Notes: generated from the sequence alone by a model not told the origin. Numbered from the stretch's first letter, positions 1 to 64,000 are shown. The stretch is DNA of 64,000 nt from Acidimicrobiales bacterium (GCA_036275535.1 DASUDP010000012.1:24314-88313); one strand, 5' to 3'. Numbers and translations: made by a program.

Positions 1-515
1 TCCAGCTGGGTCTCGCCGGGGCCCCGGGTGCCGATGCGGGCGCCGCCCGCCGACATGCCGCCGGCCTGCTGCGACAGCGCCGTGCCCTTGCCCCGGATGC
101 GGGGCAGGCGGTACTTGAGCAGGGCCAGCTCGACCTGCGCCTTGCCCTCTTGGCTGTGGGCGTTCTGGGCGAAGATGTCGAGGATCACCGCGGTCCGGTC
201 GATGGCGGTGCGGCCGAGCAGCCTCTCGAGGTTGCGCTGTTGGGCGGGGGTCAGCTCGTTGTCGAACACCACGGTGTCGCAGTCGGTGGCGAGGGCCAGC
301 TCCTTCAGCTCCTCGGCCTTGCCCTTGCCGACGAAGGTCGGCGGGTCGGGGGCGCGGCGCTTCTGGACGATGCGAGCCACCTCGTCGGCCCCTGCAGTGT
401 CGACGAGCAGCGAGAGCTCGTCGAGGCTGGCTTCGGTCTCCTCGCTCGTCTCCGGGGGGAGGGTGACGCCGACGAGGACGATCTTCTCCCGGAAGGCGCG
501 TTCGATCAGGCTCAT
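1..515 (-). CDS. hflX: GTPase HflX, N-terminal part (3' end lies beyond the left edge)
   Basis: My own minus-strand translation from ATG at 513-515 gives MSLIERAFREKIVLVGV...ELTPAQQRNLERLLGRTAIDRTAVILDIFAQNAHSQEGKAQVELALLKYRLPRIRG. This is typical of the HflX N-terminal domain. The gene sits downstream of dapF as in other actinobacteria. Plus-strand ORF 28..1587 is its GC-rich mirror. Confidence 0.85.
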   Translation of the reverse strand, partial: MSLIERAFREKIVLVGVTLPPETSEETEASLDELSLLVDTAGADEVARIVQKRRAPDPPTFVGKGKAEELKELALATDCDTVVFDNELTPAQQRNLERLLGRTAIDRTAVILDIFAQNAHSQEGKAQVELALLKYRLPRIRGKGTALSQQAGGMSAGGARIGTRGPGETQL

Positions 516-528
516 GCGAGCGCCACCG

Positions 529-1326
529 TCACGGCCAGGGGACCTCGATGGCGGCCACCGACGCGGCGTCGCCGACGAGCAGCACCGGGTCGTCGAGCAC
601 GACCTCGACCGAGCCGCCCGGCATGTGGACGGTGGCGGCGTGGCCGGCCAGGTCCCAGGCGTGGGCGGCGGCCGCCGACGCGCAGGCGCCCGTGCCGCAG
701 GCCAGGGTGGGCCCGACACCCCGCTCGTAGACGACCATGTCGATGCCGCCGTCGGCCACGGACCGGATGATCTCGACGTTGGTGCCCCCGGGGGTGGCGC
801 TGTCGAAGCGGGCGCCGAGCTCGACGAGCTCGTCCCGGGGGGGCAGCTCGTCGCCGGCCCAGAGGAGCACGAGGTGCGGGTTGCCGAGGTCGACCCGCAC
901 GGCCCGGCGGATCTGGGGGCTCTCCCAGCCCGGCAGCTCCTCCCCCACCTTGGCCTGGCCCATCTCGACGCTGAGGCGCTGGGTGCGCTCGTCCACCTGC
1001 TCCACGACGGTGACGGTGCGGAGCCCGGCGCCGGTGGCCACCCGCACCACCGGGCCCTCGACGACGCCGGCCTGGAGGACGGCCTGGGCCAGGCAGCGGA
1101 TGCCGTTGCCGGACATCTCCCCCACCGACCCGTCGGCGTTGAGGAGCCGCATCGTGACATCGGCCTGGGCCGTGCCGGCGGTGACGTGGAGCAGCCCGTC
1201 GGCGCCCACGCCGGTATGCCGCTGGCACAGCGCGACGGCGTCGCTCGGCGAGACGTCGTAGGTGCCGTCGAGGTCGAGGAGCACGAGGAAGTCGTTGCCC
1301 AGGCCGTGGTGCTTCGTGAGGCGCAT
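529..1326 (-). CDS. dapF: diaminopimelate epimerase
   Basis: 265-aa ORF. N-terminus MRLTKHHGLGNDFLVLLD plus the paired Cys-containing motifs GNGIRC and ACGTGACA are characteristic of DapF. Confidence 0.95.
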   Translation of the reverse strand: MRLTKHHGLGNDFLVLLDLDGTYDVSPSDAVALCQRHTGVGADGLLHVTAGTAQADVTMRLLNADGSVGEMSGNGIRCLAQAVLQAGVVEGPVVRVATGAGLRTVTVVEQVDERTQRLSVEMGQAKVGEELPGWESPQIRRAVRVDLGNPHLVLLWAGDELPPRDELVELGARFDSATPGGTNVEIIRSVADGGIDMVVYERGVGPTLACGTGACASAAAAHAWDLAGHAATVHMPGGSVEVVLDDPVLLVGDAASVAAIEVPWP

Positions 1327-1394
1327 CTGGGGTCAGCCTACGGGGTGGTCCCCTCGCCCCCCGCCCGATTCCGTGGGCGCGGGAGCGGGCGGCC

Positions 1395-2300
1395 TCAGCC
1401 GAGCTGGTGGAGGAGCTCGTCGACGAGGTCGTCGGCGGGGTCCGCCGCGTCGAGCCAGGTGATGCGGCCGTCCCGACGGAACCAGGCCCGCTGGCGCCGG
1501 GCGAAGCGGCGGGTGCGCCGGATGGCGAGGTCGACCGCCTCCTCGAGGCTCGACCGCCCTTCGAGGTGCTCGATGAGCTCCTTGTAGCCGAGGGCCTGGG
1601 CGGCGGTGCGGGACAGGCCCCGGGGGTGTGCCACCAGCGCCTCCACCTCGGCCAGGAGCCCAGCCTCCATCTGGTCGAGGTACCGGGCCTCGATGCGCTG
1701 GGCCAGCCGGCCCGGCTCGACGGCCAGGCCGACGAGGGTGAACGCCGTCGGCGGGTGGGCGTGCACGCCGGGACCGAAGCTCGAGAAGGGCCGGCCGCTC
1801 CCCACGGTGACCTCGAGGGCCCGCAGGAGTCGGCGCCGGTTGCCGGGCTCGATCCGGGTGGCGGCCAGAGGGTCGAGCGCCCGGAGGCGGGCCAGGAGGG
1901 CGGCCGTGTCCTCCTCGGCCTCTAGCTCGGCTCGGACTGCGGGGTACTGGCCGGGGATCTCGAGGTCGTCGACCACGGCCTGGAGGTACAGCCCCGTGCC
2001 GCCCACGAGCAGGGCCCGGCGGTCGCGGGCCTCGATGTCGGCGATGGCCGCCCGGGCCGCCTGCTGGAACCAGGCCACCGTGCTGTCGTCCCAGGGGTCG
2101 AGGACATCGATCAGGTGGTGGGGCACCTCGGCCTGCTCGGCCGGGGTGGGCTTGGCCGTGCCGATGTCCATGCCCCGGTAGACCTGCATCGAGTCGACCG
2201 ACACCAGCTCCCAGGCCGGATCGCGCCGGGCCAGGGCGAGGGCCAGGGCCGACTTGCCGCTGGCGGTGGCGCCGACGAGGGCGCCGTGGCGGGCGCTCAC
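1395..2300 (-). CDS. miaA: tRNA dimethylallyltransferase
   Basis: ORF 1395..2420 trimmed to GTG at 2298-2300 (VSARHGALVGATASGKSALALALA, P-loop N-terminus). The GTG overlaps the TGA of the upstream GNAT gene (GTGA). Confidence 0.92.
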   Translation of the reverse strand: MSARHGALVGATASGKSALALALARRDPAWELVSVDSMQVYRGMDIGTAKPTPAEQAEVPHHLIDVLDPWDDSTVAWFQQAARAAIADIEARDRRALLVGGTGLYLQAVVDDLEIPGQYPAVRAELEAEEDTAALLARLRALDPLAATRIEPGNRRRLLRALEVTVGSGRPFSSFGPGVHAHPPTAFTLVGLAVEPGRLAQRIEARYLDQMEAGLLAEVEALVAHPRGLSRTAAQALGYKELIEHLEGRSSLEEAVDLAIRRTRRFARRQRAWFRRDGRITWLDAADPADDLVDELLHQLG

Positions 2301-2851
2301 GAGTGGTGGGAGGGGCCGGGATGGTCCGGCGTCGCCCCGTTGGCGCCCACGAGCACCTTGGCGAAGCAGACCGAGTCGGGCGCGTCCTTGTAGCGGCCGT
2401 AGTTGGGGATGCGGTGCCAACCCGCCGACTCGTAGAGGGCGATGGCCTCGGGCTGGGCGGTGCCGGTCTCGAGCTGGAGGCTCTCGTAGCCGAGGCCCTC
2501 CGCTCGGGCCTCAAGGGCCTGGAGCACGGCCCGGCTGACCCCGCGGCGACGAGCGGCCGGAGCCGTGTACATCCGCTTGACCTCACCGACGCGCCGCTCC
2601 TGGTCGAGCGGCTTGACGGCCCCGCAGCCCGCCGGCTCCTCGCCCATCCACGCCACGAGCAACGTGCCGAGGGGGGCGCGGACCAGCTCGGGGGTGATCT
2701 CGGCCAGGTAGTCGGCGTCGTCGGCCGCCTGCTCCTCCTCGGTCATGTCGACCATGGCGTAGGCGTAGCGCTCGTTGATCTCGGCGTGGAGGGCGGCCAC
2801 CAGCTCGACGGCCACGGGGTCGTCGTAGGCGTGCTCGCGCAGGGTGATCAC
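2297..2851 (-). CDS. GNAT-family N-acetyltransferase
   Basis: 184-aa ORF with an acetyl-CoA-binding-type motif (RRRGVSRAVLQALEARAEGLGY). GTG start overlaps the miaB stop (GTGA). Confidence 0.85.
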   Translation of the reverse strand: MITLREHAYDDPVAVELVAALHAEINERYAYAMVDMTEEEQAADDADYLAEITPELVRAPLGTLLVAWMGEEPAGCGAVKPLDQERRVGEVKRMYTAPAARRRGVSRAVLQALEARAEGLGYESLQLETGTAQPEAIALYESAGWHRIPNYGRYKDAPDSVCFAKVLVGANGATPDHPGPSHHS

Positions 2852-4272
2852 CCGACGAGCAGCGGTAGCCGGGTCTTGTGTACGGCGGGGAGGGTGACCT
2901 CGAGGAGCTCGCCCCGGAGGTGGTGGGGAGCCGCCCCGGTGACCTGCACCATCGCGTAGCTGCCGGCCTTGATGGGCGACGGGGCGGCGAAGTGCAGGAG
3001 CTTGTTCTGGCGGGTGCGGCCGGTCAGCACACCGGGGTCCTTGCGGGAGGGGCCCTCCACGAGGACCTCTTCGTGGCGGCCGATCCGGGCCTCGTGGTGC
3101 GCCAGCCCGGAGCGGTCGAGCACGCCGCGCAGGCGCTCGAAGCGGTCGGCCACCACCTCCTTGGGCACGAACTCGTCCACCCGCTCAGCCGCCTCGGTCC
3201 CGGGCCGGGGGCTGTAGATGAACGTGTAGGCGCTGTCGTAGCCGGCCGCGGCCACGACCTCGAGCGTGGCGTCGAAGTCCGCCTCGGTCTCGCCAGGGAA
3301 GCCGACGATGAGGTCCGTCGTCACCGCCAGGTCGGGGATCGCCGCCCGCGTCGCGGCGAGGCGCTCGAGGTAGCGCTCGGCCGTGTAGCCGCGGTGCATG
3401 GCGGCCAGCACGCGGTCGCTGCCCGACTGCAGCGGCAGGTGCAGGTGCTCGCACACCTCGGGGGTCTCGGCCATGGCGGCGATGGTCTCGGTGCGCAGGT
3501 CCTTGGGGTGGGGGCTCGTATACCGCACCCGCCGGATGCCCTCCACTGCACCGACGGCGCGGAGGAGCTCGGCGAAGGCGGGGCGCACCCGGACGTCCTC
3601 GCCGGCTTGGCGGGCGGCCAGCGCGAGGTCCCGGCCATAGCTGTTCACGTTCTGGCCGAGCAGGGTGACCTCGGTGACGCCGTCGGCCGCGGCCACCTCC
3701 ACCTCCCGCACGATGTCGGCGAAGGGCCGGCTGATCTCCTTGCCCCGTACCGCGGGCACGATGCAGAAGGCGCAGGAGTTGTCGCAGCCGATCTGGATGG
3801 TGACCCACCCGGCCCACGGCACCTCGCGGCGCACGGGGAGGGCGGACGGGAAGGTCTCGTGGTCCTCGGCCACCGTCTCCTCGAGGATCTCCACCACCGA
3901 GCGGCCGGTCTCGGAAGCCTCGTGGAGCAGCGCCACCGCCCGGTGGACGTTGTGCGTCCCGAAGACGACGTCGACGTGGCCGGCCCGCTCCACCACCGTG
4001 TCGCGGTCCTTCTGGGCGAGACAGCCGCCCACCATGATCTGCAGGCCCGGCTTGTGGTCCTTGAGCGACTTGAGGTGGCCGAGGGTGCCGTAGAGCTTGT
4101 TGTCGGCGTTCTCGCGGATGCAGCAAGTGTTGAGCACGACGACGTCGGCGTCCTCCGCGCCCTCGGCCGCCACCATCCCGTCGGCCTCCAGCAGCCCGGC
4201 GATGCGCTCCGAGTCGTGCTCGTTCATCTGGCACCCGAAGGTGCGCACCAAGAAGCGGCGGGGCTCGGTCAC
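2848..4272 (-). CDS. miaB: tRNA-2-methylthio-N6-dimethylallyladenosine synthase (radical SAM methylthiotransferase)
   Basis: 474 aa. N-terminal FLVRTFGCQMNEHDSERI, radical-SAM CDNSCAFCIVP, C-terminal TRAM-like region. Confidence 0.95.
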   Translation of the reverse strand: MTEPRRFLVRTFGCQMNEHDSERIAGLLEADGMVAAEGAEDADVVVLNTCCIRENADNKLYGTLGHLKSLKDHKPGLQIMVGGCLAQKDRDTVVERAGHVDVVFGTHNVHRAVALLHEASETGRSVVEILEETVAEDHETFPSALPVRREVPWAGWVTIQIGCDNSCAFCIVPAVRGKEISRPFADIVREVEVAAADGVTEVTLLGQNVNSYGRDLALAARQAGEDVRVRPAFAELLRAVGAVEGIRRVRYTSPHPKDLRTETIAAMAETPEVCEHLHLPLQSGSDRVLAAMHRGYTAERYLERLAATRAAIPDLAVTTDLIVGFPGETEADFDATLEVVAAAGYDSAYTFIYSPRPGTEAAERVDEFVPKEVVADRFERLRGVLDRSGLAHHEARIGRHEEVLVEGPSRKDPGVLTGRTRQNKLLHFAAPSPIKAGSYAMVQVTGAAPHHLRGELLEVTLPAVHKTRLPLLVG

Positions 4273-4300
4273 CGTCCCAGGCTACGAGGCCGGGGGCGGG

Positions 4301-4675
4301 TCAGTTCAACCGGTGGCCGTTGGTGGTGGGAGCCGGCTGCTGGCGGACGAGCTCGTCGAGACCGTGGGTGAGATCGACCTCGGTGACCGGGATCGGCGCA
4401 TCGACCGGGCGGCGCTCGCGGTCCTCGATGACGAGGCGGATGGCGGTGCGACGCTCACCATCGATCTCGATGTCGGCGAAGCTGGGGACGCACACGAGGT
4501 CGATGCCGCTGGCCGCCACGTAGCCACGGGCGATGGCCATGGCCTTGATGGCCTGGTTGAGGGCGCCGGCCCCCACGACCTGGACCTCGACGGACCCGAC
4601 CTGGCGCAGCACGCCCGCCATCGCCCCCGCCACGGAGTTCGGGTTCGACCGCGTCGAGACCTTGAGCTGCTCCAT
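4301..4675 (-). CDS. SpoVS-family protein with about 38-aa C-terminal extension
   Basis: ORF 4301..4801 trimmed to ATG 4673-4675. [84 protein letters not shown] is nearly colinear with Bacillus SpoVS as I remember it (MEILKVSAKSSPNSVAGALAGV...). Confidence 0.85.
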
Positions 4676-4748
4676 CGACCAGAGGTTCGACGGGCGGGAG
4701 AGCCATCCCTCCCGCCCGGTCCTTCCGATTTCGCCCGATTCGCGGCGT

Positions 4749-5822
4749 TCAGTCGCCGAGGGTGATGGGCAGGTCGTCGGGGTCGAGCTCGCCGTTGGCA
4801 TCGACGGCCGGGATCTGCTCCTCCTGCTCGCCGAGGCCCATCTTCTGGCGGATGCGCTCGGAGATCTCGATCATCACCTCGGGGTTCTCGAAGAGGAACT
4901 GCTTGGCGTTCTCCCGCCCCTGGCCCAGCTGCTCGCCCTCGTAGGTGTACCAGGCGCCGGACTTCTTCACGATCTCCTGCTCGACGCCGATGTCGAGGAC
5001 GCCGCCCTCGCGGCTCACGCCCTTGCCGTACATGATGTCGAACTCGGCCTGCCGGAAGGGCGGGGCCACCTTGTTCTTCACGACCTTGACCCGGGTGCGG
5101 TTGCCGACCACCTCGACGCCGTCCTTGATGGACTCGATGCGCCGGATGTCGAGCCGGACCGAGCTGTAGAACTTGAGGGCCCGGCCGCCCGGGGTGGTCT
5201 CCGGTGAGCCGAACATCACGCCGATCTTCTCCCGCAGCTGGTTGATGAAGATGCAGATCGTGTGCGTCTTGTTCAGGTTGGCAGTGAGCTTGCGCAGCGC
5301 CTGGGACATGAGCCGGGCCTGGAGGCCGACGTGGCTGTCGCCCATGTCGCCTTCGATCTCGGCCCGGGGGGTGAGGGCGGCGACCGAGTCGATCACGACG
5401 ACGTCGATGGCGCCGGAGCGCACGAGCATGTCGGTGATCTCGAGGGCCTGCTCCCCCGTGTCGGGCTGGGAGATGAGCAGCTCGTCGACATCGACCCCGA
5501 TGGCCCGGGCGTAGATCGGGTCCATGGCGTGCTCGGCATCGACGTAGGCGCAGATGCCGCCCATGCGCTGCGCCTCGGCCACCACGTGCATGGCGAGGGT
5601 GGACTTGCCCGAGGACTCCGGGCCGTAGATCTCCGTGACCCGCCCCCGGGGAAGACCGCCGACGCCGAGGGCGAGGTCGAGCGCCAGGGCGCCCGTGGGC
5701 ACCGTCTCGATCGACATCGAGCCCTTCTCGCCCATCTTCATGACGGCGCCCTTGCCGTGCGCCTTCTCGATGCCGGCCAGAGCCAGATCGAGCGCCTTCA
5801 GCCGGTCCTTGTCTCGTTCCAC
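4749..5822 (-). CDS. recA: recombinase RecA (no intein)
   Basis: ORF 4749..6182 trimmed to GTG 5820-5822 ([32 protein letters not shown]...). Walker [12 protein letters not shown]. 357 aa, a normal RecA length. Confidence 0.97.
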
Positions 5823-5967
5823 AGGGTCTCCTTGGTGCTTGGCCCGGACCTTGCCGGGGCCCGCCACGGCGGCGGGGGCGTGCTCTGGGGGAATGACGTC
5901 GACCCTACGAACGGGGTGTGACAGCGCCGGCGGGAGGGCCGGCTGAGCCAACTGGGCGAACGACACG

Positions 5968-5996
5968 ACTGTAGTTACGAACAATAGTTCGATCAA
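5968..5996 (-). promoter_or_regulatory. sigma-70-type recA promoter: TTGATC - 17 nt - TACAGT
   Basis: Minus strand reads TTGATCgaactattgttcgtaacTACAGT. The -35 is at 5991-5996, the -10 at 5968-5973, with an exact 17-nt spacer. It lies about 150 nt upstream of the recA GTG in a locally AT-richer patch. Confidence 0.6.
5977..5992 (-). promoter_or_regulatory. LexA (SOS) box, CGAAC-N4-GTTCG type
   Basis: Plus strand aCGAACaataGTTCGa. This matches the actinobacterial/Gram-positive SOS-box core (TCGAAC-N4-GTTCGA) with one outer mismatch. It lies inside the promoter spacer upstream of recA. Confidence 0.7.
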
Positions 5997-6046
5997 GGAC
6001 CCTCGGGCGGCCCAAAGGGAGCTGGTACCGACCGGATCCGGCGGGA

Positions 6047-7285
6047 TCAGCCCTGGCGGGTGAGGTGCCGCCGGAGGCGGTCGAGCAGCGAGATCACCGC
6101 CATCTGGCGGATGCGGTCCCGGTCGCCAGGGAGGCGCAGCTGCACGGCGTCGACGACGTCGCCGAGGGCCATCCCCAGCCACACCGTGCCGACGGGCTGG
6201 CCCTCCTGCTCGGTCGGGCCCGCCACACCGGTCGTGGCCAGCCCCACGTCCGCGCCGAGGCGTCGCCGGACGCCGTCGGCCATGGCCATGGCCGCCGCCT
6301 CGCTGACCACCGGGCCCTCGGGGACGCCGAGCAGGTCGCGCTTCACCTCGCCGGCGTAGGCCACCACCGCGCCCCGGAACCAGCCGCTGGCGCCGGCCAC
6401 GGCCACGAGGCGGGACGCCACGAGGCCGCCGGTGAGCGACTCGGCCACCGCCAGGGTGAGGCCCCGCTCCTCCAGCTGGCGCCCCACGACGGCCTCCATC
6501 GGCTCGTCGTCGCCCGAGAAGACGAGGTCGCCGAGGACGGCCCGCACCTCGGCCTCCTCCGCGTCGAGCAGCTCGGCCGCCTCGCTGGCCGTCGCGGCGC
6601 GGGCCGTGAGCCGCACCTTCAACCCCTCGATGCCGCTGGCCAGGAAGGCCAGGGTGGGGTTCCCGGTGGCGTCGAGGGCCTCGACGCGGGGGGCCAGCAG
6701 CTCGGCCAGGCGGGACTCGCTCTCGCCCCAGGTCCGCAGCGTGCGGCTGACGTAGACGGCCCGGACGCCGGCCCGGGCCTCGAGATCCGGCAGGACCGCC
6801 CGCTCGAGCATCTCGCGCATCTCGTAGGGCACCCCGGGGACGGCGTACACGACCCGCTCCCCCACCGGGCAGATGAGCCCCGGGGCGGTGCCGGTGCGCT
6901 GCTCGATGGGCGTGGCTCCCTCGGGCAGGTCGGCCTGGCGCAGGTTGCTGTCCGGCATCGACCGGCCCCGCCGCTCGAACACCTCGCGCATGGCGCCGAT
7001 GAGGGACTCGTCGCGCCCCAGCGGCACGCCCATCACCTCGGCGATGGCCTCGCGCGTGATGTCGTCCTGCGTGGGCCCGAGCCCGCCGCAGACGATGACG
7101 GCCTCAGCCCGCTCCAAGGACTCGCGCAGCACCGCCACGATGCGGTCGTGGTTGTCCCCCACGACGGTCTGGCGGAGGTGGTCGATGCCCCGCAGCGCCA
7201 GCTGCTCGCCGATCCAGGCGGCGTTGCTGTTCACGATCTGCCCCAGGAGGAGCTCGGTCCCGACGGCCACCACCTCGCAGCGCAC
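6047..7285 (-). CDS. cinA: CinA-family protein (MoCF-binding domain plus nicotinamide-nucleotide amidase domain)
   Basis: ORF 6047..8593 trimmed to GTG 7283-7285. [29 protein letters not shown]... and the C-terminal [13 protein letters not shown] motif are typical of CinA. Confidence 0.9.
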
Positions 7286-7290
7286 GATGC

Positions 7291-7854
7291 CTACCGGTTG
7301 CCGAGGGTGGTCGCCAGGCGGCTGCCAGCCAGGACGTACTGCACGCCGCTCACGACGGTGAGGGCCACCGCGACCCAGAGGAGGCTCTGGACGAACCAGG
7401 TGGCGTCGGTCTCGGTGAGCGGCAGGAGGGCGAAGCCGACGGCCAGCTCCTGGGCGATGGTCTTGGCCTTGGCCAGGTGGGTGGCGGGGATGGCGAGGCC
7501 CCGCTTGCCCCAGTAGGAACGCAGCGCCTGGATCCCGAGCTCGCGCACGGCGATGATGGCCACCGGGGGCCACGGGAGGGCGTCGGTGGCGACGAGGGCG
7601 GCCATCGCCCCCAGCACGAGGACCTTGTCGGCCAGCGGGTCGAGGAAGGCCCCCGAGCGGGTGGTGCCGTGCCGGCGAGCCAGGTGGCCGTCGATGCCGT
7701 CGGTCACGCAGAGGGCGATCCAGAGCGCCACGGCGGGCCAGCTGGCGCCCTCGTCGAGGACCATGGCCAGCAGCGGCAGCGTGAGCACGAGGCGAGCCAC
7801 CGTGAGCAGGTTGGCCGGAGTGGCGAGGGCCGACGGCCCGAACTGGGTGGTCAC
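7291..7854 (-). CDS. pgsA: CDP-diacylglycerol--glycerol-3-phosphate 3-phosphatidyltransferase
   Basis: ORF 7291..8982 trimmed to GTG at 7852-7854. CDP-alcohol phosphatidyltransferase motif DGIDGHLARRHGTTRSGAFLDPLADK. The GTG overlaps the rimO stop. Confidence 0.9.
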   Translation of the reverse strand: MTTQFGPSALATPANLLTVARLVLTLPLLAMVLDEGASWPAVALWIALCVTDGIDGHLARRHGTTRSGAFLDPLADKVLVLGAMAALVATDALPWPPVAIIAVRELGIQALRSYWGKRGLAIPATHLAKAKTIAQELAVGFALLPLTETDATWFVQSLLWVAVALTVVSGVQYVLAGSRLATTLGNR

Positions 7855-9128
7855 CGGGCCAGGGCCCCGACGGGCTCGGCGTAGGAGTCGGGTCCCTCCG
7901 CCCCGGTGATGCGCACGGGGACGATGGCGCCGACCTCGAGCGCCTCGGGCACCGTGATGATGCCGTCGATCTCGGGCGCCTCCCGGTGGCTGCGAGCGAC
8001 GCCCGGCGCGTCGACGAGCACGTCGACGACCTCGCCCACGAGGGCGTCGCGTCGCGCCGCGGTGATGCCGTCCTGCAGCTCCTGGAGCTCGGCCAGGCGC
8101 TCCTGCACCAGCGGGCGGGGCACCACGCCGTCGAGGCCCGCGGCGTAGGTCCCCTGCTCGGGCGAGTAGGCGAAGAACCCGCACCAGTCGACCTGGGCCT
8201 CCTCGACGAAGGCGAGCAGCTGGTCGTGGTCCTCCTCGGTCTCGCCGGGGTAGCCGACGATGAAGTTCGACCGGAACGCCGCCTCGGAGGCCACCGCCCG
8301 GATGGCGGCGATGCGCTCGAGGAACCGGGCCCCCTCGCCCCAGCGGCGCATCCGGCGCACGAGGGACGCCGAGACGTGCTGGAGCGACAGGTCGAAGTAG
8401 GGCACGCCGGTGGCCACGATGACCTCGACGAGCCGGTCGGTGAGGCCCGAGGGGTAGAGGTAGAGCAGGCGCACCCGGTCGACCCGCTGCGCCACGGCCT
8501 CCACCAGGGGGACGATGTCCTTCGTGCCCTGGCCCTGGTCGCGCCCGTAGCTGGCGAGGTCCTGGGCGACGAGGACGACCTCGCGCACGCCACCGGCGGC
8601 GAGGCCGTCGACCTCGGTGAGGACCTGCTCGATCGAGCGGGACCGTTGGGGGCCCCGGAAGCTGGGGATGGCGCAGAACCCGCAGGCCTTGTCGCAGCCC
8701 TCGGCCACCTTCACGTAGGCCCACGGCGCGGCGGTCGCCGGGCGGGGCAGGTTGAGCAGGTCGAAGGCGGGCACCGCCTCGGAACCGGGCTTGCGGCCGA
8801 GGGTCACGGGCACGCCGAAGCCCGCCACCGCGCTGGCCTCGGGCAGGGCCTCGGCCAGCTCGTCGCCGTAGCGCTCGGCCATGCAGCCGGTGACGACGAG
8901 CTCGGCGCCCGCCCCCTTGCGCTCGGCCAGGCCGAGGACGACGTCGATCGACTCCTGCCGGGCCTCGTCGATGAAGGCGCACGTGTTGACGACGACGAGG
9001 TCGGCCGACTCGGGGTTGAGCGAGGGCTGCAGGCCGTCGGCCAGCAGCGTCCCGACGAGCTTGTCCGAATCGACCTGGTTCTTCGGGCAGCCGAGGGTCT
9101 CGATGTAGAAGGTGCGGGCCCCGGCCAT
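7851..9128 (-). CDS. rimO: ribosomal protein S12 methylthiotransferase
   Basis: ORF 7851..10268 trimmed to ATG 9126-9128. MAGARTFYIETLGCPKNQVDSD, radical-SAM CDKACGFCAIP, C-terminal TRAM-like region. Confidence 0.93.
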   Translation of the reverse strand: MAGARTFYIETLGCPKNQVDSDKLVGTLLADGLQPSLNPESADLVVVNTCAFIDEARQESIDVVLGLAERKGAGAELVVTGCMAERYGDELAEALPEASAVAGFGVPVTLGRKPGSEAVPAFDLLNLPRPATAAPWAYVKVAEGCDKACGFCAIPSFRGPQRSRSIEQVLTEVDGLAAGGVREVVLVAQDLASYGRDQGQGTKDIVPLVEAVAQRVDRVRLLYLYPSGLTDRLVEVIVATGVPYFDLSLQHVSASLVRRMRRWGEGARFLERIAAIRAVASEAAFRSNFIVGYPGETEEDHDQLLAFVEEAQVDWCGFFAYSPEQGTYAAGLDGVVPRPLVQERLAELQELQDGITAARRDALVGEVVDVLVDAPGVARSHREAPEIDGIITVPEALEVGAIVPVRITGAEGPDSYAEPVGALAR

Positions 9129-9178
9129 GGCGGCCCAGGCTACCTGGGGCCCCTCACGGCACCCGCACCGGCGCTGCC

Positions 9179-10096
9179 CTACCGGGCGTGGGCGAGGCGC
9201 AGGCCGGGCCGGGACCAGTCGAAGGCCACCAGCTGGCCCGTCCCCGACAACGTCGCGTAGGCGGTGCGCAGATCGGGGCCGCCGAAGCAGATGTTGGTGA
9301 CGAGCGGGTCGGCCAGCGGGGTGTGCTCCACCGTCTCGCCGTCGGGGGAGATGGCGGTGATCCCACCGTTGACGAGCGTGCCGACGCACACCCAGCCCTC
9401 GCCGTCGACGGCCAGGCTGTCGAGGAGCTGCATCCCGGGCAGCCCCGCCAGCAGGTTGCCGGGGGCGCCGAGGGCGTTGGCCGGAGCCAGCTCCCCCGGA
9501 CCGGTCACCTCCCACCAGAACACGCGGCCGGTGTGCGTCTCGGCGGCGTAGAGGCGGTCGCCGCTCGGCGACAGCCCGATCCCGTTCGGGGCGTCGAGCG
9601 GGAACACCACCTCCGTGCAGCTCGAGCCGTCGATGGTGGCGTAGTGGATCCCGGTGCGGTCGCTGGCCCGTTCGAGGCGCACGCCGTGGTCGGTGAACCA
9701 GAAGCCGCCCTGCGCGTCGAAGACGAGGTCGTTGGGGGCCCGCAGAGGGCCGCTCGAGGACTCGGTGTACAGCGTCGTCCACTCGCCGGTGGCGAGGTCC
9801 ACCCGCTGGATCGAGCCCCCGCTCCACTCCTCCGGCACGGGCCCCGGCAGCGTGAACCCCATGATCTCGAGCCACTCGAAGCAGCCGCCGTTGTTGGTGA
9901 TGTACACGGCGCCGTCGGGCCCGAGGGCGGCGCCGTTGGGCCCCCCTCCGACCTCGGCCACCACCTCGACGGTGCCGTCGGCGGCCACCCGGCTGAGGGT
10001 GCCCCGCTTGATCTCGACCAGCAGCACGCTGCCGTCGTCGAGCGCCATGGGCCCTTCGGGGAACTGCAGGTCGGTGGCCACCGTTCGGATCTCCAT
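9179..10096 (-). CDS. SMP-30/gluconolactonase/LRE-family beta-propeller protein
   Basis: 305 aa. FPEGPMALDDGSVLLVE..., repeated GPNG/PDG/PNG blades and FTDHG-type motifs. Confidence 0.8.
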   Translation of the reverse strand: MEIRTVATDLQFPEGPMALDDGSVLLVEIKRGTLSRVAADGTVEVVAEVGGGPNGAALGPDGAVYITNNGGCFEWLEIMGFTLPGPVPEEWSGGSIQRVDLATGEWTTLYTESSSGPLRAPNDLVFDAQGGFWFTDHGVRLERASDRTGIHYATIDGSSCTEVVFPLDAPNGIGLSPSGDRLYAAETHTGRVFWWEVTGPGELAPANALGAPGNLLAGLPGMQLLDSLAVDGEGWVCVGTLVNGGITAISPDGETVEHTPLADPLVTNICFGGPDLRTAYATLSGTGQLVAFDWSRPGLRLAHAR

Positions 10097-10164
10097 CCGG
10101 TCTTGCTAGCACGGCCCATCGAGACGGATCGGTCAGGACGGGAAGGGTTGGCCGCCCTCGCAGG

Positions 10165-11382
10165 TTGGACCCCCCTGTGAGCGATTGCCGCAGCGCCGAC
10201 CTCTTCGTGCCCCCCGACGAAGAGGAGCGGATCCTCTCCGGCCGCTTCCTCGTCATCACCGCCGCCACCTTCGCCTACTTCCTCGCCCTCGGGACGCTGC
10301 TGCCCACCCTGCCCAAGTACGTGAAGGACGAGCTCCACAGCGGCGGCGTGTCGGTGGGCCTGGTCGTCGGGGCGTTCGCGGTGTCGGCCGCGCTCATCCG
10401 GCCGTGGGCCGGGCGCATCGGCGACCGCTACGGACGGCGGGTGCTGCTGAGCGGCGGTGCCGTGCTGGTGGGCCTCTCGACGCTGGCCTATGCGCTCGTC
10501 GACACGGTGCCCGCCCTCGTCGCCATCAGGCTCGTCACCGGCCTCGGGGAGGCGGCGGTCTTCGTCGGCGCGGCCACAGCCATCCAGGACATGGCGCCGT
10601 CGCACCGGCGGGGCGAGGCGGCGTCGTACTTCAGCGTCGCCCTCTTCAGCGGCCTGGCCGTCGGACCGGCCCTCGGCGAGCACCTGGCCCGCACCTACGA
10701 CTACGACATGGTGTGGATCGTCGCCGGGGCCTGGGCCCTCGTAGCCGCCGTCTTCGGCCTGGGCACGCCGTCGGTGCGGGCGAGCGAGGCCGTCCGCCCC
10801 GCCTCCCTCCTCCACCCCGCCGCCATCGGGCCGGGGCTGGTGCTGATGCTCGGCATCCTGCCCTTCACCGGCTTCGCCGCCTTCCTCGCCATCTACGGGC
10901 CGGAGATCGGCCTCTCCGACACCGGGCCCGTCTTCTTCGCCTACGCCGGCATGGTGCTCGCCATCCGGATCTTCGGCGCCAAGGTGCCCGACCGGCTGGG
11001 CTGGCGGCGGGCCTCTACCATCGCGCTGGCCAGCGCCGTCGCCGGCATCCTCGTCATGGCCGTGTGGCCGTCGGTCATCGCCGTCTGGATGGCCACCCTG
11101 GCCCTCGGCGTGGGGGGCTCGCTGCTCTACCCGGCCCTGTTCACCGCCGTGCTCGAGGACGTCCCCGAGCACGAGCGCAGCCAGGCCGTCGGCACGTTCT
11201 CGCTGTTCTTCGACCTCTCCCAGGGCATCGGGGCGCCCCTCCTCGGCCTGGTGGTGGCCCTCTCGAACGAGCGAGGCGCGTTCTTCGTGGCCGCCCTCAT
11301 CGGGGCCGGCGGGTTCTGGGCCCAGCGCCGCCTCCACGCCACCCAGGCCGCCGCCGCCGAGGTCGAACCGGCGGTGGCCTGA
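10165..11382 (+). CDS. MFS transporter
   Basis: 405 aa starting at TTG 10165. About 12 hydrophobic segments and an MFS loop motif (GRIGDRYGRRVLL). The exact start is uncertain. Confidence 0.8.
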   Translation: MDPPVSDCRSADLFVPPDEEERILSGRFLVITAATFAYFLALGTLLPTLPKYVKDELHSGGVSVGLVVGAFAVSAALIRPWAGRIGDRYGRRVLLSGGAVLVGLSTLAYALVDTVPALVAIRLVTGLGEAAVFVGAATAIQDMAPSHRRGEAASYFSVALFSGLAVGPALGEHLARTYDYDMVWIVAGAWALVAAVFGLGTPSVRASEAVRPASLLHPAAIGPGLVLMLGILPFTGFAAFLAIYGPEIGLSDTGPVFFAYAGMVLAIRIFGAKVPDRLGWRRASTIALASAVAGILVMAVWPSVIAVWMATLALGVGGSLLYPALFTAVLEDVPEHERSQAVGTFSLFFDLSQGIGAPLLGLVVALSNERGAFFVAALIGAGGFWAQRRLHATQAAAAEVEPAVA

Positions 11383-11383
11383 C

Positions 11384-12754
11384 CTACCCCCTGGCCCCGC
11401 CGGTGAAGGCGAAGGAGGCGAGACGGAGGCTGGGGACGTGGACGACGCCCCCCTCGTTGGCCACCAGCGCCGCGTCGTCGCCGATGCCCAGGACGTGCCC
11501 GGGCCCCAGGGCGGCGATCACGGACTGGGTGTAGCGGAGGTCCTGCACGGGCCGGGTGACCTCGCCGCCCTCGATGAGGAAGAGCCCGTTGCGGGTGAGC
11601 CCGGTGACCACCTGGGTCTTGGGGTCGAGGATCCGGTTGTACCAGAGGTCGCTGACCAGCAACCCCCGCTCCACGCCGGCGACGAGGTCGTCCCGGGACT
11701 GCTGGCCGGCGCCCAGGAACAGGTCGGCCGGGTAGCCGCCGAAGGCCTCGGACCCGATCGAGCTGCCGGTCGGCTCCACGCCGGCCAGGCGGGCGCTGCG
11801 CCGGTCGTGGGCCAGGCCGACCGACACCCCGGCCCGCACGAGGTCGAGCCGGCGCTTGGGGGTGCCCTCGGCGTCGTAGGGGCGGCCCAGGGCGCGCTGG
11901 TCGGTGGCGTCGTCCCAGAGGTCGATCTGCTCGTCGAGCTGCTGCTCCCCGAGGTGGACGAAGCTGGTGCCCTCGGCGTGGGCCTTGGCGTTGAAGCCGA
12001 GCCAGGCCGGGAACAGCAGCAGGGCGGCCACCGCCCGGGGCTCGAGCACGACCTCGTAGCTGCCCGGCTCGAGGTTGACGGGCTCGGTGCCGGCCCGGGC
12101 CTTGGCCGCCGCGACCGCGCCCAGCCGGGCGCCGTTGAGGTCGGCCAGGCGGACCGACGTCCCCTGCCCGCAGCCGTCGGTGGGCGGGCCGCTGGGGGCG
12201 GCGGCCCGGTGGATGCCGTCGACCTGGGCCATCGTGGCGCGGCTGGCGTAGGCGAGTCCCGAGGTGCTGCGCAGCACGTGGGTGCCGGCGTCGGTGGAGC
12301 AGTAGCCGGCCGCTTCGAGGTCGGCGCCGGCGGCCACAAAGTCGGCCACCACCTGGGCCCGGGCGTCGGGGTCGGCCGCCGCGGTGACGTCGTCCCAGTG
12401 GTCGACCTCGGCCAGCGAGCCGGGATCGGCCAGGCCGGGGAACTCCGGGTCGGCCGGGCGGAGGGCGGCCGCCGCCAGGCACCCCTTGACGAGGCGCTCG
12501 AGGCCATCGGGGTCCACCCGGGTGGTGGTGGCCTGGGCCACCTGGCCGGCGCCCACCACCACCCGCAGGCGCACGTGCTGCTCGTCGCTGGCCATGTTCT
12601 GGTGGATCCGGCTGTTGGCGAAGCGGGTGAGCGCGCTGGTGCCGGTGCCGCAGGTGACGAGGGCCTGGGCCCGGCCCCCGATCCGCTGCAGCACCTCGTC
12701 GCAGACGCCGGACCCGGCGGCAACGAGGGGGTCGGCCTCGGGCTGCCAGGCCAT
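11384..12754 (-). CDS. pmbA: TldD/PmbA-family metalloprotease partner subunit (PmbA-like)
   Basis: ORF 11384..13027 trimmed to ATG 12752-12754 (MAWQPEADPLVAAG...). The ATG overlaps the tldD TGA (ATGA). C-terminal GGEVTRPVQDLRYT-type motif. Confidence 0.85.
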   Translation of the reverse strand: MAWQPEADPLVAAGSGVCDEVLQRIGGRAQALVTCGTGTSALTRFANSRIHQNMASDEQHVRLRVVVGAGQVAQATTTRVDPDGLERLVKGCLAAAALRPADPEFPGLADPGSLAEVDHWDDVTAAADPDARAQVVADFVAAGADLEAAGYCSTDAGTHVLRSTSGLAYASRATMAQVDGIHRAAAPSGPPTDGCGQGTSVRLADLNGARLGAVAAAKARAGTEPVNLEPGSYEVVLEPRAVAALLLFPAWLGFNAKAHAEGTSFVHLGEQQLDEQIDLWDDATDQRALGRPYDAEGTPKRRLDLVRAGVSVGLAHDRRSARLAGVEPTGSSIGSEAFGGYPADLFLGAGQQSRDDLVAGVERGLLVSDLWYNRILDPKTQVVTGLTRNGLFLIEGGEVTRPVQDLRYTQSVIAALGPGHVLGIGDDAALVANEGGVVHVPSLRLASFAFTGGARG

Positions 12755-14190
12755 CACCGCACCCCCACGCGGACGTCGCGGAAGCGGGCCGGCACGGAGG
12801 GGTGCCCCGTGTGGCCGACCTGCATCGGCTGGCCCTTGCCGCAGTTGGCCGTCCCCCAGAACACCCACTCGTCGGGGCCGCCGACCATGTCCATCGACGC
12901 CCAGAACTGCGGGCCGATGCCGGTGTAGGTGGGGTTGCGGAGCATCTGGCCCAGCTGGCCGTCGTTCACCTCCCAGGCGATCTCGCAGCCGAACTGGAAG
13001 TTGAGTCGCTTGTCGTCGATCGACCACGAGCGGTTGGTGTCCATGTAGATGCCGTCCTCGGTGGCGGCGATCATCTCAGCGAGGGAGCTGTCGCCGGGCA
13101 GCAGGCCGACGTTGGTCATCCTGACCATGGGGAGCCGGGCGGCGCCGTCGGCCCGCACCATGCCGCCGGAGGTGCGACCGACGAGCGGCGCCGAATCGCG
13201 CCCGGAGAGGACCCCCACCCAGGTGCCGTCCTTGACGATGTCGACGGCTTGGGCGGCCACGCCCTCGTCGTCGTACCCGAAGCTGCCGAGGGCCCCGGGC
13301 AGCGTGGCGTCGGCCGTGACGTTCATGAGGTCCGACCCGTACCGCAGCGACCCCAGCTGCGCCGGATCGAGCCAGGAGGTGCCGGCGAAGGCCGCCTCCC
13401 AGCCGAGGATGCGGTCGAGCTCGATGGCGTGGCCGATGGACTCGTGGATCTGCAGGGCCATCTGCTCGCTGCCCAGGATGAGGGTGGTCGTCGTCTCCGG
13501 GCACTGCGGAGCGCGGAGCAGCGCCTGGGCCTCCTCGGCCACGCGCGGGGCGTTGGCGAGGAGGTCGATCTCCCGCACGAGCTCCCACCCCCGGGTGCCG
13601 AACTGGCCTCGCACGCCGGGGTAGCTGCGACGCTGGGTCTCGCCGTCGCCGATGGCGGTGGCGTCGATGACGGCGCCGCACTCGAGGAGGTGCTGGTCGA
13701 TCCGGCTGCCCTCGCTCGACACGAACCACTTCTCGGTGTCCCAGATCTGGTGGCTGGCCTGGGCCAGCGGCACACCGGCGTCGGCCATGGCCCCCGTGGC
13801 CCCGACGAGCAGATCGGCCCGCTCGGTGAGGCTCACGTCGTCGAGGGGGTGCTCCACCCAGGTGCTCTGCCACGAGGCCTCCACGACCGGAGCCGGGGCC
13901 AGCTCGAGGTCGGGACCGGCCACCCGGGCGCTGGCCCGGGCCACCGCCGCGGCCCGCTGGCCGGCCCCCCGGGCGGCGGCCAGCGTGAGCTCAGGTGTGG
14001 ACTGGAAGCCCCACGACGAACCGATGAGGGCCCGTACCCCGATGCCGGCCGTCTCGGTCTGCGTGAGGTCCTCCACGACGCGGTTCTTGGCCGCCATCGA
14101 CTCGTAGCGGACCACCATCAGCCGGGCGTCGGCGTAGCGGGCTCCGGCAGCGAGGGCGGCCTCCACAGCCGCCGTGGCGAGGTCGAACAT
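12754..14190 (-). CDS. tldD: metalloprotease TldD
   Basis: 478 aa. HESIGHAIELD zinc-binding motif and an overall TldD-like sequence. Confidence 0.9.
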   Translation of the reverse strand: MFDLATAAVEAALAAGARYADARLMVVRYESMAAKNRVVEDLTQTETAGIGVRALIGSSWGFQSTPELTLAAARGAGQRAAAVARASARVAGPDLELAPAPVVEASWQSTWVEHPLDDVSLTERADLLVGATGAMADAGVPLAQASHQIWDTEKWFVSSEGSRIDQHLLECGAVIDATAIGDGETQRRSYPGVRGQFGTRGWELVREIDLLANAPRVAEEAQALLRAPQCPETTTTLILGSEQMALQIHESIGHAIELDRILGWEAAFAGTSWLDPAQLGSLRYGSDLMNVTADATLPGALGSFGYDDEGVAAQAVDIVKDGTWVGVLSGRDSAPLVGRTSGGMVRADGAARLPMVRMTNVGLLPGDSSLAEMIAATEDGIYMDTNRSWSIDDKRLNFQFGCEIAWEVNDGQLGQMLRNPTYTGIGPQFWASMDMVGGPDEWVFWGTANCGKGQPMQVGHTGHPSVPARFRDVRVGVR

Positions 14191-14247
14191 CGCGGCGACC
14201 GTACCCGGACGGGCCGGTCTCCGCCGCCGGCGGGACGCCCCCGCGCG

Positions 14248-15339
14248 TCAGCCCCGCAGGGCGCGCAGCGGCTGCAGCTCGGGCCAGTGCGGGGCCTGGG
14301 TGGTGCGGAAGTCGTAGATGCTGCCGCCGATGGCCCCGCGGTCGGCGATGGCCTGGCGGAACCCGACCAGGTCCTGGGTCGACGTCGTGTCGCCGATGCC
14401 GCCGAGGGCGTGGATCGGGGCGTCCGGCCGTCCGATGTGCTCCCGGAGGCGGTCGATGTTGGTGACCGTGTAGACGTAGGCGTCACGCCACTCGTCGCGC
14501 CGGTTGGTCCAGTAGCTCATCGGTAGCCAGACGTCGTAGCTGGGGGCCAGCTCGGCCCACGGGAAGCCCGGCCAGTAGTTCGGGTTGACGTCCTCCATGA
14601 GGACCGGCTCGAGAGGGATCGCCCCGATGACCTCGCCGGGGAGGGCCGCCCGCAGCGCCGCCGACAGGTCGATGAGCCGTCGGTTGCGCTCGGCCACGTC
14701 GCCCACGTTGCGGCCCTCGATGTCCACCGCGATGCCCTCGATGGGCAGCGCGGCGATCGAGACGAGCCGCTGCAGGTCCCAGGCCGGGTCCTCGAGGGTC
14801 GGCAGGTACCACCCGACGACGGCGATCCCGTTCTGGTGGGCCCGCTGGACGAAGGCCAGCAGGCGGTCGATCTCCAGCACGTCGGTGGGCGAGTCCCACT
14901 TGCTGGCCTGGATGAACACCGTCTGGACGCCTTGCTGGCCGAGCAGGTCCATCGATTCGGGCTCGAGCGCAGGAGCACCCCGGGCGTAGGTCGTCGTCCA
15001 GTCGTAGACGTCCAGCCAGGCGCCCAACCCCCGGTAGGGGGTGAGGGTGAACCGAGCGGGCGACGTCGTCGTGGTGGTGGGCGGGGGCGGCGCGGTGGTC
15101 GTGGTCGGGGGCGGCAGCGGGGCCGTCGTGGTCGTCGGCTCCGCCAGCGCGGCGTCCACACTCACAGCGGCGGCCTCGGCCTCCGTCCGCTGCACCATGG
15201 CTCGCTCGAACGGCCGAGAGGCGGCTGCGCCCTCGGCCCACGGCGTGGCCGGGCTGAGGCCCAGCATCGTCGCCAGCGATCCCACCACGAGGGCCCCGGC
15301 AGCGGCCCGTCCCGCGACATGTCGGCGTCGCATCCCCAT
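14248..15339 (-). CDS. secreted glycoside-hydrolase-like (TIM-barrel-like) protein with Thr/Pro-rich linker
   Basis: 363 aa. N-terminal signal-like segment, TTTAPLPPPTTTTAPPPPTTTTT linker, then a domain resembling the 'putative glycosyl hydrolase-like' families. The family assignment is from memory and tentative. Confidence 0.6.
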   Translation of the reverse strand: MGMRRRHVAGRAAAGALVVGSLATMLGLSPATPWAEGAAASRPFERAMVQRTEAEAAAVSVDAALAEPTTTTAPLPPPTTTTAPPPPTTTTTSPARFTLTPYRGLGAWLDVYDWTTTYARGAPALEPESMDLLGQQGVQTVFIQASKWDSPTDVLEIDRLLAFVQRAHQNGIAVVGWYLPTLEDPAWDLQRLVSIAALPIEGIAVDIEGRNVGDVAERNRRLIDLSAALRAALPGEVIGAIPLEPVLMEDVNPNYWPGFPWAELAPSYDVWLPMSYWTNRRDEWRDAYVYTVTNIDRLREHIGRPDAPIHALGGIGDTTSTQDLVGFRQAIADRGAIGGSIYDFRTTQAPHWPELQPLRALRG

Positions 15340-15519
15340 CCTTCACTCGCTCGTGCCCGCCCTCGGAGCGAGCCGCCCGCTCGCCTCAAGGACGCACATC
15401 GTAGAAGTGCGCCGCATCGGTGCGGTTGGGCCGTTCGACCCCTCTTGCCCAGGTCTCCCCACCCCCCGGTGGCTGTGGTTGCAGTTCGCCGCCTGGGCCG
15501 GCGAGCCCTGCTCGGGTGA

Positions 15520-17871
15520 TCAGATCTCGCCCGACTCCAGGACGTTCTCGAGCTCCTCGACCGACATCAGCACCGCCCGCGCCTTGGACCCCTCCGAGGG
15601 CCCGACGACGCCACGCTCCTCCAGGAGGTCCATCAGTCGCCCGGCCCGGGCGAAGCCGACCTTGAGCTTGCGCTGCAGCATCGAGGTGGAGCCCAGCTGG
15701 CTGCGCACGACGAGCTCCATGGCCTGGAGGACGAGGTCGTCGTCATCGTCACCGGAGCCGTTGCCGTGCCCCATGCCCGAGGAGGAGCCGCCGGCGTCGT
15801 CGGCGCCCTGCACCTCCTTGTCGTAGGCGATGTCCGGGGCCTGCCGCTTCCAGACGCCGGCCACCTTGCGCACCTCCTCCTCGCTCACCCAGGAGCCCTG
15901 GATGCGCGACGGGGCGGAGGAGGTCGGCCCGAGCAGGAGCATGTCGCCCTTGCCGATGAGCCGCTCGGCGCCCTGCTGGTCGAGGATGACGCGGCTGTCG
16001 GTGGCGGAGGACACGGCGAAGGCCAGGCGGGCGGGGACGTTGGCCTTGATGACGCCGGTGATGACGTTGACCGACGGGCGCTGGGTGGCGATGACGAGGT
16101 GGATGCCGACGGCGCGGGCCATCTGGGCGATCCGGCAGATCGACTCCTCGACGTCGCGGGCGGCCACCATCATGAGGTCGGCCAGCTCGTCGATCACGAC
16201 GAGGATGAACGGCAGGCGAGGGAACTCGCGGGTGACCTCCCCGCTGGGCGACACCTCGTTGGGGAGATCGCCGCGGTCGTAGGCCGCGTTGTAGCCGGTG
16301 ATGTCCCGGAAGCCGACCTCGGCCAGGAGGTCGTAGCGGCGCTCCATCTCCCGGACGGCCCAGGACAGGGCGTTGGCCGCCTTCTTGGGGTTGGTGACGA
16401 CCTGGGTGAGCAGGTGCGGCAGCCGGTCGTACTGGCCCATCTCGACCCGCTTGGGGTCGATGAGGATCATCCGCACCTGGTCGGGCGTGGAGCGCATGAG
16501 GATCGACGTGATGAGCGAGTTGAGGCAGCTCGACTTGCCCGCGCCCGTGGCGCCGGCGATGAGGATGTGCGGCATCGTGGCCAGGTTCATCAGCACGGAC
16601 TTGCCGTTGATGTCCCGGCCCACGGCCACCTCGAGGGGATGGGTGGCCCGCTTGGCCTCGGGGGAGGCGAGGATGTCGCCGAGGGCGACGATCTGGCGGT
16701 CGGGGTTCGGCACCTCGACGCCGATGGCCTGTCGCCCCGGGATGGGGGCGAGGATGCGGACGTCGGGCGACGCCATGGCGTAGGCGATGTCCTTGTGGAG
16801 GCTGGTGACCCGAGCCACCTTCACGCCGGGGCCGAGCTCGAGCTCGTAGCGGGTCACCGAGGGCCCCACCACCATGCCGACGAGGCGGGTCTCCACGCCG
16901 TGCTGGGCGAGGGCCTCCTCCAGCACCCGGCCCGCCGCCTCGACGGCGGCCTTGTCGACCTCCTGGGCCCCGCTGCGAGCCAGCAGGGCCGGCGGCGGGA
17001 GCTTCCAGACGGACCCGGCCACGGCCGGGCCGAGCTCGAGGTCGAGCTGCTCGGCCTCGGTGACGGGGTCGACGTTCGAGACGTCGACCTTCGGCTTGCG
17101 GGCCCGAGGCTTCTTGGGCGGCGGCTCGTCGTCCTCCTCGACCCCCTCGTCCTGGTCGAACAGCCGCACGCCGACGCCGTCCTCGTCGCCGGGGCTGAGG
17201 TTGAACAGCGTGTCCTTCGTCTGGCGGAGATAGGCGGAGATGGCCGAGCCGGCCGGCCGCATGCCAGCGGCCGTGCTCTCGGCGGCCACCCGCACTGGGA
17301 CGCGGGTCAGCACCACGAGGCCGGCGAGGGCGACGGTGGCCAGGAGCAGGCCGGCGCCCCACGGCGCGATGCCGGCGGCGAGGGGCCCGGCGGCGGCGAT
17401 GCCCAGGAGGCCACCGGCGTGGACGAGGTCGTCCGTCGGCGCGTCGAGCCCCGGGCGGCCGCCGGCCAGGTGCAGGAGCCCGCACCCGGCGACGAACACG
17501 AGCAGGCCGCCGACCCAGACGTGGGCGTTGGCGGCCGGCTCGTCGTCCTCGTCGGTGCCCCGGACGAGGAGGATGCCGGCCCCCACCAGGGCCACAGGGA
17601 CGAGGAGGCGGGCCCAGCCCACGAGCGTGCCGATGCCGTCCGCGAGGGCCCGCCCGACGGGCCCGGCGGCGTCGACGTAGATGCCGAGGCCGGCCACGAG
17701 GCCCAGCCCCAGGAGGAGCAGGCCGGTGACGTCGGCCGAGTGGCCGTCGAGGGCGGTGGCCAGTGCGCGCAGCATCCGGTCGAAGGCGGAGGGAGGCGGG
17801 GCGCCCCGCTTCTTGTCCGGCGCGCGCTTGGCCCCCGAGCGGGGTCGCTGGGTCGTTGCCACAGTGGCCAC
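15520..17871 (-). CDS. ftsK: DNA translocase FtsK/SpoIIIE
   Basis: 783 aa. N-terminal TM segments, Walker A GATGAGKSS, C-terminal gamma winged helix (LQRKLKVGFARAGRLMDLLE). Confidence 0.95.
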   Translation of the reverse strand: MATVATTQRPRSGAKRAPDKKRGAPPPSAFDRMLRALATALDGHSADVTGLLLLGLGLVAGLGIYVDAAGPVGRALADGIGTLVGWARLLVPVALVGAGILLVRGTDEDDEPAANAHVWVGGLLVFVAGCGLLHLAGGRPGLDAPTDDLVHAGGLLGIAAAGPLAAGIAPWGAGLLLATVALAGLVVLTRVPVRVAAESTAAGMRPAGSAISAYLRQTKDTLFNLSPGDEDGVGVRLFDQDEGVEEDDEPPPKKPRARKPKVDVSNVDPVTEAEQLDLELGPAVAGSVWKLPPPALLARSGAQEVDKAAVEAAGRVLEEALAQHGVETRLVGMVVGPSVTRYELELGPGVKVARVTSLHKDIAYAMASPDVRILAPIPGRQAIGVEVPNPDRQIVALGDILASPEAKRATHPLEVAVGRDINGKSVLMNLATMPHILIAGATGAGKSSCLNSLITSILMRSTPDQVRMILIDPKRVEMGQYDRLPHLLTQVVTNPKKAANALSWAVREMERRYDLLAEVGFRDITGYNAAYDRGDLPNEVSPSGEVTREFPRLPFILVVIDELADLMMVAARDVEESICRIAQMARAVGIHLVIATQRPSVNVITGVIKANVPARLAFAVSSATDSRVILDQQGAERLIGKGDMLLLGPTSSAPSRIQGSWVSEEEVRKVAGVWKRQAPDIAYDKEVQGADDAGGSSSGMGHGNGSGDDDDDLVLQAMELVVRSQLGSTSMLQRKLKVGFARAGRLMDLLEERGVVGPSEGSKARAVLMSVEELENVLESGEI

Positions 17872-17995
17872 AACCGTACCAGGAGCCCCACGAGCAACAC
17901 CGGACCCAGCAGGCGGCGGCGCCGTGGCGTGCGCAACCCGACGTGCGTGCGCAGAACGACCGCAACGGTTGCTTCACGCACGCGACAGGACGAGA

Positions 17996-18796
17996 TCAGC
18001 GGCGACGCTGGCAGGCCGGGCAGTAGGTGGTGCCCCGCCCGTCGACGACGCTCCGGCGCAGCTCGGTCCCGCAGCGCAGGCAGGGCTGGCCGGCCCGGCC
18101 GTAGCAGCCGAGCTCCACCTGGTTGCGGCCCTGGCCGCCGTCGACGGTGCGGTAGTCGCGCAGCGTCGTGCCGCCGTTGGCGATGGCCTGCACGAGCACG
18201 GTCCGCAGCTCGGCCAGCAGCCGCTCGGACTCCCGGCGGGTGATCGACCGCCGCGACGGGTGCACGCCGGCCCGCCACAGGGCCTCGTCGGCATAGATGT
18301 TGCCGATGCCGGCGATCGGGCGCTGCGACAGCAGCTGGGTCTTCACGTGCGCCGTGCTCCGGCGCAGGTTGCGCCACAGCCCCCCGTCGTCCAGCGCCGG
18401 GTCCCAGGGCTCCGGGCCGAGGGCGGCGAGGGTCGGGAGCGACGCCCACTCCCCCGCCGGGACCACCCCGATCCGACCGAACCGGCGCACGTCGCGCAGC
18501 TCGAGCACCCGACCGTCGTCGAGCACCCACCACGCCCGCACGTACGGATCCATCCCGTCCGGGCGCATCCGCAGCTGCCCCGTCATCCCGAGGTGGACGA
18601 TCAGCTGGCGGTCGTCGTCCAGCCCGACGAGCAGGTACTTCCCCCGCCGGCCGACCTGGTCGATCCTCGCCCCCGCAGCGAAGGGCGCCGAGGCGAACTT
18701 GGGCGACGGGTGCCCCCAGCCCTCCACGATGGCGCGCCCCACGAGCAGCGGCTCCAGCCCCCGCCGGACCGTCTCGACCTCGGGCAGCTCCGGCAC
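17996..18796 (-). CDS. mutM: formamidopyrimidine-DNA glycosylase (Fpg/Nei family)
   Basis: 266 aa. Catalytic N-terminus MPELPEVE and a C-terminal zinc finger (CLRCG...CPACQ). Confidence 0.9.
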   Translation of the reverse strand: MPELPEVETVRRGLEPLLVGRAIVEGWGHPSPKFASAPFAAGARIDQVGRRGKYLLVGLDDDRQLIVHLGMTGQLRMRPDGMDPYVRAWWVLDDGRVLELRDVRRFGRIGVVPAGEWASLPTLAALGPEPWDPALDDGGLWRNLRRSTAHVKTQLLSQRPIAGIGNIYADEALWRAGVHPSRRSITRRESERLLAELRTVLVQAIANGGTTLRDYRTVDGGQGRNQVELGCYGRAGQPCLRCGTELRRSVVDGRGTTYCPACQRRR

Positions 18797-18833
18797 CCCG
18801 GCAGCATGCCAGCACCGCCTTGAGAACGGTCGG

Positions 18834-20498
18834 TCAGGCCTCCATGACGACCGGCACGATCATCGGCTTGCGCTTGGTGCGGTCGTTGACGAAGCGGCCG
18901 GCGGCGCGCCGCACCGCCCGTTGCAGCGCGTCGATGTCCGGCTCGCCGGCCTCCGCGAAGAGCGCCTTCACGGCCTGGCGCACGGCGTCGGCGCACTCGT
19001 CGAGCAGGGCCTCCGCCTCCGGGGCGTAGACCCAGCCCCGGGTGATGATCTCGGGGCCCGTGAGGATGGCGCCGTCGTGGATGGCGACGGTGACCACCAC
19101 GACCACCACGCCCTCCTCGGCGAGGACCCGGCGGTCGCGCAGGACGCCCTGGCCGACGTCGCCGATGATGCCGTCGACGTAGAGGTAGCCGGCCGGCACG
19201 GTGCCGCTCTTGCGGATCCCCTCGTCGTCGATGGTGATCTGGTCGCCGTCCTCGCAGATGACCGTGCGGGACGCCGGCACGCCCATCGTCTGGGCCAGCT
19301 CGGCGTGGGCCACGAGGTGCCGGTACTCGCCGTGGACCGGGACGAACCACTGCGGCTCCACGACCGACAGGAGGGTCTTGATCTCCTCCTGCTTGGCGTG
19401 GCCGGTGGCATGGACGTCCTCCAGCCCGGAGTGGACGACCTTGGCGCCCAGGCGCACGAGGCCGTCGATCACCTTCGTGACGCTCATCTCGTTGCCCGGG
19501 ATCGGGTGCGACGACAGGATCACCGTGTCGTCCGGGCCGATCTTGATCCAGCGGTTCTCGCTGTTGGCCATGCGGGTGAGGGCCGACATCGGCTCGCCCT
19601 GGCTGCCCGTCGAGATGACGCAGACCTGGCCGTCGGGCAGGTCGTCGATGTCCTCGATGTCGACGATCGACGACTCGGGGATCTGCAGGAGGCCCATCTC
19701 CCGGGCCAGGCGCATGTTCTTCTTCATCGACAGCCCGAGCGTGGCCACCTTGCGGCCCTGGGCGATGGCAGCGTCGGCGATCTGCTGGACGCGGTGCACG
19801 TGGCTGGCGAAGCAGGCGATCACGATGCGCCGGCCCTCGTGCTGGTGGAAGAGGTCGTAGAGCACGCTGCCGACGCTCTTCTCCGAGCGGGAGTGGCCGT
19901 GGGAGTCGGCGTTGGTGGAGTCGCCGAGGAGCAGCCGGATCCCGGACTCGTAGGCGATGGCGCCCATACGGGTGAGGTCCGTGAGGCGCCCGTCGACGGG
20001 GGTGAGATCGAGCTTCCAGTCGCCTGTGTGCATCACCACGCCCTGCGGGGTGTGGAAGGCAGTGGCGAAGCCGTGGGGCACCGAGTGAGTGACGGGGATG
20101 AACTCGACGTCGAACGGACCGATCTTGCGGCGCTCGCCGTCGGTCACCGGGATGAGCTCGGTCCGGCCGAGCAGGCCGGCCTCCTCGATCCGGTTGCGGG
20201 CCAGGCCCAGCGTGAGGGCGGAGCCGTAGATCGGGAACGACAGCTCGCGGAGGAGGTAGCTGAGGCCCCCGACGTGGTCCTCGTGGCCGTGGGTGGCGAT
20301 GCAGCCGATGACGCGGTGGGCGTTGTCGCGCAGCCAGGTGAAGTCCGGGAGGATGAGGTCGATGCCGAGGTGCTCGAGCTCGGGGAACATCAGGCCGCAG
20401 TCGAGCAGGAGGAGCTGGTCCTCGCACTCGAAGACCATGCAGTTCCGGCCGATCTCGCCGAGGCCGCCGAGGAAGGTGATCGTGACGGGAGCGGCCAT
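18834..20498 (-). CDS. rnj: ribonuclease J
   Basis: Metallo-beta-lactamase/beta-CASP protein (HGHEDHVGG). I prefer ATG at 20496-20498 (MAAPVTITFLGGLGEIGRNC). The track's start at 20504 is a TTG two codons upstream. Confidence 0.93.
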   Translation of the reverse strand: MAAPVTITFLGGLGEIGRNCMVFECEDQLLLLDCGLMFPELEHLGIDLILPDFTWLRDNAHRVIGCIATHGHEDHVGGLSYLLRELSFPIYGSALTLGLARNRIEEAGLLGRTELIPVTDGERRKIGPFDVEFIPVTHSVPHGFATAFHTPQGVVMHTGDWKLDLTPVDGRLTDLTRMGAIAYESGIRLLLGDSTNADSHGHSRSEKSVGSVLYDLFHQHEGRRIVIACFASHVHRVQQIADAAIAQGRKVATLGLSMKKNMRLAREMGLLQIPESSIVDIEDIDDLPDGQVCVISTGSQGEPMSALTRMANSENRWIKIGPDDTVILSSHPIPGNEMSVTKVIDGLVRLGAKVVHSGLEDVHATGHAKQEEIKTLLSVVEPQWFVPVHGEYRHLVAHAELAQTMGVPASRTVICEDGDQITIDDEGIRKSGTVPAGYLYVDGIIGDVGQGVLRDRRVLAEEGVVVVVVTVAIHDGAILTGPEIITRGWVYAPEAEALLDECADAVRQAVKALFAEAGEPDIDALQRAVRRAAGRFVNDRTKRKPMIVPVVMEA

Positions 20499-20500
20499 GG

Positions 20501-21397
20501 TCAACGGGTGGCGCCGAGGCGATCGAGCATGGCCCGGGCCTCGGCCTCGAGCTCGGCCGGCTCAGGGCCGAGCGGCGGCCGAACGGGGCCGCCCGGGAGG
20601 CCGAGCACCCGGAGGGCCACCTTGACGGCCAGCGCGTACTGGGCGGTCTCGCGGCTCTCGTACCAGTAGGACTCGAACAGCGAGGCGTTGATCTCCTGGG
20701 CTCGGGCGTGGTCGCCCTTGGCGAAGGCGTCGACGAGGGCGCGCATGGCCTCGCCGCACCAGTGGGTGGACGTGCCGATCACGCCGACGCCCCCCACCGC
20801 CAGCAGCGGGAGGGTCATCGCGTCGTCGCCGCTGTAGACGTCGAAGCCATCGGGGGCCTCGGCGATGACCCGGGCCGTCTCCCCGGGGTTGCCCGCCGCG
20901 TCCTTGAGGCCGACGATCGTGGGCACCTCGTTGGCGAGGCGGATCAGCAGGTCGGTCTCGATCTTGCGGCCCGTGCGGCCGGGGATGTCGTAGACCACCA
21001 TCGGGCGGTCGGTGGCCGCCGCGACGCTACGGAAGTGGGCCTCGAGGCCAGCCTGGGATGGCCGGTTGTAGTACGGCGTGACGACGAGCAGGCCGTCCAT
21101 GCCCGCCTCGGCCGCCTTCTCGCTCATCATGCAGGCGTGGCGGGTCTCGTTGCTGCCGGTCCCGGCGACGAGCGGCACGTCGACCGCCGCCCGCACCACC
21201 TCCCAGAGCTGCACCTGCTCGTCGTCGCTCAACGTCGGGGCCTCACCGGTCGTGCCGGAGACGACGAGGCCGTCGTTGCCGTGGGCCACCAGCCAACGGG
21301 CCAGCTCGGCGGCGCCGTCGGGGTCGAAGCCGCCGTCGGCGTCGAACGGGGTGACCATCGCCGTCAGGACGCGACCGAAGCGGGCGGCGCCGCTCAC
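20501..21397 (-). CDS. dapA: 4-hydroxy-tetrahydrodipicolinate synthase
   Basis: ORF 20501..21463 trimmed to GTG 21395-21397 (VSGAARFGRVLTAMVTPFD...). SGTTGEAPTL and GLKDAAG (Schiff-base Lys) motifs. The GTG overlaps the stop of the upstream ORF. Confidence 0.93.
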   Translation of the reverse strand: MSGAARFGRVLTAMVTPFDADGGFDPDGAAELARWLVAHGNDGLVVSGTTGEAPTLSDDEQVQLWEVVRAAVDVPLVAGTGSNETRHACMMSEKAAEAGMDGLLVVTPYYNRPSQAGLEAHFRSVAAATDRPMVVYDIPGRTGRKIETDLLIRLANEVPTIVGLKDAAGNPGETARVIAEAPDGFDVYSGDDAMTLPLLAVGGVGVIGTSTHWCGEAMRALVDAFAKGDHARAQEINASLFESYWYESRETAQYALAVKVALRVLGLPGGPVRPPLGPEPAELEAEARAMLDRLGATR

Positions 21398-22029
21398 AGC
21401 ACCTCCTCCTGGCCGCGCTCGATGCCGAGCGTGGCCAGGAGGTCCTCGTGGAGCTCGAACCATATGGTGTGGTAGCTGGGGATCATCGGTTTGGTGAACC
21501 AGTCGTTGTCGCCGCCACGGAGGCGGTCGAGGGCGTGGGCGAGGCGGGGGCCATAGCGGCGGTAGCGCTCGAGGGAATCGGTGAGCTCCTCGCAGACCGG
21601 CTGGATGCCGGCATCGATGTCGCCGAGGCGGGCGATGACGGCGGCGTCGTAGTCGGCGTCGGAGTGGTCGTTGATGACGGCGTCGTCACCGTCGCCGCGC
21701 AGCTGCCAGGCGGTGCAGACGTCGAGCAGGTCCCCGTTGCGGGTCAGGAAGCGTCGGTAGGCGGCGGCGACGGCCTCCCGGACCCCGTGTCGGTCGAGCT
21801 CGTCGCTGAGCAGCTGCGCGTGCTCGGCCCGACCGGCGGGGGTGAGGGTGAAGCCCGACATCCGGCCCTCCCGGTACGACGCCAGCTCCTGAGCGGCGAG
21901 GTCGGCGAGGAGCGACTTGGCCTCCACCTCGTCGACGCCGACCACCTCGGCCACCGCCGGCGCCTCGGCGAACCCCTTCAGGCGCAGGCCGTGCAGGACC
22001 AGGGTCCGAGGGTCCGAAGGGGCAGGCAT
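21394..22029 (-). CDS. conserved-looking hypothetical protein (family not recognised)
   Basis: 211-aa ORF with an ATG start 12 nt after the SURF1 stop. Its stop overlaps the dapA GTG. It is wedged in frame-tight operon context, and I recognise no catalytic motif. Confidence 0.7.
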   Translation of the reverse strand: MPAPSDPRTLVLHGLRLKGFAEAPAVAEVVGVDEVEAKSLLADLAAQELASYREGRMSGFTLTPAGRAEHAQLLSDELDRHGVREAVAAAYRRFLTRNGDLLDVCTAWQLRGDGDDAVINDHSDADYDAAVIARLGDIDAGIQPVCEELTDSLERYRRYGPRLAHALDRLRGGDNDWFTKPMIPSYHTIWFELHEDLLATLGIERGQEEVL

Positions 22030-22041
22030 CGCCCCGGGACC

Positions 22042-22881
22042 CTACTCGCCCACCCCCTCGAGCCGACCAGCGACATCCGGCTTCGCCGGGGCCCGCCGGG
22101 CCTCCTCCTTGGCCATCTTGCGCAACAGCAGGAGGTAGCCGCCGCCGGCGATGGTGGTGAAGATGAACCACTGCACGGCGTAGCCGAGGTGGGGGCCCTC
22201 ATCGAGCTCGGGCGGGTCGAGCGGCACCAGCGTGGCGGCGTCCCCGGCCGCCGCGTTGCCGCCGACAGCAGCCGGCTCGGGCGGATCGCTCTCCCCGAGC
22301 TGCACGTAGGCGGGCAGGACCTCGTAGTGCACCTGGGCGGCGAGGCGCTCGAGGTCCACGCGGGCCAGCACGGCCAGCTTGCCCTCCCCGGGGTCGGTGG
22401 CCCCGAAGCTGCCGCGATGCTGGCTGGGCAGCACGAGCCCGGTGACCGACACCTGGCCCGCGGGTGGGTCGGGAGGCACGATGTCGCCCTCGACGTCGTA
22501 GCCGATGAACCCCCGGTTCACGAGCACGGCCCGGCCGTCGTCGAGCACCAGCGGCGTGAGCACCCAGGCCCCCGACGCACCGTTGAGGCTGCGGTTCTCC
22601 ACCACGAAGGTGTCGTCGACGGCGTAGCGCCCCGTGGCGGTGACGCGGCGGTACAGCACCGCGTCCACCTCGTCGCTGCCGACCTCGGCCGACGCCGGCA
22701 CGACGTCCTCCACCGGTTCGGCCGGCTCGACCTGCCGGGCCTCGACGAGGGCGTTGTGGTCGCGCTTCTCGTCGAGGCGGCGGAGCTGCCAGAAGCCGAG
22801 CTGCACCATGGTCACGACGAGCAGCGCCACGAGGATGTGGCGCACGATCCACTTCAGCGTCCGGGCGAACCGCCAGCTCAC
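22042..22881 (-). CDS. SURF1-family cytochrome oxidase assembly protein
   Basis: 279 aa. N-terminal TM followed by FWQLRRLDEK and a C-terminal TM (HLGYAVQWFIFT), the SURF1 hallmarks. Confidence 0.85.
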   Translation of the reverse strand: MSWRFARTLKWIVRHILVALLVVTMVQLGFWQLRRLDEKRDHNALVEARQVEPAEPVEDVVPASAEVGSDEVDAVLYRRVTATGRYAVDDTFVVENRSLNGASGAWVLTPLVLDDGRAVLVNRGFIGYDVEGDIVPPDPPAGQVSVTGLVLPSQHRGSFGATDPGEGKLAVLARVDLERLAAQVHYEVLPAYVQLGESDPPEPAAVGGNAAAGDAATLVPLDPPELDEGPHLGYAVQWFIFTTIAGGGYLLLLRKMAKEEARRAPAKPDVAGRLEGVGE

Positions 22882-23030
22882 CCGGCCGAGGCTACGGGTC
22901 GGCCTGCCCGCACGACGAACCGCCGGCCCTCGTCGGGGCTGCAGAACATGTACTGGGTGAGCGGGTCGTTCACCAGTTCCCTCTCACCCTACTTGAACCT
23001 GGTTCTCAGCCCGACGCCCACCGGGTCAGG

Positions 23031-24665
<1,635 letters not shown>

Positions 24666-24678
24666 GGCGAGATCCCTC

Positions 24679-24717
24679 TCGGTCGGCGTCGGTCGGCGTC
24701 GGTCGGCGTCGGTCGGC
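24679..24717. repeat. perfect tandem repeat, 10-bp unit GGTCGGCGTC x about 3.9
   Basis: Read directly: tc ggtcggcgtc ggtcggcgtc ggtcggcgtc ggtcggc. It starts 14 nt upstream of the acyl-CoA ligase ATG, in the divergent intergenic region. Confidence 0.9.
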
Positions 24718-24744
24718 ACAATAGAAGATGCCAGACTCGCCGTC

Positions 24745-25509
24745 GTGGCCGCCGAACCCGAGCCCCCTGTCGACGCCGCCACCAGCCCGCCGGGCGGCCA
24801 CCCCCCGCCGCTCGACGCGCCGCCTCGCCACCCGCTCGGGCGCCGCCGGCTGGCCTTCCTGGTCGGCCCGATCATCGCGCTCGTCATCGCCTCCAACGTC
24901 GGCGACGCCCTCGCCACCACGCTGGCCACCACCCACCCCCTCACGCTCGTCGCCCTCAACGCCCGCAACCGCAACCTGGTGCTGGTCACGAACGAGCTCG
25001 ACGCCCTCAGCTACTACGGGATGGCCACGCTGCGCCTCATGCTGAGCGACCCGCTCTTCTTCCTGGTGGGCTACTGGTACGGCGAAGCGGCCGTGACCTG
25101 GATGGAGAAGCGCACGCGCACCTGGGGGTCCACGATGCGCCAGGTCGAGCGCTGGTTCGGGCGGGCCGCCTACCCGCTCGTCTTCATCGCCCCCAACAAC
25201 CTCATCTGCCTGATGGCGGGCGCGGCGGGCATGAGCGTGGGGGGCTTCTTCGCCGTCAACCTGGCCGGCACCCTCGTGCGGCTGTTCCTGATCCGGCGGG
25301 TCGGTGAGGCCTTCGAGGCCCCGATCGACGACCTGCTCGGCTTCCTGGCCGACTACCGGGTGCCGCTGCTCATCCTCTCCGTCGTGCTGGTGGGGGCCAC
25401 CACGCTGTTCGAGATGCGCCGGGGCGAGGGCGAGATCGAAGCCGTCCTCCACCTTGACGACGACCTCGAACCGGAGCCCGACCCGCCAGAGGACCCGGTC
25501 GGCGGCTGA
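24745..25509 (+). CDS. VTT/DedA-like integral membrane protein (start uncertain)
   Basis: The C-terminal 250 aa of ORF 24634..25509 are hydrophobic with DedA/TVP38-like segments (LSDPLFFLVGYWYG, FIAPNNLICLMAGAAGM). The first in-frame GTG clear of the divergent gene is at 24745. Confidence 0.6.
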   Translation: MAAEPEPPVDAATSPPGGHPPPLDAPPRHPLGRRRLAFLVGPIIALVIASNVGDALATTLATTHPLTLVALNARNRNLVLVTNELDALSYYGMATLRLMLSDPLFFLVGYWYGEAAVTWMEKRTRTWGSTMRQVERWFGRAAYPLVFIAPNNLICLMAGAAGMSVGGFFAVNLAGTLVRLFLIRRVGEAFEAPIDDLLGFLADYRVPLLILSVVLVGATTLFEMRRGEGEIEAVLHLDDDLEPEPDPPEDPVGG

Positions 25510-25515
25510 GCGAGG

Positions 25516-26094
25516 TCAGGCCCGGGCTCGGTCGCAGCGGTGCAGGAGCCCGGTCTCGTCGAGCAACCAGGCGTCGGGGAAGGCCAGGCTGCTCCAGAAG
25601 TGCTCGGCGTCGAAGCCGCCCCCCAGGCGGGCGTCGAGGTGGACGGCCAGCGCGAGGCCGTGGGACACGATCACCAGCGGGCCGTCAGTGCCGGCGGCGG
25701 CGTCGGCCAGCGCCTCAGCCATGCGGCGGGCGACGTCGACGTGGGGCTCCCAGCCGGGGGGCAGCTCGCGGCGCAGGTACCGATGCACGACGGCGCGGTA
25801 GCCGGGCCCGATCCAGGGGCGGACCGCCTCCCGCAGCCGGGGATCGGCGACGACCTCGGCCGACCAGGCCGCCCCGATCTCCTCGGCGGTGGCGACGGCC
25901 TTGGGCTCCGTGCTGGTGACGAGGGCGCCGATGCGGGCCTCGGCGCCCTCGACCCCGGCCGGACCGACCTCGAGCCGCTGGGCCAGCCGCTGGGCGCTGC
26001 GCCGGCCCTCCGCATCGAGCCTCCAGCTCGTCGGGTGCACCCCCTCCTCCGGGGCGGCCATGGCGTGGCGCACGTAGATGACCGGTCGGGGCAC
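25516..26094 (-). CDS. histidine phosphatase (phosphoglycerate-mutase-like) family protein
   Basis: Only the C-terminal about 190 aa of ORF 25516..26985 look real. VIYVRHA (RHG-type motif) near the N-terminus and VSHG later. GTG at 26092-26094 is a provisional start. Confidence 0.75.
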   Translation of the reverse strand: MPRPVIYVRHAMAAPEEGVHPTSWRLDAEGRRSAQRLAQRLEVGPAGVEGAEARIGALVTSTEPKAVATAEEIGAAWSAEVVADPRLREAVRPWIGPGYRAVVHRYLRRELPPGWEPHVDVARRMAEALADAAAGTDGPLVIVSHGLALAVHLDARLGGGFDAEHFWSSLAFPDAWLLDETGLLHRCDRARA

Positions 26095-26184
26095 CTCCTC
26101 GACCGTAGCCAACGGCGCGCCGTCGGCGGCGGCGCCTCCAGGGTGGGCCCCCGGCTCGACCCGCCTCGGTACGCTCGCAGGACC

Positions 26185-26955
26185 ATGGTCCCCCCCCGCT
26201 CCCTCTTCACCGGCGTCGGTGTCGCCCTCGTCACGCTCTTCGACGAAGGCGGCGAGATCGACGCCCCGGCCACCGCCGACCACGCCGCCCGCCTCGTCGA
26301 TGCGGGTGTTGCCGCTGTCCTCGTTGCCGGCTCGACCGGCGAGGCGGCCGCCCTCGACGCCGACGAGCGCAGCGACCTCCTGATCGCCGTCGCTTCGGCG
26401 GTCGACGGCCGCGTGCCCGTCCTCGCCGGCACCGGCGCCGCCTCCGCCCGCCAGGCTGTCGAGCTCTCCACGCGAGCGGAGGCCGACGGCGCCGATGCGC
26501 TGCTCGTCCTCTCCCCGCCCGCCGTGGCCGACCCCCGCCCCTACTACGCCCGGGTGACCGACGCCGTCGAGGTGCCGGTCTTCGCCTACCACTACCCCAA
26601 CGCGTCGCGCCCCGGGGTCCCCGTCGACGTGCTGCGGGAGCTCCCGGTGGCGGGCATCAAGGACTCCTCCGGTGACGCCGAGCGGCTCATCCTGGAGGCG
26701 GACGAGCTCTCGGCGGGCCTCTACACGGGCCACCCGGCGCTCATCACCCTGGCCGGGGCCATCGGGTGTGCCGGCGCCATCGTGGCCCTCGCCAACGTGG
26801 ACCCCGAGGGCTGCGCCCGCGCCTGGGCCGGCGACGGCGCCTGCCAGCGCGAGCTCATCAACGGCCACCGGGCCCAGGCCCTGGCCGGCATCGCCGGCCT
26901 CAAGCGCACTCTCTGCGCCCTCCACGGCACCAGCCCCGTCTCCCGCCTCGGCTGA
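26185..26955 (+). CDS. DapA/N-acetylneuraminate-lyase-family class I aldolase (paralog, specificity unknown)
   Basis: ORF 25540..26955 trimmed to ATG 26185. GVGVALVTLFDEGGEID, AGSTGEAAAL and GIKDSSGD (candidate Schiff-base Lys). At 256 aa it is shorter than canonical DapA. Confidence 0.8.
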   Translation: MVPPRSLFTGVGVALVTLFDEGGEIDAPATADHAARLVDAGVAAVLVAGSTGEAAALDADERSDLLIAVASAVDGRVPVLAGTGAASARQAVELSTRAEADGADALLVLSPPAVADPRPYYARVTDAVEVPVFAYHYPNASRPGVPVDVLRELPVAGIKDSSGDAERLILEADELSAGLYTGHPALITLAGAIGCAGAIVALANVDPEGCARAWAGDGACQRELINGHRAQALAGIAGLKRTLCALHGTSPVSRLG

Positions 26956-27062
26956 GCCTCCACCCCCGCGCCCCGCCCCCACCACCCCACCACGGCACGA
27001 ACCCGCGGCTGTTCTTGCTCGGAAACCGCAACGAATGACCGCTGGTTGGAGGGGGTGGCGGG

Positions 27063-27857
27063 TTAGAGGTCGAGGAGGGTGTCGAGGCCGATGGTGAGGC
27101 CCGGGCGGTCGGCCACCTGCTTCACGGCGAGGAGGACGCCCGGCATGAAGCTCGACCGGTCGTAGCTGTCGTGGCGGATGCTGAGGGTCTGGCCGGTGGT
27201 CCCGAGGAGGACCTCCTGGTGGGCCACCATCCCGCGGAGCCGCACCGAGTGGACCCGTATGTCAGCCGGGCCCTTGGCGCCCCGGGCGCCGGGGAGGACC
27301 TCGGTGGTGGTGGGGTCGGCGCCCCACTGCGCCGAGGCCGCCGCCATGCGCTCGAGCGTGAGCATCGCGGTGCCCGACGGGGCGTCGACCTTCTGGTCGT
27401 GGTGGAGCTCGATGATCTCCGCCGTCTCGAAGTAGGGGGCGGCGCGCTCGGCGAAGTGCATCATCAAGACGGCGCCGATGGCGAAGTTCGGGGCGATGAA
27501 GCAGCTGCTCCGGGTGAACGCGGCGCGGAACCCCTCGAGGTCGACGTCGGTGAAGCCGGTGGTGCCCACGACGGCATGGATGCCGTGCTCGGCGGCGAAG
27601 GCCAGGGTGCGGCGCGACACGTCGAGGACCGTGAAGTCGACGACCACCTGGGCGTCGGCTTGGACGAGAGCGTCCAGGTCGGCGGTCACATGCAGGTCGC
27701 TGTCGACCTTGGCCACCGACCGGAGGTCGAGCCCCGAGTGCTGCGGGTCGACGGCGGCCACCAGCTCGAGGGCGTCGTCGGCGGTCACCGCCTGGCACAC
27801 GGTGCTGCCCATGCGGCCGGCGGCGCCCACGACGCCGACGCGGATCGGTGCGCTCAC
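27063..27857 (-). CDS. dapB: 4-hydroxy-tetrahydrodipicolinate reductase
   Basis: 264 aa. IRVGVVGAAGRMG Rossmann N-terminus and ELHHDQKVDAPSGTA signature. GTG start overlaps the upstream stop (GTGA). Confidence 0.95.
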   Translation of the reverse strand: MSAPIRVGVVGAAGRMGSTVCQAVTADDALELVAAVDPQHSGLDLRSVAKVDSDLHVTADLDALVQADAQVVVDFTVLDVSRRTLAFAAEHGIHAVVGTTGFTDVDLEGFRAAFTRSSCFIAPNFAIGAVLMMHFAERAAPYFETAEIIELHHDQKVDAPSGTAMLTLERMAAASAQWGADPTTTEVLPGARGAKGPADIRVHSVRLRGMVAHQEVLLGTTGQTLSIRHDSYDRSSFMPGVLLAVKQVADRPGLTIGLDTLLDL

Positions 27858-28441
27858 GACGGCGGAGGGGGCGGCGGGGGCGTGTCACCCGCCGGCGGCG
27901 GAGGCGGCGTCGGGTCCCCGGGCGGCGGCACAGGCGGCGCCGGCGGGATCGGGCTGGGAGGGACCGGGGGCGCGGGCGGGACCGGCGACGGGCCCGGCGG
28001 AGCGGGCGGCGGCGGCACCGGGGCCGGCGGAGGCGGAGGCGTGGGAGCTGGCGGGGCGGGCGGCTCCGGGGGCGCGGGCGGGGCCGGCGGCTCCGGGGGC
28101 GCGGGCGGAGGCGGAGGGGACGGCGGCTCCGGGGGCGCGGGCGGGGCGGGGGGCTCCGGACTCGGCGGAGGGGGCGGGGCCGGCGATGGCGGCGCGGCGG
28201 CCTCCTCCTTGCTGCCCCCGAGCTCGCCGTGCTCGGCTTCGTGGGCCGCCAGCTCGCCGAGCACGCGGGCGATGTTGGCGTCGGCATCGGCGTAGCCGCC
28301 CTTGTGCTTGGCGTAGGTCCAGGCGCCCAGCTCGCGCAGGAGGCCGTCGGCCTTGCGCTTGGCCGACATGTCGGCGACGCCCTCCTGCGCAGCCTTCGTG
28401 GCCTCGCTGAGCGTCTCCTTGGCCTTGTCGAGGAACCCCAT
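27854..28441 (-). CDS. hypothetical protein: about 75-aa helical N-domain plus about 120-aa polyproline (PPAPP/PEPP) tail
   Basis: ORF 27854..28501 trimmed to ATG 28439-28441, preceded by GAAGGAGA with a 6-nt spacer. Its stop overlaps the dapB start. The opposite-strand Gly-rich ORFs are mirrors. Confidence 0.7.
   Translation of the reverse strand: MGFLDKAKETLSEATKAAQEGVADMSAKRKADGLLRELGAWTYAKHKGGYADADANIARVLGELAAHEAEHGELGGSKEEAAAPPSPAPPPPPSPEPPAPPAPPEPPSPPPPPAPPEPPAPPAPPEPPAPPAPTPPPPPAPVPPPPAPPGPSPVPPAPPVPPSPIPPAPPVPPPGDPTPPPPPAGDTPPPPPPPS
28059..28144. repeat. imperfect tandem coding repeat (23-nt core ggcggctccgggggcgcgggcgg at 28059, 28086, 28122)
   Basis: Read directly. Spacings are 27 and 36 nt, both multiples of 3. 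On the minus strand it encodes PPAPPAPPEPP-type units. Confidence 0.7.
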
Positions 28442-28519
28442 GGCCTGTCTCCTTCGCGCCGGTACCGGACCGCCGGAGCCTACTGAGCCCGGTCGATCCA
28501 CTACGTCGCGCCGGAACGG

Positions 28520-29773
28520 TCAGCCGAGGGCGCCGTCCTCGAAAGGCCCGACGGCGGCCAGCACGCGCGGCCCGTCGAGCACGGCGTGCAGCACCCGGTC
28601 GACGTCCGCCGGGGTGACGGCCCGCAGCCGGGCGACGTGCTCGTCGATGGTGGTGATCGAGTCGCGCTGCATGAGGCTGCGCCCCAGCCGGCCCATGCGG
28701 CCGCCCGTGTCCTCCAGCCCGAGGAGCGTCGAGCCCTCCAGGTACCCGGCCGCCACCTCGAGCTCGCGGGGGGTGACGCCGCGCTGCAGCACCTCGGCCA
28801 CCACCCGCTCGATGACGGCCAACGCCTCGGGTGCTCGCGACGGAGCGGTGCCGCAGTACACGGTGAGGTAGCCGCTGTCGGCGTAGGAGCTGATGTGGGA
28901 GTACACGGAGTAGGCCAGCCCGCGCTCCTCGCGCACCTCTTGGAAGAGGCGGCTGGCCATCCCGCCGCCGAGGATCTGGTTGGCCACGGCCAGCGCCCAG
29001 CGGTCGTCGTCGTCGGCGGAGAGGCTGCGCCACCCGAGCGAGAGGTTGGCCTGCTCGGTGTCGTCGTGCTCGATGACGACGGTGGGCTCGAGCGGCCCCG
29101 GGGCGCTGCGGACGGGGCGCTCGCCGCCGCTGGTGTGGCCGAGCGCCTCGGTGACCGCGTCGACGACCTCCCGGTGCTCGAGCCGGCCGGCGGCGGCCAC
29201 CACCATGGCGGCGGGCCGGTACCACTGCGCGAAGAACGCCGCGATGCCGTCGCGCGTGATGGCCTCGACGCTGGCCTGGTCGCCGAGCACGTCCCGTCCC
29301 AGGGGGTGACCGGGGAACAGGGCCTCGGCCAGGACGGTGTGCACCCGGTCGTCCGGGGCGTCGAGGTTCATGAGGATCTCCTCGACGATCACCTGCCGCT
29401 CGGCCTCGACCTCGGCGGGCCGCAGGGCCGGGGCGGTGAGCACGTCACCGAGCACCTCGATGCCGAGCCCGAGGTGGGCGTGGGGCAGGCGGGCGTAGTA
29501 GGCGGTGTGCTCGCGCGAGGTGAAGGCGTTCATCTCGCCCCCCACCGCGTCGATGGCCTCGGCGATCTCGCGGGCCGAGCGGTCCTCGGTGCCCTTGAAC
29601 AGCAGGTGCTCGAGGAAGTGCGACGCCCCGGACAGCTCGGCCGGCTCGTCCCGGCCCCCGACGCGCACCCAGGCGCCGAGCGTGACCGAGCGGGCCTCTC
29701 GCATCGTCTCGGTGACGATGCGGAGACCGTTGGGGAGCTCGGTCTGCTCGACGCCTGGGTCCAGGTCAGTCAT
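28520..29773 (-). CDS. M16-family zinc peptidase (PepR-like)
   Basis: ORF 28520..30010 trimmed to ATG 29771-29773. HFLEHLLFKG (HxxEH) motif. It lies immediately downstream of pnp as in other actinobacteria. Confidence 0.9.
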   Translation of the reverse strand: MTDLDPGVEQTELPNGLRIVTETMREARSVTLGAWVRVGGRDEPAELSGASHFLEHLLFKGTEDRSAREIAEAIDAVGGEMNAFTSREHTAYYARLPHAHLGLGIEVLGDVLTAPALRPAEVEAERQVIVEEILMNLDAPDDRVHTVLAEALFPGHPLGRDVLGDQASVEAITRDGIAAFFAQWYRPAAMVVAAAGRLEHREVVDAVTEALGHTSGGERPVRSAPGPLEPTVVIEHDDTEQANLSLGWRSLSADDDDRWALAVANQILGGGMASRLFQEVREERGLAYSVYSHISSYADSGYLTVYCGTAPSRAPEALAVIERVVAEVLQRGVTPRELEVAAGYLEGSTLLGLEDTGGRMGRLGRSLMQRDSITTIDEHVARLRAVTPADVDRVLHAVLDGPRVLAAVGPFEDGALG

Positions 29774-29807
29774 GCGATCGGCACGGCTCGCCGTGCCGGG
29801 GGCTGGG

Positions 29808-32201
29808 TCAGCGCCGCCCGCGGCCGCCGCCGCTGCGCCGACCACGGTCACGCCGCTCGCCGCCGCGACCGCCACCAGTGTCGCCGCCGCCGGAGGCCGC
29901 AGGACCGAGGTCGCCGAACTCCTGGCGGACCTCGGCGTCGAAGGCGTCCTCGAACGAGACGCTCTCGCGCTCGGAGCCGCTGTCGCCGCCCCGGCCACGG
30001 TGGCCCCCACCGGAGGTGGCGCTGTCAGGGACCTCGACGGCGCCGGCCAGGCTCAGGCTCACCTTGCCGTTCGGGTCGACGTCGTCGACCTTAACCTGCA
30101 CCTCGTCGCCCAGGCTGAACACGTCCTCGACCTTGTCGATGCGCTTGCCCTGCCCGATCTTGGAGATGTGGAGCAGGCCGTCACGGCCGGGGAGGATGTT
30201 CACGAAGGCGCCGAACTTGGTGATGTTCACCACGCGGCCCGGGTACGTCTCGCCGACGTTGGCGGTGGGCGGGTTGAGGATGAGCTTGATCTGGCGCTCG
30301 GCCTCGTCGATGGCGCCCTTGTCCACGCTGCCGAGGGTCACGGTGCCGACCATGCCGTCGTCGTCGACGGAGATGTCGGCACCGGTCTCGGCCTGGATGG
30401 CGTTGATGACCTTGCCCTTCGGCCCGATGACCTCGCCGATCTTGTCGATCGGGATCTCGAAGCTGACAACCTTCGGGGCGGTCTCCCCCACCTCGGCCCG
30501 GGGCTCGGCGATGGCCTTGGCCATGATGTCGAGGATGGTGAGGCGGGCGTCCTTGGCCTGCTGGAGGGCCTGCGCCAGGACGTCGGCGGGGAGGCCGTCG
30601 ATCTTGGTGTCGAGCTGCAGGGCGGTGACGAAGTCCCGCGTGCCGGCGACCTTGAAGTCCATGTCGCCGAATGCGTCCTCGGTGCCGAGGATGTCCGTCA
30701 GCGTCGTGTACTTGCCGTCCTCGTAGATGAGGCCCATGGCGATGCCGCCGACGGGGGCCTTGATCGGCACGCCGCCGTCCATCAGGGCGAGGGTGGAGCC
30801 GCAGACCGAGCCCATCGAGGTGGAGCCGTTGGAGCTGAGCACCTCGGACACGACCCGCAGGGTGTAGGCCCACTCCTCGAGGGAGGGCACGACGGGGAGC
30901 AGCGCCCGCTCGGCGAGGAGGCCGTGGCCGATCTCGCGCCGCTTGGGGCTGCCCACCCGGCCCGTCTCGCCGTTGGCGTGGGGCGGCATGTTGTAGTGGT
31001 GCATGTAGCGCTTCTTGGGCTTGTCGCCCAGGTTGTCGAGCAGCTGGTCCATCTTCGGCATGCCGAGGGTGAGGGCGGAGAGCACCTGGGTCTCACCCCG
31101 CTGGAACAGGCCGCTGCCGTGCGCCGTCGAGAGCACGCCGACCTCGGAGGTGACGGTGCGCAGGTCGGCCGGGCCCCGGCCGTCGATGCGGACGCCCTGG
31201 TTCACCACGCGGGCCCGGATGCGCTTCTTCTGGATGCTGCGGGCCGCCTCCTTGATCTCCTTGGTGCGGCCGGCGAACTCCTCGCCCATCTCGTCGATGG
31301 CCTTGGCGATGGCGGCGTCGGTGGCGGCGTTGCGCTCGGCCTTGCCCGCGATGGTGCCGGCCTGGCCCAGGTCGTCGCCGGCGATGGCCTCGACCTTGGC
31401 GTAGACGTCGTCCTGGTAGTCGAAGACCGGGTTGAACTCGAGCGGGGTGATGCCCCGGCCGGCCTCGACCTTGGCCACGAGCTCCTTCTGCAGCTCGATG
31501 GACTCCTTGATCCAGACCTTGCAGGCCTCGAGCCCGTCGGCGATGACCTCCTCGGTCACCTTGGGGGCGCCGGCCTCGTAGTGGCTCCACGCCTTCTCGG
31601 TGCCACCGGCCTCGACCATCATGATGGCGACGTCGTCACCGACGCCCCGGCCGGCCACGATGAGCTCGAAGGTGCTGTCCTCGATCTCCTCGAAGGTCGG
31701 GTGCGGCACCCAGGTGCCGTCCTGGCTGTAGGCGATGCGCACGGCGCCGATCGGGCCCTGGAAGGGGATGCCCGAGATCATGAGCGACGCCGAGGCGCCG
31801 TTGATGGCCAGCACGTCGTAGGGGTTCTCGCGGTCGGAGCCCATGACGGTGACGACGATCTGAGTCTCGTTGCGGAAGCCGTCGGCGAACGACGGGCGCA
31901 GCGGGCGGTCGATGAGGCGGCAGGCGAGGATGGCGGCGTCGGTGGGACGGCCCTCCCGCCGGAAGAAGCTGCCGGGGATGCGCCCGGCGGCGTACATGCG
32001 CTCCTCGACGTCGACGGTGAGGGGGAAGAAGTCGATGCCCTCCCGCACGCCCTTGGCGGCGTTGGCGGTGACGAGGGCCTCGGTGCCGGCGAGGCGGGCG
32101 ACGACGGCGCCCTGGCTCTGGAAGGCGAGCTTGCCGGTCTCGAAGGACAGGGTCTTGTCGGTGCCGCTGATCGGCGCCGAAACGGTGATGGCTTCCGCCA
32201 T
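29808..32201 (-). CDS. pnp: polyribonucleotide nucleotidyltransferase (PNPase) with Arg/Gly-rich C-terminal tail
   Basis: 797 aa. Two RNase-PH domains (FFRREGRP), then KH and S1. AAGGAG Shine-Dalgarno 7 nt before the ATG. The last about 77 aa are a GGGHRGRGG...RRSGGGRGRR tail. Confidence 0.97.
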   Translation of the reverse strand: MAEAITVSAPISGTDKTLSFETGKLAFQSQGAVVARLAGTEALVTANAAKGVREGIDFFPLTVDVEERMYAAGRIPGSFFRREGRPTDAAILACRLIDRPLRPSFADGFRNETQIVVTVMGSDRENPYDVLAINGASASLMISGIPFQGPIGAVRIAYSQDGTWVPHPTFEEIEDSTFELIVAGRGVGDDVAIMMVEAGGTEKAWSHYEAGAPKVTEEVIADGLEACKVWIKESIELQKELVAKVEAGRGITPLEFNPVFDYQDDVYAKVEAIAGDDLGQAGTIAGKAERNAATDAAIAKAIDEMGEEFAGRTKEIKEAARSIQKKRIRARVVNQGVRIDGRGPADLRTVTSEVGVLSTAHGSGLFQRGETQVLSALTLGMPKMDQLLDNLGDKPKKRYMHHYNMPPHANGETGRVGSPKRREIGHGLLAERALLPVVPSLEEWAYTLRVVSEVLSSNGSTSMGSVCGSTLALMDGGVPIKAPVGGIAMGLIYEDGKYTTLTDILGTEDAFGDMDFKVAGTRDFVTALQLDTKIDGLPADVLAQALQQAKDARLTILDIMAKAIAEPRAEVGETAPKVVSFEIPIDKIGEVIGPKGKVINAIQAETGADISVDDDGMVGTVTLGSVDKGAIDEAERQIKLILNPPTANVGETYPGRVVNITKFGAFVNILPGRDGLLHISKIGQGKRIDKVEDVFSLGDEVQVKVDDVDPNGKVSLSLAGAVEVPDSATSGGGHRGRGGDSGSERESVSFEDAFDAEVRQEFGDLGPAASGGGDTGGGRGGERRDRGRRSGGGRGRR

Positions 32202-32242
32202 GTGGTGTCTCCTTGGTCAACCCCGTTGCTGGGGCCGGTTGG

Positions 32243-32329
32243 AGGCGGCGGGGCCAGTTCCCAGTTGGCAACCTCCGAGGCTCGTTCCCCGGGGATCGGC
32301 AACTGGCAGCTGACCCACCCGTGCCGCCT
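32243..32329 (-). ncRNA. long imperfect stem-loop in pnp 5' leader (candidate Actino-pnp-type autoregulatory/processing hairpin)
   Basis: On the minus-strand RNA, AGGCGGC (plus coordinates 32323-32329) pairs with GCCGCCU (32243-32249). CCAGUUG (32300-32306) pairs with CAACUGG (32261-32267). Additional GGG/CCC and CAG/CUG pairs lie between them. Hand-folded only. Confidence 0.4.
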
Positions 32330-32356
32330 GTTCGGTTGGTGCGCAGGATGCGCAGC

Positions 32357-32380
32357 GGGCGGTCCCCGAAGGGACCGCCC
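32357..32380 (-). terminator. GC-rich hairpin 11 nt after rpsO stop (terminator/attenuator candidate, no U-tract)
   Basis: GGGCGGTCCC-cgaa-GGGACCGCCC, a perfect 10-bp stem with a 4-nt loop. Confidence 0.55.
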
Positions 32381-32391
32381 GAGCAGGTCGT

Positions 32392-32664
32392 CTAGCGGCG
32401 CAGGCCCATCTTGGCGACGATGGTGCGGTAGCGCTCGACGTCGTTCTTCTTGACGTAGTCGAGGAGCCGCCGCCTGCGGCCCACCAGCATCAGCAGGCCT
32501 CGCCGGCTGTGATGGTCCTTCTTGTGCTTCTGGAGGTGCTCGTTCAGATGGTTGATCCGCTTGGTGAGGATCGCGATCTGCACCTCAGGGCTGCCGGTGT
32601 CGGTGTCGTGGAGGCGGTGCTCCGCGATGATCCCGGGCTTGGCCTTGTCGATCTGCTCGGACAT
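32392..32664 (-). CDS. rpsO: 30S ribosomal protein S15
   Basis: ORF 32392..32820 trimmed to ATG 32662-32664. [58 protein letters not shown]... 90 aa. Confidence 0.97.
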
Positions 32665-32901
32665 GTGTGAGGGTGCTCCTGGTCGGAGGTGGGAACTCGG
32701 GCCCGGCTCGAGCGAGCGCTGCCGGAGGCTGGCGCATCGTCGGGCAAAGCTCCCCAGCGCGACGGTCGACGCCCACTGAGGACCCCGCCACGCTACCAGC
32801 CGCCACCCGCAGGGCCTCAATCGCCCGGTTGGCTGGGCGATCGGACCAGCACCCCGGAGAGTCCCTGCGGCACCGCCGAGAGCGGGTCTACCCTCGCCTC
32901 A

Positions 32902-35001
32902 GTGAGCCGACGCAAGCCCAACGCCGACCCGTCCACCCTGCGGGGCGTGCCCCTCGAGCACGCCGTGGAGGACTACCGCACCGCCTGCATCTCCCGGGCC
33001 ATCGACGACCGGGAGATGGCCCTGCAGAAGCAGAGCCGGGTGTTCTTCCAGATCTCCGGCGCCGGCCACGAGGCGCTGCTGCTGGCGCTGGCCCGCCACC
33101 TGCGCCCGGGCTACGACTGGTTCTTCCCCTACTACCGGGATGCGGCGCTGGCCCTCGCCCTGGGGGTGACCCCCACCGAGGTGCTGCTGCAGGCGGTCGG
33201 CTCGTCGGCCGACCCGGCCTCGGGCGGGCGCCAGATGCCGGCCCACTGGGGGGCCAAGCGCCTCAACATCGTCACGCAGTCGTCCTGCACCGGGTCGCAG
33301 TGCCTCCCCGCCGTCGGCTCCGCCGAGGCGGCCCGCTACATCTCGCGCCGCCCCGACCTCCCCGGCTGCACCGCCCAGGGTGACGAGCTCACCTACGTGT
33401 CGCTCGGCGAGGGGGCCACCTCCGAGGGCGAGTTCTGGGAGAGCCTCAACACGGCCTGCACCCTGCACCTGCCGGTGCTCTACGTGGTGGCCGACAACGG
33501 CTATGCCATCTCGGTCCCCCGGGTCGACCAGTCCCCCGCCCCCATCTCGGAGATGGTGGCGGGCTTTCGCGGGCTGCGCACCTACCAGGTCGACGCCCGG
33601 GACTACTTCGCCGCCCACGACACGGCCGCCCATGCCGTGGCCCACGTGCGGGCCGGCACGGGCCCGGCCCTCGTCCACGCCACGGTGACCCGGCCCTACT
33701 CGCACTCGGCCGCTGACACGCAGAGCAAGTACCGCAGCGCCGAGGAGCTGGCCGACGAGGCCGCCCACGACCCGATCCTGCTGCTGCGCACGGCGCTCGT
33801 GGAGGCCGGGGCCCTGACCGAAGCCGAGGCCGACCAGATCCGCACCGAGGCCGTGGCGCTGGTGGCCGAGGCGGCCAAAGAGGCGATGGCGGCCCCGCAG
33901 CCCGAGCCGGAGACCGCCACCCGGCACGTCACGGCCCTGCCCGACCGTCCCCTGCCCGAGCCGGCCGACGACACCGGTGAGGTCGTGGCCTTCGGCGAGG
34001 CCATCAAGCGCACCCTCCACGAGGTGATGGAGCGCGACGAGCGGGTTCGGGTCTTCGGCGAGGACGTCGCCGACGCCCGCGAGGATCTCCTCAACGACGT
34101 GGAGGGCAAGGGCGGCGTCTTCGGCACCACCTATGGCCTGCAACGGCGCTTCGGGGCGGCCCGGTGCTTCAACACGCCCCTGGCCGAGGCCAACATCATC
34201 GGGCGCGCCGTCGGGCAGGCCCTGCGGGGCCTGCGCCCGGCGCCGGAGATCCAGTTCTTCGACTACATCTGGCCCGCCATGCACCAGATCAAGAGCGAGG
34301 CGGCCACGATCCGCTGGCGCTCGAACGGGGCCTTCACCTGCCCGACCGTGATCCGGGTGCCGATCGGCGGCTACCTCACCGGTGGCGCCATCTGGCACAG
34401 CCAGTGCGGCGAGGCCTTCTTCACCCACATCCCGGGGCTGCTCGTCGCCTTCCCCTCCCGCGCCCGTGATGCCGCCGGTCTCCTCCGCTACGCCTTCGAG
34501 TGCGAGGACCCGGTGCTGTTCCTCGAGCACAAGCACCTGCTGCGCCAGCCGTACACGAAGGACCCGTTCCCCCCGAGCGACTGGGTGCTGCCCTTCGGTC
34601 ACGGTGACGTCCGCCGTCCGGGCACCGACGCCACCATCGTCACCTGGGGGGCGACGGTGCAAAAGAGCCTGGAGGCGGCCGCCCGGATCGAGGAGGAGGG
34701 CGGCGGCTCGATCGAGGTGATCGACCTCCGCACGCTCATCCCGTGGGACCAGGAGCTGGTCGCCGAGTCGGTCCGCCGCACGAGCCGGGCGCTCGTCGTC
34801 CACGAGGACGTCCTGACCGGTGGCTTCGGCGGCGAGGTGGCGGCGTGGATCGCCGACGAGGTCTTCGAGCACCTCGACGCCCCCGTGCGCCGGGTCGGTG
34901 CCCTCGACACGCACGTCGCCTACTCCCCCATCCTCGAGAAGGCCATCCTCCCTCAGGTCGACGACATCGCCGACGCCGCCCGGGACCTCCTCAAGTACTG
35001 A
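32902..35001 (+). CDS. fused E1 alpha/beta TPP-dependent 2-oxoacid dehydrogenase component
   Basis: ORF 32689..35001 trimmed to GTG 32902. The N-half is E1-alpha-like (GEGATSEGEFWESLN TPP motif). The C-half is E1-beta-like (FNTPLAEANIIGRAVG, transketolase C-terminal-like end). 699 aa. Confidence 0.88.
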   Translation: MSRRKPNADPSTLRGVPLEHAVEDYRTACISRAIDDREMALQKQSRVFFQISGAGHEALLLALARHLRPGYDWFFPYYRDAALALALGVTPTEVLLQAVGSSADPASGGRQMPAHWGAKRLNIVTQSSCTGSQCLPAVGSAEAARYISRRPDLPGCTAQGDELTYVSLGEGATSEGEFWESLNTACTLHLPVLYVVADNGYAISVPRVDQSPAPISEMVAGFRGLRTYQVDARDYFAAHDTAAHAVAHVRAGTGPALVHATVTRPYSHSAADTQSKYRSAEELADEAAHDPILLLRTALVEAGALTEAEADQIRTEAVALVAEAAKEAMAAPQPEPETATRHVTALPDRPLPEPADDTGEVVAFGEAIKRTLHEVMERDERVRVFGEDVADAREDLLNDVEGKGGVFGTTYGLQRRFGAARCFNTPLAEANIIGRAVGQALRGLRPAPEIQFFDYIWPAMHQIKSEAATIRWRSNGAFTCPTVIRVPIGGYLTGGAIWHSQCGEAFFTHIPGLLVAFPSRARDAAGLLRYAFECEDPVLFLEHKHLLRQPYTKDPFPPSDWVLPFGHGDVRRPGTDATIVTWGATVQKSLEAAARIEEEGGGSIEVIDLRTLIPWDQELVAESVRRTSRALVVHEDVLTGGFGGEVAAWIADEVFEHLDAPVRRVGALDTHVAYSPILEKAILPQVDDIADAARDLLKY

Positions 35002-35011
35002 CGAGACCGCG

Positions 35012-36226
35012 TCAGCGGGCGGGCAGCACCCGCCAGGTGAACCGGGGCGGGCGGTGCAGGTCCTCGACGTCGACGAAGCGCTGGCGGGGCGTGAGCTCCA
35101 GGACGAGCGCGCCGGGGGCGTACATGGCGGCGTCGATCTCGTCGACGGTGGCGTCGGTGTCGAGCCCGTGGCTGAGCCGGGCCTTGAGGACCGCGGTGCC
35201 CAGCCGGCCCTTCATCAGGGCGTGCATGATGGCCGGCATCGTCTCGGGATCCTTGAGCAGCCACGAGTGGGTGCCCTTCTCGACCACGACGAGCTCGCCG
35301 CGGGCCCGGCGGGCGGCGTCTTTGGCCGTGGCGATGGGGACGGCGAGGTCCCGGTCGCCGTGGATGGCGAAGACGGGGACCCGCTCGTGCTTCAGCCGGT
35401 CGAGCATCCAGCGGGTGCCGCGGCTGCGCAGGATCGAGGTCATCGGGCCGAGCAGGCGCCACGGCTGGCGGGCGTGACCGGCGATGGTGGGCACCACGAG
35501 CCGGCCCAGCTTCACCGCCTGGCGGGGGTCACGGAACAGCGGGACGGTGGAGATGGTGTCGGCGGCCAGCGTGGCCCCCATCCCGACGAGCAGCAGCGGG
35601 AACACCCGGAAGACGTTCACCATGCGGTCCCAGGTGTCGCCGACGATGGCGTCGAGGAGGATCACGGCGATGGCCCGGTGGGGCTCCCGGGCAGCCAGCT
35701 CGGTGACCAGGCGCCCCCCCATCGAGTGGCCGGCCAGCACGGCCTCCCGCACCCCGAGGTGGTCGAGCACCCGGGACAGCAGCTCGGCGTAGCTCTGCAT
35801 GGTCTGGGCGCTGGTCGGCAGGCCGAGGGTGCCGCCGTGGCCGGCGGTATCGACGGCGATGACCCGGAAGCCGAGGTCGACGAGGCGCGAGAGCGTCTGC
35901 GCGTACAGGATCCCCTCGGCCGAGAACCCGTGGACGACGACCAGCGGGACGCCCTGGCCGCAGACGGCCACGCCCACCTGGTGGCCGTCCTCCAGCGTGA
36001 TGAGGTGACGGGCCAGGCGGGGCAGGGTGACATCGGCCTCGTCTTCGACCGTCGGCCCGGGGCCGATCACGGGATCGGTGGCGACGGCCAGGTGGCGGAC
36101 GTTGTCGGGGCGGCCGCTGGAGGCGCCCTCGTCGTCGGCCGACCCGGCGGGCCGCACCGCGATGACCTCCCACCCGTCCTCGAGCATCTCTCCAGTCTGG
36201 CCGATCCGGGGACCGATCCCGGTCAT
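35012..36226 (-). CDS. alpha/beta-hydrolase fold protein
   Basis: Real part of ORF 35012..36703. VVVHGFSAEG and the nucleophile elbow GHSMGG. Start is either ATG 36226 or ATG 36187. Confidence 0.8.
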   Translation of the reverse strand: MTGIGPRIGQTGEMLEDGWEVIAVRPAGSADDEGASSGRPDNVRHLAVATDPVIGPGPTVEDEADVTLPRLARHLITLEDGHQVGVAVCGQGVPLVVVHGFSAEGILYAQTLSRLVDLGFRVIAVDTAGHGGTLGLPTSAQTMQSYAELLSRVLDHLGVREAVLAGHSMGGRLVTELAAREPHRAIAVILLDAIVGDTWDRMVNVFRVFPLLLVGMGATLAADTISTVPLFRDPRQAVKLGRLVVPTIAGHARQPWRLLGPMTSILRSRGTRWMLDRLKHERVPVFAIHGDRDLAVPIATAKDAARRARGELVVVEKGTHSWLLKDPETMPAIMHALMKGRLGTAVLKARLSHGLDTDATVDEIDAAMYAPGALVLELTPRQRFVDVEDLHRPPRFTWRVLPAR

Positions 36227-36242
36227 CCGGGGGATCGGCGCC

Positions 36243-37190
36243 TCAGCGGAGGGCGGCGCGGGTGTCCTCGACGTCCTGCGCGATCTGGGCGACCAGGGCA
36301 TCGACGTCCTCGAAGCGCACCTGGCCACGTAGGCGAGCGGTGAAGCGCACCCGCACGTGCTCGTCATAGAGATCCCCGGAGAAGTCGAGCACGTGGGCCT
36401 CGAGGAGGCTGGCGTGGGCCTCCTCGTAGAAGGTCGGTCGCCGGCCCAGCGACAGCGCGGCCGGGAGCACGGTGCCGTCGGCCCGCTGGAGCCATCCGGC
36501 GTAGATCCCGTCGGCCGGGAGGAGGATCTCGCCCGGCACCGACACGTTGGCCGTCGGGAAGCCGAGCTCCCGACCCCGCTTGTCGCCCTGGGCGACCAGC
36601 CCCCGCACCTCATAGGGGCGGCCCAGCATGGCCATGGCCGTGCCCAGGTCCCCGGCCACGAGGGCGTGGCGGATGGCGGTGGACGAGGCTCGGGGGCGGT
36701 CACCGGCCACCTGGCCCGCCTCGTCGACCAGGTCCATGCCCACCACCTCGAAGCCCAGCACCTCGCCTTCGCGCCGCAGCATCGCCACGTTGCCGCGTCG
36801 CTGGTGGCCGAAGTGGAAGTCCTCCCCCACGATCACGGCCCTCGTCCCCAGAGCACCCACGAGCACCTCGTGCACGAAGTCCTCGGCTGGCTCGTGGGCC
36901 CGAGCCTCGTCGAAGGTGAGGACGAGGCAGCGGTCGATCCCGGTTCCGGCCAGCAGCTCGAGCTTCTGCTCGAGGTCGGTGAGGAGCCGCGGGGCCGATT
37001 CGGGACGCACGACGGAGGCCGGGTGCCGGTCGAAGGTCACCACCACGCTGGCCAGCTCGGCGGCGGCGGCCCGCCGGCGCACCTCACCGATCACGGCCTG
37101 GTGGCCGAGGTGCACCCCGTCATAGGCCCCGATGGTGACGATGCTGCCCTCGCCGGGGCGGCAGGCCTCGACGTCGCGCAGCACCTCCAT
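36243..37190 (-). CDS. ribF: bifunctional riboflavin kinase / FMN adenylyltransferase
   Basis: ORF 36243..37646 trimmed to ATG 37188-37190. GAYDGVHLGHQ and the C-terminal kinase motif GFPTAN. Confidence 0.93.
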   Translation of the reverse strand: MEVLRDVEACRPGEGSIVTIGAYDGVHLGHQAVIGEVRRRAAAAELASVVVTFDRHPASVVRPESAPRLLTDLEQKLELLAGTGIDRCLVLTFDEARAHEPAEDFVHEVLVGALGTRAVIVGEDFHFGHQRRGNVAMLRREGEVLGFEVVGMDLVDEAGQVAGDRPRASSTAIRHALVAGDLGTAMAMLGRPYEVRGLVAQGDKRGRELGFPTANVSVPGEILLPADGIYAGWLQRADGTVLPAALSLGRRPTFYEEAHASLLEAHVLDFSGDLYDEHVRVRFTARLRGQVRFEDVDALVAQIAQDVEDTRAALR

Positions 37191-37267
37191 GGCCGTGACA
37201 CTAGGAGGCGGGGGTGCCGTCGGCCGAGTCGACGCCTGCCGCCCCCTCGACCACGGACCGGGGTGCG

Positions 37268-38167
37268 TCAGCCGCCGCCCCGCGGGAGGACGACGGTGGG
37301 CTTGGCGCTGCCGCCACGGTGGGGCTCGTAGACGGCCAGGAGGGTGCCCGCCTCGTCGAGGACCGGCCAGGGCCCGGGACCGGTGACACCCAGCGCCTCG
37401 ATGGCCAGCACCTTGCCGAAGGCGACGTCGGCCGCGGTGGTGGCGTCGACCGTGACGGCCGGGAGGTCCCGCAGGGCGGCGGCAGGCGAGAGCAGCGCCT
37501 CGGGGCGGAGGGCGTCGAGGGGGACGGCCTGGTCCTCGGTGAAGGACCCGATGGCGGTCCGGCGCAGGTCCCGCAGATGGGCGCCGCCCCCGAGGGCGGT
37601 GCCGACGTCGGCCGCCAGCGAGCGGATGTAGGTGCCCGACGAGCACTCGACCTCGATCGGGAAGCAGCCGGGCGTCACGGCCTCCCCCACCTCGAAGCGG
37701 TGGACGGTCACCGGCCGGGCGGCCCGCTCGACCTCGATGCCCTCGCGCGCCAGCTCGTGGAGACGGCGGCCGTCCACCTGGATGGCCGAGACCATCGGAG
37801 GGACCTGGAGGATCTCACCGGTCAGCGCGGCCGCCGCCTCACGGACCTCGGCCACCGTGACCCCGGCCATGTCCCAGGTGCCGGTCACCTCCCCCGAGGC
37901 GTCGAGGGTGGAGGTGGCCGTGCCGAGCACGACGACACCGGTGTAGGTCTTCGAGGGGAGCCCGAGGAACCGGAGCAGGCGGGTCACCTTGCCCACGCCG
38001 AGCAGCAGCACACCCGTGGCGTCGGGGTCCAGGGTGCCGGAGTGGCCGACCTTGCGGGTGCCGAGGAGACCCCGGGCCTTGGCCACGACGTCGTGGCTGG
38101 TCCAGCCGGCCGCCTTGTCGACGACGGCCAGGCCGTCGGGGCCCCCGTGGCTGCTGCGGCGCCCCAC
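37268..38167 (-). CDS. truB: tRNA pseudouridine(55) synthase
   Basis: 299 aa. GHSGTLDPDATGVLLLGVG catalytic Asp motif. GTG start overlaps the rbfA stop by 1 nt. Confidence 0.93.
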   Translation of the reverse strand: MGRRSSHGGPDGLAVVDKAAGWTSHDVVAKARGLLGTRKVGHSGTLDPDATGVLLLGVGKVTRLLRFLGLPSKTYTGVVVLGTATSTLDASGEVTGTWDMAGVTVAEVREAAAALTGEILQVPPMVSAIQVDGRRLHELAREGIEVERAARPVTVHRFEVGEAVTPGCFPIEVECSSGTYIRSLAADVGTALGGGAHLRDLRRTAIGSFTEDQAVPLDALRPEALLSPAAALRDLPAVTVDATTAADVAFGKVLAIEALGVTGPGPWPVLDEAGTLLAVYEPHRGGSAKPTVVLPRGGG

Positions 38168-38544
38168 TACTCGTCGTCGTGCAGGGAGCGAATGACCTCT
38201 TCGAGCCTTGCCGCACCGCGGGCGACGTCGTCCGGCTTGAACACGAGCTCGGGCGTGCGCTTCACCCGGGCCTGGCGCCCGATGGCGCCCTGGAGGCGGT
38301 GGCGGACCTCCTCGAGGGCCTCCAGGACGACCTCGTCGTCTTCGGCTCCGCCGAGGCTGTCGTAGTACACGGTGGCGCGCCGGAGGTCGCCCTCCACATC
38401 CACGGACATGACCGTCACCATCTGGAGGCGGTCGTCGTCCACGAGCTCGAGCTCCTCGGCGAGGATCTCCTGGAAGAGCCGGTTCAGGCGGGCGGTGCGG
38501 GGGAAGTCGCGCGCGGTCGTGTGCCGGCGCGTGCGCTTGGTCAT
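38167..38544 (-). CDS. rbfA: ribosome-binding factor A
   Basis: 125 aa. RTARLNRLFQEILAEELE... GGGGAGG Shine-Dalgarno 5 nt before the ATG, directly after the infB TAA. Confidence 0.93.
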   Translation of the reverse strand: MTKRTRRHTTARDFPRTARLNRLFQEILAEELELVDDDRLQMVTVMSVDVEGDLRRATVYYDSLGGAEDDEVVLEALEEVRHRLQGAIGRQARVKRTPELVFKPDDVARGAARLEEVIRSLHDDE

Positions 38545-38556
38545 GTCAGCCTCCCC

Positions 38557-41403
<2,847 letters not shown>

Positions 41404-41551
41404 GTTCCTGGTTCAGTCCTTCGCGGTGGTCATCGTCGGGTGGTCGCAGTTCTGTGCCGGGCGCGGTGCGGCCCACCAAGCCACATCACGGCCGTCCATC
41501 CTCGCACGAACGCCACGGTCTGCACGATTCGGATGGCCGCACCCCCGGCGG

Positions 41552-41872
41552 TCAGCCGGCGAGATCCGGGCCGAGGGCCAAGACGACGTCGGATGACACG
41601 GGCGACCGCAACGCCCTCGAGACGGCGTTGCGGCGGGCTGCCTGTTGGAGGCACTCGAGCGACCCAGCGCACAGCCAAGCCCCTCGACCGGGCAGTGTAC
41701 GGCCGATCCGCAGGGTTCCGTCGGGGGTGCGGGCCAGCCGCACGAGCTCGCTCTGGGCGGCTCGGCGGCGGCACCCCACGCAGGTCCGGACCGGCGGCTG
41801 GCTACGCGTCGCCGCGCTCCTCCGTGTCGCCCTCGGCAGCCTCGGCGTCCGGGGCGCCCTCGGGCTCGTCAC
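41552..41872 (-). CDS. ylxR: YlxR-family (DUF448) RNA-binding protein; start uncertain
   Basis: RTCVGCRRRAAQSELVRLARTPDGTLRIGRTLPGRGAWLC is typical of YlxR, and the gene lies between nusA and infB. The only in-frame GTG upstream of the CVGC motif is at 41870-41872, 71 nt inside nusA. The track's start is 41938. Confidence 0.7.
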   Translation of the reverse strand: MTSPRAPRTPRLPRATRRSAATRSQPPVRTCVGCRRRAAQSELVRLARTPDGTLRIGRTLPGRGAWLCAGSLECLQQAARRNAVSRALRSPVSSDVVLALGPDLAG

Positions 41873-42974
41873 CGGCGTGGGCCCACTCCTCGGCGGACAG
41901 CGCAGGGCCGCCCTCGGCCGGCACCCAGACCTGCTCACCGGACTCCGGGTCCACGACCCACTCGCCCTGGGCCCACTCCTCGCCGGCGTAGGCCTCCTCG
42001 TCGGCCAGCTGCGTCTCGCTCTTGATGTCGACGCGCCAGCCCGTCAGACGAGCGGCCAGACGGGCGTTCTGGCCCTCCTTGCCGATGGCCAGGGAGAGCT
42101 GGAAGTCGGGGACGATGACGGTGGCGACACCGGTCTCCACGTCGATGCGGACCTCCTTCACCTTGGCCGGCGAGAGGGCCTTCATGACGAAGTCGTACGG
42201 GTCGTCGGAGAAGGGGACGATGTCGATCTTCTCGCCGTTCAGCTCGTTGACGACCTGGCGGACGCGAGCGCCGCGGGCGCCCACGCACGCACCGACGGGG
42301 TCGACGTTCGGGTCGTTCGACCAGACGGCGATCTTGGTGCGGTGACCGGGCTCCCGGGCGCAGGCCTTGAGCTCGACGACGCCGTCGGCGATCTCCGGAA
42401 CCTCGAGCTTGAAGAGCTCGAGGATCAGGCCGGGGTGGGTGCGGGACACCACGATCTGCGGGCCCTTGGCGGTGCGCCGGACCTCGACGATGTAGGCCTT
42501 GAGCCGGGTGTTCGGCACCGGCCGCTCGTAGGGCACCTGCTCGGCCTGGGGCAGCAGGGCCTCGACGCGACCGAGGTCGAGCAGCGTGTAGCGGCTATCG
42601 GTCTGCTGGATGATGCCGGTGACGATGTCCCCCTCGCGTCCGGCGTACTCCTCGTACTTGAGCTCGCGCTCGGCCTCCCGGATGCGCTGGGTCATGACCT
42701 GGCGCGCCGTCATGGCGGCGATGCGGCCGAAGTCGTCCGGGGTGACGTCGAGCTCGGGGCCGTAGGGCTCCCCGTCCTCGTCGATCTCCTGCGCGAAGAC
42801 CCGGATCTCGAAGGTCGAGGGGTCGATGGTGACCCACGCGTACTCCTTGGCATTGGGCATGCGCTTGTAGGCCGACTCGAGTGCATCGGCCAACGCCCCC
42901 AGGAGGGTGTCGACGGAGATCCCGCGGTCCTGGGCCAGGGCGACCAGGGCCTCGCCCATGTCGAGGTTGCTCAT
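41802..42974 (-). CDS. nusA: transcription termination/antitermination factor NusA (acidic C-terminal tail)
   Basis: ORF 41802..43493 trimmed to ATG 42972-42974 (MSNLDMGEALVALAQDRGISVD...). S1 domain and two KH domains (SLAIGKEGQNARLAARLTGWRVDI). Confidence 0.96.
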   Translation of the reverse strand: MSNLDMGEALVALAQDRGISVDTLLGALADALESAYKRMPNAKEYAWVTIDPSTFEIRVFAQEIDEDGEPYGPELDVTPDDFGRIAAMTARQVMTQRIREAERELKYEEYAGREGDIVTGIIQQTDSRYTLLDLGRVEALLPQAEQVPYERPVPNTRLKAYIVEVRRTAKGPQIVVSRTHPGLILELFKLEVPEIADGVVELKACAREPGHRTKIAVWSNDPNVDPVGACVGARGARVRQVVNELNGEKIDIVPFSDDPYDFVMKALSPAKVKEVRIDVETGVATVIVPDFQLSLAIGKEGQNARLAARLTGWRVDIKSETQLADEEAYAGEEWAQGEWVVDPESGEQVWVPAEGGPALSAEEWAHAGDEPEGAPDAEAAEGDTEERGDA

Positions 42975-42976
42975 GG

Positions 42977-43450
42977 CTAGCTCTTCCTCTCTCGCTTGGC
43001 GGCGCCGCCCCACTCGAAGGTGGTGCGGGCGCGCTCGATGTCGTCGCACCGCAGGGTGCGCGTGGTGCCGTCGGGCAGGGCGAAGGTGACGGCGTCGTCC
43101 TCGACGGAGGTGACCGTGCCCTCGAGGCGGCGGTCGCCCTCGGTGCCGGGCCGGGTCTTCACCTTGACGGTGCGGCCGACGGCCCGGACGAAGTGGGCCG
43201 GGGTGCGCAGGGGACGCTCGAGCCCGGGGGTGCTGACCTCGAGCGTGTAGTGGCCGTCGATCGGATCGTGCTCGTCGAGGGCGCGGGAGATCTGGCGGGA
43301 CACCGTGGCGATCTCGTCGATGCCGGCGCCCCCCTCCCTGTCCACCAGGATCTGCAGGGTGCCGCCGGCCAGCTCGAGGTCGTAGAGGTCGAGGCCGGCG
43401 GCGTCCAGGATGGGCAGGACGAGCGCCTGGACGCGGTCCGCAGTGCTCAC
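42977..43450 (-). CDS. rimP: ribosome maturation factor RimP
   Basis: ORF 42977..43528 trimmed to GTG 43448-43450, with a GGAGG 11 nt upstream. YTLEVSTPGLERPL motif. Confidence 0.9.
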   Translation of the reverse strand: MSTADRVQALVLPILDAAGLDLYDLELAGGTLQILVDREGGAGIDEIATVSRQISRALDEHDPIDGHYTLEVSTPGLERPLRTPAHFVRAVGRTVKVKTRPGTEGDRRLEGTVTSVEDDAVTFALPDGTTRTLRCDDIERARTTFEWGGAAKRERKS

Positions 43451-43578
43451 GACGACGCTCACCTCCTCTGGTGCATCTGGGCTGACATGGCAACGGCGCG
43501 GGCCGGAGCCCACGCCGTTCACGAGCACGAACGATCGAACAGGGCGGGAACTCTACCAGCGCCGGGGCTGGATCGCCT

Positions 43579-43597
43579 CTCGGCCGCGGGGGCCGAG
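43579..43597 (-). terminator. hairpin 1 nt after proS stop (terminator candidate)
   Basis: CTCGGCC-gcggg-GGCCGAG on the plus strand. 7-bp stem and 5-nt loop, with no U-tract. Confidence 0.45.
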
Positions 43598-43598
43598 G

Positions 43599-45011
43599 TC
43601 AGTAGCTGCGGGCGACGTAGGCCACGAGGTCGGGCTCCTCGTCGCTGTCGGGCAGCTCACCGTCGGCTCGCTGGATGCAGCGCACGGTGATGCCGTCCTG
43701 GGCGAGACGGGCCTCGCCGGCGTCCTTGACGAGGTCCCAGGCGATCTTGGCGAAGCCGACCTTGCCCGCCTCGACCGCCTCGTCGAGCGAGGCCGTCTCC
43801 ACGGTGCGGTCGTCGCGGCGCTGGGTGGCGGTGGCCAGCATCTCCGACTGGATCAGGGGCAAGAGGTTCTCCACCCGGTGCGCCACCTCCCCGACCGGGA
43901 CCGTGCGCTTGTCGCCCGTGTCCCGGCGGACGATCGTGACGTTGCCCTCCTTGAGGTCACGGGGGCCAACCTCGATGCGCACGGGCACGCCCTTCAGCTC
44001 CCAGTCGGTGGCCCGCCGGCCGAAGCTGGTGGCCACCTGGGCGTCGAGCCGCACCTTGACCCCCGCGCCCTTGAGCTCGGCAGCCAGCGTCGCGGCGGCA
44101 TCGCCGGCACCCTCCTCGTCGCGCACCAGCAGGACCACGACCTGGATGGGCGCCAGCGCAGGGGGCACCACCAGGCCCTGGTCGTCGCCGTGGGCCATGA
44201 TCAGCCCGCCCACCATGCGGGTCGAGGTGCCCCACGAGGTCGTCCAGGCCAGCTGGGTGTCGCCGTTGGCGTCGAGGTAGCTGATGTCGAACACCTTGGC
44301 GAAGTTCTGGCCGAGGTCGTGGCTGGTGCCCATCTGGAGAGCCTTCCCGTCGCCCATCATCGCCTCGCAGGTGAGGGTGTTGATGGCGCCGGGGAAGCGC
44401 TCGGCCGCGGTCTTGCGGCCGGGCAGGACCGGGATGGCGAGCACGTTCACCATGAAGTCGGTGTAGACGTCGCGCAGGATCTGCTTGGCGTAGGCGTCGC
44501 TGTCCTCGGCGGTGGCGTGGGCCGTGTGCCCCTCCTGCCAGAGGAACTCGGTGGTGCGCAGGAACAGCCGGGGCCGGAGCTCCCAGCGCACCACGTTGTT
44601 CCACAGGTTGAGCAGCAGCGGCAGGTCCCGGTAGCTCTGGATCCACTTGCCCATGTACTCGCCGATGACGGTCTCGCTGGTGGGGCGGACGACGAGGGGC
44701 TCCTCGAGGTCCTTGCCCCCGGCGTGGGTGACGACGGCCAGCTCAGGGCTGAAGCCCTCGACGTGCTCGGCCTCCCGGGTGAGGTAGCTCTGCGGGATGA
44801 AGAGAGGGAAGGCGCAGTTGTCGGCCCCTGCCTCCTTGATGCGGAGGTCCTCTTCCGCCTGCATCCGCTCCCAGAGGGCGTACCCGTAGGGGCGCACCAC
44901 CATCGTGCCCCGGGCCGGGCCGTTGTCGGCCAGCTCCGCCTTGGCGACGACGTCCTGGTACCAGCGAGGGAAGTCCTCCGCCTGGGGGGTGAGGATGGGG
45001 GCCTTTGCCAT
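43599..45011 (-). CDS. proS: proline--tRNA ligase, short archaeal/eukaryote-like type
   Basis: 470 aa. N-terminus AEDFPRWYQDVVAKAELADNGPARGTMVVRPYGYALWE is typical of the short ProRS form, which lacks the bacterial insertion (editing) domain. Confidence 0.95.
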   Translation of the reverse strand: MAKAPILTPQAEDFPRWYQDVVAKAELADNGPARGTMVVRPYGYALWERMQAEEDLRIKEAGADNCAFPLFIPQSYLTREAEHVEGFSPELAVVTHAGGKDLEEPLVVRPTSETVIGEYMGKWIQSYRDLPLLLNLWNNVVRWELRPRLFLRTTEFLWQEGHTAHATAEDSDAYAKQILRDVYTDFMVNVLAIPVLPGRKTAAERFPGAINTLTCEAMMGDGKALQMGTSHDLGQNFAKVFDISYLDANGDTQLAWTTSWGTSTRMVGGLIMAHGDDQGLVVPPALAPIQVVVLLVRDEEGAGDAAATLAAELKGAGVKVRLDAQVATSFGRRATDWELKGVPVRIEVGPRDLKEGNVTIVRRDTGDKRTVPVGEVAHRVENLLPLIQSEMLATATQRRDDRTVETASLDEAVEAGKVGFAKIAWDLVKDAGEARLAQDGITVRCIQRADGELPDSDEEPDLVAYVARSY

Positions 45012-45054
45012 AGTGCGTCGACTGTAGGCGGCAGCCGCCGCGGGCCTCGAAGGG

Positions 45055-46287
45055 CTACTGGTCGAGGTGCTTGTGGATCAGCTCGACCCGCTGCTCGGAG
45101 GCGTTGGCGTCGGCGCCCTTCTCCTCGAGGAGGGCGGCCCGGTCCTTCTCGGCCTCGCGGGTGGCCTTCTCGACGTCGGCCCGGGCCATGGCGGCGTCGA
45201 TCCCCTGCTCGTGGATCAGCTCGGCCCACTCCACGAGGGTGGCGACCATCTCGTCCTCGGGGACGACCGCGACGTTGCGGCCCTTCACGAACAGGTGGCC
45301 GCGCTTGTTGCCCGCGGCGATGCCGATGTCCGCGTCGCGCGCCTCGCCGGGCCCGTTGACGACGCAGCCCATGACGGCCACCTGGAGGGGGATCTCCCGG
45401 TCGCCGAAGGCCTCCATGGCCTCCTTGGCGACGGCGATGACGTCGATCTCGGCCCGGCCGCAGCTCGGGCAGGCGATGAGGTCGACGTTCTTGCGCTCCC
45501 GCAGGCCCATCGCCTCGAGCAGCTGGCGGCCGGCCCGCGCCTCTTCGACGGGGTCGGCGGTGAGGCTGTAGCGGATCGTGTCGCCGATGCCCTCGGCCAG
45601 CAGCGTGGCGATGCCAGCGGTGGCCTTGACGAGCCCGGCCGGGGGCGGGCCGGCCTCGGTGACGCCGAGGTGGAGGGGGAAGTCCACGGTGTCGGCCAGG
45701 AGGCGGTAGGCCTCGATCATGAGCGGCACCGACGACGCCTTCACGGAGATCTTCACGTCCTCGAAGCCGACCTCGCGGAAGTAGGCCAGCTCCTGCTCGG
45801 CCGACTCGACCATGGCCTCAGGGGTGACCCGCCCGCCGTGCTTCTCGTAGAGCTTTGGGTCGAGGCTGCCGCCGTTCACCCCGATGCGGATCGGGATGCC
45901 GCGGTCCTTGCACTCCTGGGCGACGAGCTTGATGTGCTCGGGCTTGCGGATGTTGCCCGGGTTGAGGCGCAGGCATTGGACCCCGGCGTCGAGGGCGGCC
46001 AGGGCCATCCGGTACTGGTGGTGGATGTCGGCCACGATCGGCACCGGCGAGCGGGGCACGATGCGGGCCAGCCCCTCAGCCGCCTCTACCTCGTTGCAGG
46101 TGCAGCGCACGATGTCGGCCCCCGCCGCGGCCAGCGCGTAGATCTGCTGGAGCGTGCCCTCGACGTCGGCCGTCTTGGTGACCGTCATCGACTGCACGGT
46201 GATGGGCGCGCCTCCGCCGACGGGCACCGACCCGACCATCACCTGGCGGGTCTGGCGGCGGGGGTAGGAGGACTGGCCGATCTCCAC
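45055..46287 (-). CDS. ispG: 4-hydroxy-3-methylbut-2-en-1-yl diphosphate synthase
   Basis: 410 aa. APITVQSMT, CPSCGR and a VMGCVVNGPGE Fe-S motif. Confidence 0.96.
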   Translation of the reverse strand: MEIGQSSYPRRQTRQVMVGSVPVGGGAPITVQSMTVTKTADVEGTLQQIYALAAAGADIVRCTCNEVEAAEGLARIVPRSPVPIVADIHHQYRMALAALDAGVQCLRLNPGNIRKPEHIKLVAQECKDRGIPIRIGVNGGSLDPKLYEKHGGRVTPEAMVESAEQELAYFREVGFEDVKISVKASSVPLMIEAYRLLADTVDFPLHLGVTEAGPPPAGLVKATAGIATLLAEGIGDTIRYSLTADPVEEARAGRQLLEAMGLRERKNVDLIACPSCGRAEIDVIAVAKEAMEAFGDREIPLQVAVMGCVVNGPGEARDADIGIAAGNKRGHLFVKGRNVAVVPEDEMVATLVEWAELIHEQGIDAAMARADVEKATREAEKDRAALLEEKGADANASEQRVELIHKHLDQ

Positions 46288-46291
46288 GCCG

Positions 46292-47677
46292 CTACCCCAA
46301 CCCGATCGGGTCGACGATGTCGAGGTAGATCGACGACACCCCGATCAGGACGAGGAACATGAACACGGCGTAGGTGAGGGGCAGGAGCCGCGAGACGTCG
46401 GCCATGTGCCGGCGGCCACCGATCGAGCGGATGCGCTCGTAGGTGGCGATGGCGGCGTGGCCGCCGTCGAGGGGGAGCAGCGGGATCATGTTGAGCACAC
46501 CGATCGAGATGTTCACGAAGGCGAGGAGGAGCAGGAAGCCGGCCATGCCGTCCTCGCTCATGTCCGCCCCGAGGCGGGCCACCCCGTAGATCGACACGAG
46601 GCGGTTCTCGTCACCCTTGTCGGCTGTCCTCGAGCCGCCGGTGCCGGGTCCGACGCCCGAGGTCCCGGAGGAGGAGGTCTCGTCGTTCCGGCCTCCCTCG
46701 ACGACGGTCGAGGCGAAGTCGCCCACGCCGCCCGTGAAGAACCCGAAGAGGTTCACCACCGTGGCCTTGATCGTCGAGCCCGTGTACTCGCCGGCCACCA
46801 GGAGCGACCGGACCGGGCTCCCGGTGACGTCGGCGGCGTCGGGGTAGTCGCCGCCGATGCCGAGGAAGCCGAGGTCGTGGTCGTCCGGTCGGCGACCGAT
46901 GGTGGCCTGCAGCTCGACGGGCCGGCCGTCGCGCTCCACCACGAGGCGGAGGGTGTCACCAGGGCGGTCGACCACGAGCGGCCCGACGTCCTCGAACGTG
47001 TCGACGGCGTGGCCGTCGATGCTGACGAGGTGGTCGCCCTTCTGGACCCCGGCTGCCTCGGCGGCGGAGTCGGGCGTGACGTTGCCGATGACCCAGTCGG
47101 ACTCGTCGTAGGTCTGGCCGAGGCGCTGGGCCTCGTCGGTGTAGGCGGGCACGCCCATCAGCGCGAACACCACGAAGAACAGGACGAAGGCTTGCAGCAC
47201 GTGCATGATCGACCCGCCGGAGACGGTCAGCAGGCGCTTGGGGTACGACTGCTGCCGGTAGGTGCGGGGCTCGTCGGCCGGGTCGACCTCGTCGAGGTTG
47301 TTCATCCCGATGATGCGCACGTAGGCGCCCACCGGGATCAGCTTGATGCCGTACTCGGTCTCGCCGCGGCGGAACGACCAGATCTTGGGGCCGAAGAAGA
47401 GGAAGAACTCCGTGACCTTCATCCCCGACCACTTCGCGGCCAAGTAGTGGCCGAGCTCGTGGAGGAAGATCATCACGGTCAGCGCCGCGATGATGATCAG
47501 GTACCCCTTGCCCGCCCACAGGCCGAAGCCCACCGTGGCGGCGATGACCAGCCCCAGCCGCAGGGGGCCGCCGGCGATCTCGCCTCGGGGTTCGGACCCC
47601 CCGGCGGCGCCCGTCATGCGAGCCGACACCGGCGGGGGCGGCGGCGGATCGCTGTCGGGGGTCCGGATGTCGGTCAC
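46292..47677 (-). CDS. rseP: M50 site-2 (RIP) zinc metalloprotease
   Basis: 461 aa. HELGHY (HExxH) in TM1, a central PDZ-like region and C-terminal NxxPxxPLDGG. GTG start overlaps the dxr stop. Confidence 0.9.
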   Translation of the reverse strand: MTDIRTPDSDPPPPPPVSARMTGAAGGSEPRGEIAGGPLRLGLVIAATVGFGLWAGKGYLIIIAALTVMIFLHELGHYLAAKWSGMKVTEFFLFFGPKIWSFRRGETEYGIKLIPVGAYVRIIGMNNLDEVDPADEPRTYRQQSYPKRLLTVSGGSIMHVLQAFVLFFVVFALMGVPAYTDEAQRLGQTYDESDWVIGNVTPDSAAEAAGVQKGDHLVSIDGHAVDTFEDVGPLVVDRPGDTLRLVVERDGRPVELQATIGRRPDDHDLGFLGIGGDYPDAADVTGSPVRSLLVAGEYTGSTIKATVVNLFGFFTGGVGDFASTVVEGGRNDETSSSGTSGVGPGTGGSRTADKGDENRLVSIYGVARLGADMSEDGMAGFLLLLAFVNISIGVLNMIPLLPLDGGHAAIATYERIRSIGGRRHMADVSRLLPLTYAVFMFLVLIGVSSIYLDIVDPIGLG

Positions 47678-48849
47678 GGGCGGGGCCTCTCGTCGATGGC
47701 CGCTCTGGCCGCAGCGCGACCTCGGCGATCCGCGTCGATCACGGCGTCGACGCTCTCGGCAACCGCTCCATCATGCCGGTCCAGGACCGCGTTCAGTACG
47801 TCGGGGATGGCGGTCCACGCGATCTCTCCGTCCAGGAAGGCCGCCACCGCCACCTCGTTGGCAGCGTTGAGGGTGGCCGGGGCCAACTCCCCGGCCCGGC
47901 CCGCCTCGTAGGCCAGGCGCAGGCACGGGAACGCGTCGAGGTCCGGCGGCTCGAAGTCGAGGCGCGCCAGCTGCGCCCAGTCGATGCGACCGAAGGCCGT
48001 GCCGACCCGGCTGGGGTAGGCCAGCGCGTAGGCGATGGGCAGGCGCATGTCGGGCAGCGACAGCTGGGCGATCGTGGCGCCGTCGGTCAGCTCGACCATG
48101 GAGTGCACGATCGACTGCGGGTGGACCACCACCTCGATGCGGTCGTAGCCCACCCCGAACAGCTCGTGGGCCTCGATGACCTCGAGGCCCTTGTTCATGA
48201 GGGTGGAGGAGTCCACCGTGATCTTGGGACCCATCGACCACGTCGGGTGGGCCAGCGCGTCCTCGACCGTGACCGCCTCCAGCTCGGCCCGCGAGCGCCC
48301 CCGGAAGGGCCCGCCGGAGGCCGTCAGCACGATGCGCGAGACCCACTCCCCCGCCCGGGCCGCCGCGTCCTGGGCCCGGAGGCACTGGTGGACGGCGCAG
48401 TGCTCGCTGTCGACGGGCACGAGCTCCCCGGCGCCGGGCCTCTCACGGACTCGGCGCACGACCGGCCCGCCGGCGATGAGCGACTCCTTGTTGGCCAGCG
48501 CCAGGCGCCGACCCGCCTCGAGCGTGGCCAGCGTGACCCCGAGGCCGGCGAAGCCGACGACGCCGTTGACGCAGACGTCGGCGACCGTCGCGATCTGGGC
48601 CAGGGCGTCGGGACCCGCCAGCACCTCGGTGCCGGGTGGGACCGCCGCGTCGAGCTCCGGGGCCAGCGAGGCGTCCCCGATGGCGACCACCTTGGGCGAC
48701 CAGCGCCGGGCCTGCTCGGCCAGCGCCGCCACCGACGAGCCGGCCCCCAGGGCCACCACCTCGAAGCGGTCCGGCTCCGCCGCGACGACGTCGAGGGTCT
48801 GGGTGCCGATCGAGCCCGTGGAGCCGGCGATCGAGACCGTGGTGACCAT
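47674..48849 (-). CDS. dxr: 1-deoxy-D-xylulose-5-phosphate reductoisomerase
   Basis: 391 aa. GSTGSIGTQTLDV N-terminus, LANKESL and DSEH motifs. Confidence 0.96.
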   Translation of the reverse strand: MVTTVSIAGSTGSIGTQTLDVVAAEPDRFEVVALGAGSSVAALAEQARRWSPKVVAIGDASLAPELDAAVPPGTEVLAGPDALAQIATVADVCVNGVVGFAGLGVTLATLEAGRRLALANKESLIAGGPVVRRVRERPGAGELVPVDSEHCAVHQCLRAQDAAARAGEWVSRIVLTASGGPFRGRSRAELEAVTVEDALAHPTWSMGPKITVDSSTLMNKGLEVIEAHELFGVGYDRIEVVVHPQSIVHSMVELTDGATIAQLSLPDMRLPIAYALAYPSRVGTAFGRIDWAQLARLDFEPPDLDAFPCLRLAYEAGRAGELAPATLNAANEVAVAAFLDGEIAWTAIPDVLNAVLDRHDGAVAESVDAVIDADRRGRAAARAAIDERPRP

Positions 48850-49001
48850 CGCTCCAGGCTACCGGCGCTCTGCGGCCGGGCCCCGCCCCGGCGGAGCAGG
48901 CATCGAACGGCGCGAACAGGGCTCTTCACGCACGAGATCCCACGAAAGGGCTACACCCGAACGTGCTTCGCGTCGATGAGCCCTGCGTGCGGGAGGAACC
49001 G

Positions 49002-49975
49002 ATGGGTGTGACCGAAGCGACTCCTGGGGCTCGATCCGCGTGGCAGGCCTCGGCCGCCGCGCTGGGCGTGGCGACCATCGTCGTCATGGCGGGCTGGGGC
49101 GGCCCGAGAACCGGCACCGCGGTGGCCGACCTGGCCGCCGTGGTCACCGCGCTCGGCGGAGCTGCGGTGCTGCTGCGGGCCAGCAACCGACCGGGTCGGA
49201 CGACGGCCCGCTGGCGGCTGCTCGGCGTGGCCATGGTGCTCTGGGGCGCCGGCGAGGTGCTGTGGAGCTGGGACGAGGTGGTGCTCGGCCGGGAGGTCCC
49301 CTTCCCGTCGCTGGCCGACGTGGCCTACCTCGGGGCGGTCCCGTTCGCCGTAGCGGGGCTCCTCGCCTTCGCTCGGGGTACGAGGGCCCGGATCCGGGTC
49401 CGGACCGTCCTCGACGGCTGTCTGGTCGCCAGCTCCCTGCTCTTCATCACCTGGGCTCTGGTGCTCGGCCCCGTGTGGCGCAGCGACGCCGGCAGCCCGT
49501 GGGCCAACGCCATCAGCGTGGCCTACCCGGTGACCGACCTCGTGCTCGTCGTCCTGGCCCTCGTGCTCGTCCAGTGGAGCGCGACGGGACAGCGCGCTGC
49601 CCTGCACACGGCGGCCTCGGGGCTGGTCGTCATGGCCGTCACCGACTCCGCGTTCACGTGGCTGACCAACGCCGGCACCTACTCGAGCACCAACCCCATC
49701 ACGATGCTCTGGCCCGCCTCGGCGGTGACGAGTTCGTCGTGCTGGTGGAGGCCGGCTACGACGTGGCCCTGAGCGTGGCTCGCGACATCCTGCGCGCCTT
49801 CGAGCGGCCCTTCCACCACGAGGGCGAGGACGTGCCCTTCCGGGCGAGCCTCGGGGTCGCCGCCGCTCCCTGCGGCTCCGGCCCCGAAGAGGCCGTCCGC
49901 CGAGCCGACGCCGCCATGTACGTGGCCAAGGCGGCCGGCAAGGGCCGAGCGGTGGCCTACCCGGACGAAGACCTC
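49002..49975 (+). pseudogene. disrupted membrane-anchored diguanylate cyclase (GGDEF) remnant
   Basis: Frame A runs from ATG 49002 (GGGAGGA Shine-Dalgarno) to TGA 49772 and encodes about 7 TM segments. From about 49700 a different frame reads ALARLGGDEFVVLVE...AMYVAKAAGKGRAVAY, which is only the C-terminal half of a GGDEF domain. The N-terminal half is absent in all frames I read. The second frame has no stop until it is about 320 nt inside the convergent cdsA. Confidence 0.6.
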
Positions 49976-50050
49976 GTGGAGCGCCCCGTTGGGGGTGGCG
50001 CTGGCCGACGAGCGGCCGCCCCAGCGGCCGGCGGCGCGGCGTCGGACGGG

Positions 50051-51628
50051 CTAGATGAAGAAGTCCTTGAGGGTGGCCAGGAGCCACACCGCGGGGAGCA
50101 CGAACAGCAGCCCGTCGAAGCGGTCCATCAGGCCGCCGTGGCCGGGGAGGATCGTGCCCATGTCCTTGACGCCGAGGTCCCGCTTGACGAGCGACTCGCA
50201 GAGGTCGCCCAGCGGCGCGAACAACGCCACGGCCAGCCCCACGAGGGCCCCCTCGCCGAAGGAGTCGATGGGCCCGAAGCCGATGAGGGCGCTGAGCACG
50301 ACCACCACGACGAAGGCCACCGCGCACCCGCCGGCCAGGCCCTCGACGGTCTTGTTCGGGCTGGCCGCCGATAGCGGCTGGCGCCCGGCGTTCTTGCCGA
50401 TGAACAGCCCGCCGACGTCGTAGCCGACCGTGCCGATGATGGCCGCGAGGAGGAGGCCGAGGCCCGGGTCCCCGATGCCGAGCATGAGCCCCGCGAAGGA
50501 TCCGAAGAGGCCCACCCAGAGCAGCCCGGCCAACGTGACCCCGATGTTCATCACCGGGTTCTCGGCCGCCGCGCCGACCAGGTACCAGAGCAGGCACACG
50601 GCCGTCGCCAGGAAGAGAACTGTCGGCACCGCCGCCGTGCCGTAGTTGTAGGCGCCGACCACGAGGCCGACCGACCCGACGATCCCGACCAGGGCCACCG
50701 GCTGGTAGCCGACCTGGCGCAGCACGCCGTAGAGCTCGGCGACGGCGAGGCCGATGACGACCGTCACGAGGGCCAGGGCGGGGGCGGGCCCCATCTTGAA
50801 CATGATGAGGGCGACGGCCAGGAAGGCCACGCCCACGCCGACGGCGACGCCCATGTCGCGGTCGCCGCCGCTGCCGCCGGCGCGCGCCGGCGGGCGGCCG
50901 GAGGGACGGCCGGCGCGGTGGCCACCACTCGCGACGGGCCGCCGATCGCGGGTGCGGGCATGAGGCTGGGGCTCGTCGTAGGGGACGAGCACCTCGTCTT
51001 CGACCTCAGGCTCCCAGGCGGCCTCGAAGCCGTCGTCCTCGGCGAGGTCGATGTCGTCCGCGTCGGCGAACACCGACGAGCCGGGCACCACGGTCTCGTC
51101 GAGGTCGGCGAAGGAGAAGTAGTCGTCGTGGGTGGGCCGCTCGCTCGTGTCGAGCGCGCCGAGGCGGTCGTCGACGTCGTCGGCGCCCCAGGAGGCCACG
51201 TCGTCGAAGTCGTCGTCGTGGTGGCCGGTGTCGTCGCGCCAGCGGGGGGCCGAGGCGGCGAAGCTGGCCCAGTCCTCGCTCTCCCCGTCGGCGTCGTCGC
51301 CTCCCTCGGGCAGGATCTGCGGCACCTGGCCGGTGGCGGGCTCGGTCCAGTGCGGGAGCTCGACCGGCTCGGAGATCGGCTCGGCCACCGCCGGGCGCTC
51401 GATGTCGCGCGGGTCGGAGGAGGAACCGAGCGGGAATCGCAGCACGGGCCGGGGCCCCTCCCCCGCCGGCGACTGCGGGCGGTCGCCGTAGCGGGGCTGG
51501 TCGTCGCCGCGACGCGGGGCGACGTCGCCACGCTCCAGGGCCTCGGCGGCCTCCTCGGCGCCGATGATCCGCACCCCTTCACTGGGCGGGTCGGTGCGCT
51601 TGTCCTCTGGTCGGCGTTCGTGGTCCAT
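50051..51628 (-). CDS. cdsA: phosphatidate cytidylyltransferase with 258-aa acidic N-terminal extension
   Basis: The C-terminal 265 aa are a canonical CdsA (SLVKRDLGVKDMGTILPGHGGLMDRFDG). ATG 51626-51628 is preceded by AAGGAGG with a 4-nt spacer, which supports translation of the whole 525-aa ORF. Confidence 0.88.
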   Translation of the reverse strand: MDHERRPEDKRTDPPSEGVRIIGAEEAAEALERGDVAPRRGDDQPRYGDRPQSPAGEGPRPVLRFPLGSSSDPRDIERPAVAEPISEPVELPHWTEPATGQVPQILPEGGDDADGESEDWASFAASAPRWRDDTGHHDDDFDDVASWGADDVDDRLGALDTSERPTHDDYFSFADLDETVVPGSSVFADADDIDLAEDDGFEAAWEPEVEDEVLVPYDEPQPHARTRDRRPVASGGHRAGRPSGRPPARAGGSGGDRDMGVAVGVGVAFLAVALIMFKMGPAPALALVTVVIGLAVAELYGVLRQVGYQPVALVGIVGSVGLVVGAYNYGTAAVPTVLFLATAVCLLWYLVGAAAENPVMNIGVTLAGLLWVGLFGSFAGLMLGIGDPGLGLLLAAIIGTVGYDVGGLFIGKNAGRQPLSAASPNKTVEGLAGGCAVAFVVVVVLSALIGFGPIDSFGEGALVGLAVALFAPLGDLCESLVKRDLGVKDMGTILPGHGGLMDRFDGLLFVLPAVWLLATLKDFFI

Positions 51629-51659
51629 GGGACCTCCTTGCGTCGGTGGTGCCCGGCGC

Positions 51660-51680
51660 GACCCGGCCGGCGGCCGGGTC
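51660..51680 (-). terminator. intercistronic GC hairpin between frr and cdsA (attenuator/terminator candidate)
   Basis: GACCCGGCC-ggc-GGCCGGGTC, a 9-bp stem 5 nt after the frr stop. Confidence 0.4.
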
Positions 51681-51685
51681 CGCAG

Positions 51686-52255
51686 TCAGACCTCGAGCAG
51701 CTCGTGTTCCTTCTGCTCGAGGGCCTTGTCGATCTCGGCCTCCTGGGCGTGGGTGAGCTTGTCCAGCTCCTTCTCGGCCCGGGTGAGGTCGTCCTCGGTG
51801 ATGTCCCCCTCCTTCTGCAGCGCGTCGAACTCGTGGCGAGCGCTGCGCCGGAGGTTCCGGATGGCGATGCGGCCGTCCTCGGCCATCCCCTTCACGACCC
51901 GCACGAGGTCCTTGCGGCGCTCGGCGGTCAGCTGGGGGAAGGTGAGGCGGATGACCTGGCCGTCGTTGCTGGGGTTGAGCCCCAGGTCGGAGTGCTGGAT
52001 CGCCTTCTCGATGGCGCCGAGGGCGCCCTTGTCGTACGGGCTGATGACGAGCATGCGGGCCTCGGGCACCTGGAAGCCGGCGATCTGCTGGAGCGGCACC
52101 TCGCTCCCGTAGTACTCGACGGGCAGCTTCTCCACCAGGGCGGGGGCGGCCCGGCCCGTGCGGATGCCGGAGAACTCGGCGCGCGCGTGCTCGACGGCCT
52201 TGTGCATCTTCTCGGCGGTGTCGTCGAGGATGAGCTTCAGCAGCTCGGTGCTCAT
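51686..52255 (-). CDS. frr: ribosome recycling factor
   Basis: ORF 51686..52354 trimmed to ATG 52253-52255 ([23 protein letters not shown]...). ATGA overlap with the pyrH stop. Confidence 0.96.
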
Positions 52256-52968
52256 CGGACCACAGTACCGATCGACCCTCCGGAGAGGATGGACCGGACG
52301 TTGCCCTTGCCCAGCAGGTCGAACATCACGATGGGCAGGGCGTTGTCCATGCACAGCGTGATGGCGGTGGAGTCCATGGCCTTCAAGCCGCGGTTGAGCA
52401 CGTCGAGATAGGTGACCTCGGGGATGAGGGTGGCGTCGGGGTTGGTGCGGGGATCGTCGGTGTAGAGCCCCTCCACCCCGGAGTGGGTGCCCCGGAGCAT
52501 GGCCTCGGCCTCGATCTCGACGGCCCGCAGCGCGGCAGCCGTGTCGGTCGTGAAGAACGGGTTGCCCGTCCCCCCGGCGAAGATGACGACCCGCCCCTTC
52601 TCGAGGTGCCGGATGGCCCGCCGCCGGATGTAGGGCTCGGCGACCTGGGACATGTGGATGGCGGTCTGCACGCGGGTGGGCTGCCCCAGGCGCTCGAGCG
52701 TGTCCTGGAGGGCCAGCGAGTTGATGACCGTGGCCAGCATGCCCATGTAGTCGGCCTGGGCGCGGTCCATGCCGGCCCCGGCCCCCGTCATGCCCCGCCA
52801 GATGTTGCCCCCGCCGACGACCACGGCCACGTCGACGCCGAGCTGGCGGGCCTCGACGATCTCGCCCGCGACGAACTCTGCGACCTTGCCGTCGATGGGG
52901 TTGTCGACTCCAGCGAACGCCTCGCCGGAGAGCTTCAGCAGGACCCGGCGGTAGGTCGGCGTGCTCAA
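52252..52968 (-). CDS. pyrH: UMP kinase
   Basis: 238 aa. [13 protein letters not shown] and [13 protein letters not shown] motifs. TTG start overlaps the tsf stop (TTGA). Confidence 0.96.
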
Positions 52969-53750
52969 GACCCGATGTAGACCTGGGCGAACCGGGCGAT
53001 CTGGGCGTCGCCCAGCAGCTGCGTGATCGACTGCTTGTCGTCCTTGGCGTAGGGCTGCTCGAGGAGCACCTGGTCCTTGTACCAGGCGTTCAGGCGGCCC
53101 TCGACGATCTTCTCGATGGCCTGCTCGGGCTTGCCCTCGGCTCGGGTGATGCCCTCGAGCGTGTCGCGCTCGGCGTCGGCTTCGGCCTGCGGGACCTCGT
53201 CACGGCGGAGGTACTTCGGCTTGTAGAAGGCGGCCGAGACGGCCACCTCGTGGGCCAGCTCGGCGTCACCGCCGTCGAGGACGACCACGACCGCGTTCAC
53301 GCCGCGGCCCTCCTGCTTGTGCAGGTAGGTGTCGACGGGCTGCCCCGGGGCGACGTCGACGCGGACCACGCGCCCGACCTCGATGTTCTCCTTGAGGGTG
53401 ACCTTGAGGTCGTCGACCCGCTCCTTGTGCTCGTCGACCGAGCCGCCGGCCAGGACCGTCTGGAGGAGCTGGTCGAGCACGGCGAGGAAGTCGTCCGACT
53501 TGGCGACGAAGTCCGTCTCGCACTTGAGCTCGACGATGGCAGCGGCGTCGTCGGTGCGACCGACGGCCACGGCCCCCTGGGTGTTCTCGCGGTCGGAGCG
53601 GTCGACCGACTTGGCCAGGCCCTTTTCGCGGAGGGACTTGGCGGCGGCGTCGAAGTCGCCCCCGGTCTCTTCGAGGGCGCGCTTGGCGTCCATCATCCCG
53701 GCGCCGGTGGCCTGGCGCAGGGTCTGCACGTCCTTGGCGGTGAACGACAT
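52965..53750 (-). CDS. tsf: elongation factor Ts
   Basis: 261 aa. [26 protein letters not shown] (UBA-like N-terminus). Confidence 0.96.
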
Positions 53751-53790
53751 GGGGTGGGGAGCTCCTCGGGGGTGGGCGTACGGGGGAGGG

Positions 53791-53815
53791 GGGCGGACCG
53801 TCGCTCGGTCCGCCC
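53791..53815 (-). terminator. intercistronic GC hairpin between rpsB and tsf (attenuator candidate)
   Basis: GGGCGGACCG-tcgct-CGGTCCGCCC, a 10-bp stem 9 nt after the rpsB stop. Confidence 0.5.
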
Positions 53816-53824
53816 TCGGCGGGA

Positions 53825-54811
53825 TCAGCCCTCGGCGGGAGCCTCGGGGGTGGCCTCGGCGGCCGGCGCGTCATCAGCGGGGGCCTCAGGCCCGGGGGCC
53901 TCGACCGCATGGGCCTCGACGGCGGGCGCCTCGGCGGCCGGGGTCGGCTCGGCCTCGACGACCGGCGTGGCAGCGGCGGGCGTGACGCCGGCGGCGAGGC
54001 GGGCGTCGCGCTCCTGCTGGGCCAGCAGGGCCTGGCGGCGGGCCTCGGCCTGCTGGGCAGCCACGCGGGCCTCCTCGTCCTCGCTGCGCACGGCGGTGGG
54101 GGCGGCGGCGGCGCCGCCACGGCGGGAGGCGATGTATCGGCCCTCCTCGACGGCGTCGGCGATCACGCGGCACATGAGCGTGCCGGAGCGGATGGCGTCG
54201 TCGTTGCCAGGGATGACGTACTGGATGACGTCTGGGTCGCAGTTGGTGTCGACGACGGCGATGATCGGCAGGCCGAGCTTGTTGGCCTCGGTGACGCCGA
54301 TGTGCTCCTTCTTGGTGTCCAGGATGAACACCGCGTCGGGCAGCTTGTCCATCTGGGCGATGCCGCCGAGGTTGCGCTCCAGCTTCTCGAGCTCGCGGCT
54401 GAGGAGGAGGGCTTCCTTCTTGGGCATGGCGTCGAACTCGCCGGAGGCCCGCATGCGGCGGTACTCCTGCATCTTGGCCACGCGCTTGCCGATGGTCTCG
54501 AAGTTGGTGAGCATGCCGCCCAGCCAGCGCTGGTTGATGTACGGCATCCCGACCTTCTCGGCGTAGCTCTGGATCGGGTCCTGGGCCTGCTTCTTGGTGC
54601 CGATGAACAGGATCGTGCCGCCGTCGGCGACGAGGTCGCGCACGAAGGTGTAGGCGGTCTCGATGCGGGTCAGCGTCTGCTGGAGGTCGATGATGTAGAT
54701 GCCGTTGCGCTCACCGAAGATGAAGCGCTTCATCTTCGGGTTCCAACGGCGGGTCTGGTGTCCGAAGTGGACACCAGCCTCGAGCAGCTGCTTCATGGTG
54801 ACGACGGCCAC
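53825..54811 (-). CDS. rpsB: 30S ribosomal protein S2 with about 90-aa Ala/Glu/Pro-rich C-terminal extension
   Basis: ORF 53825..54991 trimmed to GTG 54809-54811 ([27 protein letters not shown]), preceded by AAAGGAG with a 5-nt spacer. Confidence 0.96.
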
Positions 54812-55000
54812 GAGGGCTCCTTTCCCGGGGTTCGCTGTGCCAGCCGGAGCCGGCGCCGGACCTGGCGCCTCTGACGAGGCGACCGCGGGATGGTCCGGTT
54901 GCAGGGTGTGTGTGCATGGCCAGGCGGTCGCATGGCCGAGGGGCGATGCTAGCGGCGTCGCCGGCCGATGGGCCAACGGGGCCGGGAACACGTCCGGCGC

Positions 55001-56680
55001 TCACCCGGGGGCGACGCCGCCCACCGCCAGGGCGCCCCAGGCGCTCGATCCGAGCGTGTCCTCGCCGAGGCTCACCACCTCACCCTCGAGGTGGCCGAGG
55101 AGCGCCTCGCCGAATCCCAGGCAGCCCGGCGGCAGACCGCCGACGGCGAGGGCGACCTCCCGGCCCGCCTCGGTGCTCCCGGGAAGCTGGTCGTGGGCCG
55201 TCAGCCCGTCGACGGGGACCACGACCTGCTCGGCGCCGTCGACCACCGTGCGGGGCACGGGCACCACCAGGTCCCCGCGGGCGGCGATGGATCGCACCTC
55301 GACCCCCGCGGGGAGGGGCTGGCCATCCAGGTCGTGGATGAAGTCGGAGGTCTCGGCCAGCTGGGCGGCCGACGGGGCGTCCGCATCGAGCCCGGTGAGC
55401 CAGCCACCCACGGCGAGGAGCTGTCCCCCGGCGGCGGTGCTGTTCACGGCCATGGCGGCGGTGGCCAGGTCGGCCCCATGGTGCGGGGTGCCGAGGGTGA
55501 CCACGACCCCGAGGTGGTCGAACCAGGCATCGGGGTGCCGCCGGGCCAGCTCGACCAGCGCCGCCCGGACCACGAGCCCGCCCTGGGAGTGGGCGTAGAG
55601 GTCGAGCGGCACGGTCGGCGAGCGGGCGATCGCCGCCTCGATGAGCTCGGCCAGGCGGCGGCCGCTCTCCCACAGGTCGGCCTGGCTGTCGCGCCGGTCG
55701 TAGGGCGTCGACTCGATGCCGGCGTAGGAGGCGCCGGCGGAGGGGGTGGTGCCGCCCTGGTAGCTGAACCGGGCGACGTCGGCCGGTTCGTAGCCCACCG
55801 CGGCCAGATCGAGGTCGTCGATGGCGGCCGACTCGCTGGTGGAGCCCAGGCCACCGACCCGGATGGCGAGGCGGCGATCCGCCGGGGGCGCCACCTCCAC
55901 GTCGTCCGAGGTGCAGGGCCGGGTGGCGTCGGCGTAGGCCCGGCGGGCGGCCCCGAGCGCGGCAGCGGCCCCCCGCACCGGGATCGGCACCGCGTAGTGG
56001 GCGGCGGTGCGGAGCAGCTCCCGGCCGTGGGCCTGCATCCACGCCGTGCTGGCGGCGGCTCGGTCGACGGCCCCCTCGGCGACCCACCCGAGGGCGTCGC
56101 CCATGCCGCCGAGGGCGCCACCCACCAGCTGGGTGACGGCACTGCGCTCCCCTCCCGGACCGAGGCCCGGGGGGATGTCGAAGGGGACCAGGCGCACCGC
56201 CACGGGCTGGGCGGCGAACAGCGAGGCCGGGTCGAAGTAGGCGTCGCCTCGTCGCGCGCCGAGGTGGAGGTGGCCCTGGGTGGTGCCCACCACGTCGCCT
56301 TGGTGCAGGCGCTGCCCGACGACGACCCGCACTTCGTCCAGGAAGGCGTAGGTCGTGCGCACGTCGTCGGCGTGGTGCACCGTGACGTGGTGGGCCCCGG
56401 CGACGGTCCCCGCGAACACCACCACCCCGTCGGCGGTGACCGACACCTCCGTGCCGGGGTCGGTGCCGTACTCCAGACCCCGGTTGCCTGGCGCCCATGG
56501 GGCGGCTGGCGCCCGGAACGGATCGACGACCGGCGCGGACACCGGCGGGACGTGGACTGGGGGCGGCTCGGCGGCCGCGGGCGGCGCCACCAGGGGAAGG
56601 GCGGCGAGGGCGGCCGCCAGCGTGGCGACGAGGAGCCGCGCCGGGGCGCGACGACGGACGAGCGGTGGGCGGCGGGCCAC
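55001..56680 (-). CDS. secreted fusion protein: M23 metallopeptidase domain plus lipase-like alpha/beta-hydrolase domain
   Basis: 559 aa with a GTG start after GGGGAGG. Arg-rich signal-like N-terminus. M23 motifs HHADD (HxxxD) and GHLHLG (HxH). The C-terminal half carries VGGLGST, LYAHSQGG (GxSxG) and TLGTPHHGA. Confidence 0.8.
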   Translation of the reverse strand: MARRPPLVRRRAPARLLVATLAAALAALPLVAPPAAAEPPPVHVPPVSAPVVDPFRAPAAPWAPGNRGLEYGTDPGTEVSVTADGVVVFAGTVAGAHHVTVHHADDVRTTYAFLDEVRVVVGQRLHQGDVVGTTQGHLHLGARRGDAYFDPASLFAAQPVAVRLVPFDIPPGLGPGGERSAVTQLVGGALGGMGDALGWVAEGAVDRAAASTAWMQAHGRELLRTAAHYAVPIPVRGAAAALGAARRAYADATRPCTSDDVEVAPPADRRLAIRVGGLGSTSESAAIDDLDLAAVGYEPADVARFSYQGGTTPSAGASYAGIESTPYDRRDSQADLWESGRRLAELIEAAIARSPTVPLDLYAHSQGGLVVRAALVELARRHPDAWFDHLGVVVTLGTPHHGADLATAAMAVNSTAAGGQLLAVGGWLTGLDADAPSAAQLAETSDFIHDLDGQPLPAGVEVRSIAARGDLVVPVPRTVVDGAEQVVVPVDGLTAHDQLPGSTEAGREVALAVGGLPPGCLGFGEALLGHLEGEVVSLGEDTLGSSAWGALAVGGVAPG

Positions 56681-56809
56681 GGGGCCTCCCCTGCAGGGCG
56701 CGCGGGAACGAACGGAGCAGGGGGAAGCGGGGGGACCGGCCCGCCGTCCGGCGGTCGGTCGATCTCGGGGGGTCGGGGCGGGCGTGCCGTCAGCAGCCCA
56801 CCCCGGGTG

Positions 56810-57589
56810 TCAGGCCGGTTCGCGCTCGCTGGCCGCCAGCCGCGACCGCAGCTGGATGACCGACTTGGTGTGGATCTGGCAGACCCGGCTCTCGGTGACC
56901 CCGAGGATGGAGCCGATCTCCGCGAGGGTGAGGCCCTCGTAGTAGTAGAGGGTGAGGACGGTCTTCTCGCGCTCGGGCAGCCGGTTGATGGCGTCGGCCA
57001 GGATGTGGCGCATCTCCTCGACCTCGTAGGCCGCCACGGGCCCCAGGCCCTGGTCGGCCAGTGTGTCGCCGAGGGTGGTGGCGTCGCTGCGGTCTCCGGT
57101 GGAGAGCATCTCGTCGAGCGCCACCAGGCCGGTGAAGGAGATCTGCCCGAGGGTGGTCTGGAGCTGGTCGTCGGTGAGGTCGAGCTCGTGGGCCAGCTCG
57201 CGATCGGTCGGGGTGCGGTGGAGCTGGGCCTCGAGCTTGGAGTACGCCTTCTCGAGGGCCCGGGCCTTGGCCCGCACCGACCGTGGCACCCAGTCGATCG
57301 AGCGGAGCTCGTCGAGGATGTTCCCCTTGATCCGGGCGATGGCGTAGGTCTCGAACTTGAAGCCCCGCTCGAGGTCGAACTTCTCGATGGCGTCGATGAG
57401 GCCAAAGATCCCGTAGGAGACGAGGTCGGCCTGGTCGACGTTCTGGGGCAGCCCGGTGGCCACCCGGCCGGCCACGTACTTGACGAGCGGGGCGTAGTGG
57501 ACGATCAGCTGATCCCGCAGCCCACCGTCACCGGTGGACTTGTACTCGGCCCACAGCCGCTCGATGTCCGGTTCGGGATCGTTCGTCAA
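56810..57589 (-). CDS. FliA/WhiG-family (sigma-28-type) RNA polymerase sigma factor
   Basis: Real part of ORF 56810..58555. TTG start at 57587-57589, with GAGAGG 7 nt upstream. Region 2 ([18 protein letters not shown]) and region 4 HTH ([24 protein letters not shown]). Confidence 0.88.
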
Positions 57590-57605
57590 GGTGAAGCCTC
57601 TCGCC

Positions 57606-58487
57606 CTAGGCCCGTGGGTGGGTGGCGTCGTAGACGGACCGGAGCCGCTCACGGCTGACGTGAGTGTACCGCTGGGTGGTCGCCAGGTCGGCGTGGCCGA
57701 GCAGCTCCTGGACGGCGCGCAGGTCGGCGCCCCCGTCGAGGAGGTGGGTGGCGAAGGTGTGGCGCAGCGCGTGGGGGTGCGTCGGAGCGGCGGCCCGACG
57801 GTCGAGGAGGCGCCGGACGTCCCGGGGCGTGAGCCGCTTACCCCGCTGGTTGACGAACACCGCCGAGGCTGCCTCCTCCTGGCGCTGCATCGCCGGGCGG
57901 CCCTCGGCCAGCCAGCGCTCGAGCGCGGCCACGGCCGGCTCCCCGAGGGGCACGGCCCGCTGCTTGCCTCCCTTGCCCCACACGGCGGCCCGGCCGCGGG
58001 GCAGGTCGAGGTCGCCGACGTCGAGGGAGCACAGCTCCCCCACCCGCAGCCCGGCGCCGTAGAGCACCTCGAGCACGGCATCGTCCCGGGCCCGCACCGC
58101 CGGCTGGTCCTCCTCGCAACGGGCGGGCGGCTCGTCGAGCAGGGCGTTGAGCTCCTCCTGGCGCAGCACCCTGGGGAGGCGGCCATCCCCACGCGGTGCC
58201 GTGAGGCCGAGGGACGGATCGGCGGCGGTGAGCTCCTGGCGGGTCGCCCACCGGAAGTAGCGGCGCAGCGCGGAGGCCTTGCGGGCCATCGACCGCCGGG
58301 CGTAGCCCTCGCTGGCAAGGTGGGCCATGTACCGGCGCAGGACGAGCCGATCGACGCCGGTCGGGCCCTTGACGCCTTGCGCCTCGGCCCACGCGGAGAA
58401 GCCGGCGAGGTCGCGGCGGTAGGCCTCGATCGTGCGCGGGGCGACGGCCGTGAGCGACGCCACGAAGTCGTCCCCGCGCCAAGCCAT
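57606..58487 (-). CDS. xerC: tyrosine recombinase XerC/XerD family (chromosome dimer resolution type)
   Basis: ORF 57606..58775 trimmed to ATG 58485-58487. [11 protein letters not shown] and [13 protein letters not shown] catalytic motifs. Position next to dprA as in mycobacteria. Confidence 0.9.
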
Positions 58488-58527
58488 CCGAGCACGGTAC
58501 CCCCGGGCTGGATCGGCGGGCGTGCAC

Positions 58528-59721
58528 TCACGACGCGGCCCGCCGTTCGTACCAACCGCCGTCGACGCCGACCCAGCCCGCCGCCACCAGGCCCTCCAGG
58601 GCGACGGCCAGCTCGGGGAGGGCCAGCCCCGTGCGCACGGCCAGGTGCTCGAGGGTGGCCGGCTCCCAGTCGAAGGCCTCCAGGACCGACGTCCCGACCG
58701 TGGACGGCGCGTCCCGGTGCTCGACGACGCGGCGCCGACGGGCCCGCTGCAGGCCGAGCGCCACGAGGACGTCACCGGCGTCGCGCACGGGGTGGCAGCC
58801 CTCGGCCAGGAGCTGGTTGCTGCCCGCCGCGGCGGCGCTGCGGACCGAGCCGGGCACGGCCATGACGTCGATGTCGCGGTGGATCGCCTCCTGGACCGTG
58901 TGCAGCGATCCGCCGGCGGCGTGGGACTCCACCACGACGACGACGTCGGCCAGCGCCGCGATCACCCGGTTGCGGGCCGGGAAGCGCCACCCGGTCGGCC
59001 GGGTGCCCAGCGGGGCTTCGCTGACGAGCAGGCCCCGATCGGCGACGGTCCGCCAGAGCTCTCGGTGCCGGGTCGGGTAGACGACGTCGTGACCCGAGCC
59101 GACGACGCCGATCGGCGGGGCGGCGTCGTCGTGGGCGCTCATCGCATCGAGCACGCCCCGGTGGGCGGCGCCGTCGATGCCCAGCGCCAGGCCGGACACC
59201 ACGTGCACCCCCGCCGCGGACAGCTCGCGGCCCAGCTCGCGAGCGACGCCCGCCCCCACCCCGGTGCAGCGGCGGGTGCCCACGATGGCCACGCGCGGCC
59301 CCTCGAGGTGCTCGAGCGGGCCCTGGGTGAGCAGCACGGCGGGCGGCTCGAGATCGTCGACCAGCGCCTCGGGGTAGGACGGCCAGGCGGGATCGGCCTC
59401 GTCCTCCTGGGAGCCTCGGGCCCCGGGGTGCACCCGCACCGCCACCCCGGCGGCCGCGTGCGCGGCCAGCACGGCGGTGAGGTCGATGCCGCGGCCGGCC
59501 GCGCTCCACGCCTCCGTGAGGGCGGTGAGGCCGGCCTCGCCGCCGAGCACCTCCTGGAGGAGGGAGCGGCGCCCGGAGGTGGCGAGCACCCAGGCCTCGG
59601 CCGGGGCGCGGCCGGCCAGCAGCGCGGTGAGCCGGCGCGGCCCCACCGAGGGGAGGCCGGCCAGCGCCGCCGCCGCTCCCAGCTGCTGCTCCACCGTTGT
59701 CGGCTCGCCGGGCCTGTTCAC
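58528..59721 (-). CDS. dprA: DNA-processing protein DprA
   Basis: ORF 58528..60207 trimmed to GTG 59719-59721, which overlaps the comM stop. [15 protein letters not shown] and [11 protein letters not shown] motifs. Confidence 0.9.
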
Positions 59722-61268
59722 CCGGCCAGCTCCTGGTGCGGGGCGACCGGCCCGATCCCGTCGACGCGGAGGCTGAGGGCGGTGGCCACGTGGGCCAGGC
59801 CCAGGTGGTGCGGGGCACCGTCGAGGTCGGCGATGGTGCGGGCCACCCGTCGCACCCGGTGCAGGCCGCGGGCCGACAGGCGACCGGATCGCAGGGCGTC
59901 GAGCAGGAGCGAGGTGGCCGCGTCGTCGAGCGGGGCGACCTCGTCGAGCCGCTGGGCGGGCAGCGCGGCGTTGGACCGCACGCCCCGCCGCTCGGCGAGG
60001 GCGCGAGCGGCGGCCACTCGCTCGGCCACGGCCGCCGAGCTCTCGCCCGCGGCGGCCGTGAACAGGTCTTCGGCGGAGGGTCGCTGGACCTCGACGCGCA
60101 GGTCGAACCGGTCGAGCAGCGGGCCCGAGAGGCGGCGCTGGTAGCGGACCCGGGCACCATCGGTGCACCGGCACCCCCCGGGGCGGCTGCCCTGCCCGCA
60201 CGGGCACGGGTTCATGGCTGCCACGAGCAGGAAGCGGGCCGGGAAGGCCACGGTGGCGGCGGCGCGAGCCACCCGCACGACGCCCTCCTCGAGGGGTTGA
60301 CGGAGGGCGTCGAGCACGTGAGGGGCGAACTCGGCCAGCTCGTCGAGGAACAAGATCCCGTTCGTGGCGGCGGAGATCTCGCCGGGTCGCATGAGCGCCG
60401 TGCCACCCCCCACCAGCGCCACGGACGAGGCACCGTGGTGCGGCGCCCGGAAGGGCGGCTGGCGCACTAGGCCACCGGGGGGCAACCCGAAGCCGCCGGC
60501 TGAGTGGATCCGCGTCGCCTCCAGCGCCTCCGCGGGCGACAGCAGCGGGAGCAGCGACGGCAATCGGGAGGCGAGCATCGTCTTGCCGGCCCCCGGCGGG
60601 CCGAGCATGAGCAGGTGGTGGCCGCCGGCGGCGGCCACCTCCAGGGCGTACCGGGCCACCGGCTGGCCCCGGACGTCGGCGAGGTCCGGCAGGGGTGGGG
60701 GCGGGGGCGGTTCGTCGCAGGGCACCGGCGAGGGCCAGGGCTCGTCCCCCTTGGCGCAGGCGATGACCTGGGCCAGCGAGTGCACCGGGTGCAGGGCGCG
60801 GTCCCCGCCCAGCTGGGCCTCCGCGACGCTCTGCGGCGGGAGCACGAGGGCATGGCCGCGCAGCGCCTCCATCAGGCAGACGGTGCCCGTGACCGGCCGC
60901 ACGCTGCCGTCGAGCCCGAGCTCACCCAGGAAGGCGAGCCCGGCGACCTGCTGGGCCTTCAGCTGCCCGTCGGCCACCAGCAGCGCCACCGCCAGCGCCA
61001 GGTCGAGGCCCGACCCGACCTTGCGCAGGGTCGGCGGGGCCAGGTTCACCGTGATCCGCTTCATCGGCCAGGTGGCCCGGCTGGACTCGATGGCCGCTCG
61101 GACGCGGTCGCGCGCCTCCCGACAGGAGGCATCGGGCAGGCCGACGACGGTGAACGAGGGCAGGCCGCCACCGGTGATGTGGACCTCGACGGTGACGGCG
61201 TGGCCTTCCACGCCGAGCAGGGAGGCAGACGGGACGAGACCGAGCACGGCCGCTCCTCGGACGGGCAC
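59718..61268 (-). CDS. comM: Mg-chelatase-like AAA+ ATPase ComM/YifB
   Basis: 516 aa. Lon-protease-like N-domain, Walker A LMLGPPGAGKTMLA and a Mg-chelatase C-terminal region. The start could be a GTG a few codons downstream. Confidence 0.92.
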   Translation of the reverse strand: MPVRGAAVLGLVPSASLLGVEGHAVTVEVHITGGGLPSFTVVGLPDASCREARDRVRAAIESSRATWPMKRITVNLAPPTLRKVGSGLDLALAVALLVADGQLKAQQVAGLAFLGELGLDGSVRPVTGTVCLMEALRGHALVLPPQSVAEAQLGGDRALHPVHSLAQVIACAKGDEPWPSPVPCDEPPPPPPLPDLADVRGQPVARYALEVAAAGGHHLLMLGPPGAGKTMLASRLPSLLPLLSPAEALEATRIHSAGGFGLPPGGLVRQPPFRAPHHGASSVALVGGGTALMRPGEISAATNGILFLDELAEFAPHVLDALRQPLEEGVVRVARAAATVAFPARFLLVAAMNPCPCGQGSRPGGCRCTDGARVRYQRRLSGPLLDRFDLRVEVQRPSAEDLFTAAAGESSAAVAERVAAARALAERRGVRSNAALPAQRLDEVAPLDDAATSLLLDALRSGRLSARGLHRVRRVARTIADLDGAPHHLGLAHVATALSLRVDGIGPVAPHQELAG

Positions 61269-61402
61269 CCGGTGGGTGCGGCGGGACGAGCGAGGAGGCC
61301 GTGGACCGCTCAGACGAGAGTGGGAGCGCCGGCCGTCGAGGCGCTGGAGGGCACCCTAGGACGGCCCTGTGACACCCCGAAAGGGCCGATCTGGGGGGGC
61401 CG

Positions 61403-61650
61403 TCAGCGCCTGCGGAAGGCGGGGGTGCGCTTCTCCACGAACGCCGTGACCGCCTCGATGGTGTCCTCGGTGCCGAAGTTGACGGTCTGCGTGCGGGCTT
61501 CGTCGTCGAGGGCCTGCTCGAAGGACCGGTCGAGGAGCCGCTTGGTCATGGCCAGGGCGATCGGCGGGACGATACTGAGGCGATGGGCATGAACCCCTTC
61601 CGGCAGCAGCGTCGCACCGCCGCTGACTACGTCCTGGTGGCCGCGGCGTT
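61403..61650 (-). pseudogene. 3'-terminal fragment of an enoyl-CoA hydratase/isomerase (crotonase) gene
   Basis: My translation: ...HRLSIVPPIALAMTKRLLDRSFEQALDDEARTQTVNFGTEDTIEAVTAFVEKRTPAFRRR*. This matches the conserved crotonase C-terminus pattern (xxK..l....l..E......f.TED..EG..AF.EKR.P.F). Only about 65-80 codons are recognisable, and yraN begins at 61703, so a full gene cannot fit. Confidence 0.55.
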
Positions 61651-61702
61651 CGTCGTCTGCCTCCTGCTGCTGCTCTGGGCGTTCCTCGGCTGAGCGGGCA
61701 GC

Positions 61703-62047
61703 TCAGAAGGCGGCCTGGATCACCTCGAGGTCAGCACCGAGGATGGCGACGACGTCGAAGCGCAGCTCGGCCGCCCGTGTGCCCGTCTCCTGCAGGTAGC
61801 GCAGGGCCAGGCGGCGCAGGCGCACCTGCTTCGTGCGGGTGACGGCTTCAGCCGGGATGCCGAAGCGGTCCGTGCGGCGCCGCTTCACCTCGGCGAACAC
61901 CAACGTGGCGCCCTTGCCCACCACGAGATCGAGCTCGCCGTCGCGGCAGCGCCAGTTCCGGGCCAGCACCTCGTACCCGTTGGCCCGGTACCAGGCCGCC
62001 GCCTGGTCCTCCCCCTCGGCGCCGAAGCGCCGACGCCCATCAGCCAC
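61703..62047 (-). CDS. yraN: YraN-family (UPF0102) endonuclease-like protein
   Basis: 114 aa. AAAWYRANGYEVLARNWRCRDGELDLVV...FAEVKRR pattern. Confidence 0.88.
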   Translation of the reverse strand: MADGRRRFGAEGEDQAAAWYRANGYEVLARNWRCRDGELDLVVGKGATLVFAEVKRRRTDRFGIPAEAVTRTKQVRLRRLALRYLQETGTRAAELRFDVVAILGADLEVIQAAF

Positions 62048-62116
62048 CGGGGCCCACCGCCGTCTCGTGCACCGACCCAGTGTCCACCGCCCGACGGGGC
62101 GGGCGACAGAGCCGAT

Positions 62117-62410
62117 TCAGAGCTCCTTCTTGGGGAGCTCCTCGATGTTGACGTCCTTGAAGGTGACGATGTTGACGGTGGCCACGAACCGGGTGGTGCG
62201 GTACATGTCCCACACCCAGGCGTCGCGCATCGTGAGCTCGACGTAGGTGCGCCCGTCCTCGTTGTGGACCGTCTTGGCGACCTCGTTGGCGAGGTAGAAG
62301 CGCCGCTCGGTCTCCACGACGTAGGAGAACATCGGCGCGACGTCCTTGTACTCCTTGTAGAGCTGGAGCTCGATCTCGGCTTCGTAGCGCTCGAGGTCCT
62401 CGGTCGACAT
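62117..62410 (-). CDS. DUF2469-family protein
   Basis: ORF 62117..62551 trimmed to ATG 62408-62410. MSTEDLERYEAEIELQLYKEYKDV...VWDMYR. A conserved actinobacterial small protein downstream of lepB. Confidence 0.85.
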   Translation of the reverse strand: MSTEDLERYEAEIELQLYKEYKDVAPMFSYVVETERRFYLANEVAKTVHNEDGRTYVELTMRDAWVWDMYRTTRFVATVNIVTFKDVNIEELPKKEL

Positions 62411-62429
62411 GGCGCTCACGCTACCGCTG

Positions 62430-63029
62430 TCACAAAAAGGCGGTGCGCAGCGGAGGCCAGATGCGGTGGGTGGCCCGGCCGATGATCGTGTCCTCGGGGA
62501 TGGGGCCGATGTCGGGGAAGCGGCTGTCGTGGGAGTTCGTGCGGTTGTCACCGAGGACGAACACGTGGCCGGCCGGGACGTCCGCGGGGCCGAAGTCGGA
62601 GGTCAGCGCGTCGGACAGGTAGGGCTCGGTGAGCCGGCGCCCGTCGATCCACACCACCCCGTCACGGCCTTCGATCGTCTCACCAGGGAGGCCGACGACC
62701 CGCTTGATCAGCACGTCGTCGCCGGGGTGGCGGAGGGCCACGCTCTCGAGGAGGTCGTGCACCAGGCCCTCCACGAGGCCCTCGTCATCGGCCGGGGCGG
62801 CGGGTGATGGGAACACGACGATGTCGCCCCGCCGGGGGTCGTGGAGCCGGTAGGCCAGCCGCGAGACGACGACGCGGTCGCCTTCGAGCAGCTGGGGCTC
62901 CATCGAGGCGCTGGGGATGTAGAAGGCCTGGGCCAGCAGCGCCTTCACCAGGAGGGTGAGGACGATGGTGGCGACGAGCAGGAGCGGGAGCTCGAGGACG
63001 AGCGGCAGCGACCGCCGCTCACGCGTCAC
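62430..63029 (-). CDS. lepB: signal peptidase I
   Basis: 199 aa. TM anchor, catalytic SASMEP and GDNRTNSHDSR box. Confidence 0.92.
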   Translation of the reverse strand: MTRERRSLPLVLELPLLLVATIVLTLLVKALLAQAFYIPSASMEPQLLEGDRVVVSRLAYRLHDPRRGDIVVFPSPAAPADDEGLVEGLVHDLLESVALRHPGDDVLIKRVVGLPGETIEGRDGVVWIDGRRLTEPYLSDALTSDFGPADVPAGHVFVLGDNRTNSHDSRFPDIGPIPEDTIIGRATHRIWPPLRTAFL

Positions 63030-63044
63030 GAGCCGACGCCGCGA

Positions 63045-63392
63045 CTAGCGGTCGCGCTTCTCCTTGATCTTGGCGGCCTTACCGACGCGGTCGCGCAGGT
63101 AGTAGAGCTTGGCCCGGCGCACGTCGCCGCGGGTGACGACCTCGATCTTGCCGATCGTCGGGGCGTGGAGCGGGAAGGTGCGCTCGACGCCGACGCCGTA
63201 GGACACCTTGCGCACGGTGAAGGTCTCACGCAGGCCGTCGCCCTGGCGGGCGATGACGGCGCCCTGGAACACCTGCAGGCGCTCCTTGGACCCCTCGACG
63301 ACGCGCACGTGCACCTTGAGGGTGTCCCCCGGCGCGAAGTCCGGGATGTCCGTCCGCAGGCTGGACTGGTCGACGAGATCGGTGGGTTGCAT
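63045..63392 (-). CDS. rplS: 50S ribosomal protein L19
   Basis: 115 aa. [33 protein letters not shown]. Confidence 0.97.
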
Positions 63393-63496
63393 GGCAGAGA
63401 CGCTCCGGTGGGCTGCGAGGCGCGCAGCGGCGATCGGTGGGACAGAAGAGGATACGCGGGCACGGCCGCTCCGGTCGAACCGGGCTGCGACGTCCG

Positions 63497-64000
63497 TCAG
63501 GAGCCGGGATCGAGGCCGTGCTCGGCCAGCAGGGCGCGGTCGGCCTCGGTCAGCCCGCCTCGGGCCTCGATGAGGTCGGGGCGGTGGCGGATCGTGCGAG
63601 CCAGGGCCTGGGCCCGGCGCCAGCGGGCCACCTTGCCGTGGTCGCCGGAGCGGAGCACCTCGGGGACGGCCCAGCCCCGGAACTCGGCGGGGCGGGTGTA
63701 GTGGGGGTACTCGAGCAGGCCGTCGCTGAAGCTCTCGTCCTCGGCCGAGGCCTGGTTGCCCATCACGCCGGGCACGAGCCGGGCCACGGCCTCGAGCACG
63801 ACCATGGCCGCCACCTCTCCCCCGCCGAGCACGAAGTCGCCGATGGAGAGCTCACCGTCGACCAGGTGCTCGCGCACCCGCTCGTCGACGCCCTCGTACC
63901 GGCCGCAGAGGAGGCTGAAGCCCTCCGTAGCGGCCAGCTCCCGGGCGACGGCCTGGTCGAACCGGCGGCCGGCGGGGCTCAGGTACAGGAGCGGCCGGGG
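63497..64000 (-). CDS. trmD: tRNA (guanine37-N1)-methyltransferase, C-terminal part (5' end beyond the right edge)
   Basis: The frame stays open to the window edge. My translation upstream of ORF 63497..63877 reads ...[33 protein letters not shown], the TrmD signature. Confidence 0.93.

Follow-up and report, generated by a model that had tools for sequence, protein, structure and literature searches.

The gene at positions 55,001 to 56,680 of the window, a stretch of 64,000 nucleotides from an Acidimicrobiales bacterium (GCA_036275535.1 DASUDP010000012.1:24314-88313), encodes a single polypeptide in which an M23-fold domain is joined to a lipase-like serine hydrolase. This fusion had been proposed in a first-pass annotation of the same DNA and is borne out by related genomes, in 79 of 80 of which both domains lie in one frame. 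The account that we favour, with moderate confidence, is that of an exported two-module envelope protein, passed on vertically within the Acidimicrobiia, in which an inactive LytM module with a binding or regulatory role is joined to an active esterase. The analysis itself demonstrates the domain architecture, which catalytic residues are lost or kept, conservation, synteny and the relationships in fold. Export, the disulfide bond, inactivity of the M23 module, esterase activity and any targeting or regulatory role are features that we infer. All features cited below with coordinates lie on the minus strand of the window.

The complete ORF (559 aa; 55,001–56,680), read from the sequence, extends from a GTG start at 56,680 to a stop codon at 55,001–55,003, with a Shine-Dalgarno-like GGGGAGG likewise read directly 4 nt upstream of the GTG (56,685–56,691); the uninterrupted frame, start codon and ribosome-binding motif first described were thus all confirmed. 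The local DNA has a GC content of 73%, in which ORF length alone is no proof of coding, and an antisense ORF of 896 aa overlaps the gene. GC3 was 93.4% in the 559-aa ORF, against 94–96% in the neighbouring genes and 77% in the antisense ORF. An NCBI protein of the same 559-aa length (P0001) is 100% identical to the window protein, and for 79 of 80 related species tblastn returned a single match running in frame through both domains; the exception (L033) is frameshifted. The reading frame is confirmed by the GC3 values, the identical NCBI protein and the in-frame matches over both domains, and the ORF is real. A chance ORF in high-GC DNA is ruled out by GC3 and homology, and a frameshift or missed stop fusing two genes by the two-domain matches. 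Scanning of positions 54,600–57,000 revealed no consensus for a sigma-70-type promoter or an intrinsic terminator, a scan that is uninformative in this GC range.

The N-terminus had been read as a Sec or Tat signal, and the features of a signal peptide are indeed present. Residues 1–37 (56,570–56,680) comprise a basic n-region with six Arg, a hydrophobic core and an A-A-A stretch followed by E38, the predicted cleavage site, and contain no lipobox Cys; the predicted mature protein comprises residues 38–559. The N-terminus is conserved in kind, since hydropathy and charge features, not the sequence itself, are kept in an alignment of 28 full-length proteins, made up of the window protein and 27 homologs. 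The only two cysteines of the window protein, Cys256 (55,913–55,915; conserved in 80/80) and Cys520 (55,121–55,123; 79/79), flank the hydrolase domain and are predicted disulfide partners: both structural models contain isolated beta-bridges at residues 257 and 519, which would place the two residues next to each other. This invariant pair and the conserved predicted signal peptide are the pointers to a protein that is probably exported.

Residues 45–160 (56,201–56,548) form a LytM/M23-fold domain, modelled with a pLDDT of about 90 and matched over residues 66–151 by Pfam PF01551 Peptidase_M23 (47.8 bits against a cutoff of 28.7). Foldseek retrieved the LytM domain of EnvC as best match (4bh5, TM 0.78), together with StM23 (9gy1, TM 0.81), LytM (2b13, TM 0.73) and DipM (7qrl, E = 4e-8); the fold resembles non-catalytic LytM domains such as those of EnvC and DipM as closely as it does active enzymes. 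Column counts over 80 sequences of the fusion family (79 at some positions) indicate that the domain is nonetheless degenerate. Alignment to the HxxxD zinc motifs of active members (HTGID in 3slu, HVGVD in zoocin A, HNGID in StM23) places N66-R-G-L-E70 (56,471–56,485) at this site; the zinc-ligand His is replaced by Asn in 78/80 sequences, and position 70 is Glu in 51, Asp in 19 and another residue in 10 of the 80. The general-base His, found in the YAH motif of active M23 enzymes, corresponds to F113 (56,342–56,344), a position occupied by Phe in 71, Tyr in 5 and Pro in 4 of 80 sequences, and never by His. Module 1 is marked by a G-N-R-G / Y-S-F-L signature.

The first-pass annotation had placed both M23 zinc motifs within residues 60–150, taking HHADD as HxxxD and GHLHLG as HxH. 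The former assignment is wrong. HHADD (residues 102–106; 56,363–56,377) aligns to RHANG, QHADG and KHADG and thus represents the general H-x-D-G strand motif of M23 proteins; its alignment position and poor conservation, with Gly at the D106 position in 77/80 homologs, rule it out as the zinc motif, the true site being N66...E70. HHADD is a literal match only, and the same pattern occurs again at residue 400, inside a lipase motif. GHLHLG was correctly positioned as HxH (H137-L-H139; 56,264–56,272), which the window protein itself retains intact, but the first His is kept in just 10/80 homologs, the second being His in 76/80.

The M23 half therefore resembles the inactive LytM regulators EnvC, NlpD and DipM rather than lysostaphin or LytM, given the loss of the zinc-ligand and general-base His. 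The wider group of such regulators (EnvC, NlpD and ActS of E. coli, DipM of Caulobacter, SpoIIQ of B. subtilis) shares the M23/LytM fold and has lost zinc-ligand and catalytic His residues, and its degenerate LytM domains are activators that act on other proteins (PMC10336132; PMC8594824). The likeness to DipM extends to Asn at the first ligand position, the second His as the only one kept in HxH, and the groove Arg: R143, present in 80/80 sequences, maps to DipM R589 when the alignment is transferred to the numbering of the DipM paper, although this Arg is also conserved in active enzymes. Two further positions, H98 (75/80) and T100 (invariant in alignment A1), map to DipM L537 and L539, two residues whose mutation leaves DipM unable to bind its partner (PMC10336132); the corresponding groove positions are His and Thr here and two Leu in DipM. 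Active M23 enzymes (S. aureus LytM, lysostaphin, zoocin A, StM23, Neisseria NMB0315/NGO1686) belong to the same Pfam family and share the fold, and the H-x-D-G strand motif, the second HxH His and the following Arg are retained here, whereas N-x-x-x-E stands in place of HxxxD, Phe in place of the general-base His (equivalent to LytM His260), and the first HxH His is unconserved.

These residues bear directly on the function first proposed, in which an active M23 zinc endopeptidase cuts peptidoglycan cross-links while the C-terminal domain acts by de-esterification on a lipid or an O-acyl group. A Peptidase_M23 score above the Pfam cutoff speaks for such a protein, as do the literal HLH at residues 137–139, a Glu at the Asp position and the conserved H139 in the window protein, and PGAP names the product a DD-metalloendopeptidase family protein. 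The endopeptidase part is not supported by residue-level comparison, since the M23 half is devoid of the zinc-ligand His (Asn in 78/80), the general-base His (0/80) and, in all but 10 of 80 sequences, the first HxH His; HHADD is wrongly placed, and the pattern of substitutions is that of inactive DipM. Cleavage of cross-links by this protein is hence very unlikely. On the strength of the same losses, module 1 is probably inactive as a peptidoglycan endopeptidase and would serve a binding or regulatory role instead. E70 (Glu or Asp in 70/80), H139 and H98, a His specific to the family, might conceivably make up a non-canonical metal site. The M23 module is also the best-conserved segment of the protein (mean identity of 59% across 79 species, compared with 49.5% for the hydrolase), which would argue for selection on a non-catalytic role.

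In the C-terminal half, residues 255–520 (55,121–55,918) constitute a lipase-like alpha/beta-hydrolase domain, modelled with a pLDDT of about 90 outside the lid. The layout of this fold had been recognised initially, and it is substantiated by a match to Pfam PF05057 DUF676, a putative serine esterase family (cutoff 20.3 bits; the full-length protein scored 24.1 and the isolated domain 25.9). PF24096 DUF7379 scored 28.8–29.4 bits with the window protein, under its cutoff of 33, but is pre-annotated on most homologs, and both families were matched by all 21 family members tested (DUF7379 at E < 0.01). Matches of the window protein to PGAP1 and Tle3 fell below the Pfam cutoffs, and those to Hydrolase_4 (S33 aminopeptidase) were weak. 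Since the DUF676, DUF7379 and PGAP1-like families lack a defined substrate, membership adds no functional information.

The motifs listed in the first-pass annotation (VGGLGST, AHSQGG with Ser365, TLGTPHHGA, ARGDLVVP and TAHD) are all present, and its Ser/Asp/His triad was correctly assigned, with S365, D470 and H496 invariant. The nucleophile elbow A363-H-S365-Q-G-G368 (55,577–55,594; Ser365 at 55,586–55,588), in which H364, S365 and G367 are each conserved in 80/80 sequences, aligns to GHSQGG of the B. glumae and B. cepacia lipases and to AHSMGG, containing Ser77, of B. subtilis LipA. The predicted catalytic acid is Asp470 (55,271–55,273; 80/80), and the predicted catalytic base is His496 (55,193–55,195; 79/79), located 26 residues beyond the Asp, the same spacing as in lipases of family I. 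An hhalign comparison with B. subtilis LipA (94% probability) superimposed Ser365 on Ser77 and Asp470 on Asp133; it stops at LipA residue 155, one before His156, and three residues before H496 on the query. The motif T395-L-G-T-P-H-H-G-A-D404 (55,469–55,498), in which T395, P399, H400, G402 and D404 are conserved, lines up with TIGTPHRGSE in lipases of family I.2. Strand beta-1 is followed by a candidate oxyanion loop, G276-G-L-G-S-T-S282 (55,835–55,855), with G277, G279, S280 and S282 invariant or nearly so; no lipase alignment spanned this loop, which would presumably be the counterpart of the H-G-L oxyanion loop of family I lipases. A helical lid or cap insertion at residues 403–452 (55,325–55,474) was modelled as three helices with low pLDDT, and mean identity drops to 39% over residues 405–452. 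Judged from these conserved positions, the C-terminal half is apparently an active, lipase-like serine esterase.

Profile searches of the PDB with this domain matched family I lipases with a best E of 2e-9, and x-H-S-Q-G-G and T-x-G-T-P-H-x-G align directly at E = 2e-9 to 4e-8; the order and spacing of Ser, Asp and His match those of the B. glumae and B. cepacia (LipA, I.2), P. aeruginosa (LipA, I.1) and B. subtilis (LipA, I.4) enzymes. By comparison with this family, only a core of about 90–150 residues aligns, the lid differs, the hydrolase is fused to a LytM module, there is no sign of a Lif-type foldase or Ca2+ site, and the predicted disulfide joins the N- and C-terminal ends of the domain, unlike the positions seen in I.1 and I.2 lipases. 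The closest solved structures in Foldseek were the actinobacterial lipases MAS1 (Streptomyces sp., 5h6g) and MAJ1 (Janibacter, 7v3k), at E = 3e-8 to 1e-7 and TM 0.55–0.63, both of them also sequence-profile matches, with thioesterases and monoacylglycerol lipases scoring nearly equally. MAS1 and MAJ1 are single-domain proteins, with an identity of 16–23% and an rmsd of 8–9 Å, the latter due to divergent caps. The similarity to lipases is remote (identity of at most 23%, TM of about 0.6) and hardly informative as to the substrate.

The gene occupies a conserved position in the chromosome. Upstream lies a whiG sigma-factor gene (56,810–57,589; 259 aa; NCBIfam WhiG equivalog at 369 bits against a cutoff of 343; Pfam r2, r3 and r4) and downstream rpsB (53,825–54,811), which starts with a GTG at 54,811 behind an AAAGGAG Shine-Dalgarno and matches Pfam Ribosomal_S2 at 4e-98. 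The order dprA-xerC-(whiG)-fusion gene-rpsB-tsf-pyrH is conserved among related species, and the placement of the gene between whiG/xerC and rpsB originally suggested is therefore confirmed, the upstream gene being a WhiG equivalog. Genomes of more than 400 species, almost all of them carrying the label Acidimicrobiia, encode the fusion protein, and the family comprises at least 150 clusters at 50% identity; in a full-length profile search of representatives, all of the matches listed (at least 150) were full-length members of the fusion family. Carrier species come from soil, marine, Antarctic and sponge habitats, among others. One carrier is the cultured Actinospongicola halichondriae Hal317, whose orthologue lies at about 1,068,437–1,069,915 of NZ_CP171622.1. 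The divergence of the protein tracks that of the flanking housekeeping genes (Spearman 0.60–0.79), and vertical inheritance across the Acidimicrobiia forms part of the explanation that we favour. The architecture had initially been regarded as undescribed: a literature search covering an M23/LytM domain with a lipase domain, DUF7379 and the whiG-M23-rpsB locus found no paper on this combination among those listed. The fusion is class-wide and not rare.

Such a distribution weighs on two readings that start from the hydrolase. The protein might be a secreted nutritional lipase, held at the wall by a non-catalytic M23 module and scavenging extracellular lipids: the closest solved structures, MAS1 and MAJ1, are secreted actinobacterial enzymes, the profile matches the true lipases of family I, and the family takes in Ca. 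Microthrix parvicella (L011), a lipid specialist. Nevertheless, the locus is a syntenic housekeeping one in more than 400 species of many habitats, with a divergence that tracks ribosomal and translation genes, all of which is more in keeping with a core role in the envelope than with a niche trait and renders the nutritional reading improbable. An antibacterial effector, pairing a wall-binding module with a Tle-like phospholipase, would account for weak matches to the Pfam Tle3 phospholipase effector family in 17 of 21 family members. This is the most improbable of the alternatives, as all Tle3 matches of the window protein are below the Pfam cutoff, a predicted Sec-type signal takes the place of an effector-delivery domain, and the gene is vertically inherited in fixed housekeeping synteny with no conserved adjacent immunity gene. 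PADLOC returned one marginal match only (E = 0.002), which also counts against an effector and led us to reject membership of a defence system.

The M23 module raises a different alternative, namely that the main role of the protein is to regulate, as a LytM factor, a different peptidoglycan hydrolase in division (e.g., an amidase, a lytic transglycosylase or a SpoIID-like protein), with a hydrolase domain that acts on the wall and not on lipids, for instance as an O-acetyl-peptidoglycan esterase or a serine peptidase. Other proteins are known to be activated by degenerate LytM domains (PMC10336132; PMC8594824). The equivalents of the DipM groove-lining residues are conserved, the locus adjoins xerC and whiG, a SpoIID-domain gene is adjacent in one related locus, and the weak Hydrolase_4 matches would suit a peptidase. 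However, no partner gene was consistently adjacent to the fusion gene across the related loci compared, and all significant C-terminal matches with a known substrate class are of lipase, thioesterase or phospholipase type. The peptidoglycan O-acetyl esterases known to us have an SGNH fold, which is not the fold of this hydrolase domain and also counts against such a role. We regard this alternative as rather unlikely. In some relatives, extra genes located between the fusion gene and rpsB encode BamB-like beta-propeller lipoproteins and, in one case, a SpoIID-domain protein; they were not treated as partners because they are not conserved.

In the mechanism that would follow from the favoured account, an exported protein with an inactive LytM module and an active esterase, the fusion protein would be delivered to the envelope by the Sec pathway. 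The putative conserved groove of module 1 (residues 45–160) would then, most likely, bind something, by analogy with EnvC, NlpD, DipM and ActS; candidates for the ligand are the stem peptide of peptidoglycan, a helix contributed by a partner autolysin or another part of the same polypeptide. Module 2 (residues 255–520), a putatively disulfide-stapled and lidded alpha/beta hydrolase with the Ser365-Asp470-His496 triad, would most likely hydrolyse or transfer an acyl ester, either in a membrane lipid or in an O-acyl group on a wall polymer. The two are predicted to be connected by a flexible linker of about 95 residues (161–254; 55,919–56,200), with a mean identity of 27%, in which a disordered stretch (pLDDT < 50 over residues 161–208) precedes a helical hairpin (helices 199–230 and 233–253). 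Given this flexible connection, the LytM module would place the esterase at the interface between wall and membrane or gate it there. A short linker motif, V-x-L-V-P-F ... G-E-R-S-A, is common to closer relatives. The protein ends in an amphipathic helix (residues 521–559; 55,004–55,120), modelled at 523–556 with a pLDDT declining from 86 to 52 and with a mean identity of 25%.

A more specific version of this mechanism has the degenerate LytM domain regulate its own polypeptide: its groove would dock one of the protein's own helices, i.e., the hydrolase lid, the linker hairpin or the C-terminal helix, and release of that helix on meeting peptidoglycan or a divisome partner would switch on the esterase. 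The full-length AlphaFold model contained no confident inter-domain arrangement or docking (pTM 0.58, linker pLDDT < 50, at about 30) and thus lends no structural weight to intramolecular regulation, which we consider a speculative and unlikely refinement. If true, it would amount to activation of the EnvC-amidase type within one polypeptide, with an acyl ester as substrate and at the interface of wall and membrane. It would also define a previously unrecognised core envelope-remodelling activity of the Acidimicrobiia, and possibly represent the ancestral role of the rpsB-adjacent M23 gene in actinobacteria.

Other actinobacteria may, as the first-pass annotation stated, usually have a stand-alone M23 gene of about 250 aa at this position. 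A counterpart of module 1 of this kind may exist in M. tuberculosis, where Rv2891 adjoins rpsB (Rv2890c). Rv2891 reportedly lacks a hydrolase domain, unlike the fusion protein. It belongs to the M23-domain proteins of this actinobacterium, among which Rv0950c alone was highlighted as retaining the zinc site (PMC8594824).

Residue-level evidence contradicts the name "peptidoglycan DD-metalloendopeptidase" given by public pipelines, and more than 400 species therefore carry a functional label that is probably wrong. Known LytM factors, in which the domain is combined with coiled coils, LysM domains or lipoprotein anchors, serve as stand-alone adaptors for the activation of separate autolysins; here, in a monoderm actinobacterium, a further difference from those factors, the domain is permanently fused to a lipase-like hydrolase, a predicted esterase, at a core locus across a whole class. 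Such an arrangement suggests that evolution has redeployed the LytM groove in another type of envelope enzyme. The envelope biology of the Acidimicrobiia is almost unstudied, even though soil, seawater and wastewater (Ca. Microthrix) harbour these bacteria in abundance, and a conserved esterase, predicted to be exported and equipped with a wall-binding or regulatory module, would offer a concrete entry point to their envelope.

The 559-aa ORF at 55001-56680 (-) is uninterrupted, as the first-pass annotation had read it, with a GTG start and a GGGGAGG motif standing 4 bases 5' of it. The window DNA is 73% GC, so ORF length by itself is weak evidence and many long ORFs overlap. The target has a GC3 of 93.4%, similar to the 94-96% of tsf, pyrH, rpsB and whiG; NCBI lists an identical (100%) 559-aa protein, encoded in an Acidimicrobiales metagenome-assembled genome; and in 79 of the 80 genomes of related species, one tblastn match runs in frame through both halves. 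Together, these results rule out a missed stop, a frameshift or an assembly artefact as the origin of the fusion. The only frame-broken copy among the 80 loci (L033, ~6001-7672, Microthrixaceae metagenome-assembled genome MFD04212.bin.2.37) is divided between two reading frames, through a frameshift in the assembly or because the gene is a pseudogene. An 896-aa ORF antisense to the target and whiG (54968-57658, +) was rejected as a high-GC artefact, since its codon-position GC (92.5/54.2/77.0, the third position thus at 77%) mirrors the pattern of a true gene on the opposite strand.

Pfam assigns the N-terminal half to Peptidase_M23 (residues 66-151, above cutoff) and the C-terminal half falls in the alpha/beta-hydrolase clan, where DUF676 passes its threshold. 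The M23 domain was modelled with a pLDDT of ~90, its closest Foldseek match being the LytM domain of EnvC (TM 0.78), followed by StM23, DipM and LytM. In residue-level alignments, the zinc motif of active M23 enzymes, H-x-G-x-D ('HTGID' in NMB0315, 'HVGVD' in zoocin A, 'HNGID' in StM23), corresponds in the target to N66-R-G-L-E70, whereas their general-base His, within 'YAH' or 'YGH', is replaced by F113 ('YAF'). Across 80 sequences (79 related species and the window protein), position 66, the first zinc-ligand His in active enzymes, is Asn in 78 and His in 2; position 70, the zinc-ligand Asp, is Glu in 51, Asp in 19 and another residue in 10; position 113, the general base, is Phe in 71, Tyr in 5, Pro in 4 and never His; and His is found at position 137, the first of HxH, in only 10 sequences and at position 139, the second, in 76. 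The LytM regulator DipM, shown by experiment to be inactive, has the same pattern, with Asn in place of the first ligand His and the second but not the first His of HxH retained. Of the two zinc motifs initially placed at residues 60-150, HHADD proved to be a chance pattern match: it aligns off-site, on a strand common to all M23 domains ('RHANG', 'QHADG', 'KHADG'), position 106 (Asp in the window protein) is Gly in 77/80 homologs, and another literal HxxxD occurs at residue 400, inside the lipase motif.

Judged by these alignments, the target lacks the catalytic hallmarks of active M23 peptidases, and we infer that its M23 module would be unable to cut peptidoglycan. The two-headed enzyme originally proposed, in which an active M23 domain cleaves cross-links beside an esterase, is accordingly disfavoured by the loss of the zinc-ligand and general-base His. 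The PGAP name of the target and its homologs, 'peptidoglycan DD-metalloendopeptidase family protein', is probably an over-annotation across the whole family because the catalytic residues of the M23 half are lost. Other actinobacteria may, as the first-pass annotation held, carry a stand-alone M23 gene at this locus. Among the three M23-domain proteins of M. tuberculosis, which include Rv2891, only Rv0950c was reported to keep its zinc site (PMC8594824). The divergent family member at locus L065 has His back as its first zinc ligand (G-H-R-G), yet carries Trp in place of H98, Pro in place of F113 and Leu in place of H139, so that degeneration has followed different routes within the family.

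Although its catalytic residues are lost, the M23 domain is the best-conserved segment of the target (mean identity to the window protein of 59%, the hydrolase reaching 49.5% and the linker 27%), which indicates selection for a non-catalytic function. R143 is present in 80/80 sequences and H98 in 75/80; R143, H98 and T100 map onto DipM R589, L537 and L539 in the numbering of the DipM study, where mutation of these residues abolishes partner binding (PMC10336132). These correspondences would fit a functional groove, the Arg being non-discriminating alone as it is also kept in active enzymes. Structurally, the target is a LytM factor, a class defined in behaviour by activation of a partner, a role that is putative here.

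The C-terminal half is a lipase-like alpha/beta hydrolase and apparently active. Beyond DUF676, weaker Pfam matches were obtained to DUF7379, PGAP1, Tle3, LCAT and Lipase_2, and DUF676 and DUF7379 were matched by 21/21 tested family members. The domain profile matched Burkholderia glumae and B. cepacia lipases (E = 2e-9 to 4e-8), aligning 'AHSQGG' on 'GHSQGG' and 'TLGTPHxGAD' on 'TIGTPHRGSE', as well as B. subtilis LipA, P. aeruginosa LipA, and the secreted actinobacterial lipases MAS1 and MAJ1. An hhalign comparison (94% probability) placed S365 on Ser77 and D470 on Asp133 of B. subtilis LipA, ending at LipA residue 155, one before His156, and three residues before H496 in the query. S365, H364, G367 and D470 are each invariant (80/80), as is H496 (79/79). 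The domain-only model (pTM 0.81) was closest to MAJ1 and MAS1 (E = 3e-8 to 1e-7, TM 0.55-0.63), followed by monoacylglycerol lipase and thioesterases. Profile alignments, LipA mapping, conservation and fold matches thus support the Ser365-Asp-His assignment made at first reading. Lipase lids are usually poorly conserved and of low confidence, and a three-helix insertion at residues 403-452, low in both model confidence and conservation, is a candidate lid.

Residues 1-37 are not conserved in sequence, yet the 28 full-length proteins of the alignment (27 homologs plus the window protein) have the same features there: a basic n-region, then a hydrophobic core, and an A-x-A-like site that immediately precedes the conserved start of the mature chain, 'PPVDAPVxDPF'. 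This agrees with the earlier signal-peptide reading; the target N-terminus carries no lipobox. C256 and C520, the sole cysteines, are invariant and flank the hydrolase domain, and isolated beta-bridges at residues 257 and 519 in both models set them side by side, which suggests a disulfide, a bond typical of extracytoplasmic proteins. The target is thus probably exported.

The best 120 protein matches are all ~520-600 aa long and share this pair of Pfam domains. A relative is encoded in 407 genomes (one genome per species), the best 80 of which belong to Acidimicrobiia, including Microthrixaceae (with Ca. Microthrix parvicella), Iamiaceae, Acidimicrobiaceae and the cultured Actinospongicola halichondriae, or are labelled just Actinomycetota, actinomycetes or uncultured bacterium, with one exception labelled Acidobacteria. 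When 1.84 billion cluster representatives were searched exhaustively with a profile, 1,082 clusters scored below 1e-30, and every one of the best 150 is a full-length family member. The order dprA-xerC-(whiG)-target-rpsB-tsf-pyrH, on a single strand, holds in nearly all loci long enough to show it. In the window, the rpsB/sigma-factor slot noted earlier is formed by an upstream WhiG equivalog (369 bits vs cutoff 343) and ribosomal protein S2 on the other side, with an XerC-type recombinase and DprA also nearby. In about a quarter of loci (L013, L017, L019, L023-L025, L029, L030, L035, L039, L040, L044, L053, L065, L072, L077 and L080), tblastn at 1e-8 detected no whiG homolog in the interval from xerC to the fusion gene, so the sigma factor is not a fixed member of the slot; xerC directly adjoins the target in L019 and L039. 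Target divergence tracks that of flanking housekeeping genes (Spearman 0.60-0.79), which indicates vertical inheritance. A wall-anchored nutritional lipase fits poorly with such class-wide conservation at a housekeeping locus, and an antibacterial effector is very unlikely.

Several variations accompany the locus. The window rpsB (53825-54811, -) encodes an S2 with a ~100-aa Ala/Pro/Glu-rich C-terminal extension past the Ribosomal_S2 domain (residues 9-224 of 328). A BamB-like PQQ_2 beta-propeller gene separates the fusion gene from rpsB in some Acidimicrobiia (L026 7682-8863; L046 7611-8804; L048 4177-5289; L050 7626-8735), with a lipoprotein-like N-terminus in 3/4 of the proteins, and gaps of similar size occur there in L035, L037, L038 and L055. 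In one locus only, L077 of an Acidimicrobiaceae genome, a 605-aa SpoIID-domain protein (7706-9523) is encoded immediately 3' of the fusion gene. SpoIID is a peptidoglycan-remodelling family whose sporulation member pairs with SpoIIQ, and by analogy this one neighbour could be functionally linked to the degenerate LytM module.

Literature searches on M23 with lipase in Acidimicrobiia, on a LytM domain combined with a lipase domain, and on DUF7379 found no papers, and none of the matches listed for an M23 peptidase gene with whiG and rpsB was relevant. The fusion family is common in sequence databases. The target is read as a lipase-like esterase to which a LytM factor is permanently joined. As an alternative, a regulator of a separate autolysin combined with a wall-directed esterase is plausible. 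The full-length model (pTM 0.58, linker pLDDT ~30) gives no support for docking between the two domains. Instead of cutting peptidoglycan, the LytM module would bind or dock, anchoring to the wall or interacting with a partner by analogy with EnvC, NlpD and DipM (PMC8594824, PMC10336132), while the ~95-residue flexible linker, disordered in the model, may let it position or gate a hydrolase module that would cleave or transfer an acyl ester where wall and membrane meet.
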